64,000 nucleotides of DNA. It comes from Mytilus edulis. Its lineage: Eukaryota. The notes beneath the pieces were generated by a model, which was not told the origin of the DNA, did no database searches, and saw only the letters and a program-made list of their open reading frames with translations. The stretch is from the NCBI RefSeq assembly GCF_963676685.1, contig NC_092356.1:30194001-30258000 (forward strand), given 5' to 3'. Each line of letters begins with the position of its first letter. Position 1 is the first letter of the stretch. The position numbers were made by a program, and so were the translations under genes. Of the stretch, positions 1 through 64,000 are shown piece by piece.

Positions 1-300
1 TTTTCTGGTCTGTGCGTCCGTTCGTTCGTCCGTTCGTTCGTTCGTCCGTTCGTTCGTTCGTCCGTTCGTTCGTTCGTTCGTTCGTCCGTCTGTCCCGCTT
101 CAGGTTAAAGTTTTTGGTCGAGGTAGTTTTTGATGAAGTTGAAGTCCAATCGACTTCAAACTTGGTACACATGTTCCCTATGATATGATCTTTCTAATTT
201 TAATGCCAAATTAGAGATTTTACCCCAATTTCACGGTCCACTAAACATAGAAAATGATAGTGCGAGTGGGGCATTCGTGTACTGAGGACACATTCTTGTT
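1..300 (+). mobile_element. Non-autonomous Helentron/HINE-like element, 3' part (5' end off-window)
   Basis: (CGTT/CGTC)n microsatellite at 15-90, then a 3' end GTGGGGCA followed by a short stem-loop (GTGT..ACAC) and TTCTTGTT. Same architecture as the element at 32547-33516. Confidence 0.6.
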
Positions 301-604
301 TTATTCTCGTGTCAATGTTTGTTATATTCATTGCCTACAAATCCAGAACTAAAAAAGTAATACATAAAAACTGAAGATACAAAACGTAGAGTCCTACAAG
401 ACATAGAATAAACATATTATTTTGTTTTCAGGTTTATATAGCTTGTTTGTCGCTGTAACTCATATGAGTATCGGATCATGTTATAAATGTACTAAGAAGA
501 AAAAGAAAAAGAGTTCTTAATATACCGGTATACGCGTTTTGTTCATCAAACATTGTTAACATATACTTTGAAGAGTTTTTTTAAAAACTATATGTACACT
601 ATAC

Positions 605-676
605 CAGTATATACAAGTTCAGTATCTGTTCCAGAACACTGTTTCCGTCCCCAACGTGTGTATGTAGAACCATAAT
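605..676 (-). CDS. Exon 2 (72 nt) of the same gene; start of the short-chain collagen C4-like domain
   Basis: TTTCAG acceptor and G|GTATAG donor; phase matches exon 1; translates (D)YGSTYTRWGRKQCSGTDTELVYT(G), the YxRWGRxxC...LVYxG motif of this family. The gene continues beyond position 1. Confidence 0.8.
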
Positions 677-1197
677 CTGAAACTAGAATCGGAACAATAG
701 AAAAATTCAACATATCTATTTGGAACGTATTTCTATAAACTTTGTGCATAGCCCATAGTCTTTTTTGAAAGCGTGCTTGCCTTAAGTGAGGGATGCAGTG
801 GGTTCAATCATCACATGGGACAAAATAAAGAATTACAAATTTCCTTGGTTTTTTTTCGAAAAGAAAGCATCATTTCAAATGGTAGAAGCAAAGACTGATA
901 GGCAGTGATGTAAACTAATGTTGCCAGGTAGTGTTCAGCTTGTGTAATGAAAGGCATGTTCATATTAAATATAACTTGTTCTTGTGCAGATATATTTTTA
1001 TATTTGCCACTGAACGTAAAATACCAATATAAAATAATTGTATATCGTTCATTTGCATTTATCACAGAAAGTTTTTCAATACATTTTAAGCTGTAAAGAT
1101 TTCTTCTAAAGAAATTAATGTTGAAATTTCCATGGAAATATACATTTTGGTAATAATTCTCGTGTAAAAAGTACATTTAAGTTGCTACCATGGTTAC

Positions 1198-1573
1198 CTT
1201 TTTGTATAGATGCTGAAATTTTGGAGGTTACAGCTTCTAAATTGACAGTTTTTGCCTTTTCTCGATCAAAAGAGGATTGTAATTGGGTGACTGTTGACAT
1301 CAGGTTGTCGTTCCTTATCTTCTCCTGTGACAACTGCGTCTGTACTTGGACCATTGTGTTTGTCATATTCTTTTTCAATTCTGCCATTTGTTTGTTCAAT
1401 TCCTGGTTTGCTCGGTCTAGTTCAGCTAACCGTGATCCTACGACATCCGGGTCATTAAGCAATAGACGTTTTGCCTGTCCAACATCAAGTGAAGATCCAT
1501 CCGATATTTCTGTAGAAGTAATTTTCTGAAGACTAAAGCTCCAAACCACAATCAAAATTAACAAGATTTTCAT
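1198..1573 (-). CDS. Exon 1 of a secreted coiled-coil + short-chain collagen C4-like domain protein
   Basis: ATG at 1573, hydrophobic signal peptide MKILLILIVVWSFS, KRLLLNDPDVV motif, heptad coiled coil; phase-1 donor AAAG|GTAACC at 1198/1197. Confidence 0.8.
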
Positions 1574-3143
1574 CTGGAGTGCCGCTTACAACTTATTTAA
1601 TGCAAAGGTTAACTTACACATATTGTATAAGGAGATAAGATAAACTTTTAAGCACGTGGTTTACCTATTCTGTAGGAATCTTTCAAGTGTAAATGGCACC
1701 TGTAGATATATTATCTTTGTAGATCTAACATTGTTGAACTGAATTTAAAACTAATATACTACTATAAAAGTTTTGGTTTTAATCATTGTATAATTATTAC
1801 TTTATCCTATTATAAGGAACGAGTGTCGTATACAAGTATATAATAAAATAATCTTGATGTGACTGCATGTTAAATATTTTGTTATAATCTTTTTCGACGA
1901 ACAGGAAAAACAGCTAATCTAATAATACAATCTTATAGATCGCCTTTTTCCTGTTTAGGTGTAATATCACTCTTTGTTAATTGTTGATGGATTCTGCAAC
2001 AGGAATGTATATGCGTCTAGTGTGGATAGGGCCATAGGCACCTATACCACTGCTGGCTAGCCTGTATTGCAGGTGAATAAAAAGCCGAGTGAGTAAGTCG
2101 TTTTGACAGTACATAGCCTCTACATGATACAAGACTTCTGCAATGCCTCCTCTCGACAGCACAGTTTAACTAGGGTAATTTAGGAGCAGCAACATACCCA
2201 AGATAAATCCAATGTGTGGGCCCACCGGTGAGTGAACAGGTCCTTACACTCACCAAACTTGTCCAAGCTATTGAAAAATAACACGAGTCGTAAGTCAAGA
2301 AAGGCAACCCATCTAGTAGAAGTAATAACTCCAAATCAAACAGGTTAGATAAGGATCGTTATCGAGAGGAAGGATACCTCGAGAACAAAACAGGTGTGGG
2401 GTGGAGCGCGAGACAAACTTTCTCGCCTTGTAAAAAATTCACAGCTACAGAATCATTGATGAACATGAATACGTTTACCGATTCAGTAGAGAGGGTCTCT
2501 TCATCAACAAGACATGTGACGCATTGCAGGGAAAGCGAAAACGAAGCTGCAAAGCCGATTCACCTTCTGACACCTAAGCCAACCACCATACTTGGGACCT
2601 GGAATGTAAGAACCATTTACCAAAGTGGCAAAGCAGCGATCATAGCAAACGAAATGAAAAGTACAAAATTGAAATCTAGGGATTGAGCTCTTGTTACTGG
2701 TGAGACTATTCTATATTCCGGACACCAAGAGGATGGTTGTCCACATACAGAGAGAGTTTCAATGATGAAGTGAAACTTCAGTGATATATGGTAGGAAGAA
2801 GTTATGCCGCAAGAATGGACCGAATGCCATATAATCTAACTACCAACTATAAAGCAACCTTTCAGAATGTAAAAAAAAACATAACAAAGGAATTGCAATA
2901 CTATCAGTGGCAGCAAATGTGCTAAATAGAATCCAACTTACACGACTTATCAAGGCTGTAGATGAACAGCAAACAGAATTTAGGATAGACCGATCATACA
3001 TAGACCAAAAAGCCACACTACGTATAAATAAAGAATAGTCATCAGAGTAGAACACCTCCCTACTGATTAACTTTGTAGATTTTGAAAAGGCATTTGACAT
3101 CTAGGACAGATAAACCCTTTGGAACATCATGGATCATTATGGA

Positions 3144-3514
3144 AATAAACTCATCATAGATACCAGGACTAAATTTTGTTTATACGCCAGACGCGCGTTT
3201 TGTCTACAAAAGACTCATCAGTGACTCCCGAATCCTAAAAAGTTCAAAAGGCCAAATAAAGTGCGAAGTTGAAGAGCATTGAGGACCACAATTCCTAAAA
3301 GTTTTGCCAAATACAGCTAAGGTAATCTATGCCTGTGGTAGAAAAGCCTCAGTATTTCAAATAATTCCAAATTTTGTAAACAGTTAATTTATAAATATAA
3401 CCATATCAATGATAATTCATGTCAGCACAAAAAGTGCTGACTACTGGGCTTGTGATACCCTCGGGGAAATAAATCTCCACCATCAGTGGCATCAACCCAG
3501 TTGTTGTAAATAAA
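3144..3514 (-). mobile_element. ~370-bp hammerhead-ribozyme (retrozyme-like) repeat, full monomer inserted in the RTE
   Basis: Minus strand reads GTCA-CTGATGA-GTCTTTTGTAGAC-AAAA-CGCGCG-TC-TGGCGT (GAAA mutated to AAAA); AAATAAA at both ends; homologous to copies at 12308, 21788, 51097 and 52353. Confidence 0.75.
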
Positions 3515-3659
3515 TACCACAATCATTCATAAACATCATCTGGAACTTTTATAACAACATAAAATATATAGTTATACATGAAGGCAAGCTCAGGAAACAA
3601 CCAATAAAGAGGGACAACACCAAATTCTAATGCAATTTGGATGTAACAATTTTTTTCTT

Positions 3660-4174
3660 TGGCTAAAAGTCGCCGTCAAATCCACAGTTGACCAGGCGTA
3701 ACTAAGGAGGGACCCGCCATTTTGAATTGATGAATCAACAAATGTTCGATTACTACTATATAATCGAAAATAAAACAACACCTACCTCGAATTCGCCGTT
3801 TTAATGTAATTTTATCCTAATTTGAAGCACACAGGTAAAGTAATAACCTCCAGTTTGTAAGTTTTCATTTGTATGACGTCACGTTTAGCCATGACGTCTT
3901 TGTGCCAAAATCATTCATGAAGTTTCGCGGATTTTTTTTATTTGACAAATTTAGACATTTTTTCAAGTTTTATCGTATTTTTTCTTTTTGTAATGCATTA
4001 GAATCGGAATAACAGTACTGTAGTTGAAGAGTTGCCACCGTCAATTTTGATTTGACGGTCGCAAATCTCCGTTTTACTGTCTCCGCTACGCGTCGCCAAT
4101 AAAACTGCATTTGCGACCGTCAAATCTACAATTGACGGTGGCAACTCTTCAACTTCAGTACTGTTATTCCTTAA
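3660..4174. mobile_element. Non-autonomous element ending in a ~165-bp palindrome (MITE-like)
   Basis: Inverted arms GGAATAACAGTACTG...CAGTACTGTTATTCC (4006-4170) followed by TTAA; interrupts the RTE RT. Left boundary uncertain. Confidence 0.6.
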
Positions 4175-5959
4175 ATAGAATAGCTAGAGGAGTTTTCTTA
4201 TATCTAGGAAGCATTTTCAACATAGAATCGAAGGTGGTACAGACGCTGATTTTAAAGCAAGAATCAACAAAGCCGGAGAATATTCTACGGAAAATATTGA
4301 GTGCCAAAAACATCTCAAGAAGCACAAAAGTTACAAAAAATACTCTTGTAGGGACAGGAAACATGGAAAACAGCTAAAACAATGTTGTCTAGACTCCAAA
4401 TAGTCATAAACTACTGCAAAATGAGAACCCTGAACATCAAATGATTTGACTAAGTAAAAAAAGAATACCTATGGGGAAGAAGTGACTAATAACCTATTGA
4501 CATCAAATTCAAGAAAAAAATGGGTATTTGATAGGCTACACACAAAAAACAAAGAAGCAGCATTTTAAGGCACGCGGTTAAGAGGAACGAAAAAGAATCA
4601 GAGGACGACTAAGACACACATGGCTCAGAGCCACATAATTTGATATAAAGCAGCAAGAATACAACTCGAAAACTTTTAATAGAATAAGTTGCGCTAAATC
4701 GAGTTAGATGAAGGGAGTTCGTCAATGGCCTATGCTCCCTGGAGGAGCCAATGGCCTAAGTAAGTAAGCAAAAAATTTCACATAATATTTCATAGCATAC
4801 AAGAAAATAGCCATCACTGGAACTTAACCAAACAGATATTCACCTCTTTTTATTAACCTGTGCACAAGCTGTAGTTACCATGTAACCTCAGGTTTCCAAA
4901 TTATTCTTTAGAAACACTTAATAAAAAAAATAATGGTGCTTTTAAAAACCAAAGATATATAACAATGACCAGAAATGTTTAAATGCAATGATATCTAGGA
5001 TTAATTTTCTTGGAACTGTCAAGGGAATATTTTTTTCTACCCTTTTTTCGTATGCAACCGGATGTGACATACTATTGTTTGGTGATATTATACCTTTAGG
5101 ATTTGACATTGTTCGGTGTAATGAAGCTGACTTACTCCTCCCATATGTTACATGTTCTACTTTAGAGTGGATCATTTCAGTGCTGTCTCTGCAGTTTTAA
5201 CGGTTTTATTCTAGAGTTTGTTTTCGCAGTTTTACCGTAGAACAGACCCGTTAATAGCTGTCTCTGCAGTTTTAAGTTCTTTACTGGATAAGGTTCTCGA
5301 CACTCTAAAATAAAACAAATCCGTTATGAGATATCTCTTCATGATCGACGGTTCTACACTAGAACTGGTTCTCGCAGTTCTACCCTAGATCAGATCTTCA
5401 CATCTCCATAATTTAGGACAGCTCTTTATCTATTTATATAATTATCTATTTATTTAAATTTTTCTTATGTAATTACTAGTTTTCTTTTCTTTCTTCTTCT
5501 TTTTTCTTCTTTATGCAAACTTTTATTCTATATTATTTCACAAAAAAATATAATGGGATATCGTTTCGTTATTATTATTTTTATTTTAGCATTACATTTA
5601 TTAAATCAACATGATTAACTGTTGTTTATACTTAAGTGTGCGACAACATTCACATAATAATACTAAACCAATATCATCATTTACGATTGTAAATGTCAGG
5701 TGAAATCGGACATGGAAAACACTCCCACATAAAGTAATCAATAAAACTGCGTGACCTATATATTGTATCTGTAAAAAACCACCACATCGAAACTGAGAAT
5801 CGACCTTATAATATGTTTCTGGTATTTCTTTTCTAAGTATTTATCAAAATGTATTACCTGATTGCGCAACCATTAAATATACAAATAAATATATAATTGA
5901 TTCAAAATTAATTATAAAAAACGTGAAATAACACAACTTAACATAATTCAAAATATTAA

Positions 5960-6230
5960 AAAGATGATGTGGTATGATTGCCATTGAGAAAAATCTCCCC
6001 AAGAGACCGAATGACCAATTTAGATCACCATACGACCTCCAACCCTGAGCTAAGCCCATACCACATAGCCAGCTTAAAAAGGCCCCGAAATAACATAGGA
6101 TGAGCAATCCAAAGACTATCTGCCTAATTTATGTAGAAAAAAAACCCATCGAAAAGCAAATATGTAACAAAGCAACAAACAACCACCACTTAATTATAGG
6201 TTCCTGACATTTTAGGAAATGTTAAGCATG
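5960..6230 (+). repeat. Interspersed repeat family A (AGATGTGGTATGATTGCCAATGAGACAACTCTCCACAAGAG...)
   Basis: Related copies at ~19365-19410, 25660-25770, 27497-27920, 43180-43300 and an inverted variant at ~38885-39185. Confidence 0.7.
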
Positions 6231-6940
6231 TGATAAAGCTGCATATATTTGCAAATGTTCTGGAATTCGGCATAACGGTATTAGATCTTTTATTTTTAAT
6301 AGCACATGCTCTCGTCGCATTTTGACATTTTGATTTCTGTTTTTACAAGTTACTCAAGCCTGGTATTGTAGCAATTCAACAATATCAATAGTTGTATAAA
6401 CAGGGTCACATTTCACGTCGATTTCCTTGGAAACTTTTCAGGTCTATTAATTTTGAATTTCTATAGATTGCAAACCATTGGAAACTTATATTTACTCATA
6501 ACAATAACAACTGTCAATTTTAACCGGGTTATCAAATATATCAAATTACATTTAAGCAATTTGTTGGCAAAATCTGACATTCCACTGTCATAGATATAAA
6601 TAGTATTAATTTTCAGCAGTATATCTTGATGTTATCATACCTGCTCTTCTCCCAATAGTACCACATGTCATCTATTATCTATAAGGAATTGATTATTTTC
6701 AAGGCTTGCACAGAAATGGTGAAAACAATTGACAATATTCCTAGAGGTTACGATTTTTATTATTAAATGACTTGGTGTTTATGTGCTCGAAGCATTTTTC
6801 TAAATTTCAGTTGATAAAGTTAAATAAGATCGTATAGTATTCCCTGTAAGTCATATAAGGTCTCATTAGTAATAATCTCCCCATTCCTTCTTATTTCATC
6901 GAATTTAAATCTTTGTAATTCACCAAATTATAAAAGATAA

Positions 6941-7290
6941 ATAAAGGCAACAGTAGTATACCGAAGTTCGAAAGAAATAAATCGATTGAGAGAAAACAAA
7001 TCCGGGTTGTAAACTAAAACCGAGGGAAACACATTAAAATATAAGAGGAAAACAACGAAACAACAGAAATACTAAAGTGCAACAAAAAACCAAACAACAA
7101 TGTAACACACACAGAAACGAATTTTAAGATAACAATTGCCATTTTCCTGACTTAGTACAAGACATTTTAAGAAAAAAAATGGTAGTTTGAACCTAGTTGT
7201 TTTGTGGCTAGCCAAACTTCCCGCTCTCGTGGCAATGTTAAATATAACACTAAAATGATAACATTGCATGACAGGACTACAATACAAATA
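6941..7290 (+). repeat. Interspersed repeat family B (ATAAAGGCAACAGTAGTATACCG...)
   Basis: Related copies at 31741-32000, 39766-40040 and 45544-45690. Confidence 0.75.
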
Positions 7291-7620
7291 AATGAATACA
7301 AGATATATTATTTCAAGAAAAGTTTTTCATATGGTTCAGTTTTTCAGATTTTTTTTTATGGTCGATATATTGATTGATTGCTGTTTGCTTATCTGATCTT
7401 TAGCAGATATTACAAACATAGTCAAGACGTACACATTACCATTAAAATATGTGACATGAAGTTCTGCAAAGTTGTTCAACCTGGACGAAAAGATAACATT
7501 TCGACTGCCACTAGAAAGAAATGAGTAAATTGATGATGGCAAATGGAAATAAAATATTGCCTTTGGTAGGGTTGTTGTCTCCTTGACACATTTCCCAAAA
7601 CTTGTAGAAAAGGTTCTTTA

Positions 7621-8191
7621 AGGTAGATAGGGTGTCTTCCTCCATCTTGGATTTGTAAATACAAGAAAACAAGGTCTATATGTTAAATAGAATGTGCAAA
7701 ATTTAAGAGTAGTAAGTAATTCATGTGTAAGAACTTTCACTTCAATATAGAAAATGATGTATTTTACAAACAATAGAAATTTTTGTTACATTAATTTTTT
7801 TCCAAATTTGCCACATAAGGGAAGGCAACTCAAATGCAAGGGCAGATAATTCAGATTAAGGTACTTTTACAATAGAATGTGTTAGTAATTTACCTAATTT
7901 ATAATGTAGCAAGAAAACGGGTACGGTGATCCCAATTTTTCTTTTTCTTATCTGAAAAGCATACTATTAAAGCTATCTTCTCATGTTATCTCAAAATTTT
8001 AATGTGTAGTTTGCGCTTTATTGCAGACAATTGGGTTTTCCATACATAATCTATACAAAATTTGTTAATGCGTGAAAATAAGCCCCGTAACTCATTCTTT
8101 TTTTTTTCTTTTTTTAAAGCATGATATAAACTACATTTTGTCAAATTATTGAAAAATTCTATGGATTATAGTTTAGACACCACATCTACCT
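7621..8191. mobile_element. Non-autonomous TIR DNA transposon (Kolobok-like, TTAA target)
   Basis: Termini AGGTAGATAGGGTGTCT / AGACACCACATCTACCT in a TTAA/TTTA context; truncated related copy at ~17302-17460. Confidence 0.6.
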
Positions 8192-8789
8192 TTACTTAGA
8201 AAGATTATAACACTACTTCAAACTTTATCAGCATGTAGATTCTATCTGTTTATATACTGTAAATAAGGCTGTATCTCATTCTTTATTGTCAGGGGTGCGT
8301 AAAAATCATTAATAATTAGCTTTTTATCATTCTTTAAAAAAAGCCATATAGACGCCTCATAATTGCCCTACTGGAAGGTAGATGCCTTGGACGAAAATCG
8401 ATTGAACATGTTAAAGATTGCATTCTTTAATAGTATCTTTTCGTCTTTAGAAAGATCGGAACTTGTTCTAAATCTTTTCTAAGACACCGACCTACCTAGC
8501 AATGATCATTCCTTAAAAATCTAAGAAAAACAACTTATCTCCCAGTAAAATCAGAGGATCAAGATAGGACATGTTTACAAATTGACCATCATTGTCCTGT
8601 TGGTCTTCTAGATGTGTTTTCCTAGGCTATGTCACATCTGCTTATTCTTATATTGGAGACATACTTTTGTAATTAGAATTACTTAAATTTATGAATGTCA
8701 ATGAATGATTGTACTAACGTGATAAACAATCAATATAGTACTACACCCCTCCTTTCAAGTTCTGGTATTTTCATTTGTATTGTAATTAA

Positions 8790-9150
8790 AGCTGATGGGT
8801 TCTTCAACAATAAGGATAATTTTATATAGAACCATATCAAATGCCTACTTACCTACTGATTTAGTTTCTTTTTGTCGAAAGTATAATTAAAAGGATGATG
8901 ATTCCAACATTATCATCCATGCTTACCTGTGACAAAAAACATAGTCAGATCTTTAGAATACAAATGAATTCTTTAACAATAAGGATCATTTTCTATATTT
9001 TCTCTATAGAATCAGTTACCTAGTTACTCTCTGTTCTATTCTTGTTTGTCAAGATAATTAACAGATGTGGATTTATCATGTATACTTTCTTTTGACGAAA
9101 ACACGTTAAGATATTAAGAAAAACAAGTATATTCTCTAACAATAAGGATA
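8790..9150 (+). repeat. Degenerate ~165-bp tandem repeat remnants
   Basis: TTCTTYAACAATAAGGAT-like motif at ~8801, 8969 and 9132; related units at ~16665-16840. Confidence 0.5.
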
Positions 9151-10635
9151 CCTATATATTTATAGTTATATAACAGAAACAATGTTCGATTTATAATGTG
9201 ATTTTTTGTGTTCTTTATTTTTATAATCATTTAAATATTTACTTTTTATCAAGATGAATGAAAAGGTGAGGTCAGATCTTTATTGTTCACACTAAAATCA
9301 GCACCACACTTTAATTTAAGGTCATAGTATACACTTAAAAAAGAGTATTTACAAAAATACTGAACTCCAAGGTTAACTAAACAAAAGGAGGAATGACAAA
9401 ATGAACCACTCAGTTATATCAACAAACAGAACTAATAGCAAACTAATATAACATTCTCGCTTTTGGAAAGGCATTTCAGACGAAAATGATAAGTTAAACC
9501 TGGTTTTATAGATAGCTCAATCTCACTTTTGTACATCAACTGTTTACATTTCCGTTATATTGATAAAATTAGGTGAGCAACTCAAAAAGACATAATTAGT
9601 TAGCGTGATAATTATAGTGGAAGATATTAGCAAGAAAAATGGAGGGAATTGTGCAAATGATGATACAAGCATGGAAATTAGCACGAAGCATCATTATTAT
9701 ATACTTTTTAAGAAAAAACTGCTGGCCATAAAAAAATCATTTTTTCAAGATGGCCACCACCTTTTCTAAAACGGCTGTTTTTTACAGGTTTAAAATACAT
9801 ATTTTCTGGTAAACATTTTCTTTGACCTTCTTTTAGAAGAAAATATTATCAGATTTGGTGGCTACCTTCTTTTCATGTGACATATATACTAGAAATGAAT
9901 ATATTACATGTTCAGGGTTTGTGCATGCGCGAAAATGTTACAAAATTCACACAAAAACATTTAAATTATTCATTATATACTTAGCGCTTTTGGATTTTTA
10001 ATGACGTTATGAATTTGTTTGATACCATTTTTTAAGGTTATGATACACATGCGTTTAACAATTTCGCGCATGCGCAGACTTTTTATAGACATAAAGAGAG
10101 ATTTGCACGCACTATAAGGGTACACTGATGTAAATCGTAGTTCATCTTACAGATGAGGATTTGGATTTTGTAAACATATCTTTGTCATCATTTCATTCCT
10201 CTAAACATCAAGGCTCTTCTGTTAAAGTTCGTGTAACTGATGCTACTGTTTGAAAACACGTCCTTTCAGGTGCAATGATCAAGCATTCATTGAATAAGGT
10301 GAATAGGTGGTTAACTTTCTAAATCCCGGGCAACCATAATTATAGCTGCAGATCAACCACTTTGGTATTGGCTAAGCAATTTTAGTGGGAATGGCCAGAT
10401 TTGTACGGAGAAGATAAGTTTATCGTCATGTTTGGTGGATTGTATATTACAATGACTTGTTTTAAAAGTCTGAGTGAAATATTGCGTGATAGTGGATGGA
10501 CATGTGCCCTCACTGAAGCCGTTATTGCAACACATAGAATGGCAGATTCTTTTCATATATGTTCAAAGGTAAAAAGAACTAAATACGCACATCGATGGCA
10601 GCATGTGTTTTGCTTGAATTGATAATATCAGCTTA

Positions 10636-10920
10636 CATGAATGTGACCTACCGAATTAGACTTTTTACCGGATTTGTAATCACATAAGCAACACGACGGG
10701 TGCCAAATGTGGAGGAGGATCTGCTTACCCTTCCGGAGCACCTGAGATCACCCCTAGTTTTTGGTGGGGTTCGTATTGTTTATTCTTTAGTTTTCTATGT
10801 TGTGTCCTGTGTATTATAATTGTTTGTCTGTTTGTCTTGTTCATTTTTAGCCATGGCGTTGTCAGTTTATTTTAGATTTATGAGTTTGACTGTCCCTTTA
10901 GTATCTTTCGTCCCTCTTTT
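10636..10920 (+). mobile_element. Penelope-like element 3'/pLTR fragment nested in the Academ element
   Basis: GAATGTGACCTACCGAATTAGAC...GCAACACGACGGGTGCC...; the same sequence follows Penelope-like RT remnants at 32140-32208 and 33533-33740. Confidence 0.6.
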
Positions 10921-12356
10921 ATAAACGCGTAAACGCAGAACATATAACCCATGACTCTGTGACGTTCAAGTATTTGATCAACTGGTGTAAGGAAAGAGAG
11001 TCGTCTCGACCACAGTTTAATTTCTGGCTTTCAATTATGAATTAAGAACTTCTTGTGATTTCGGTAGTACGCCTCATTTCACGAGTCAGATATCGTACAA
11101 ACAGTCCATACTAAGCAGGATACATATTTTGTTTGTCTTGATCATGTTAATTATGCTCGATGGTTACCAATCGCGATCCATTTCCGAGGCATGTCATCCC
11201 TTCACGAACATCACCCACAGGTGACAATGGAATTTGCGAGTGGGAATTTTACTTTGCGTAAGACCAGATAGTCGTTTTCTTATATCACAACTGATCAGGC
11301 ACAAACACAGAATAATGCAATTGTAAAGGGCGATGTTGGTGCCATACGTTAAACCGAATATCCCTTTAGGACGCGATGGATGGTAGCTAGACCAGAAGTT
11401 AGTAGACTGGGAGCTGAATTTTAAAGATCTAGTGGTTTGAGTCATTCTATAACAGATAAACGACATCATGAAGACTCTACGATACACAAAAGTCTTTCTT
11501 CAAAAAACTTTCAAAGGCTTTCCAAAGTGATGAACTAGTTTGGAAATTCATTTCTAGAACAGTCGTCAGATTTGTACAGAACTGGTCAATTTATGGAAGT
11601 TTTGGATTCGGAAGCAGGTAAGATATGTATAAAAACTCCAAGATATTGGGTCCAAACAATACGGATATCTTTTGAAGCAAATGCAAAACGAAAGAGAATC
11701 TGCTTTTTATAACCAGAGAAAAAGAACAATTCCCTATAAAAGGCGTAAAATGAAACTGGAATCGTCTTTGTCAAAAACAAAGCTGAAGAACCTGAAAAGT
11801 AATTGCGATCTCTTTATTTTACTTTAATTTCTTGTCAAAGTAGACAGTTTGACTCTGAAGATGTCTTTAGCCATGAAAACCAAAATGCTCCTCCGTCTTT
11901 GTCTCAGAATGTAACTGTAAACAGTGGTATTAAATCGCAGCAAAGAGGTATACTTGAAACATTTTGCAAGTACTGACGAAATTGTCGTTGGTGGAGCAGC
12001 AATGGTTTATTCCAGGCCACCATGTGGGGCAAAACATATCTGATGATTATACAAATGATGTCATACTGCCTTATAGCCTAAAATCTTGCACCGATAAGTA
12101 TCCAAGAGTAGACATTGTATTTGATGTTTAATAAATGAATGATTTAAAGGCTTGGACGAGAAAAAAAGGCAAGATATTGGTGCTAAACGGAAAGTTGGTG
12201 GTACTGGTAACACGCCAAGGGTTTGAAGTAGTTTTCTCTGTGAAGATGACAACAAAACGGGTTTGTTCAAGTTTCTTGCCGACATAATTCTATAGTAATT
12301 TATAAAAATGCTCTTCAACTTTGTACTTGTTTGGCTTTATAAATATTTTGATATGA

Positions 12357-12400
12357 GCGTCACTGATGAGTCTTATGTAGACGAAACGCGCGTCTGGCGT
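12357..12400 (+). ncRNA. Type I minimal hammerhead ribozyme with intact core, in retrozyme fragment 12308-12433
   Basis: GCGUCA-CUGAUGA-GUCU(UAUGU)AGAC-GAAA-CGCGCG-UC/UGGCGU: all core nucleotides present, stems I and II pair, palindromic stem III; predicted cleavage after C12394. Confidence 0.85.
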
Positions 12401-13877
12401 ACTAAATTATAATCCTGGTACCTTTGAAAACTATTATGTTACTCAAGGTGAAAATATTCTTTGCAATTTCAATACGGATAATTCCGAGCTATCCCCTTAC
12501 CATGAAGAAACAGATATACGGATGATTATCCATGATAAGCATGCTGCTGAAAATGATTGTTAAAAGTAGTACTAACACAGATGTAGTAGCATTATAAATT
12601 GCAGCACTTGCAAGATAAGTTGTGGACAAATTGTGAATAGGTTTTTAAAAGAATATAGGCTTTCTATGGCTTCCTCTACATGTCATAGCAAATCGTTTGG
12701 TCCTCGTGTAGCCGCTCTTCTGTTCTGCCATGCATTTAATGGTTGTGACACTGTGTTGGCATTTCATGGTAAAGTGAAGAGGTCAAATTTGCACACATAG
12801 AAGTATTCCCTGATGTAACGGACTTTTTTTTTACCCCGCTTTTGTATCAATACACAGACACAGACATCGACAACATAGAAGCATTCGTTTGCATCATGTA
12901 TTGCAACATCAACTTTTGCTGTTGAGGCAGGATTTGAATCGTTTGCAAGGAAGCAGCGGCTATATGATGCTGTTCTGCCTACCAGAGGTTCTCATCCGGA
13001 TCACATCTAAAGAGAAGCGTATCAAGTGACCATGTTTGGGCTCATCCGGATTTATTCATTCGACAGGTTCTTGACCACGTCATGAACACTAGAGTTGGAA
13101 GAAAGAAAATAAAACAACGACAGTTGGAAACCTAAATGGATTTCTTTGGCTGCCGTTGCATCCTCGTGTCAGGATTTTTTTTAAATGCAAATGCAAGAAA
13201 CCAAGCTGTGTGGGTAACTGTAAATGCTAAATGCTACCGTTCTGGTCTTTCTTGTTAATGTGTGTGTATTGGTCACTGTCAGATAGTTATCAGATAGTCA
13301 ATCTGTATTTATGCATTTGAACCGGACAAAGACCGTGATATCTCTTGTGAAAGTGATAGAAATGAAAAAAAATGACAATTTCCACGTTGTTTCCGCCATT
13401 TTGGAACCGGAAGTAACTTTTTTCTTCATGTATGTATTGTTTTATCGCACTTTACAAATTTGAATTGAAGTATTATCAAAACTTACATTGGATTATACAC
13501 TTAAAACAGCTTTAAAAGGATTTACAAAATGTAGCCAATTGGATATGACTCCATTTCCAAATGGGCGGTGGCCATTTTGAAAAAAGGAAAAAATTTGATG
13601 GCCAGCAGCGGATTTTTTTTATTTATCATTTAGTCAACCTATATACCAAATTTCATGCTTGTATCACGATTTGCACAATTATGTCCATAATATCTCCCAC
13701 TATTATCGGGAGCCAGCAGCCTAAACTGTATAATTTGTCATACAAAATACAATGAAATACAAAGAATGTAAGTCAGCCCACAGCACAAAATATACTTTTA
13801 GCACAAATGTCATCATTACAACGGATATTTTACAGTATATTCAAGAATATAGTAGTTGTCTTAATATGAAGTAAATT

Positions 13878-14330
13878 AACCAAATAACTGAACTCCAAGG
13901 TAAATTCAAAACGGATAGTCCCGTAACAATTGGAAAAATCAAAAGCTCACACATCAAAAGACTGGATAACAATTGTCATAAACATGGCTTGGTACTTGTA
14001 TTTCCATATGTAGAAAATGGAGGGATTAAACCTGGTTTTAAAGATAGCTAAACCTCTGACTTGTATGAACAAAATAAACATTATAGGCAAAATGTCAAAA
14101 ATAGGGGTACAGCAGTCAACATTGTGTTATAATCTTAATCACTATAAAAACAAACAAATATTTCAGCAAAAAAAAAAAACACAATGGCATATCATGAAAA
14201 AATCACAAACGCAAAATTTAAAAACAAGAACACAAAACATGACCATAGCACAAAAACACAATGGCGAGATATATCACTACCAAGCAACGACAAGACGATA
14301 TTACAAAAAATGGACCATAAATATAAAATA
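13878..14330 (+). repeat. Interspersed repeat family C (AAATAACTGAACTCCAAGG...)
   Basis: Related pieces at ~9345-9600 and inverted at ~15290-15360 and ~57350-57420. Confidence 0.55.
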
Positions 14331-14369
14331 TTTTATGACCACGAAATGTAACAAACAAAAATGTCTGAA

Positions 14370-14935
14370 TATTCAGATTTAAAAACTTGGTAACTTGACA
14401 ATGAAGAAACAAACAACAAAAAGGTCTGAGTTTTGAGATTTAAACACTTGATAACTTGACAACGAAATATAACATACAAAACGATCTGTGTTTTTTTGTT
14501 TGTTTTAAACACTTGTTATTCTCTTCTATTCCATAAATTCCATACATTTTTGGCGTTAAAACCCTTCTACTTGATTATTTGATCATGATTAGGTATTCAT
14601 TCGAGTGTCATTGATGAATCTTTTTGTAGAAATATAACAAACAAAGGGTCTAAGTTTTCAAATCAAAACATAGATAACTTTACAACGAAATATAGCAAAC
14701 AACATGATCTGAGCTTTAAGATTTAAACACTTGATAACTTGACAACGAAATATAGCATGCAAAAAGGTTTCTGTTTTCAGATTTAAACACTTGTTTCCTG
14801 ACTTTTCGGTGTTGATACTCTTCAACTTGATTATTTGATTAGGGCTTCCAACTGTTGCATTCGAGAGTCATCGATGGGTCTTGTGAAGAGGAATTGCGCG
14901 TCTGGACTATCAAATTGTAATCATGGTATCTTTGG
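14370..14935 (+). repeat. Degenerate ~60-bp tandem repeats with two decayed retrozyme ends
   Basis: GATTTAAACACTTGATAACTTGACAACGAAATA repeated about 6 times; decayed hammerhead-like ends at ~14600 and ~14860-14935. Confidence 0.55.
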
Positions 14936-15534
14936 TAAATCTTCAACGTTTCCTAGATATATAAGTGGTTTTTTTTTCTATAGTGTGAACCATTAACGAA
15001 GTCATAATGGATGGTTTAATTGATAATTATACTTTGGTACCTCTTGTTTATCAGGAATGCTAATCTTTATAAAAAAAAGTAAGAAACTTATAAAAGAATG
15101 ATGAAAGAAAAGTTTAATTTTATTAATTGAAAAGAATTTCATTGAGCAAGTAAATATTTTCGTCTTTGATTTTTCTTTATTAGGTGTTTTTTCGCTTTGA
15201 GCTATTTTTCTGTATCTTCATTTACTCTCATAACAGAACTTTTTGTCTGTAATTCTTCTGTAAGTTGTTTTGTATTTTTGAATTTTGATTTTGTCATTTG
15301 CCTAGGGACTTTTCGTTTAGAATTTTTCTCGAAGTTCGGTATTTTTGGTTTTTTTACATTTGAATAGCAAAATAAATTCATTTATCTTTTCAGTCATTTA
15401 AGACGCATGTTATTCCATGTGCTTCGTTCCACTGATAATTTTTTTGTTAAGCAAGGGAAATTGATATTTCGCTACTGAGGTGGGAAACACTTATAATTTC
15501 AGTGTGATTCTCATAAAACATTAGTAGGTTCTGG

Positions 15535-17225
15535 TATCTTGTTGATCATAGTATGTAAAGTGGATATAAGAGAGATAACTCATTTTCTTAAATAGACTTT
15601 ATGCATCGATGATCACTTTACTCCAAATTATACAAATGTATGCGATAATACCCTTGTCCTAGACTTTTTGTCGTATATTCGAAATCTCCTAGTTTTATAC
15701 AAGAAGTATCAATAAAAATTTTGCCAAGCGACCCTTTCTTATCTTTTCATTACTAAGTTTATAGTAAAAAAGCCATTTTTTTAATCTTTTAAATCCTCGT
15801 GATTTTCCAAAGATTTTGAAAGAAAAAAAGGCCGATTTGCTGTATGGTAAAAAATAAACTACAAAAAGTGAGTACTATCATTCTAATGAATGTTTTGTGT
15901 GTATAATTTCATTTAACGATTAACGCGAAGTGAAAATAAATATTTTTAACGTCGAGCCGGATGTATCATAATCGTCGCTATCTTGTTTGCATTGTTTACA
16001 AAAAGAAGTTCGGTCAACGTCGTCTATCGACAAATAAACAACGTCAAGAACAACTACCGGAAAACTTCTCGGCCAATCATATCATCGTATTCCCTAATAT
16101 GCAAATCATATAAGAATTATTTATATTTAAAATGTATATATACCCTTAAACGCTTTGTCAAAGGTTCTTTAACGAGCAGATAGTATGACTCTTTCCTGGA
16201 ACACTATTATAATAAAAATATTAAACTTATAAATACTCTAAATGAAAACATATATCTTCCTTTTATAAATGTTTGATGAATTGATTGGTGTTTAACGCCA
16301 CTGTCAGCACTTTTGGGATATTTCGTTGAGGTCGGTTCTTATTGGTAAAGGAAACCAGAGAAAACCACCGACCTTGTGTCAAAAATCTAATAATCCAAGT
16401 CAATAAAGATCGGAGTCGCACCTGCCATGTATACGTACGGGATTTAAACTCATAACATCAGTGCTGACAGGACACAGTTATAGTTGGACTACGTATTTAT
16501 ATTTTATATAAAGAAATATATCTTCCTTTATTGACAGAGATTGCTTATATCTATAGAAGACTGAAATATATGTCGATGAATGATTAAAATAACACGATCT
16601 ACTATAAATAGTTCTATGCCCTCTCCCTGCATGCTCAACCATTCCTGTTGTAATTACTGATAGATTCTTTAATAATAGGGATAATTTTATAGAAAATCTA
16701 TTTACTTGTTGTTTTAGTTTCTTTTTGTAAATATTATAAATAGATGGATTTAAATATTATCACTTATGCTTTCATGTGGCGAACACAGGGTCAGATCTTA
16801 AGAATACAAGTAAAAAAAAATTCACAAAAAGGATAATTTTTAGTGCATGAACAAAACAACATATAGATTACAAACAACATACTTAAGATCTCAAAATAAC
16901 ATGAATCTTGTTGATCATAGTATCAAAGGTGTATATAAGAGAGGTAATACATTTTTTGAAATAGACTTGAAGCATCGATGATCAATATACTTCTAAAATA
17001 AAGTTACACAAATATATTTGACGTTACTATTGTCTTTGACTTTTTTTAAGAGATTCGTAATCCCCTTGTTTATCTATGAAATGCCAATCTACATTTTGTC
17101 TGCCAACCCCTTCTTTTTTCTTTTCTCAGATCTTTTAAATATATGCATGTAAAGTAACGAAGGTTTTTTTTAAAAATTTTATACCATCCTTGTGACTTTT
17201 CTAAGATTTTGAAAGAAAAAAGATG
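15535..17225 (+). repeat. Diverged ~300-bp direct repeat pair (15535-15830 and 16905-17225)
   Basis: Both begin ATCTTGTTGATCATAGTAT and end AAGATTTTGAAAGAAAAAAG. Confidence 0.6.
16270..16490 (-). mobile_element. Degenerate tRNA-derived SINE (Meta/MESC-like)
   Basis: Plus strand reads TTGATTGGTGTTTAACGCCAC...GGAAACCAGAGAAAACCACCGACC...GGGATTTAAACTC (reverse of a B-box-like motif). Family assignment is from memory. Confidence 0.5.
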
Positions 17226-17569
17226 AAAATATTAAAATTATGAAAAATCTAGCGAAAAAGCATTTCCCACTAAATTTCCATACAATTTGTTTTTTGACAA
17301 GTAAGGTGGTGTGGTGTCTTCTTCCATTTTTGGATTTTAAAGAAATAAATGACAATAGGTCTAGATCTGCAATGAAATGTGCGAATTTTTAGCGTAGTTT
17401 GTAATTCATGTGTTGAATTTTTCATGTTATTATAGAAAATTATTTGTTTTATCATATTTTATAAGGCTATATGTGAAACTAATATTATTACTTAACAGTT
17501 AACAAACCTATAAATTGTAGTATACGCTATAAATTGATGATTTGGGATACAACACGGCATGTTTGTTAA

Positions 17570-18010
17570 TAGTGAACAAAAAGGTAAAATATGCTTTACA
17601 GAGGAATACGTGATCAGTATGCGGGTGTTTCTTATTGACAACATATAATTTTGAATTTTGGAGGTAGACTTTTTCAACAAATTGTCGGCATTCCTATGGG
17701 TAAGATATGTGCACCTCTCCTTTCTGACCCTACCTATTTTAATATGAGTCGGAGTTCCTTCAGACACTTGTCAATAACAAGAAGATCAAAGAAGCCGTGT
17801 CAATTAATTTCACATTCAAACACGGATTTATCTGCCTCATTTTAGACTTATAGCTCGAATATGACACAAGCGGTCATCTCAGTACCAGAATCTATTACAA
17901 ACGAGATGATTTTGATATTAACAATTTCACCAACCTTAGTAGTAATATACCAACTTCACCTGCATATTGGATGTAAATTTCCAATCTCAATAGGTATCCA
18001 AGAGCTCGCA
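17570..18010 (+). mobile_element. Penelope-like reverse transcriptase fragment
   Basis: FLIDNI..FGGRLFQQIVGIPMGKICAPLLSD; KRDDF..NF..LSSNIPTSPAY. Confidence 0.8.
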
Positions 18011-21000
18011 AGGTTGACCTAATCTGAATATTGTTGGCCCTATAGTCAATTATGTATGACAAAGCGTTCATTATGAACGTAACTCAGAAAACCGTTTGGG
18101 GCGGACGAAGTTTAAAAACCGGATAGGTTGGGGGACATATGGACTGCCAACGAACATAAAGTATATTACATAGACCTGTGTTGCAAGGTTTGTCAATGTT
18201 AAAAGAGTATGACACTCTCTATGTACAAGCCATATGCTTGAAGTCGCCATTCTGGTACTTATACATTCCACACGGCCAAATTATCAAGGATTTTACTACC
18301 GATCGGTTGAAGACTAATTATAAAATTATCATATTTCGATTCCAAAGTCACTATCAGTAAACAATACTTGTAGAAAAAATGTGTTTAATCCAAATTTATT
18401 TTCATCTACTATTCCACCAGGAGTGCTTTATTATTACACAATTACTTTGCTGTTATATGTATCAGTAATAAAACAGTTTATATATTTACTTACCCGGAAA
18501 ATGAATTATGAGGAAATTCATGAAAAAAGGCAAAACAGAAAAAAAGATCAATTTATCCAACGAGCTCAAGACCAAATTGGAGTATATCCATCGATTTTTT
18601 TTTACTTAATTTTTGTTATCTCACCGTAAATCTAAAAAGTATATGTCCATCTTTTTAATTAAAATCATTCCAGGAAAAGTATTGTAATTTTCCTGCAGGA
18701 AGTTTTTCATAATTCGTTTTCTTCATTAAGACCTGTAGTGTCAAATAATAGACGTTGTATATTGAATAGAATTAACGACTGTACATGTATCTTCATTGAA
18801 GTAAAGGTAAGGTTTATCTCATAATAACAAAACAAAAAATATATCAGAAATCAAAAAAATTATTATACATATTCATGTTCAACTCAACATGATGTTTCAT
18901 CAGATACATATAAGGAAATTAAATTAGCGAAACATGGGTAAAATAGTGTAACTCAACGTGCATTTCACAATTTACAAATCACTATTAAGATAATGTTAGG
19001 GCATATTTAGTGATACATCCTTTTTACGGAGAAAAAAGGGGTGTAATTGTTTATATTTAAGGGACTGTAAAAAGAGGTCTTCAGTTAACGTGTATAAAAA
19101 TTCGGTACTAAAGGCAAATAGATCAGGGTTTGATTACGTAAAGTTAGTTAAATTCCACCATATTTTGCTATTGGCCCTAGTCCGGATATTGGAATTATAT
19201 GTGTTTGCAAAGGAACCGTACCCAGGTTGTAATGGTGGTCAGTTGTCCTTTCAAGTAATTTTTGATAATTCTTATTGGTCTTTTAAATTAGCATGAACTA
19301 TAACATTCGCTAGTTGTTGTATTTTTAGCTATAGATAATTTGTATAAATCGCCCATTTAAAAAAGGAGATGAGATATGATTGCCAACTATCCATAAAAAT
19401 TCAAATAAAGTGGCTGTTCAGTCCATTTCCTTTAGTATGAAGTTTACAATGCATTTTTAATGTGTGTCTGTTTTTCTCAAGAGGACCAATGTGTGGATAG
19501 TAAGTATCGTCCACTGTTCAATTTAGAATTCTATCATATATCAATCTTATTGCTCCCCTTGTCCGTGGATATTTAATTTTGATGTTGTTGACAAAACCTG
19601 CATACAAGCCTACATAAATTTTCTTCCTTCAGAAGCACCACGCTAATTATGTGGTAGATTAGATTGATGTTTCACAGTACTCATCAGTGGCGTGAGTATC
19701 AAAAAGTTTTAAGACCACATATGAAGTACGAATATAAAGATCTAAATAAAACTTGTACCTTATCAGCACAACCCTGACAAAAAAAGATTTTGTGTTAAAC
19801 ATGTTTTATATTATATCTCAATTACGTATTCCAATTGCAATCACTTCGATGCTGTAATAAGATAGGGTATGACTACCAATTATGAATCTGTGCAGATTAT
19901 TTTTAGATACAGAAAAAAAGAATAACTCCTTATTTGATGTGATACATTTACATCGGTAATGGTTGTTTACAGATTATAATAGAGTTTGATTTCTAACTAA
20001 CATCACTAAGATTGCGTTTCGTTTTCCTTTTTAGTACAGTTATTCAAGTGCTTCACACTTATGATGGGTAATGTTCGATCGTTTTGCTTTAATACCCACG
20101 AACTGGTTTTTTTTTTCTCCAAGTTTACGATCCATGTATTGGGACGTATTTCTGTTGTTTTTTTTCAATTTCAAATAGAAAAATTACTGAATTCTACGTA
20201 TGTATCTATCATGCTAAATTAATTATATAAATATGGCCAATATTTCTGCTGACGTGAATGTTTCAGATATTATACAAATTAACTGGCATCATTGTAATTA
20301 TGAAATTAAGTAAATGTTCTGTTTATAAGAACTATACAAAACTGTTACTAATAAATTGTTAAATAGTTTGAGTATACCTCAAATGATGAGTGAATGCATA
20401 ATCCTACACAAATGTTACACATTCACAATTATCTATTAAGGAAAGAATTAAAAACTTAAATTAAGATGGCAACTAGTGTACTATCCTCTATCGACTTGTG
20501 TGTGGCGAGTGCAAGCACGCATTTTAAATTCTGCAATATATTGACACGTTAATTCTTTATATAATTAATAAAAAAAAAACTCGGAGACGTACTTGACGCC
20601 TGAACACGAACAGTCTTTAAGGACATACACCACTAATTCATGGCCCCATTGCTTTCTATGTTAAATTTCTCCATTTCAAACAGCCACACCTCATTTGTTT
20701 TAAGTTCAAATAAAGTGACAATCATTGCATGTCAAAGCAACACTTTATGGTGGCTTGTACTGAAAAAATCAACATACCTTAAATGGCATATAAGAAAGAA
20801 CTGGTTCCCGGAACTTCGGATGTACCAAAACAGGTACTTCAGATCTGACAAACAGACAAAATGTACCCTCTTTTTAAACTTTGGTGCAGTTTTTTAATTA
20901 TTCAAAATATATAAGTCAAAAAGTGTTCAACAATGATCACCAATCCTTCATCTTAAAAAAAAATAATTTGAAAGTTACAATCATGAGTAGGAACTATTTT

Positions 21001-21078
21001 GTGTTAAATATGTACTACTTTCTGGTATGTGCTTTCTAGCCGGGCCAAAACTAGTGGTGTTACACCTTAAATTTGACC

Positions 21079-21101
21079 CCGGAAGCATACATATGACGTC
21101 A
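21079..21101. promoter_or_regulatory. ETS (CCGGAAG) plus full CRE (TGACGTCA) motif pair; candidate promoter element of the cGLR gene
   Basis: Motifs are seen directly and retained at 51805-51827; function is inferred only. Confidence 0.3.
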
Positions 21102-21787
21102 CATTGTTTAGTTGACATAGACAATACCATCAGTCAGGATTTTTCGTTTTTATGAAATTTTATAAAGAATTCAGGACTGAAATGGGCTTATGTTTTAGTT
21201 TTGCATTAGCGTAGATATAACTGTATTATATTTTGCAGCTTGGCCGACAAAAAAATAAGTTTTACCGTCGTAAATATCCGTTTACTAGGTTTGCTACACG
21301 TTTAAATTTGAGACAGTCTTCAAATACATCAACATTATCTCTTGATTAATGAAAACTGAACTTGTTGAGGTATACTTTGTGTTTCTTATTCAACCCAATA
21401 GCGAGATGGTTTCAATATCTTCAAACAAACGAATATTGGTAGATCTGAAATGTATCAATATTATCCTATTCACGATCGTTTACCTTTGACTAAGTTTAGA
21501 ATAGCATTGGTGATGTATGCATAGAACATTTGTATAAAGAAATATTTTATGATTTTGTGATACAAATCACACCATTTGTTTCCTCTTTTGAAACGATTTA
21601 GATTTTGCAACACTAATGGCCTTTAAAGCCTACTGTAGCAAGTATAGGAAATAGTTTTTTGTTTGCTGAAGACCGTACCGTAACAAATAATACTGCTTCA
21701 AATTGTTGTTCTCTCTTCTATGAAAAGTCGTCACGTTGAAAGTCATACCACGTATCCGTATTGTTTTATATGTTCTATGATGATTGT

Positions 21788-22064
21788 ATTTACAACCACT
21801 GAGCAGATGCCACAGCTGGTGGAGTTTTTATTCAAAGAGGGTATCACCAGCCCAGTAGTCAGTATTTCTGTGTTGACATGAACCATCATAGATATGGTCA
21901 TAACTTTGAATTTTTGAAAAACTAAGACTTTTCTACCTCAGGAATAGATTGCCTAAGCTGTATTTGGCTTTATGGTCCTCAATGCTCTTCAACGTCGTAC
22001 TTTACTTTGCCTTTTTTACATTTTTTTGTTTCATTTGAGCGTCACTGATGAGTCTTGTGTAGAC
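21788..22064 (+). mobile_element. Retrozyme-like repeat, hammerhead truncated after stem II
   Basis: GCGTCACTGATGAGTCTTGTGTAGAC followed by a deletion relative to the paralog at 52353-52695. Confidence 0.7.
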
Positions 22065-22546
22065 TTATTGCATAGCATGTCTGACATCCAACAATGCTAT
22101 TTCCAAATATTTTCATAGAATCAGAACTTATAGTATTACCATTTTAAAATGTATGTACATAAGGAAATGTCACTCATACCAATTTCACGTGAATTTTCTA
22201 ATTTGATTGAAATCATAAAAATACCATTTTTGTTTGTAAATTTTACGTGAACTTCATGTGTATCTTAATACACGGGAAATTCAGATGAAAATCTGTACGT
22301 GAGTTTCATGAATAAACTCGTGTGAGATGAACCTACGTACATGTGTAATACAATTTAAGACTAGAATAATATTTCAAATAATGATTCAATATCATTGTGT
22401 TTCAATGTCCTTGTAATTATATTTATACAAGTGTTTAACAATTTTTAAGTGACTACCCATCTTTGTTTAAATACAACCACAATCGGAAAATCTCAGTACA
22501 AGTATTGAAAAGGTTTGCATTAGGCAGTTTTCTCTATTTGTTTCAG

Positions 22547-22627
22547 CTTATGTAAACGTCTCCTTTAAATCAGGCAAGAACTATTGTGGAACAACCCGTG
22601 TTTTTTCATCAGGTCAAATGAAAAAAG
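22547..22627 (+). other. Candidate upstream exon of the cGLR gene
   Basis: TTTGTTTCAG acceptor and AAG|GTAAGA donor; ATG AAA AAA G splices in frame to GC AAC ATG at 25121, giving MKKGNMDRNS. Confidence 0.5.
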
Positions 22628-22724
22628 GTAAGACTTACTTGTATATTTTTGGTAAACCTATCCTGGCGTACACCCAGTCTCGATCATTCAAATGATAACC
22701 TCATTGTTCTTTTTATATCTTATA

Positions 22725-24603
22725 ACTGATGTAGTATTGTCATGTAGCATTGCTTGTTGATCTTCTTGCTGATGTGATATCGTGATGTAGCATTGCTTGT
22801 TTGTCTTATTTCTGATGTAGTATCGTCATGTTGCATTGTTTGTTTATGATTCTGCTGATGTAGTATCGTCATATTACAGTGTTTGTTGATCCTATTGCTG
22901 ATGTAATATCGTGAGATAGCATTGCTTGTTGATCTTATTGCTGATGTAATATCGTGAGATAGCATTGCTTGTTGATCTTATTGCTGATGTAATATCGTGA
23001 TGTAACATTGCTTGTTGATCTTATTGCTGATGTAATATCGTGATGTAACATTGCTTGTTGATCTTATTACTGATGTAATATCGTGAGATAGCATTGCTTG
23101 TTGATCTTATTGCTGATGTAATATCGTGAGATAGCATTGCTTGTTGATCTTATTGCTGATGTAATATCGTGACGTAACATTGCTTGTTGATCTTATTACT
23201 GATGTAATATCGTGAGATAGCATTGCTTGTTGATCTTATTGCTGATGTAATATCGTGAGATAGCATTGCTTGTTGATCTTATTGCTGATGTAATATCGTG
23301 ACGTAACATTGCTTGTTGATCTTATTACTGATGTAATATCGTGAGATAGCATTGCTTGTTGATCTTATTGCTGATGTAATATCGTGACGTAACATTGCTT
23401 GTTGATCTTATTACTGATGTAATATCGTGAGATAGCATTGCTTGTTGATCTTATTGCTGATGTAATATCGTGAGATAGCATTGCTTGTTGATCTTATTGC
23501 TGATGTAATATCGTGAGATAGCATTGCTTGTTGATCTTATTGCTGATGTAATATCGTAATGTAGCATTGTTTGTTGATCTTATTGCTGATGTAATATCGT
23601 CATGTAACATTGTTTGTTGATCTTATTACTGATGTAATATCGTGATGTAACATTGCTTGTTGATCTTATTGCTGATGTAATATCGTGATGTAACATTGCT
23701 TGTTGATCTTATTGCTGATGTAATATCGTGATGTAACATTGCTTGTTGATCTTATTGCTGATGTAATATCGTGACGTAACATTGCTTGTTGACCTTATTG
23801 CTGATGTAATATCGTAATGTAGTATTGCTTGTTGATCTTATTGCTGATGTAATATCGTGATGTAACATTGCTTGTTGATCTTATTAATGATGTAATATCG
23901 TGATGTAACATTGCTTGTTGATCTTATTGCTGATGTAATATCGTGATGTAGCATTGCTTGTTGATCTTATTACTGATGTAATATCGTCATGTAACATTGT
24001 ATGTTGATCTTATTGCTGATGTAGTATCGTGATGTAACATTGCTTGTTGATCTTATTGCTGATGTAATATCGTCATGTTAAATGGTTTGTTGATCTTATT
24101 GCTGATGTACATTTTGTAGTATCGTCATGTAACATTGTTTGTTGATCTTATTGCTGATGTAGTATCGTCATGTTACATTGTTTGTTTATCTTATTGCTGA
24201 TGTAATATCGTCATGTTAAATAGTTTGTTGATCTTATTGCTGATGTACATTTTGTAGTATCGTCATGTTACATTGTTTGTTGATCTTATTGCTCGTGTAG
24301 TATCGTCATGTTACATTGTATGTTGATCTTATTGCTGATATAGTATCGTCATGTTACATTGTATGTTGATCTTATTGATGATGTAGTATCGTCATGTTAC
24401 ATTGTATGTTGATCTTATTGCTGATGTAGTATCGTTTTGTTACATTGTATGTTGATTTTATTGCTGATGTAGTATCGTCATGTTACATTGTATGTTGATC
24501 TTATTGCTGATGTAGTATCGTCATGTTACATTGTATGTTGATCTTATTGCTGATATAGTATCGTCATGTTACATTGTATGTTGATCTTATTGCTGATGTA
24601 ATA
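22725..24603. repeat. 43-bp tandem array (~44 units)
   Basis: Unit TGCTGATGTAATATCGTGATGTAACATTGCTTGTTGATCTTAT. Confidence 0.95.
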
Positions 24604-25060
24604 TCTTTTCTCTTAGTAACTTGAGTAGTTTCTGCGTCAAGAGAGCACTCCTGTATATATAGTCCGTATAGCATGAACATGCACAAGCATAACGTATTAA
24701 CTGAGATATGTTACGTATAGCATGAACATGCACGAGCATAACGTATAAACTGAGATTGTAAATGTAATATCATTCGGCAGATGATATGTTACTGGTGAGA
24801 AATGAAAAATTGATAATTGGGGAGTTGAAATCATCCCGTTCGTCAACGATTTTAGTGTGAAGTCGTCTTTTCGTGTCAATGTTGTGCAAAGTATCAAGGT
24901 ATAAAGCAGTCTTTGTTGTATTAGTAGTAATCTTAGTTTCAAGGTCACTGGAATATATGAGATGTAAGTACTGACTGAAAAATTGGCTATTCAGTGATAG
25001 GACATCATCAATATATATGAAAGTAAAATTAAAGAATTTTAAAAGTCTTATAACTTTGAA
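24604..25060 (-). mobile_element. Penelope-like RT fragment
   Basis: Minus strand FTFIYIDDVLSLNS...RDDFNSPIINFSFLTSNI. Confidence 0.75.
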
Positions 25061-25120
25061 TCAATTACTTACAAATGTCCTATCGTCTATTGTATTTATG
25101 TAATCGTATCTTTCTAACAG

Positions 25121-25460
25121 GCAACATGGACAGAAACTCTAAAAACAAAAACGACTCTAGTGATGAAAACCTATTTAAAATGAAGAAAACTACGTACTGG
25201 GAATTATACGGTGTAAAAAGTTTTCCATACCGTGGAAAGCGTAAGTTTACACCATTACTTTCCCAATCTTTAGATGGAGGAATGGTGATCTCAAATGACG
25301 TGTTTGGATTAACTATTAGTCAGTTTGAACAAAGGTATAAAGCTTGTTTAGAAAGAAGGAAAACAAAAGAACAGTGGATACTGAACCTTAGATATCCTGA
25401 CAAATCTTCAAATGAATATCTGGAATACTGAGAGAACTGTAATATCATTTCTTATACACA
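25121..25460 (+). pseudogene. Probable N-terminal coding exon of the cGLR gene (one frameshift/stop near 25429)
   Basis: TTTCTAACAG acceptor; ~100 open codons of protein-like sequence (FPYRGKR..LTISQFEQRYK..LRYPDKS). Removing 1 nt at ~25429 gives a phase-1 donor A|GTAACA at 25460 compatible with exon 28112. Confidence 0.5.
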
Positions 25461-25850
25461 GTAACACTAAGGATGTAAACTAGTTGTTGATGTGAAGCAA
25501 ATCCAGAAACAGTAGTATATAGCTTTAAATTGTTAGATAGAAATATATCAGTCAAAAACAATAAGCCACGACAAACAGCAAATACAATGTATAATAAACA
25601 GAAATGAACGGTAAACAACACCATGATCAAAAAGTTAAAACGCAAGGATAATAAGAAACAAATTTGTCAGCTATAGGTCACCGAACTGCCTTCAACAATG
25701 ACCAAAGCCCATTTCGCATAGTATGGAAATCAGCCATTAAAGGAAATCACAATTCAAACAAGGAAACTAACGGTCGATATCGGTCGATTTGCAACTATTA
25801 CGTGAAATTTAAACTCACTCCCAAATGAGGGTTACAATTCAATCTTAGGA

Positions 25851-27266
25851 TAGGATCGTGATTTTTCGAGTGAATCGGTCAACTTTTTTTCGATTGCAGA
25901 TCGGGATTTTTCGAGTGATAAAACATGCGATAAGGTCAACTAACTGCTATTTCGTAGTAACAATAGTTTATTATATGGCTACCCATCTTATTTTGTATAT
26001 TATAAATGTTTTGAGAAACAAAGAAGCACAATTTCCTTATATTAAACCAAAAAAGTAATACTATCCGGGTTTTGAGAGTAACAATGAAGCCATCCAGGTT
26101 TTTATACAAATATTCGGGTTTTTTTTAAAGAAAATTTGAATAAAAAAAGCATTCTTAACCTTAAAAAATTACTTTTTCTAGTTTATACATGTACCTGTAT
26201 TAAAGTGAAGGACATTATCATATTTTTCAAAAAGGTCACCAAAACATTTAACTACGTATATCAAAATTTATCTTTTTCAATTGGATGCAAATTGTCTGTT
26301 CAGAAAATGTTCTACTACAACTTTCGAGTGTTAAATTATAAATTATTGAATCCTTTATCAAACGGTCTTTCGAACATAGTGCAGGGGACTCATAATCTTT
26401 TCAACTTCATTTTATGCTACTTTTGTTTTTAAAAGTTAATAATATTTCTTGTGATGAACCCTTGACTTTTTACAAAAAGAAATAAGAATAGTTCATCATT
26501 TTAACAGACTATATGTATGTAAGTCTCTATCCAAAGTGTCTATGCTTACACAAGATTGTTGAAATCACGAATATTATATTCAATATATACTGTACATGTA
26601 ATTTATAAGATATGACAAACACCAATATATACCAATGAACGATACTTGTTTATTACACGTCAGTGTTAGTACACCGTTATCCAACTGATGAATTTAATAG
26701 GTTTCTTGTCTTTAAAAGAACTTAATTTGAACCTGTTTTCTTGTTTCTAAACAATATTACACTAACACATAATATTTAAACCTATAGGAAATATGTGTTA
26801 TCTATGTGTTATCACTTGATAAAACACTCCAAAAACCCGGACTGCTCTCGAAAAAACCCGGACATATAGAAATGAAATTAGTCTCAAAATGCCGTTTTCA
26901 ACCAATAACAAAATTTTGTGTAAGGTGTCTGTATATTTAGGGATATATAGATTCCCTGTATGCATTTCGTTCGATATTTGCATTGGTATACGGATTAAAA
27001 TGTGTTTATTTCTGTATTTTGGAAAAAAATCATTTAAAGGATAAAACTAACTTTTTTAAACGAAAAGTAATGTTAGTTATAATATCTTTTAACTCAAATA
27101 CTAACATACAGTATATAACCTTGTATGTATAATTCAAGCTTCCATATCACGTCTTGACAGAAAGGAGGTCTGTTTTTTTTTTAACTTTTTGATCATATTT
27201 ACTCGACAAAAATCGGTCACAATCGAACAAAAACCCGATCAAGTTACTCGAAAACCCACGATTCTA
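25851..27266. mobile_element. MITE-like element with inverted termini and subterminal CGGG(T/A)TTTTCGAG repeats
   Basis: TAGGATCGTGATTTTTCGAGT / ACTCGAAAACCCACGATTCTA; no clear TSD. Confidence 0.5.
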
Positions 27267-27496
27267 GCCGAACACTATACACACAGAGTTAATCAGGAGT
27301 GCTTTTAACCAAAAACACAGCTAATATCTTGAAAACCATAGTGTTTCGATAAATAAAATGCATGCATTAACAAAAATAGGAATGGAATAAGAATACTCCA
27401 TATAACAAAACATCTTTAATTACATTAGAATTAATATTTCTACATACCAGGCCGTTAACACCCCTATCGCGAAGACGAACTAGCAAACATATGAAG

Positions 27497-27920
27497 AAGA
27501 AGATGCGGTATTGTTGCCAATGAGACAACTCTCCACAAGAGACTAAATGACACAGACATTAACAACTATACGTCACCGTACGGCATTCAACAGTAAGCAA
27601 AGCCCATACCGCATAGTCAGATATAAAAGGCCCCCGAAATGTCAAATGTAAAACAATTCAAATGAGAAAACTAACGACCTAATGAATGTACAAAAAATGA
27701 ATGAGAAACAAAAATGTGACACATCAACAACTTGGGACAGGCACATACATAACCAGAATGTGGCGGGGTTAAACATGTTATCAGGATCCAAACCCACACC
27801 CTAATTACCTGGGACAGTGGTGTAATAGTACAACATAAGAACGGACTATAAAAATCAGTTGAAAAAGGCTAAACTCATCAGATGGATATAAATAAAAATA
27901 CATCTAACAAAAACACAGCG
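27497..27920 (+). repeat. Interspersed repeat family A, long copy
   Basis: GAAGATGCGGTATTGTTGCCAATGAGACAACTCTCCACAAGAG...; matches 5960 and 43180. Confidence 0.75.
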
Positions 27921-28111
27921 TAATGCTTAGTATTGTTCTATTGGTTGTAACTTGTCATATAACAACCATCGATGTTCAATGCGTCTACATAGTACTCACC
28001 ATGGACGATATGATGAAAAAATCCTTGAAAAATATCAGGGGGGATTAGTGTTACGTTTGAAAATAATTAATGGTTTCATTTTACATTAATAAATACGAAT
28101 ATTTCTTATAG

Positions 28112-29932
28112 ATAACTTGCCGTGGGTTGACCCGAGGGAGCATCACTTATATGAACACCTAGTAAATATAGTTGGTAGTGAAATAGATATACGAAAATAA
28201 CAACGACTATTTATAATACAAGATATGATTGTCAATTCGTCAGATTTAACTGAAACACAAATATTAAGTGGAAGTTTGGCCGAAGGACTTGATTTACCAG
28301 GTAGTGACATGGATGTTATGTTCGTAACCAAAACCGAAAAAATAATTCAGAATGAAAAAAAAACATTAACCCAGTTAATAGTGTAGCATTGTACATGCTG
28401 TATATTATGGAGACAGATATCGATCATCCTGGATTTGCAAGACTAAGATTGGTAGCAACACATAATGGAGAATCCCTTCGTGACCAATGTAAACGCTGTC
28501 CCACAGGTACATGTACTGGTATAAAATTATGCAATGCTATGGACATCACGTCATGGACGTCAATGGCCACCTAGTTTTGTTATTGACAGGATTGTTAAAT
28601 ACGGATGTTTGCTAGTACCTATAGGACCTAAGATTTCGTCAGATAATGACTTTTTATGGAGAAAATCTTTCTCAGTGGCAGAAAGGTTGCTGGTTCATTC
28701 GTTTAATTCTAACCAATTCTTATGTAACGGTCTACTCAAATTAGCACTCAAGCGAATAATTAACACTCACGATAGTGTAAACGATTTATTGTGTTCTTAC
28801 TTTTTAAAGACGGCTCTTTCTTAGGTGTCGGAGGAAATAGATATTAACACTTTTCAATTATCTAAAATTTATCATTGTTTTTTTCTCTGTCTTGATAAAT
28901 TAATATCATGGGTTAGCACATGTTACTGTCCGAACTATATGTTCCTAGGAAAGATCGATCAGGGAAACAATAAGATTCCACTGTGTGTTCTTCAGAGTAT
29001 ACAGTGTAGAGGGATCGATGGATTGATACATTATTTATTTCCGCTTGATAATGAACATCATCTTTTGATAAGTACAAAGAGAGAATCATCGTTCATTTCG
29101 CTATACTTTCTTCTTTATAGAACTTCTATTCGCATGATAAAAACGATAACTAGAGACATTTTAATTATTATAAAACACTGTCATGTGTTTATTCTTTACT
29201 AAAATCCGAGTCGTCTACGTTTATTGTTGATACATGTAAATTGTATAAATACTCTATGAGTCAAAATATAGTACAACTACTACCTTCACCAAACACAATA
29301 GGTAACACGATCTACATACGCAAATTATATCATAGACATTTACAAAACGACACAAAGACTGATGCTGTATCGGTATTGTTGTTATACGCGTCGTTTTATT
29401 ATGTAATTGGACAGTTCAATGTTACACTCGAAATAACGAATTTTTTTCTATCAAGATGGTCCCCTCATATGATGCTTATAGACTTTAACAAACCTGACTT
29501 ATGGACAATAAGTTACAAACATAGTGTACACTCTTTCATGACAGTCAATGAGAGGATGACATTAGCCACTACTCAACATGAACATTACGAAAAAAACTCA
29601 CAATTATTACCAGAGGAACTTCAGCTCGAGGTTAAATACAGTGGAATGAACGTACTACCAAATTTAATGTCTTATTGTCTTAGATTTCTATGTTACCATC
29701 ATCTTGGTTCTTTGAACAGACGACAGGCATTACGCGATTTATATACAAATTTGAAAGATAATAAAATTAGATCGAAAAATACGGTTTCTAATGAATTAAC
29801 AATACTTGCAGTATGTTTTGAATATCCGGAGATAAAGACATGGCCTACCAATGCTACGAGGAAGCTTTACAGTGTGATGAGTATGTATGTCCATCAGCAG
29901 AAGCAAGGAAATCAAAACTTTTAGAGATTTAG
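28112..29932 (+). pseudogene. cGAS-like receptor (cGLR; Mab-21 nucleotidyltransferase + C-terminal helical/TPR-like region), disrupted
   Basis: TTCTTATAG acceptor; SGSLAEGLDLPGSDMDVMFV (GS..DxD motif); WP..GCLLVPIG..WRKSFSVAERLLVHSFN; LCSYFLKTAL; CPNY; C-terminal AYQCYEEAL. In-frame stops at 28198 and 28822, frameshifts and internal deletions. Confidence 0.9.
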
Positions 29933-32208
29933 CATTAAATTATAACATTAACAGTAAATGGAGTATGCAATGTTGCTGATATAAATAGTGTGAGCAACAG
30001 CCTGTGTGACCTAATGTGTTATTAAATTATCTCATTAAAGTAATAGAGTTGGTTTTTTAAATCTTATTGGGCTTAATAAAGTGCGAAGTGTGCTTTAAAT
30101 ATAACTCATATCAAACTGATTGATAAGTTAATAAATCATCGAGACACGAAGAATCGACCTCGTTCGTGGAAAGTTGGCCTGAGATTATTTGTTAACACCA
30201 TTTTGTGTTATATCAACACGAATCATATCTGTTCAGAATATAGGTTGAGACATCACTTAACTAATTTATAAACACGTTACCATTACATATAATTAATTGT
30301 GGTTGAAGACAGAAAATAGGCGAGTGACTTTAACCATAAAATTTAATTTTTAATGCACCTACCTAACACACGGCTAAATGATATATCATTTGAAAGCTAC
30401 ATATCTGTACTATCTGTTTTGCTCGGTCGTAAAAAAATCGTACGGTGCAATTTTCGTCAAATCAAGATCAAAGGCCAAGGACGAATAAGTGCATATTTTC
30501 TAAGATTTCAGCCTGATTGCATAATATGACTTTTATATACTAAATTCACATATGTTAACAATTTAAACATTTAGCAGAGAGAAAGCGTGTTTTTGACAGA
30601 GAGCACATGTTTCCTGAAATTCGAGTAAAAGTTAACAAAATGTGTGAAACCCCAAATTTTTCTTTCTGGTGCAAATGCTAATCAATTAAAACTAAGTAAA
30701 TCCCTGTAATTACTATCAAAGAAGTTTTTGACATCATAAAATTTCCTAAAATTATGCTTACTTCTAAACAAACAGCAAATCATAACAACTCATACAGTTG
30801 CCCAAAATACCGCCATCTGCGAAAAAAACGCTTTTAAGCATGTTTTTCCTATTTAAACATTGTATATGGTCAATATAAGATTAAATAAACAAATTCTTAA
30901 GAATCTGAAAATTTAAAGTAAAAAAATATGTGCGCGAATCATCTTATTGCTTGAAATAAAGGGGGTGAAACTAAGAGATTGCAATCTGCATTGTAACTAC
31001 GTATACTAGACTGAAATAAACATATTTCGACTTTTCTAATTGTTTGATTTGTAGCTTTATTATAAATATTGATGTAGTGAAAAGACTTTTTATTTATGTA
31101 ATGTGAATTGAAAATTTAGACTAAAATAAATAGAAAATAAATTGATGAAAATTGAAATTTCAAAGAATTTCAAAAACTAGTAAACACATTCTAAAACTTG
31201 ACTTCTTGATTGCTTAAATTGCGTTGTTCATTGTTTACATGCATTAATTCATCAAATAAGAATAATTTTGAAGAAAAAAAATCCATTAATCCGCAACGAT
31301 TCTAGTTACAACTAGACTTCCTGAATAGCTTGAATAACTAGTTCATTTTTCATACGAGGATGACTTCATGCAAGAGTTTCTGATGACAACTGAAAAGAAG
31401 CTATCATTATCTTGAAACTTCACTTTCCATTATATAGATGATGTCATTTCACTGAATAGTGCAAAATTTGTGACAATGTTGGACTCGTATTTTCCATTGA
31501 AATTGAAAAAAAAGACTCAACAGATATAGTTTACTCTATCACATATCTTGAAATTGATGATGAGGGTTGGTTGAGAACAAGTTTTACGACAAAAGAGATG
31601 AGCATAAAACAACCCATAAAAACACCCCTTACTACCAAATTATGAACTTTTCATTTCTATGTAACAACATTATAGCAACGCCTGCATATCTATACTACTT
31701 AAGGAGGAGACCGATTTCATTGAGCCTCAACTCCTCTGAAATAAAGGCAACTAAAGTATACCGCTATTCAATACTCATCAATCGATTTACTAGTAACTGA
31801 AATAAATCCGGGTCACAAAGCAAAAACTAGGAAAATGCATCAACTATAAGAGGAACACAACGATATAACAGAAACACAGAACTGCTACAAAAACAAACGC
31901 CAACATACAAAGAAACAGATTATTCGAGACCAACTGCCATATGCCTGACTTGGTACAGGACATTTGAAGAAAAATGGTGGTTTAAACATGTTTTAAACCA
32001 GAGTTTAAATGCAAAGTTGAAATCATCCCTTTGAAAATTTCATGGACGTCACTACGAGTTGGTTGACAATTTTGAGATATCTGTTTCGCCAAATGACTAC
32101 TAATAAGTTCCATCGACGTAACCAAATTGTCGTCATTTCTGCCATGAATGTCACCAACCGAATAAGGCTTGGCACCGAGTTAGGAAATACATGAGCCACA
32201 AGATGGGT

Positions 32209-33462
32209 AAAAAGTGCCGTGGTGTAGTGGTTAGTGCATCGGACTACTAACACAAAGGTTCCTGGTTCGATTCCCGTTCCGTGATGAAAATTTCAGGGAC
32301 TGAATTTTCGGCTCTTCCTTGACACCATTTGTGAGTATGGTCTTGAGGAAACGATAAAAGTCCGTCGGAAGGGGACGATAAATGGCTGACCCGTGTTAAG
32401 AGAGAGCCATATCCCTTGCACGTTAAACACACCTTTGTAGATTTCGAAAAAGAGCAGGCTAATGCCGCTACAAGGCCGCACTCGCACCCGCAAAGTGGAA
32501 AGCGATTAATTTAAGTTGCAAAATTTGTTTCAAAATCCACTATAAATTAAAGAACCTTTGTGAGCACGCTCCCATACCCCACGTCCCCACATTGTCATTG
32601 GAGAAATTAAATAAGTATAAGAAAAAACAATTGTATAAGAAAAAATATTGAATAATAATTTCCTGTCAATATACATAGTATGTCCTTATTATCTACAAAA
32701 TTTCATGAAATTCTGTAGTGTGTTTTCAGAGGAGTTGAGATGACAAACTGTTGCAGAAGTACATTGAAGCAAATAAGTTCAAAAGGGCATAACTCCTAGA
32801 AAAAAATTGAACCGTAATTTCCTTTTGATATGCACATCTACATAGTATGTCCTTATTATCTACAAAGTTTCATGAAATTCTGTTGTGTGGTTTTAGAGGA
32901 GTTGCGATGACAAACTGTTGCAGTAGTACATTAAAGTAAATAAGTTCAAAGGGGCGTAACTCCTAGAAAAAAAATTGAATCGCAATTTCCCGTCGATATG
33001 CAGAACAACATAGTATGTCCTTATTATCTGAAAAGGTTTCGTGAAATTCTGTTGTGTGGTTTGAGAGGAGTTGCGATGACAAACTGTTGCAGTAATACAT
33101 TAAAGAAAATAAGTTCAAAGGGGCGTAACTCCTAGAAAAAAAATTGAATCGCAATTTCCCGTCGATATGCAGAACTACATAGTATGTCCTTATTATCTGA
33201 AAAGGTTTCGTGAAATTCTGTTGTGTGGTTTGAGAGGAGTTGCGATGACAAACTGTTGCAGTAGTACATTAAAGTAAATAAGTTCAAAGGGGCGTAACTC
33301 CTAGAAAAAAATTTAATCGCAATTTCCCGTCGATATGCACAACTACATAGTATGTCCTTATTATCTGAAAAGGTTTCGTGAAATTCTGTTGTGTGGTTTG
33401 AGAGGAGTTGCGATGACAAGAAACAGGACTGACGGACGAACGGACGGACGGACTGACGTACG

Positions 33463-33498
<36 letters not shown>

Positions 33499-33532
33499 TC
33501 GTTACGTGGGGTATAATAAATATGTTTAAACT
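32209..33532 (+). mobile_element. tRNA-derived SINE with Deu/Nin-like core (body 32209-32546; tail interrupted by a HINE)
   Basis: A box TGGTGTAGTGG, B box GGTTCGATTCC; core GTCCGTCGGAAGGGGACG...GCACGTTAAA...TTCGAAAAAGAGCAGG; TSD AAGAYGGGT at 32200-32208 and 33533-33541. Confidence 0.8.
32547..33516 (-). mobile_element. Non-autonomous Helentron/HINE with internal ~168-bp tandem repeats (~4.5 units)
   Basis: 5' stem-loop TTATACCC..GGGTATAA, (GTCC)n microsatellite, units starting at 32674, 32841, 33009, 33178 and 33346, subterminal IR GTGGGGTAT and 3' hairpin GAGC..GCTC. Confidence 0.8.
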
Positions 33533-35361
33533 AAGACGGGTGTCACATGTGGAACATGATCTGCCTACCCTTTTGGAGCCCCTGAGTTCACAATTTTTTT
33601 GGGGGTTTGTGTTACTCAATCTGTAGTTTTATATGTTGTGTTTTGTATACTGTTGCTTGTCTTGTTCGTTTTTTGTCCGGCTTTGTCAGTTCGTTTTTAA
33701 TTATGAGTTTGATGTCCCTTTGACATATTTCGTCACTATTCAAGTAGTGAAAAGTTTAAAAATTATAGATCAGTGTAGCTAAATGTATCATGATAACGAT
33801 TTGGTTCTATATATATATATCACCGTGAGCAAATTAAGTTATTTTCGCGGATATTTGTCTTATTGCGTTAATCTTCTTCACTTTACTTTGAGGTGATTTT
33901 TTGGCCGATTTTCATTACTGCAAGTTAATCATGTTAATGTCTTTAAAGTAAAGTAATACCAAAGGGACAATCAACATCACAAACCATGAATCAAATAAAG
34001 TTAATTAAAACCATGAACAAAATAAAATTAAAGTCCAAGAGACAAACAACAGTCCAAAAAACACAGCATACCATGAAAATGAACACTCCTAAAACAGAGA
34101 ATGATCTGATGAGGTCGGGAAGGGTATTTGACTTTTTCATTTTGTTATTTCACAACTGTTTATAGTGTTTTACATACACAATGACATGCATTAGTATTTT
34201 TAAAGCTTATGTAGAAAATACTCAAAGCATCTTTTATTCAAATAATTAAAGCGATTAAACTTCTAAATATGACTTACTATAACACGATTTGAAACTAAAT
34301 AAGAAGCAGTCGCATTTTATTTAGTTCGTTTACATCCCGCTTTAGACAACCAAGTGTTTCTAAACAAGGTTACTTATTTCAATGTTGCCAACGATTTAGT
34401 CGCAAAGTAATGTTTGCATTTAAACATGATTACAAAAAGTAAAAAAGTTTGACTTCGTAAAAAACATATTTTAACCTCAATTACCTCGCATATATTCTTT
34501 TCTTACTTTAAATACCCCTTCTTTTATTATAGAAAATCATTCTCCTCTCTGATATTCACAATTAGCGATGTGCTATTTTAACATAAATTAACAAAATGAT
34601 CGCTTTTTGCAGATGGCAGACTTTTGGGCAACTGCAAACACTTCAATAGAAGGCTGTTCCATGAACAATAATTAATAATTGCATCTTAAAATTACAAAAA
34701 AAATATTCCTTGACCTAAAACATATACATTTATTCATTTTTTTAGCATACAAATATCGATTCCCTAAGATATATTTTGCTTTTTGAATAATTTTTCATTT
34801 TTTTTTAGGATTTGTGATCAATTTCAGTTTTCGGGAAATTTTGCGCATCGAATCTCTTATTTTTTGTTTGATTTGGAAATTATGTATTATGTTCCACAAA
34901 GTTCATATGATCTTTTGGAAAATTTTATGGTACAAGAATTAGAAAATGGCGTTTTATTTAGTAATCGCAAAAATTTGAATGTTTTTTCATGACCTTTGAC
35001 CTTGATTTAACAAAAATTGCACCGTACGATATTTTTACGACCGGGCAAAACAGAAAGTACAGATTAACAGCTTTCGAATGATATATAATACAGCCGTGTG
35101 TTAGGTGGGTGCATTAAATTCGTTAACTAAGCGTCTTTTTGAAATAAATCACTCGCCTAAAAGTATAAATTTGAGTTGCGGAGAAAACATGTTTGTATTC
35201 GGTACGAATGGAAGAAACAATAACTGTCAGTGTGATGGACAGACACAATTGTAATCGGGTTAAAGGACAAAACCCTAATGAATAAGGATCGAAGAAAGAC
35301 ACATTTGTATATCGGGTTGGGAACAAAATTCTGAGTGCATTGAACATTAGTGTGTGGCATC

Positions 35362-37882
35362 TAATAGTTATTATTACATACGATTGTGAACAGATATATC
35401 ATGATATGGAGGGGTATTTGCGAAAGATACCAGTCGAGGGACTGTGACATTTCCCAAACCGCTAGGCGAGGGAAATTTGGTCCCAAGACTGGTATGTTTC
35501 TCAAATACCCCTCTACAACATGATATATTTTGTAACGTCATGGTATGATTGTGTAAACGTCATTGTTTTCCATTATTTTATCGTTCATATGTATAGACGT
35601 CTTTTTTCCCGAATTGGTTTAACTCAATCAATAGTGTTTGTCTTTTAATAATCGGGAGAGAGTTTGAAAGGTTCGGAATAATTTTGGCGGCAAGACACTC
35701 GCAGGGAAAAAAATGAATATCAACAATGACAAATACCACGGCAGGGAAGGGACTTTGAAGAGTAATTACACCTTATGTAAGAATGCTGCATCTTGATTGG
35801 TTAAGAACAAGTGTATTTTTTGCATTTTCTGAACTTTTTTTTCATTTCAAAATAATTTTGGCTTTTTTTCACCACTGCCGGTGAATTTGACGCAAATACC
35901 ATGGTATTTGCCATTTTGGATACTCCTTTTTTACCCTCGCGAGCCCCACCAAATTATTCGGAACGTTTCTCTCCTTATCCCGATTATTAAGGTAACGTGA
36001 TTAATCAATATTGATTGATAGAGATTATCCGAATACTGTAAACAAAAATGTCAACTCACACGGCTGCAGGCGGTCGTGAGTTAGAAAGATTTGGTACTGC
36101 TGAAGATGACGATATCGATAATTTGATGAATGATGTGTTGGCAAATAACACTAAAAAGTCAACCAAGTTTGCATTAAAACTAGTTTATGACTACTGTGTG
36201 TCTAAAGGGATAGACGCAGACATCGATGACAGAAGCCCAGCCAGTTTAAATAATTTGTTAAAGGAATTTTATGTAAACATTCGCCAAGCAAATGGAGATT
36301 ACTATTCCAGGAGTAGCTTTTGTGTCATTCGACAGTCTATCAATAGGCATCTAAAGCAGCCGCCACACAACAAACCCTTTGATATTATAACTGATACTGC
36401 ATTTACTACGGCAAACAACATCTTTAAAGCAATGTGCAAGAAACTTAGGAAGGAAGGCAAGGGACAAATTAAACATAAAAAGTCTGTTGACAAAGGTGAT
36501 ATTAAGAAACTGTATGAACATCCACGTACATTCAATGTTAATTCACCTTCTGGACTATTAAATAAAGTGTGGTTTGAGGTTCTTTTTTTTTTGCCGCCGG
36601 GTGCAAAAAATCTCCGTGAAATGAATCCACAAGACTTTCAAATTTCTGAAGATGATGAAGGGAAACAATACGTACACAAGATTTCATCTGAAATGACAAA
36701 AAAAAAACACTAGGGAGTGGACGAAGAAGACTTTGAGCCGGAAGGGGGCAGAATGTATGCCAAAGGAACCCCAATGTGTCCAGTTTTGTCTTTCAAAAAG
36801 TATCTTGGTAAACTTAACACAAACCAAACTGCATTTTGGCAGAAACCAAGAAATTATTTTGATGAAGAGGATGAAATATGGTATGAAAATTAACCCCTTG
36901 GGAAGAACACTTTAGGAAGTAAGATGAAAAACATTTCTGAATCTGCAAATTTATTGAAGCCAGACATATTGTCACTATTTCAGGCCATAGGAATGAGGAG
37001 AGTGTACAGAACTATGTTCATGACACATCCACAGCGCAGAAGCATGACATGTCTGCTACAATTTTGTCGTATACAGCTGCAAATTCAACTGCAAGCTCAA
37101 CTGCAAATTTAGATCAAAACAATAACAATGAAAATATTAATAATTTTGTTTTTGATGTCAATGAATCAGATTTAACTGAAGATCAGTGTGATAACATTTT
37201 TGAAATCATTCAACAAGGAGAAGCTGAATTGCACCCTCTTTCCGACTCTACCAACAAAAATCCACCAGTACAGACTACTGGAATGAATAAGCACCTATCG
37301 TGTTTAATAACTGTAATGTTACCATTTACAATATTTCATAAAATTCATGTTTTGAACATTTATAGTTGACACTGTTATTTTTCATGTTTCTGTATGTATT
37401 ACACATGGAATATTCATTTTATAAATGTTTAACAAATTAAAGTTTATCAATCTTGCACACTCAATTTATTGACATAAAATAGTTGTTGTGGTATAATTCC
37501 TAATGAGATCATATAATTATTCACAAATGCAAATTATGCATAAACATGTTTATGGATTACAGCTAACTACTACTGGTAACAAAAAGATTTCCTTTGACCT
37601 GTACAAACAGTTATAATCAAGATAGATTCGGTGTAATTAAACAGATATATCATGTTATGGAGGGGTATTTGCGAAAAATACCAGTCTTGGGACCAAATTT
37701 CCCTCGACTGGTATTTTTCGCAAATACCCCTCCATAACATGATATATCTGTTCAAAATTACCGGCAGTAGAGGAAAAACAGGCAAATTCGTTTGAAATGA
37801 GGAAAAATGTTAAAATATGCGAGAGAAAAAACTTGGCTAACAACCAATTTAAATCCGGCATTCTTATGTAAGGTGTAATTAA
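35362..37882 (+). mobile_element. Crypton-like tyrosine-recombinase element with two large palindromes and imperfect ~130-bp inverted repeats
   Basis: YR pseudogene; inverted repeats 35763-35890 / 37750-37881 (TAATTACACCTTA..); palindromes at 35389-35530 and 37640-37752; the 28-bp host array resumes on both sides. Confidence 0.8.
36048..37100 (+). pseudogene. Tyrosine recombinase, DUF3504/KCTD1/ZMYM-like (Crypton type), disrupted
   Basis: LKEFYVNIRQANGDYYSRSS..INRHL; LLNKVWFE..FCRR..NLREM; CPVLSFKKYL; WY..PLGKNTL; ARHIVTISGHRNEESVQNY (catalytic H and Y region). Frameshift at ~36600, stops at 36711 and 36891, HxxR segment deleted. Confidence 0.85.
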
Positions 37883-39700
37883 CGACGGAAACATTAGATA
37901 TGATGATGGAAGAGAGACGCACTATTTATTTTGGTTGAAGATAGAAAATTCATGTATTGGGTCGGGAAAATAAGCATTACAAATTCGTATTTATATCAGA
38001 AATATTAGTAATCGATTCGTTTCTCCGACAATGATTACTCAGGTCTAGAGCTGAATCATTACTAACAAGGGTAGATTCATTAACATTGATAACTCGGTTC
38101 TAAGACAGAATACTTCGATAATTAACATTGCTAAATGGGGTATAGGACAGAATCATAATTATTTATCGCGATTCATTAACATTAATAACTCGGACCTAGG
38201 ACATACTCATAACGTATAAGAGTCGATCTAGAGCCATTGGTTAATGGGGTCGAAAACACAATAATAACGTGAAAGGGTCGATTCAGTAAGATTTTAACGT
38301 GAAGTTGAGGACATAGTCCTGTTTATTTTGTAGACCCCATTAGTGATATTGGTGGGGGACAGAGTTATTAGTAATTATTTTATAGGATATATATGTAAAA
38401 GGGATCGAAACACATATTTAATTGGGCTCTACTACAGAAACAGTGATTCTTTTTTTTTTTTACTGAGGACAGAACGATAAGTACTTTAAGTCCTGGACAG
38501 AAACATATATTTTGATAGCTGAGGAGAAAAACATAAACAATTGATGTGAAGGACAGAACTATTTGAATTTGAATCGAGGACAGAAGTGTGAAAAATTGAA
38601 GTCAACGACAGAAACAAAAATGATTTGGGTCATGTACAAAAGCATTTACAATTCGGGTAGAGGACAGAAATATTATTTGTTTTGGTCTTGGACAGTACAA
38701 TTACTAATTGGGATTTAGAATAGAAATATTGGTAAATAGGATTGAGGACAGAAACATTGGAAATAAGTTAGAGGACAGAATTATTAGTAATTTGGATCGA
38801 AGACACATTTTTCAGCAAAATCATTTGTAATTGTGGTCGAAGACAGACAGAATCATCGGTTAGTGTGGTCGACACATAAAACGTACACTATTAAAACGTT
38901 CAAACCTGTTGCATTTTTTTCACCTGTCCTAAGTCAGGATTCCGATGTTCAGCAGTTGTTGTTTGTTGATGTGGTTCATAAGTGTTTTTTATATACATTA
39001 GACCATTGGTTTCCCGTTTGAATGGTTTCACACTAGTATTTTAGGGACCCTGTATAGCTTGCTGTTCGATGTGAGCCATGGGTCCGTCATTTGACTTATA
39101 CATGTTATAATTGTACTTTTACAAATTGTGACTTGGATGGAGAGTTGTCTCTTTGGCATTCTTACCCTATCTTTTTATGTCTAATTATAATTAATAATCG
39201 GGGACGGGGAAAGAAATAATAATAGTTTACGTCAAGACAGAAACATTAGCAATACATTGGGTCGTGAACAGAATAATAATTAATTAAAACGGAGGGCAGA
39301 AACATTAGTAATTTAGGTCGAGAACAGACAATGAATCATTGAGGTATAGGACAGTAATATCACTCATTGGGATCAAGGATTGCAATTTAGTTATTTGGGT
39401 CGATGACAAACACATAAGAAGTTGTGGTCGAGAACATAATTATGAGGAATTAGGATCGAATATTGAAATATGTATTATTGGGATCGAGGCAGAAACATTT
39501 CTAACATAACAGTCAGTTATTGTGGTCGAAAATAATATGCAGTAATAATTATGGGTAGAAGACAACAATAGTATTAATTTTAGTCTAGAAAGGAAAGAAG
39601 AGTTGATTGGGTCAAGAGAGAAACGTTATTGACTTGGGTCAATCAGATACATTACTAATTGGGATCGTTGACAGGAAAATTACTAAAAGGGGTCTAATAA
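37883..39700 (+). repeat. Highly degenerate 28-bp tandem array (also at 35160-35361 and ~30130-30316)
   Basis: Approximate consensus GGGTCGAGGACAGAAACATTAGTAATTG; GAGGACAG recurs at ~38576, 38660 and 38744 (3 x 28 spacing). Confidence 0.75.
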
Positions 39701-40069
39701 AGACTATGTAGCTATACTATTGTGTATCACATCTGATACAAAATCTTTTTTAAAGGCAAAAAAAAAAAGGCAACAGTAGTATACAAAACAAATAGTATAG
39801 AAAAAAAACAAATCCGGGTTACAAACTAAAACTGAGAGAAACACATCGAATATAAGAAAAAAACTACAACACAACAAAAACACAACATTAAAATGTAACA
39901 CACACAGAAACGAACTATAATATAACAATGGCTATTTTCCTGACTTGGTACAGGACATTTTAAGAAAAACAAAATGGTGGGTTGAACCTGGTTATGTGGC
40001 ATGCCAAACCTCCCGCTTTTCCGGCAATATTAAATATAACCAAAAAAAGAATCTTAAAATGTTGTTTAT

Positions 40070-40480
40070 TTTCCTTCCAAACATATTGATGATGAGTTTT
40101 CAGTCAAAGCCAACACATCACTGAGTGTTTACATCTGATACTTAGTTAAGGATAATTACAAAAGTAGAAAGTCTTGTTCATACGTACTTAGATCATTTCA
40201 TTGATATAAACACAAAATGACGATTTCTAACTAGAAGTCTTTGGCAAACGTGACAATAATACTTGTTCAGTTGTCAACTTCCCAATTCTCAAAACATACC
40301 ATCTTTCCCATCATATATCATATATCTGTCTCAATTAACACTCATACTTGTTCGCCCTATACGGACTTCAAACGCAGACCTGTGCTTCTTACCTATTCAA
40401 TTCTGTTCGAACAGAGTTATGACGAAGCACGATCGAAATCGACACTCCATCAGTTACACGACCAATATCCCGAATTGGTT
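40070..40480 (+). mobile_element. Very degenerate Penelope-like RT C-terminal fragment
   Basis: HIDDEFS; SYVLDHFID; IYISQL; ARSKSTLHQLHDQYPELVKQYNKSLSQL aligns by eye with KLKSSL.KFHGRHYELVD..ISVSQM of the other copies. Confidence 0.6.
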
Positions 40481-42837
40481 AAACAGTATAATAAATCTCT
40501 GTCTCAACTCACTAGCTACCTGTTTGCTCACTCTTAGATTGGTTAAACAGTATAATAAATCTCTGTCTCAACTCACTAGCTACCTGTTTGCTCACTCTTA
40601 GATTGGTTAAACTGTATATCAAATCTGTCTCAACTCACTAGCTACCTATTTGCTCTCTCTTAGATTGGTTAAACAGTATAATAAATCTCTGTCTCAACTC
40701 ACTAGCTACCTGTTTGCTCACTCTTAGATTGGTTAAACAGTATATCAAATCTGTCTCAACTCACTAGCTACCTGTTTGCTCACTCTTAGATTGGTTAAAC
40801 AGTAAAATAAATTTCTATCGCAACTCACTAGCTACCTGTTTGTTCACTCTTAGATTGGTAAAACAGTATAATAAATCTCTGTCTCAACTCACTAGCCACA
40901 TGTTTGCTCACTCTTAGATTGGTTAAACAGTATAATAAATCTTTGTCTCAACTCACTAGCTACCTGTTTGCTCACTCTTAGATTGGTTAAACAGTATAAT
41001 AAATCTCTGTCTCAACTCTCTAGCCACATGTTTGCTCACTCTTAGATTGGTTAAACAGTATAATAAATCTCTGTCTCAACTCACTAGCTACCTGTTTATT
41101 CACTCTTAGATTGGTTAAACAGTATAATAAATCTCTGTCTCAACTCTCTAGCCACATGTTTGTTCACTCTTAGATTGGTTAAACAGAAGGATAAATCTCT
41201 GTCTCAACTCACTAGCTACCTGTTTGCTCACTCTTAGATTGGTTAAACAGTATAATAAATCTCTGTCTCAACTCTCTAGCCACATGTTTGTTCACTCTTA
41301 GATTGGTTAAACAGAAGGATAAATCTCTGTCTCAACTCACTAGCTACCTGTTTATTCACTCTTAGATTGGTTAAACAGTATAATAAATCTCTGTCTCAAC
41401 TCACTAGCTACCTGTTTGCTCACTCTTAGATTGGTTAAACAGTATAATAAATCTCTGTCTCAACTCACTAGCTACATGGTTGCTCACTCTTAGATTGGTT
41501 AAACAGTATAATAAATCTCTGTCTCAACTCTCTAGCCACATGTTTGCTCACTCTTAGATTGGTTAAACAGTATAATAAATCTCTGTCTCAACTCACTAGC
41601 TACCTGTTTATTCACTCTTAGATTGGTTAAACAGTATAATAAATCTCTGTCTCAACTCACTAGCTACCTGTTTGCTCACTCTTAGATTGGTTAAACAGTA
41701 TAATAAATCTCTGTCTCAACTCTCTAGCCACATGTTTGTTCACTCTTAGATTGGTTAAACAGAAGGATAAATCTCTGTCTCAACTCACTAGCTACCTGTT
41801 TATTCACTCTTAGATTGGTTAAACAGTATAATAAATCTCTGTCTCAACTCACTAGCTACCTGTTTGCTCACTCTTAGATTGGTTAAACAGTATAATAAAT
41901 CTCTGTCTCAACTCACTAGCTACATGTTTGCTCACTCTTAGATTGGTTAAACAGTATAATAAATCTCTGTCTCAACTCTCTAGCCACATGTTTGCTCACT
42001 CTTAGATTGGTTAAACAGTATAATAAATCTCTGTCTCAACTCACTAGCTACCTGTTTATTCACTCTTAGATTGGTTAAACAGTATAATAAATCTCTGTCT
42101 CAACTCACTAGCTACCTGTTTGCTCACTCTTAGATTGGTTAAACAGTATAATAAATCTCTGTCTCAACTCTCTAGCCACATGTTTGTTCACTCTTAGATT
42201 GGTTAAACAGAAGGATAAATCTCTGTCTCAACTCACTAGCTACCTGTTTATTCACTCTTAGATTGGTTAAACAGTATAATAAATCTCTGTCTCAACTCAC
42301 TAGCTACCTGTATGTTCACTCTTAGATTGGTTAAACAGAAGGATAAATCTCTGTCTCAACTCACTAGCTACCTGTTTATTCACTCTTAGATTGGTTAAAC
42401 AGTATAATAAATCTCTGTCTCAACTCACTAGCTACCTGTTTGCTCACTCTTAGATTGGTTAAACAGTATGATAAATCTCTGTCTCAACTCACTAGCTACC
42501 TGTTTATTCACTCTTAGATTGGTTAAACAGTATAATAAATCTCTGTCTCAACTCACTAGCTACATGTTTGCTCACTCTTAGATTGGTTAAACAGTATAAT
42601 AAATCTCTGTCTCAACTCACTAGCTACCTGTTTGTTCACTCTTAGATTGGTTAAACAGTATAATAAATCTCTGTCTCAACTCTCTAGCTACCTGTTTGTT
42701 CACTCTTAGATTGGTTAAACAGTATAATAAATATCTGTCTCAACTCACTAGCCACATGTTTGCTCACTCTTAGATTGGTTAAACAGTATAACAAATCTGT
42801 CTCAACTCACTAGCTACCTGTTTGTTCACTCTTAGAT
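40473..42837. repeat. 64-bp tandem array (~37 units)
   Basis: Unit GATTGGTTAAACAGTATAATAAATCTCTGTCTCAACTCACTAGCTACCTGTTTGCTCACTCTTA. Confidence 0.95.
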
Positions 42838-43899
42838 CTTTGTTTACAGGAATGTTAGTTTAATTTGTTATTTTAATAATAGTGTTTTATTCTCAATATT
42901 GAAATATTGACTAAGTGTGGACTCGCGTTGTGGACAATGCCACCGTAGTAGGATATTTTTACCCTGTCTTGCTCCTTTTAACGCGATTTCCCTTTTTTAT
43001 TTCTTTGGTTTGTCTTTTATATCAAATTATGGGACTTGAACATCGATAGATTACCGATGGCTTAATGGACCATACAATTTTAAATTTGTTAATTTTTGTC
43101 ATCATTTCTATAGTTTGTATCATTTACTCTACGCTGGGAAAGTAAGAGGTAAAAAATTGTTCGGTTACTATAACAAAAAAAGATGTATGATTGCCAATAC
43201 GACAACTCTCCACAAGAGAATCAATGACACAAAAATTAACAGTTATAGTTCACAACATGGCCTTCAACGATAAGCAAAGCCAATACCGCATAGTCAGCTA
43301 TTTTTGTTCATTTTACATGTTACAAAAATGAAGGTTCATATCACAAGAAAAAAAGCGAAAATTTCTAGTCACACCAAAGCTGGTATATATTAAAAATAGA
43401 GAGACAAGATATTACACTGAAAAAGTAAGCATTAAACAACAAAAAAAAAAACATTACAAATTGTATCAACAGGTCAAATTAACACGAAAGTACGATATTA
43501 TAGTACCTGCATTTACTGAAAGCTAGTTTAAAACACCTCCCAGGTATTTAGTATTTTAAGGTCGTGGACGTTTATCTTTAACACATTTTTACCAATGATC
43601 ATATGCTAATATATCTAATGTATTTTATTATTTCTTATTGTTTTTTACCCGATAAGTTATTTGCCCATAACAGTGATATATCAAACATATTATGGAAAAG
43701 TTTGTTCACATTAAAAGTGAAATTATCAAAGACCGTACAGAAGAATGCAATGTGATAACTAATAATATCAGATATAACAATTATATATGGCAGTATTTGT
43801 TACCCCGATTAAACAAAAAGATATAAAACGATTCAAAAGATAAAACCAATGTTGCGATTTATGCTTCAACAAGGAAATGCAATAGGTCAGGCGTTTCTT

Positions 43900-44525
43900 T
43901 CATTGTATGCATCAGAAATAAACACATATATTCTAAAACCAATTGTTGGCATGATACGGGTTATGTTCTTCTCATATATTTTATGATGGTATAATATTAA
44001 ACCCCTATCAGGAGGGATGGTGCTTGATATTCATATGATGAAGACATAATCTTTCAATCAGTTTAATTGAGATCTGGAGCAGGATTTTCAGTAACTGATA
44101 GTAGTCCATTGTAATTTTTTTTAGTTTCTTTTGTTACCTATTCTGACATCGGACTTCTTTTGAACTGAGTTTTACTATGCGTATTGTTATGTGTGCGTGT
44201 TTTCTTCATTGGCTAAAGATATAGGAGGAGGGTTAAGTACTAAACAAACATGTTGAACCCGCCGCATTTGTGGTGTTGTCCCAAGTCAGGAGCCTATGGC
44301 CTTTTTCAGTCTTGTATGCTTTTTAATTTTAGTTTCTTGTGTATATTTCGGAGTTAAGTATCACTGAACTAGTATACATTTTTGTTTAGGGGTCAACCGA
44401 AGCACGCCTCCAGGCGCGGGAGCTTCTCGCTTCTTTGAAGACCCATTGGTGGCCTTCGGCTGTTGTCTGCTCTTTTGTCGGGTTGTTGTCTCTTTGACTC
44501 ATTCCCCATTTCCATTCTTAGTTTT
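43900..44525 (+). repeat. Interspersed repeat family D (older copy)
   Basis: Collinear with 47320-47977; ends GTCGGGTTGTTGTCTCTTTG..TTCCCCATTTCCATTCT. Confidence 0.75.
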
Positions 44526-46456
44526 ATCACATATCATTCGAATCCGAACTCAGGAAAGGTAAACAATTGTGAATAGGGAAATGAAATTAAATCCGAGGCG
44601 TAATTGTATATTTAAAGAAGTCAATGAAAACATTTCGATAGTGAATTGAATTAGGAAAACAGCATACCCCTATTTAGGTCAATTTGGATCACTGATCAAT
44701 ATTATGTGTTACTTCATACACCAAAATGAGGTAGCACGTGATCGGTCAATAAAATAACTTTTCTGTTAATTTTATTTTTAAATTAATGTCTAAGTTATAT
44801 TTAATTTTTAAGTTTTCATCAAATAGAAAAGATTAATTGATTGATGTATACCGAAAATAAGATAATAATTGGACAGTGGTAGTTTTTTCATAAGCATACA
44901 AAGTGCTTAATTTCATTAAACAATATGCCGGTCCATTTTCTTAATTTCTAAAACATTCTTTACAGCAAAAATGATGGCCTTTTTTAAAAATGTTGACTGA
45001 TATAAAGGAATTCATGGAATGAAATATATATCAAATGGTTGCATATGTTTAAAGTTTTTGGTTTTTTTTTAAATATAGATGATTCATGTATCACATTTAA
45101 TATACAGATGAGTGCAGTCATAATCTGTACAGCAAGTTAACTTGCTCCTAATCATTTTGATTGGTCAAATTTAACCTGCTACTAGATTAAGAACTTCTCT
45201 GATTGGTCCTATGATTACAATAAAGTTAACTTTTTAGACGGACTTGATTGTAGAACTGGTTTTTTTTCTGATATGACTGCCGAAAAAGTTAGCTTTGATA
45301 CAGGTCAACTACTATTATGAGTTAAATTCGAAACCAGTCCTGCAATAAAAAACACCTTCAAATTTGAAAACTCCGATCAAAACAGATCTGATCTCAGGTT
45401 AACTTTGGGCTGGTGTAATAATCACTAGTTAACTTGTAACCAGGACCGCTGAATATCGATTCTGGTAGCAGTTCTGTATTGTTGTGATTGCACTTTTTTT
45501 GTTTATTTTTTTTATCAAAAAATGTGTTCCTAATTGATGTATAAATAAAGGCAACAGTAGTATACCGCTGTTCAAAACTCATAAATCCATGGACAAAAAA
45601 CAAAATCGGGGTAACAAACTAAAACCGAGGGAAACGCATTAAATATAAGAGGAGAACAACGACATAACACTAAAATGTAACACACATAGACAAAATAAAA
45701 TATTTTTAAATGCCTTTAACAATACAGGTTGAACACATTTGTAGATAAAGTATGCACTTTGTTCGTTATACAAATTTCTCCATAATCTGCAATTTGTTTT
45801 ATTGAAAAAAATGCTAAAACACTTAAGCTAACGTGACTTAATATATTTTCGATAAATATCAACTTATTTGAGTCGTATATATATGCATTTTATATAAAAT
45901 GTTAAAATTCCTATCTGTTTTCAGTTAAGCATTGTATAAAATTGTTCTCCGCATCAATTTGAAGTTCCAACATGTTCTCTGTTTATTCAAAATAATTACT
46001 CTTTAAAAAAAAGTGTATCACACTTGAGATCTGTATCTTCCCATCTTTTTGTTTTAAAACAGAAAATAAAAGATGTGATTTAGATTCCATATTTTTTTTT
46101 TACCAGGAAATTCCTATTCTCTTTCTGTTTCAGCTTGTTTTAAATAATTCAAATGATTATGAGGTATTCAACATTGAATGTAAAGCATGGAACCAACATG
46201 ACTGGTCGGTCTACCTTTTCAGAACAACTCTTCAGACAAGAATTTTATCATCTGATAAGATATTAACAAAACCAAAACACCTGCTTATACTAAAGTAATG
46301 GTGTTTGCTAAAACAATTAACCAGCATGCATTATTTTAAAAAGAAACTTCATTTAATATATAAATATTGCTAACGATTGTCTAGAGTCATATCATTACTA
46401 TTGTCAACAATTGAACTGTTGTAAGTAGTATATATGTCGTAGTCTTTGATTAATAT

Positions 46457-48138
46457 GTAGGACTCTGAACCGCGATGGTACTCCGAACCGCGTTTTTCAT
46501 CACACTGAAGTGCAATGGTGGCATTGTGACGCTATCTTGTTTATAGTAACGCTGATGTGCGATGGTAGTCACGATAAAGTGCAATGGTCTATACAAACTT
46601 TTTTCAATGTTTTTTTATATGTCGATGTAGAAGACAATTTGTATGTATGAAGCAGTTTTCCAGGTTTTTAAGTTGATTCGGGGAGGGGTCTTCATCATAT
46701 GGGGAGGATTTTTTTTTAATTTACAAAAATTTTCTTTTTACGTATACGGTGGAGCATGACATCCTTTAAATACACACGGTTTAGAATTATAATGTCCACA
46801 AAAAAGTCATGTACAAAATCAAAGTGGACGATCTCTTTTAGTATGCAACTGTAATTAAGGACAGATCTAGCAAATACTAAATGTAGATTTATATACAGTA
46901 ACTAATTATAATATAATCTACATTATGCGATGGTCTATCAAACCCATGATGGGGAGTTTAAAATTATATTGATTATTTTGAAAAGTACATGTAATAAAAT
47001 TGAGAATGGAAATGGAGAATGTGCCAAAGAGACAACAACCCGACCATAGAATATATGTCGTAGTCTTTGATTAAAATGTAGGCATATATAAGGACATCAT
47101 TCGTAAATATAGCTCAACATGCAGACTTCTTATACGTTCAGGTATTTTACATCCAATTTTTTATGGAAATATTCTTTATAAGCACAAAGGTGTCAGTATT
47201 CACCTCAAAAACTAACAAAACCTTTGAATAGACTTATTAAGAAGGGATATAGTTACGAGACTGTTGTCAGGTCATTAAAGATTGCATATTTTGGCGTTAA
47301 TATGGATTCACTTATAGGGTCTTTGCATCGGAACTAAACACATTTATTCAAAAACCAGTTGTTGGCATGACACGGGTTATGTTCTTCTCATATATGTTAT
47401 GATGGTATGATACTAAACCCTTGACGGGAAGGATTGTGCCTGATGTTCATATGATGAAATCATAATCTTTCAGTCAGTTTAATTGAAGTCTGGAGCTGGC
47501 ATGTTAGTTAACTGCTAGTAGTCTGTTGTTATTTATGTATTATTGTCATTTTGTTTATTTTCTTTGGTTACATCTTCTGACATCAGACTTGGACTTCTCT
47601 TGAACTGAATTTTAATGTGCGTATTGTTATGCGTTTACTTTTCTACATTGGCTAGAGGTATAGGGGGAGGGTTGAGATCTCACAAACATGTTTAACCCCG
47701 CCGCATTTTTGCGCCTGTCCCAAGTCAGGAGCCTCTGGCCTTTGTTAGTCTTGTATTATTTTAAATTTAGTTTCTTGTGTACAATTTGGAAATAGTATGG
47801 CGTTCATTATCACTGAATTAGTATATATTTGTTTAGGGGCCAGCTGAAGGACGCCTCCGGGTGCGGGAATTTCTCGCTACATTGAAGACCTGTTGGTGAA
47901 CTTCTGCTGTTGTTTTTTTCTATGGTCGGGTTGTTGTCTCTTTGGCACATTCCCCATTTCCATTCTTAATTTTATTACATGTACTTTTCAAAATAATCAG
48001 TATAATTTTAAACTCCCCATGATGGGTTTGATAGACCATCGCACATCAGCGGACGAACCATTGCATTTCGGCGTAGACCATCGCACCTCAGCGTGACCAT
48101 CGCACTTCAGCGTCCCCATCGCACCTCCGAGTCCTACA
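46457..48138. mobile_element. MITE with TIR TGTAGGACTC and subterminal GCGATGG repeats, containing a family D insertion
   Basis: TA|TGTAGGACTC ... GAGTCCTACA|TA; GTGCGATGGT repeats on the left, ACCATCGCAC repeats on the right. Confidence 0.65.
47085..47977 (+). mobile_element. Family D repeat, younger copy, with a Penelope-like ORF tail at its 5' end
   Basis: KYSSTCRLLIRSGILHPIFYGNILYKAQRC..LNRLIKKGYSYETVVRSLKIAYFG remnant, followed by a long 3' region matching 43900-44525. Confidence 0.6.
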
Positions 48139-48159
48139 TATATATCATAGATTTAGAGA

Positions 48160-48560
48160 TTAAGAAGTTTAATTATTGTGCATCACTACTGGAAACTTGG
48201 TTTTGAATTCAAATGAAGCAGAATTCATACAAATTTTTCTCAAAGACAAAACGAAATATTTTGAAACGTTCTTTAATTTCTTTTTAGATATATTGATGTA
48301 TTGATAATGTCCTCTCACAAAATAACCAACACTTCAGTGCGTGCTCTAATCTCACATAACCTTGTGCACTTGATATTGAAGATACTACCGACAGTTGAAG
48401 GCCTAGTTCATATCTTGATTTTTTTCTAGATATTAACAAAGATAGTTGACATCAAATTACAATCTTTATAATTGGTGATGATTTCAACTTTTAAATTTGC
48501 AATTACCAATTCCTCAAAACATATCATCTGCATATCATATTGAATCCACATATCTCAATT
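48160..48560 (+). mobile_element. Degenerate Penelope-like RT fragment
   Basis: EAEFIQ..YIDNVLSQNNQHF..LDIEDTTDS..SYLDFFLDI..DDFNF. Confidence 0.65.
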
Positions 48561-49024
48561 GAAATTTCACGCTCAAATAATTATGTGCTCTTAATATTGT
48601 ATATCTTATAACTGCTTCAGCTAAGCTAAGAAATCGACACAACATACATAATACTATCATTATCAGATGGTTAAATACCAGAATAGATTGGGGACATGCG
48701 GACTGCCAACAAACATGAGGTATATTAAATAAGCCACACATGTTGTTGTGCAACATGCCATCAACGGACCATTCAAAAAAGTGTTGCAAGGGTTGTTATG
48801 TTAAAAGAGTTTGCACTCTCTCTGCACAAGGCATGGGATTTAACGTCGCCACTCTTGTACTTATATATCCCGCACAGACAGAGTGCTGTATTTTATTATG
48901 ACACAATGGTTTTGCTGTGATACGTATCTGCAATAAAACAGTTAATATACTAATATATCCAGAAAATGATTTGTGACAAAAAGCATGAGAAAAATATCAA
49001 TTTATCCTACAAGCACACCCGACT

Positions 49025-50110
49025 TATTAGGTCTTTCCACTTTTCAGTGGAAAGACCTATTGGTTTTCTTCTGATTATTTTTTTTTCTTCCGCCTAACTT
49101 TCTTTCCTTCGCTAACTTTTTGTTTCACAAGATGTCACTTAGATATTTTGTATATGATATCTAAGAGTTAATACGCTGTTGAAACTGACACCGCGTAACA
49201 AAAATCTTTTCCATGTAAGAGTTATCTCCCCGAACACTGTTTTTCTTGTTATCACTTATATGTCGCAACCGTATAAGAAACCGACAAATTTATTTTACCA
49301 CATTGCTCGTTATATCCTCAGAATGAAATGAATACTTTTAGTCGAAGCTATCCGGAGACTCCATATGAGAGTTATCCCCCTTTTTGTATATGATATAACT
49401 GATTTGCATTTCTAACTGGTAAACGATAAGTGATATAGTCCTAGGGTCTTTTGATTTGAGGTCCTTGGTTAAAAAAAAATGAAAATGAGGTCAAGGTCAT
49501 GTTCAAAATTTTGACTTTGGCTTGTTATCGCTCATTTTCAGAAATCTTATAAGATATCGACAAAATATTTTCACACAATTGTTAGTCGCGACATGTAGTT
49601 ACACATAAATTTTAGTCAAAAGGGTACGTAAACATTTGATGTTAGTTTTCCCCCCTTTTATATCTAATATCAGTCGTATGGTAATATAACTAATTAACAA
49701 TGTAAAGTAAAGACCTAGAGTCTTTTGATTTGAGGTCCTTGGTTTATGACCTTGAAATTGAGCTCAAGGTCATATGTTAATTTAACATTCAAGATTTTGA
49801 CCTTTGCTTTTATCTCATATGTATTCATGTTAAAGCTATTAGACTTTTTGCATTAGGTTGCAAGCAATATGACGTTGAAAAAGCTAACCGGAAGTGACCT
49901 TTTGCAAACCGGAAGTAGGTAATTTTTGTAATAAATTATTGTAAAAGTATGTAAAACCATATATTTTTGGTATCAGCGTCAAGTAATCTATGAGACAGTA
50001 CCGGAAGTAACATATTTTGAACCGGAAGTAGAAAATTATCTCCCTTATTTATATCTTTTTGTATATAAACCTTATATTTTTGGAATCAGCGTACAATAAG
50101 TTGTCATTTG
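49025..50110 (+). mobile_element. Helentron/HINE-like non-autonomous element, 3'-truncated
   Basis: 5' stem-loop TAGGTCTTTCCAC-TTTTCA-GTGGAAAGACCTA, internal diverged repeats, and GGTCAAGGTCA and ACCGGAAGT motifs. Confidence 0.5.
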
Positions 50111-51096
50111 ACGTTAAATTGACATTTAAAACCAAATTTTAATATTTTCATATAAAAAAAATCATTACTGATTTTATATTAAACATGTCTTATATTTTAT
50201 CTCATTTACACAATTTAATTGAAAGCACGTCGGCAATGTAATTAGATGAAGTATAACTGCCAATTATGAATCTGTGAAATTTATTTTAAGTTACTAAAAA
50301 TAGAATAAATCCTTATTTGATGTGATACATTTACACCAGTGATGGTTGTAACAGAAGAATATAGAGTTTGATTTCTAACTAACATCACTAAGATTAAGTT
50401 TATTTACAGTTATATACAGTTATTCAAGTGCTGTACACTTATGATGGTTATTGTTGGATTGTTTTATTTCAATACCCACGAACTGTTTTTTTTTCTCAGG
50501 CAAACAAGTGTACGATCCTTGTATGAGGACTTTTTCTGTTTTTTTTCAATTTTTTATGAATTTCACTATCAATAATTAATAGTAAAGTTACTGAAATCTA
50601 CGAATATATCTATCATGATATATGAATTATATAATTATGGACAATATTTCTGCTGACGTGAATGTTTCAGATATTATACATATTAACTGGCATCATTGTA
50701 ATTATGAAATTAAGTACATGTTCTGATTATAAGAACTATACAAAACTGCTACTAATAAATTGTGAAAAAGTTTCAGTATACCTCAAATGATGAGTGAATG
50801 CATAATCCTACACAAATGTTACGCATTCACAATTATCTATTAAGCAAAGAATTAAAAACTTAAATTAAGATGGCAACTAGTGTACTATCCTCTATCGACT
50901 TGTGTGTGGCGAGTGCAAGCACGTATTTTAAATTCTGCAACATATTGACATGTTAATTCTTTATATAATTAATAAAAAAAAAACTCGGATACGTACTTGA
51001 CGCCTGAACACGAACAGTCTTTAAGGACATACACCACTAATTCATGGCCCTATTGCTTTCTTTGTTAAATTTCTCCATTTCAAACAGGCACACCTC

Positions 51097-51432
51097 TTTT
51101 GCCACTGCTGGTGGACGTTTCGTCTCCGAGTGTACCAACAGCCCAGTAGTCAACACTTCTGTGTTGACATGAATATCAATAATGTGGTCATTTTTATAAA
51201 TTTTCTGTTTACAAAACTTTGAATTTTCCAAAAACTAAGGATATTCTTATCCCAGGTAAAATTACCTTAGCCGTATTTGGCACAACTTTTTGGAATTTTG
51301 GATCCTCAATGCTCTTCAACTTTGTACTTGTTTTGGTTTTATAAAGATTTTGATTTGAGCGTCACTGATGACACTTATGTAGACGAAACGCGCGTCTGGC
51401 GTAATAAATTATTATCCTGGTACCTTTGATAA
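51097..51432 (+). mobile_element. Retrozyme-like repeat present only in duplication copy 2
   Basis: Empty site at ~20690 (CACACCTCATTTGTTTTAAG); hammerhead core at 51359-51402 intact but stem II mutated (GTC>CAC). Confidence 0.8.
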
Positions 51433-52352
51433 CCATTGTATTAAGTTCAAATAATGTGACAATCATTGCATGTCATAGCAACACTTTATGGTGGCTTGTA
51501 CTGAAAAAATCAACATACCTTAAGAGAGAACTGGTTCCCGGAACTTTGGATGTACCAAAAACAGGTACTTCAGATCTGACAAATAGACAAAATGTACCAT
51601 CTTTTTAAAATTTGGTGCAGTTTTTTAATATTCAAAATTATAAGTCAAAAAGTGTTCAACAATGATCACCAGTCCTTCATCTTAAAAAAAAAATTGAAAG
51701 TTACAATCATGAGTAGGAACTATTTTGTGTTAAATATGCACTACTTTCTGGTATGTGCTTTCTAGCCGGGCCAAAACTAGTGGTGTTACACCTTAAAATT
51801 GACCCCGGAAGCATACATATGACGTCACATTGTTTAGTTGACATAGACAATACCATCAGTCAGGATTTTTCGTTTTTATGAAATTTTATAAAGAATTCAG
51901 GACTGAAATGGACTTATGTTTTAGTTTTGCATTAGCGTAGATATAACTGTATTATATTTTGCAGCTTGGCCGACAAAAAAAAAAGTTTTACCGTCGTAAA
52001 TATCCGTTTACTAGGTTTGCTACGCGTTTAAATTTGAGACAGTCTTCAAATACATCAAAATTATCTCGAGCTCTTGATTAATAAAAACTGAACTTGTTAA
52101 GGGATATTTTATGTTTCTTATTCAACTCAATAGCGAGATGGTGTCAATATCTTCAAACAAATGAATATTGGTAGATCTGAAATGTTTCAATGTTATCCTA
52201 TTCACGATTGTTTTCCTTTGACTAAGTTTAGAAAAGTATTGGTGATGTATGCATAATACTGCTTCAAATTGTTGTTCTCTTTTCTATGAGTAGTCGTCAC
52301 GTTGAAAGTCATACCACGTATCCTTATTGTTTTATATGTTCTATGATGATTG

Positions 52353-52695
52353 CATTTACAACCACTGAGCAGATGCCACTGCTGGTGGAGTTTTTATTCC
52401 GCGAGGGTATCACAAGCACAGTAGTCAGCATTTCTGTGTTGACATGAACTATTATAGATATGGTCATAACTTTGAATTTTTGAAATACTAAGACTTTTCT
52501 ACCTTCGGAATAGATTACCTAAGCTGTATTTGGCTATATGGTCCTCAATGCTCTTCAACGTCGTACTTTATTTTGCCTTTTTTTACAGGTTTTTTTTCAT
52601 TTGAGCGTCACTGATGAGTCTTGTGTAGACGAACGCGCGTTTGGCGAAAATCCAAAATTTCAATCCTGGTATCTCGGCCTTTGGTTATTTTACTT
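52353..52695 (+). mobile_element. Retrozyme-like repeat with mutated hammerhead (GAA instead of GAAA; GUU at the cleavage site)
   Basis: GCGTCACTGATGAGTCTTGTGTAGACGAACGCGCGTTTGGCG. Confidence 0.75.
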
Positions 52696-53324
52696 ATTGC
52701 ATAGCATGTCTGACATCCAACAATGCTATTTCCAAATATCTTCTTAGAATCAGAACTTATAGTATTACCATTTTAAAATGTATGTACATAAGGAAATGTC
52801 ACTCATACCCATTTCACGTGAATTTTATAATTTGATTAAAATCATAAAAATACCATTTTTGTTGGTCAATTTTACGTGAACTTCATGTGTATCTTAATAC
52901 ATGGGAAATTCACATGAAAATCTGTACGTGAGTTTCATGAATAAGCTCGTGTGAGATGAACCTACGTACATGTGTAATACAATTTAAGACTCGAGTAATA
53001 TTTCAAATAATGATTCAATATCATTGTGTTTCAATTTCCTTGTAATTATATTTATACAAGTGTTTAACAATTTTAAAGTGACTACCCATCTTTGTTTAAA
53101 TAAAACCACAATCGGAGAAAATCAATATTAGTATTGAAAAGGTTTGCATTAGGCAGCTTTCTCTATTTGTTTCAGCTTATGTAAACGCCTCCTTTAAATC
53201 AGGCAAGAACTATAGTGGAACAACCCGTATTTTTTCAGCAGGCCAGATGAAAAAAGATCACATACATGTGCGTGCGACCAGTCTCGATCCTTCAAATGAT
53301 AACCTCATTGTTCTTTTTATATCT

Positions 53325-56300
53325 TACTACTGATGTAGTATCGTGATGTCGCATTGCTTGTTGATCTAATTGCTGATGTAGTATCGTGATGTCGCACTGT
53401 ATGTTGATCTTATTGCTGATGTAATATCGTGATGGAGCATTGCTTGTTGATCTTATTACTGATGTAATATCGTGATGTCTCACTGTATGTTGATCTTATT
53501 GCTGATGTAATATCGTGATGTAGCATTGCTTGTTGATCTTATTACTGATGTAATATCGTGATGTAGCATTGCTTGTTGATCTTATTGCTGATGTAATATC
53601 GTGACGTAACATTGCTGGTTGACCTTATTGCTGATGTAATATCGTGATGTCGCATTGTTTGTTGATCTTATTGCTCGTGTAATATCGTAATGTAGCATTG
53701 CTTGTTGATCTTATTACTGATGTAATATCGTGATGTAACATTGCTTGTTGATCTTATGAATGATGTAATATCGTGATGTAACATTGCTTGTTGATCTTAT
53801 TGCTGATGTAATATCGTGATGTCGCATTGTTTGTTTATCTTCTTGCTGATGTAATATCTTGATGTCGCATTGCTTGTTGATCTTATTGCTGATGTAATAC
53901 CGTGATGTTGCATTGTTTGTTTATCTTATTGCTGATGTAATATCGTGATGTAACATTGCTTGTTGGTCTTATTGCTGATGTAATATCGTGATGTCGCATT
54001 GCTTGTTGATCTTATTACTGATGTAATATCGTGATGTCGCACTGTATGTTGATCTTATTGCTGATGTAGTATCGTCATGTAACATTGCTTGTTGATCTTA
54101 TTACTGATGTAATATCGTGATGTAGCATTGCTTGTTGATCTTATTACTGATGTAATATCGTGATGTAACATTGCTTGTTGATCTTATTGCTGATGTCATA
54201 TCGTGATGTAACATTGCTTGTTGATCTTATTGCTGATGTCATATCGTGATGTCGCATTGTTTGTTTATCTTCTTGCTGATGTAATATCTTGATGTCGCAT
54301 TGCTTGTTGATCTTATTGCTGATGTAATACCGTGATGTCGCATTGTTTGTTTATCTTATTGCTGATGTAATATCGTGATGTAACATTGCTTGTTGGTCTT
54401 ATTGCTGATGTAATATCGTGATGTCGCATTGCTTGTTGATCTTATTGCTGATGTAATATCGTGATGTAACATTGCTTGTTGATCTGATTAATGATGTAAT
54501 ATCGTGATGTAACATTGCTTGTTGATCTTATTGCTGATGTAATATCGTGATGTAACATTGCTTGTTGATCTTATTGCTGATGTAATATCGTAATGTAGCA
54601 TTGCTTGTTGATCTTATTAATGATGTAATATTGTGATGTAGCATTGCTTTTTTATCTTATTGCTGATGTAATATCGTGACGTAACATTGCTTGTTGACCT
54701 TATTGCTGATGTAATATCGTAATGTAGCATTGCTTGTTGATCTTATTGCTGATGTAATATCGTGATGTAACATTGCTTGTTGATCTTATGAATGATGTAA
54801 TATCGTGAGATAGCATTGCTTGTTGATCTTATTGCTGATGTAATATCGTGATGTAACATTGCTTGTTGATCTTATTGCTGATGTAATATCGTAATGCAAC
54901 ATTGCTTGTTGATCCTATTGCTGATGTAATATCGTGATGTAGCATTGCTTGTTGATCTTATTACTGATGTAATATCGTGATGTAGCATTGCTTGTTGATC
55001 TTATTGCTGATGTAATATGGTAATGTAACATTGCTTGTGGATCTTATTGTTGATGTAATATCGTTAGATAGCATTGCTTGTTGATCTTATTGCTGATGTA
55101 ATATCGTGAGATAGCATTGCTTGTTGATCTTTTTGCTGATGTAATATCGTGATGTAGCATTGCTTGTTGATCTTATTGCTGATGTAATATCGTAATGTAG
55201 CATTGCTTGTTGATCTTATTGCTGATGTAATATCGTGATGTAGCATTGCTTGTTGATCTTATTGCTGATGTAATATCGTAATTTAGCATTGCTTGTTGAT
55301 CTTATTGCTGATGTAATATCGTGATGTAACATTGCTTGTTGACCTTATTACTGATGTAATATCGTGATGTAACATTGCTTGTTGATCTTATTGCTGATGT
55401 AATATCGTGATGTAACATTGCTTGTTGATCTTATTAATGATGTAATATCGTAATGTAACATTGCTTGTTGATCTTATTGCTGATGTAATATCGTGACGTA
55501 ACATTGCTGGTTGACCTTATTGCTGATGTAATATCGTAATGCAACATTGCTTGTTGATCTTATTGCTGATGTAATATCGTGAAGTAGCATTGCTGGTTGA
55601 TCTTATTATTGATGTAATATCGTGATGTAACATTGCTTGTTGATCTTATTGCTGATGTAATATCGTGAAGTAGCATTGCTTGTTGATCTTATTGCTGATG
55701 TCATATCGTGATGTAACATTGCTTGTTGATCTTCTTGCTGATGTAATATCGTGATGTAGCATTGCTTGTTGATCTTATTGCTGATGTAATATCGTGATGT
55801 AACATTGCTTGTTGATCTTCTTGCTGATGTAATATCGTGATGTAGCATTGCTTGTTGATCTTATTGCTGATGTCATATCGTGATGTAACATTGCTTGTTG
55901 ATCTTCTTGCTGATGTAATATCGTGATGTAGCATTGCTTGTTGATCTTATTGCTGATGTAATATCGTGATGTAACATTGCTTGTTGATCTTATTGCTGAT
56001 GTAATATCGTGATGTAACATTGCTTGTTGATCTTATTGCTGATGTAATATCGTGATGTCGCACTGTATGTTGATCTTATTGCTGATGTAATATCGTGATG
56101 TAGCATTGCTTGTTGATCTTATTGCTGATGTTATATCGTGATGTCGCACTGTATGTTGATCTTATTGCTGATGTAATATCGTGATGTAGCATTGCTTGTT
56201 GATCTTATTACTGATGTAATATCGTGATGTAACATTGCTTGTTGATCTTATTGCTGATGTAATATCGTGATGTAACATTGCTTGTTGATCTTATTGCTGA

Positions 56301-57283
56301 TGTAATATCGTGACGTAACATTGCTGGTTGACCTTATTGCTGATGTAATATCGTAATGCAACATTGCTTGTTGACCTTATTGCTGATGTAATATCGTAAT
56401 GCAACATTGCCTGTTGATCCTATTGCTGATGTAATATCGTGAAGTAGCATTGCTTGTTGATCTTATAATTGATGTAATATCGTGATGTAACATTGCTTGT
56501 TGATCTTATTGCTGATGTCATATCGTCATGTAACATTGCTTGTTGATCTTCTTGCTGATGTATTATCGTGACGTAACATTGCTTGTTGACCTTATTGCTG
56601 ATGTAATATCGTGCTGCTGCATTGCTTGTTGATCTTATTGCTGATGTAATATCGTAATGTAGTATTGCTTGTTAATCTTATTGCTGATGTAATATCGTGA
56701 TGTCGCATTGCTTGTTTATCATATTGCTGATGTAATATCGTGATGTAACATTGCTTGTTGATCTTATTGCTGATGTAATATCATGATGTAACATTGCTTG
56801 TGGATCTTATTGTTGATGTAATATCGTAATGTAGCATTGTTTGTTGATCGAATTGCTGCTGTAATATCGTGATGTCGCATTGCTTGTTGATCCTATTGCT
56901 GATGTAATATCGTGATGTCGCATTGCTTGTTGATCTTATTGCTGATGTAATATCGTAATGTAGCATTGTTTGTTGATCGAATTGCTGCTGTAATATCGTG
57001 ATGTCGCATTGCTTGTTGATCCTATTGCTGATGTAATATCGTGATGTAGCATTGCTTGTTGACCTTATTGCTGCTGTAATATCGTGATGTAACATTGCTT
57101 GTTGATCTTATTGCTGATGTCATATCGTGATGTCGCACTGTATGTTGATCTTATTGCTGATGTAATATTGTGATGTAGCATTGCTTTTTTATCTTATTGC
57201 TGATGTAATATCGTGACGTAACATTGCTTGTTGATCTTATTGCTGATGTAGTATCGTCATGTTACATTGCTTGTTGGTCTTAT
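53325..57283. repeat. 43-bp tandem array (~92 units)
   Basis: Same unit as 22725-24603. Confidence 0.95.
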
Positions 57284-57537
57284 TTGATCGTCATTTGAGT
57301 ACAATTTGGATTTCGTTTACCGCTAGCAAGTTTCAGTTAAAGTTTTGATTTTTCCATTTGATTATGAACTTTCCATTTGAAATTTTTCTCAGAGTTCGCT
57401 ATTTTAGTTATTTTACTTTTTTCGATACTCAGCAGACAATACGATGTTGATGGTAAACCCCACTCTATGGAGTGGTTAAACTGTCGTAAATTAACTTAAA
57501 CACAGAAACATTGTATAGATCTACCAATTCGTAATGT

Positions 57538-58143
57538 TGTTACGGCCAGAAATCGCCTTTAAATTGTAGCCAACAAAAGACACAAATCAATAATAAAATT
57601 TAACAATATTTATTATACAAAAGTTTACAAGAAGTATTTTACAAATATTACTGATAACTTAACTGTCAAAATATGAGTCCACTCTTTTATCTTTATCTGT
57701 ATCCGGAAATCTTTCGGAATCCAATCTGAATATTACGTTCACTACTAAGGTCACAATCCAGTATGATGTTGTTTGTAGAATAAAAGTGTCAATCCAAATG
57801 CTGTGAATACTAATGTCTATCAATGTCTATGTCCAAGTTTTAATTATGAGAGTTTAACTTTAGTGTCTGTATATATAATGTTATCAATGGAAAATTCTAG
57901 AACACTCTATAATGGAACATTGTGGAAAATCCTGGAAAGTTACAACGGAAGTTTCTGGAATAACGTAGAAGTTTAAATTACGCATCTTTTATAAGGATCA
58001 TTCTAGAAAGTTCCAATCATTCTGTGATTGTTCCAGTGATTCCTAAACTGCACAATTATAAGATTATTTGGTAAACAACTATCAGGCCATACAACACAAA
58101 TTAGGCCAACATAAATAAACATAATAATTACAATATCATAACA
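57538..58143 (-). repeat. 3' LTR (606 bp)
   Basis: Matches 63052-63657; preceded on the minus strand by the PPT AAGGGGGGAGG (58144-58154). Confidence 0.95.
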
Positions 58144-58227
58144 CCTCCCCCCTTAAAAGAAGTTTTAGTGTAACAAAAACTTATCATGAATAATATGAAC
58201 AAAAATACATAATATATACAAAGTGAT

Positions 58228-61200
58228 TTAATAAGCTCTATATAAAGCATCAGCTATTACATTATCTTTACCCTTAATATGTTTTACAATTACATCATAT
58301 TCCTGTAACAATAAACTCCACCTAGTCAACCTCTGATTCTTGTTTCTCATTTTATGCATGAAGGTGAGAGGATTATGATCAGTATAAACAAGAATAGGAT
58401 ATACAGTGGGATTCAAATATACATCAAAATGTTGAAGTGCTGACAACATTGCAAAACACTCTTTTTCAATAGTTGAATAATTTTTCTGATGTTTATCTAA
58501 TTTCTTAGAAAAATATGATATAGGTTTTTCAACATTATCATCTGTCTCTTGATATAAAACAGCTCCTATTCCTACATCGCTTGCATCAACAGCAAGTTTA
58601 AATTGTTTTTCAAAGTCTGGAGTAATCAGAACTGGACTATTAATTAAAAGTGATTTGCTATTTTCAAAAGCTTTTTGACAATTTTCACTCCAGATAAATT
58701 TAGAATCTTTCCGTAAAAGATGAGTCAATGGTTGAACAACAGTAGCAAAATTTGAACAAAATTTTCTGTAAAATCCAATCATGCCTAAATATCTCATAAG
58801 TTGTTTTCTATTAGTAGGAGGAGGAAATTTGGAAATAGCTTCCACTTTAGCCATAATAGGTTTCACTTGACCTTGGCCAACTGTATGCCCTAAATATTCA
58901 ACAGTGGCCTGACAAAATTCACTTTTACCAAGATTAACAGTCAAATTTGATTTTGACAATCTATCAAAAGTATCATATAAATGTGTTAAATGCTGTTCCC
59001 AGCTATCACTACATACAATAAGATCATCAATATAAGCATAACAACAGTCTAAATCTTTTATAACATTATTGATCATTCTTTGAAATGTAGCTGGAGCACT
59101 TTTCATGCCAAATGGCATTACAGTATATTGAAATAAGCCATCTGGTGTAACAAAAGCTGATATTTCACGAGCTCTCTGTGTCAATGGAACTTGCCAATAA
59201 CCTTTCAATAAATCAAATTTGCTCACAAATTTTGCTTGACCAATATTGTCAATACAATCGTCTATCCTTGGAATCGGATAGGAATCAGATTTTGAGACTG
59301 AATTTACTTTTCTGAAATCAGTCACGAAACGAAAGGTTTTATCTGGTTTTGGCACAAGGAGACAAGGAGAGCTCCATTCACTGTTACTCGGCTCAATAAT
59401 ATCATTGTCAAGCATATATTTAATTTCTTTTCTCATAGCTTCAAGTTTGAGTGGATTTAGCCGATAAGGATGTTGCTTAATTGGAGAAGCATCTCCTACA
59501 TCAACATCATGACAAACAGCAGTGGTTTTGTTTGGCACATCTGGAAAAAGATTTTTAAAAGAAAATACCAAAGTTTTTATTTCTTCTCTACGATCAAAAG
59601 ACAGATGTGCAAGTTTTGAATCTAAATTTGACAAAATTTCTGAATTTTTCAATCTAACTGTCTCTTCCATAGTTTTACAACTAAAAGTTGGTTCAATTAC
59701 ATCTGGTTTGTCATGATTGTTCTCAAATTTAACCATGCCTAAAGTGGCAACTGGTTTACTATCACATAGTACATTAGTACGCTCAAAATATGGTTTTAAC
59801 ATATTAATATGACACACTCTATTTTGTTTGCGCCGACCTGGAGTTTTTACAATATAATTCAAATCATTAATTTTACTCTCTATTGTATAAGGACCACAAT
59901 ATTTAGCCTGTAAAGGATGTCCAGGGACTGGCAGAAATACAAGTACCTTATCACCAGGCTCAAAAACTCTATCCCTGGCATCTTTATCATACCAAATTTT
60001 CATCTTGTTCTGTACATTTTTTAAGTTTTTCTGAGCAATTTGACAAGCAGTATACAATTTTTCTTTAAATCTAGATACATAGTCTAAAAGATTCAAGTCA
60101 GTATGTTCAGTAAGCCACTTTTCCTTAATCAATTTTAACGGTCCCCTTACAGTATGGCCAAATACCAACTCAAAGGGACTAAATCCAAGGGATTCTTGAA
60201 CAGCCTCTCGGACTGCAAAAAGTAGAAAGTGAACTCCATCATCCCAGTCTCTGTCAAATTGAAGACAAAAAGTTCTAATCATGTTCTTCAATGTTTGATG
60301 AAAACGTTCTAAGGCACCTTGAGATTCTGGATGGTACGCACTTGATCTATACTGAGCAATCCCTAACTGGTACACGACTTGCTGGAATAAACCTGACATG
60401 AAATTTGATCCCTGGTCGGACTGTATAGACTTAGGAAGTCCTACTAATGTGAAAAATTTGATCAAAGCTTTGACGATAGTAGGTGTATTGATATTTCTTA
60501 GCGGAATAGCTTCAGGAAAGCGGGTAGATGTACACATGATTGTCAATAAATATGCATTTCCAGTCTTGGTCTTTGGTAAAGGTCCAACACAGTCAATTAG
60601 AACTCTGCTGAAAGGTTCGTCAAAGGCTGGAATAGGCAGAAGTGGTGCTGGTGGTATTTTCTGGTTAGGTTTACCAACAACCTGGCATGTATGACATGAT
60701 TTGCAGTATTCTGCAACATCATTTCTAAGTTTAGGCCAGTAAAAATGCTGCAAGATCTTAAGGCAAGTCTTCCTTATACCTAAGTGTCCAGCCAAGGGGG
60801 TGTCATGGGCAAGACCAATAATTTCTTGTCTATAAACTTTAGGCACCACCACTTGGTACACCACTCTCCATTCCTCCTCTGGGGTAGCATCAGGAGGCCT
60901 CCACTTCCTCATTAAAATGCCGTCCTGATGGTAATAGCATTCGGCCACTTTGTCTGCTTCCTCCTGTGGTTGAGCTCTCTGGCTGAGCTGAAGAACCTCA
61001 GGGTCTTTATGTTGTTCTTCAGATAAATTCTTTCGGTCTAATGAATGGCTGTTTACATCTGGCCATGGCATAATAACATTTTTGTTAACACTAGGTGGTT
61101 TTATAATTGCCTTTTCTGAGTTACCAGGACCTTCAATGTCAGCTATGAAAGTGTCAGAAAGGTCCATGTAATCAAACTTGTCTGTTTGCAAATTCTCATC

Positions 61201-62961
61201 TTGTTGTTTTCTAGCCATCGCCCTAGTAACAACACAAGCTGGATATAATTCAGCATCATCTTCAGGTGATTTAACATCCACCACTGGTTCACTGGTAACA
61301 ATTGGTTCAGCAACCACTTTGTTCCTAGCTAGATCATTTCCTAGCAATAATGTAACACCCTCAACAGGGAGATTAGGACGAACACCCACAATAACTGGTC
61401 CAGTTATTAAATCTGACTTCAGATAAATACGATGGAGAGGAACATCTATACAACCCAACTCTACACCTTGTAACAAAACGGAGGCACCAACAGAAGTCTT
61501 CTCGGACAAAGGCAACACACCTTCTAACAATAAAGACTGAGAAGCTCCAGTGTCTCGTAAAATCTTAATAGGCTGAAGAGTGGTATCATCAACAATAGAA
61601 ATAAACCCATCAGACATAAAGGGTTTATATTCCTCCATGTAATCACAAAAACTGGACTTAAAAGCCTGACGCGCAGGGCATTCCAATGTACTGGTAATAT
61701 AAGGTGTCGTACAAGCACTGGTCTTCGGCTTATTATCTCGTTCATTCTTCTTCTGGAGTCTAAAACAATCAGCCATCAGGTGACCAATCTTCTTACAATA
61801 AGCACAAGTCAGTGACTTCTTCTCAAAAGTATCAAATTTTGGACTAGACATATTATAACTGGACTGACTCTTATTCTGTGGAACAGGCTTACTATCAGTA
61901 TGCTCAGTGCTTTGATTTTTGTAATTTCCACTGGAAGTATTAACATTTTGACCCTTGAAACTTCTTTTATGTGAAAGAGTATAATTATCTGAAATAACAG
62001 CTGCATCATGTATTGACTCAACAGTTTTGTCGTCTAAATGTGTTTTTAAGTCTAAATGAACACATTGTTTGAACTCTTCTAATAACATCAATTGTCTTAG
62101 GTTATCAAAATTGTTGTTTGTTTTCTTTGAAGTAAGCCATTTATCAAATAGATCTTCTTTTTCCCGAGCAAATTCCACATAGGTTTGCGAATCAAACTTT
62201 TTATAAGATCTAAATTTCTGTCTGTATGCTTCTGGTACTAGCTCATAAGCTTTCAAAACTTCCTGTTTCACCGTGTCATAGTCTGAACTTTTTTCTGATG
62301 GAAGTGCGGAGTATATTTCAGCGGCTTTACCCTCAAAAACACTTTGTAGCATTGTAGTCCAATATGGCTTTGGCCAATTCAAATTATTAGCAATTTTCTC
62401 AAACTGTGGAAAATATTTATCGACTGTTTTTTCACAAAATTTTGGAACCAAACGTATATTTTTTGCTGCATCAAAATAATCTGATTTCGACTGGACTTTA
62501 GTGTTGCTTTCTTCTTTGACCATTTCAATTTTCAGTTTTTCCATCTCTAGCCTTTCTCTCATTTCAAGTTCTTTTAATTTTAATTCATCTTCTTTTATTT
62601 TCTCCCTCTCCTTCATTTCCAGTTCTTTTAATTTAAATTCATCTTCTTTTTCTTTTCTCTCTATTTCCAACCTTTCCTTCATTTCCAGTTCTGCTTGTTT
62701 TAATTTAAATTCATGTTCTAATTCAAGCTGTTTTAATTTAAAGGCATCTACATTTTCGACCTTAAGTTCAAGAGCCTCTTCACCTAAAATTTCTGCGTCA
62801 ACTAATTTGTCTATAACCAAATTTTTTATAATTTGTTTTCTCATAGATACTTTAAAATTTAACTTCAGATGTTTAGCAAGCAACACTAATTCGTCTTTCT
62901 TTAAATTATCAAAAGTCTCCAGGTCTGGCGTTTTCAAAAATTTACCGGCATCAAATGCCAT
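58228..62961 (-). CDS. Gag-Pol polyprotein, 1577 aa: Gag (coiled coil, SCAN-like, CCHC) - protease - integrase - RT - RNase H
   Basis: CAYCKKIGHLMADC; LRDTGAS; H..H..C..C zinc finger, then IDCVGP / SDQGSNF / ERFH (DDE); RT with YIDD; RNase H DAS..EKE..TDH. Confidence 0.97.
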   Translation of the reverse strand: MAFDAGKFLKTPDLETFDNLKKDELVLLAKHLKLNFKVSMRKQIIKNLVIDKLVDAEILGEEALELKVENVDAFKLKQLELEHEFKLKQAELEMKERLEIERKEKEDEFKLKELEMKEREKIKEDELKLKELEMRERLEMEKLKIEMVKEESNTKVQSKSDYFDAAKNIRLVPKFCEKTVDKYFPQFEKIANNLNWPKPYWTTMLQSVFEGKAAEIYSALPSEKSSDYDTVKQEVLKAYELVPEAYRQKFRSYKKFDSQTYVEFAREKEDLFDKWLTSKKTNNNFDNLRQLMLLEEFKQCVHLDLKTHLDDKTVESIHDAAVISDNYTLSHKRSFKGQNVNTSSGNYKNQSTEHTDSKPVPQNKSQSSYNMSSPKFDTFEKKSLTCAYCKKIGHLMADCFRLQKKNERDNKPKTSACTTPYITSTLECPARQAFKSSFCDYMEEYKPFMSDGFISIVDDTTLQPIKILRDTGASQSLLLEGVLPLSEKTSVGASVLLQGVELGCIDVPLHRIYLKSDLITGPVIVGVRPNLPVEGVTLLLGNDLARNKVVAEPIVTSEPVVDVKSPEDDAELYPACVVTRAMARKQQDENLQTDKFDYMDLSDTFIADIEGPGNSEKAIIKPPSVNKNVIMPWPDVNSHSLDRKNLSEEQHKDPEVLQLSQRAQPQEEADKVAECYYHQDGILMRKWRPPDATPEEEWRVVYQVVVPKVYRQEIIGLAHDTPLAGHLGIRKTCLKILQHFYWPKLRNDVAEYCKSCHTCQVVGKPNQKIPPAPLLPIPAFDEPFSRVLIDCVGPLPKTKTGNAYLLTIMCTSTRFPEAIPLRNINTPTIVKALIKFFTLVGLPKSIQSDQGSNFMSGLFQQVVYQLGIAQYRSSAYHPESQGALERFHQTLKNMIRTFCLQFDRDWDDGVHFLLFAVREAVQESLGFSPFELVFGHTVRGPLKLIKEKWLTEHTDLNLLDYVSRFKEKLYTACQIAQKNLKNVQNKMKIWYDKDARDRVFEPGDKVLVFLPVPGHPLQAKYCGPYTIESKINDLNYIVKTPGRRKQNRVCHINMLKPYFERTNVLCDSKPVATLGMVKFENNHDKPDVIEPTFSCKTMEETVRLKNSEILSNLDSKLAHLSFDRREEIKTLVFSFKNLFPDVPNKTTAVCHDVDVGDASPIKQHPYRLNPLKLEAMRKEIKYMLDNDIIEPSNSEWSSPCLLVPKPDKTFRFVTDFRKVNSVSKSDSYPIPRIDDCIDNIGQAKFVSKFDLLKGYWQVPLTQRAREISAFVTPDGLFQYTVMPFGMKSAPATFQRMINNVIKDLDCCYAYIDDLIVCSDSWEQHLTHLYDTFDRLSKSNLTVNLGKSEFCQATVEYLGHTVGQGQVKPIMAKVEAISKFPPPTNRKQLMRYLGMIGFYRKFCSNFATVVQPLTHLLRKDSKFIWSENCQKAFENSKSLLINSPVLITPDFEKQFKLAVDASDVGIGAVLYQETDDNVEKPISYFSKKLDKHQKNYSTIEKECFAMLSALQHFDVYLNPTVYPILVYTDHNPLTFMHKMRNKNQRLTRWSLLLQEYDVIVKHIKGKDNVIADALYRAY

Positions 62962-63029
62962 TTTGTAGAATTTTGTTGGCTAGTTATAATGAAAATATTG
63001 AAAAAATTTTGAATAATATATTTTCAGTC

Positions 63030-63046
63030 TCCCGGACGAGCCCCCA
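63030..63046 (-). other. Primer binding site for tRNA-Pro
   Basis: TGGGGGCTCGTCCGGGA, complementary to the 3' end of eukaryotic tRNA-Pro, 5 nt from the LTR. Confidence 0.85.
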
Positions 63047-63051
63047 ATTTC

Positions 63052-63657
63052 TGTTACGGCCAGAAATCGCCTTTAAATTGTAGCCAACAAAAGACACAAA
63101 TCAATAATAAAATTTAACAATATTTATTATACAAAAGTTTACAAGAAGTATTTTACAAATATTACTGATAACTTAACTGTCAAAATATGAGTCCACTCTT
63201 TTATCTTTATCTGTATCCGGAAATCTTTCGGAATCCAATCTGAATATTACGTTCACTACTAAGGTCACAATCCAGTATGATGTTGTTTGTAGAATAAAAG
63301 TGTCAATCCAAATGCTGTGAATACTAATGTCTATCAATGTCTATGTCCAAGTTTTAATTATGAGAGTTTAACTTTAGTGTCTGTATATATAATGTTATCA
63401 ATGGAAAATTCTAGAACACTCTATAATGGAACATTGTGGAAAATCCTGGAAAGTTACAACGGAAGTTTCTGGAATAACGTAGAAGTTTAAATTACGCATC
63501 TTTTATAAGGATCATTCTAGAAAGTTCCAATCATTCTGTGATTGTTCCAGTGATTCCTAAACTGCACAATTATAAGATTATTTGGTAAACAACTATCAGG
63601 CCATACAACACAAATTAGGCCAACATAAATAAACATAATAATTACAATATCATAACA
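63052..63657 (-). repeat. 5' LTR (606 bp)
   Basis: Matches 57538-58143; followed by the PBS. Confidence 0.95.
63384..63527 (-). promoter_or_regulatory. LTR promoter: TATA-like box plus three perfect heat-shock elements
   Basis: GAAaaTTCtaGAA (63404-63416), GAAgtTTCtgGAA (63462-63474), TTCtaGAAagTTC (63515-63527); TATATA at 63384-63391; same set in the other LTR (57870-58013). Confidence 0.7.
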
Positions 63658-63661
63658 ATGT

Positions 63662-64000
63662 CGTAATAAAATTTACGGAGTGTCATTTTTAATCTTTTCT
63701 CTTATTAACTTCAGTAGTTTTTGCGTCAAAAGAGCACTCCTGTATATATTGTCCGTATAGCATGAACGAGCATAACGTATTAACTGAATTATGTCTCGTA
63801 TAGCATGAACATGAACATGCACGAGCATAACGTATTAACTGAGATATGTTCCGTATAGCATGAACATGCACGAGCATAACGTATAAACTGAGATTGTAAA
63901 TGTAATATCATTCGGCAGATGATATGTTACTGGTGAGAAATGAGAAAAATGATAATTCGAAAGTTGAAATCATCCCGTTTGTCATCGATTTTAGTGTGAA
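63662..64000 (-). mobile_element. Penelope-like RT fragment split by the Gypsy insertion (other half at ~57480-57537)
   Basis: Rejoined minus strand reads RLKMTLRKFY.RHYELVDLYNVSV; paralogous to 24604-24860. Confidence 0.75.

Follow-up and report, generated by a model that had tools for sequence, protein, structure and literature searches.

The window analysed here, a stretch of 64,000 nucleotides of the Mytilus edulis genome, contains what is by its sequence a CryptonA-type (DUF3504 tyrosine recombinase, YR) transposon inserted in reverse orientation inside a 503-bp gene-less non-autonomous relative. The family has the layout end A, body, mirror of A (A′B′), long hairpin, end B, and we propose, at a probability of roughly 0.6, that it moves as a folded single DNA strand in an integron-like manner, one strand exchange being resolved by replication. 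The ends of animal Cryptons have been reported as featureless (PMC3212892). If the proposal is true, a eukaryotic recombinase would use a folded strand to insert DNA scarlessly and with no need for core homology, a point of interest for genome-engineering tools. If it also held for animal CryptonA elements in general, integron-type chemistry would exist in eukaryotes, and the DUF3504 domain, domesticated in KCTD1, ZMYM and QRICH1, would have had it as its original activity. The base-exact ends, the target rule, the predicted 7/5 bottom-strand substrate and the natural intact 451-aa enzymes make the proposal testable with oligonucleotides. In an oyster, Crypton-A elements are reported to rank with the commonest polymorphic insertions, so that the mechanism is also relevant to variation in bivalves.

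Two nested elements in opposite orientation

The first-pass annotation had described one element spanning 35362-37882, in which two palindromes flank a single gene. Our analyses refute this and yield boundaries of 35763-37754 for an inner and 35387-37881 for an outer element. By search of the 1.37-Gb genome we found eight other loci matching from about 35763 through the ORF with unrelated flanks; all of these sister copies begin with TAATTACACC and seven of the eight end with GATATATCTGTTCA or a one-base variant of it. Because the sisters share these ends amid unrelated flanks, the inner element comprises 35763-37754 (plus strand, 1992 bp). It is a defective copy of the autonomous type, 93-94% identical to seven sisters, which are mutually 96.5-99% identical. 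Its end A, TAATTACACC (35763-35772, plus strand), is followed by a broken DUF3504 tyrosine-recombinase gene (36048-37341, plus strand), by the internal mirror of the element's joined ends (37630-37651, plus strand), in which A′ (37630-37639) directly precedes B′ with a 5-nt core, and by the 3′ terminal hairpin (37640-37752, plus strand), here missing about 32 nt of the apex present in most sisters. The 7-nt core CTGTTCA at end B (37748-37754, plus strand) closes the element, its last 2 nt being unpartnered in the mirror.

The outer non-autonomous element runs on the minus strand and is interrupted, its 503 bp being divided into a 5′ part of 127 bp (37755-37881), which has its end A at 37872-37881 and aligns to positions 1-125 of its relatives, and a 3′ part of 376 bp (35387-35762), in which the A′ mirror is lost and the alignment to relatives resumes at about position 136. 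Its 3′ terminal hairpin (35389-35530, minus strand) has an apex mini-hairpin with a GCTA loop on the element's bottom strand. The target of the inner insertion, i.e. left arm and 6-nt core CTTT GAAGAG (35753-35762, plus strand) and right arm AAAT (37755-37758), fits the target consensus of the family.

The repeats themselves had been described correctly: the inverted repeat at 37640-37752, perfect over 47 bp with 19 nt between its arms, is present (in 20 mononucleotide-shuffled versions of the region the longest one measured 8-12 bp), as are the left palindrome with its CGCTAGGCG apex (CGCTAGGCG at 35460) and the three motif sites, GGTGTAATTAA at 37630 and 37872 and TAATTACACC inverted at 35763. 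It is the nesting in opposite orientation which gives them another meaning, the two palindromes being the 3′ ends of two elements and the 130-bp inverted repeats their 5′ ends. The latter match over about 145 bp at 73% (35763-35907 / 37734-37881) and belong to two different elements, and GGTGTAATTA at 37872, previously taken as a partner site, is the start of the outer element. A releasable palindrome module of about 250 bp, as suggested earlier, is likewise an appearance created by nesting; only one of 51 unique right flanks, the locus itself, resembles 37755-37784, and genuine non-autonomous members have both ends and, for the most part, a length of 388-655 bp.

The site of the outer element is empty in four of five paralogous flanks, which read straight across with no base gained or lost. 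Searching the assembly for an uninterrupted close relative of the outer subfamily gave matches of 68-69% at best, so that the empty site of the inner insertion itself is deduced solely from colinearity. Contigs of four public runs contain a joint of 35743 to 37774 in two runs, the intervening letters not being recovered, which is a hint of an uninterrupted outer element.

The internal 5′ region of the inner element matches that of the outer one in inverted orientation (35645-35741 / 35899-35990), again a by-product of the nesting. The flanks (35185-35386 and 37882-38200) belong to a locally duplicated block (C13:30.06-30.28 Mb) present in at least six copies on the contig, 15-58 kb apart, and holding a degenerate 28-bp repeat array. 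To the left of the locus, 34900-35160 is a very high-copy repeat with a depth in the thousands in four runs and an inverted partial match at 30349-30477.

A CryptonA-type recombinase with intact sister copies

As proposed in the first-pass annotation, the gene encodes a Crypton-type YR and its enzyme is dead in this copy, in which the frame is interrupted by two stops (36711 and 36891) and by frameshifts, and a 64-bp deletion following 36953 takes out the H-x-x-R motif. The search for intact members and empty sites which it had recommended was successful for both: there are exact empty sites, and three of the eight sisters encode an intact enzyme. Four of the eight have an open 451-aa frame, and the three keep all six catalytic residues of the R-(K)-H-x-x-R-H-Y set (R185, K219, H309, R312, H335 and Y344), which is lost in the locus copy and of which each residue is kept in 57-60 of 60 homologues. 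One intact sister protein is identical to a Mytilus edulis KIAA1958-like record, and the intact 451-aa form matches DUF3504 (E=1.9e-13), Phage_integrase (E=2.5e-8) and, weakly, QRICH1; the homologues are KCTD1/KIAA1958-like proteins in molluscs, echinoderms and cnidarians. In a Foldseek search with a structure predicted from 60 sequences (pLDDT 78; a single-sequence AlphaFold model with pLDDT 32 was discarded), Cre was the top match (E=1.6e-7), IntI (2a3v) ranking below (E=3e-5). Each element of about 2.1 kb has one ORF, a YR of DUF3504 type; reverse transcriptase (RT) and GCR1_C domains are absent.

Protein and lack of a target-site duplication (TSD) identify the element as CryptonA-type. It shares with the reported CryptonA elements the single DUF3504-type YR ORF, the size of about 2 kb, the animal host, many short derivatives and the lack of a TSD (Kojima and Jurka 2011, PMC3212892; Glomhoppers, PMC13465315). 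Animal Cryptons were reported there to have no terminal repeats, the terminus of CryptonA-1_OL being listed as n.d. (PMC3212892), and the later texts consulted on Cryptons describe short direct repeats only. In contrast, the mussel elements have base-exact ends, an internal junction mirror, a hairpin of about 145 nt and a palindromic N6 target. In the papers searched, largely on Cryptons and Eulor repeats, we found neither this end structure nor the proposed mechanism described; Repbase/Dfam notes, the 2020 Kojima review and bioRxiv supplements, outside that scope, may mention hairpin ends. CryptonF-1_cRei of Chlamydomonas is an active Crypton reported to form precise junctions and to rise in copy number despite excisions; it uses near-identical 5-bp donor and target sequences (CACCG/CAYCG), whereas the mussel donor and target cores are non-homologous (PMC9977147).

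Ends, internal mirror and terminal hairpin

We paired the ends of 57 elements (202-2584 bp, three nested composite spans among them), of which 52 have the exact A start, 48 the exact B end and 54 an A′ directly before B′; 54 show the asymmetric inverted repeat together with the terminal hairpin. The 26-nt mirror motif has 331 exact matches in the genome and its reversed control none. Reverse-complemented, the mirror is identical to the B-to-A junction except that the final 2 nt are missing, the joined ends reading ATAT-7 nt-TAAT and the mirror ATAT-5 nt-TAAT, to which we refer as the 7/5 rule. For a whole 508-nt copy, the predicted fold has B:B′ and A:A′ abutting with 2 nt unpaired (z=-10.7). 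Hairpin stems are near-perfect over 47-70 bp, and the core CTGTTCA is exact in 26 of 29 hairpin ends which were selected blind to the core. Some Crypton-derived repeats in Repbase/Dfam are noted as hairpin-forming.

An internal region complementary to both extremities, which is essential there, is also the logic of the YR element DIRS-1 (PMC7192593), raising the alternative that an RNA copy is reverse-transcribed in trans, the mirror serving as internal complementary region from which the ends are rebuilt before the recombinase integrates the DNA. We regard this as very improbable, as the 2-kb element has no reverse transcriptase, the mirror is no exact template because the ends keep 2 nt missing from it, the direction of the ORF is reversed in one family (L101/L103) and the apex loops are mostly not of GNRA type. 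The mussel element furthermore differs from DIRS-1 in having neither gag, RT and RNase H ORFs nor long inverted terminal repeats, in a mirror 2 nt short of the junction in three well-sampled families and in the lack of a trinucleotide repeat at both ends; single-stranded DNA intermediates, reported for DIRS-1 (PMC7192593), would be a shared feature that is only inferred here.

The layout extends to other YR families. We examined 26 YR loci of 29-100% identity: a hairpin of 60 nt or more lies close by in 22 and is absent from four; A and A′ match, as judged by reading, in 16 of the 26, six more being without clear match. Different YR families bear different hairpins at the same place, i.e. unrelated sequences in the same layout. 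The 7/5 rule holds in family F114 (91 mirror matches), which has its own palindromic target of about AATAT-N6-ATRTT, in F064 (132 mirror matches; about AACAT-N6-ATGTT) and also in F2, L110 and the metagenome loci L227 and L282, changes in A being matched in A′; F102 (three copies) gives no clean 7/5 count. Of 80 metagenome loci, ten are followed by a hairpin of 130 nt or longer and two (L227, L282) show the full layout; among the 30 with at least 900 nt downstream, only eight have such a hairpin. In L101 (1987-2098) and L103 (2172-2250) the hairpin lies upstream of the YR gene, the layout being the same with the ORF reversed.

That the hairpin is an unrelated MITE or Helentron-type element inserted twice by chance has a negligible probability. 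Sub-terminal inverted repeats with a 3′ hairpin do recall Helitrons of the second type (PMC8969392), but intact YR copies at unrelated loci are bounded by the same ends, distinct YR families have distinct hairpins at the same position and the target is of the recombinase type, arm-N6-arm. A chance insertion of a MITE is refuted by the shared ends and the family-specific hairpins, the hairpin being integral to the family instead of lacking in its other copies. The autonomous partner sharing these ends codes for a YR and, unlike in Helentrons/HINEs, for no HUH Rep-helicase.

Loops and unpaired bases of the hairpins show a strand bias. Of 19 families, 11 have apex loops of the GN1-2A type, described as extra-stable DNA mini-hairpins (PMC13037366), exclusively on the bottom strand, one (L108) exclusively on the top strand and seven on neither (p=0.006, a value overstating independence because the families are related). 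Unpaired hairpin bases of the top strand comprise 191 pyrimidines versus 50 purines in the 19 families, and the bottom-strand hairpin is the more stable one in 15 of 19. G-T versus A-C pairs show no strand bias (7 versus 9, in a tally that takes in apex misalignments). Elsewhere in the window, a second, sequence-unrelated hairpin of 167 nt (4006-4170) has the apex type of locus L069 with a GTA loop on the bottom strand and is probably the 3′ end of another Crypton-family element.

A cruciform route, in which the hairpin would extrude from the duplex and the recombinase would process the four-arm junction like a Holliday junction without a free single-stranded circle, a hairpin-capped end being possible, could account for several of these observations: the near-perfect 47-70-bp stems, the constrained right-flank arm, the WWAT motif borne by all arms (A′, B twice and the right flank) and the identical folded 7/5 site that would arise. 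By itself it does not explain the joining of the far end A, and it leaves the strand bias of loops and mismatches unexplained because a cruciform folds both strands; we therefore judge it unlikely, while ranking it first among the alternatives.

Target site and proposed exchange of one strand

After dropping duplicate and tandem sides, 53 left and 51 right flanks define the target consensus ATWT-N6|AWAT with insertion at the right edge of the core. T at -9 is found in 51/53 left flanks and A at +3 in 51/51 right flanks, the two being symmetric about 6 nt, and A at -1, present in 31/53 targets, equals the last base of the element. The absence of a clear TSD, already pointed out in the earlier reading, is borne out: 41 of 50 rows have no match at all compared to a shuffled mean of 43.3, and TAA, considered as a TSD, is rejected, as duplications do not exceed the shuffled level. 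Upon removal of the nested copy in L083, the join is identical to 14 of 17 uninterrupted 388-bp copies and one base off in the other three. A direct repeat of 4-6 bp at both termini like in CryptonF/CryptonS is absent; the right flank varies and has only a WWAT-like similarity to the TAAT start.

The element's core is found at the left end in none of 53 sites. At the right end it is present with at most one mismatch in 28/29, 22/24 and 17/20 hairpin ends of three families, at loci chosen by the mirror alone and blind to the core; a further one, one and five loci have no recognisable arm. In L124 the left target core equals the last 6 nt of the element (a 6/7 core match; chance about 0.017 over 53 sites), and this junction may be a rare second-strand product.

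That the element invariably keeps its own core at the right end suggests the exchange of one strand, the bottom strand; a crossover at the right core edge, combined with the standard YR polarity (3′-phosphotyrosine, 5′-OH; PMC5871717), points to the same strand. Hairpin loop and nucleotide skew independently favour the bottom strand, in agreement with this footprint. With two exchanges across non-matching cores, about half of the products should have the element core on the left side or a foreign one on the right, and such products are essentially missing.

This bears on a route via a double-stranded circle that recombines by exchange of both strands irrespective of homology, as in Tn916/Tn1549 or the Goodwin Crypton model; hairpin and mirror would then have an accessory role, as signals for binding or replication. 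For Cryptons the prevailing model is a circular one, the A at -1 matching the element's last base would fit it, and both the lack of a TSD and the target, with AT-rich arms in inverted orientation flanking a non-homologous core of 6 bp, resemble Tn916/Tn1549 (PMC5871717). However, the carried-over or swapped cores it predicts are essentially absent, the mussel core being constant and one-sided instead of a variable crossover sequence; the duplex-site spacings are 7 and 5, neither of which equals the 6 bp of the target; and there is no reason for a junction mirror in 54 of 57 copies. We consider this route improbable, somewhat more so than the cruciform.

Our data support instead a model according to which, on the bottom strand, A would pair with A′ and B with B′, bringing the two ends together. 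The joined ends would form the recombinase site, two arms around an unpaired 7-nt/5-nt core; the enzyme would cut the folded bottom strand and the bottom strand of the target, followed by a single swap, and replication would resolve the resulting junction in the double-stranded target. The hairpin- or cruciform-dependent YR system postulated in the first-pass annotation thereby stands in so far as a folded-DNA substrate is the best reading, and falls as to the release of a palindrome module, there being no such module. The proposed route parallels integron attC x attI recombination, in which the bottom strand folds, has unpaired features and a nucleotide skew and is recombined by a tyrosine recombinase (PMC3458562; PMC5027507); one strand exchange with replicative resolution would be a further similarity. 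Unlike in integrons, the mussel site is composite, formed from both ends and the internal mirror, the enzyme is encoded inside the element, the host is a eukaryote and the copies are dispersed with unrelated flanks, lacking an attI/Pc platform, cassette array or gene cassettes.

Several observations speak against a folded strand: no GN1-2A loop is seen in seven of 19 families, and in L108 it is the top strand that bears it; covariation would also arise if the inverted repeats were read as duplex DNA; a single strand of 0.4-2 kb would have to be exposed in an animal nucleus; four of 26 YR loci have no hairpin and six more no clear A/A′ match; long downstream hairpins are present in only eight of the 30 metagenome loci with enough sequence; the F102 count is not clean and L124 has a left core. 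Weighing both sides, we lean, a little less firmly than for the movement of this family, towards animal CryptonA elements being eukaryotic single-strand recombination transposons, which would combine a Cre-fold enzyme, a structure-defined site built from both ends and the internal mirror, a single-strand exchange with a target, ATWT-N6-AWAT, of almost free sequence, and resolution by replication.

Four exact head-to-tail junctions were found, two of which join different subfamilies. Taking them as proof of circles was rejected, as the left junction itself fits the consensus target and insertion into left junctions explains head-to-tail copies. The target consensus is matched by the left junction as well as by GGTATTTGCCAAAA, a motif within the 5′ region, and family members often insert into or beside one another (L083, L135, L004, L039, L043 and L044).
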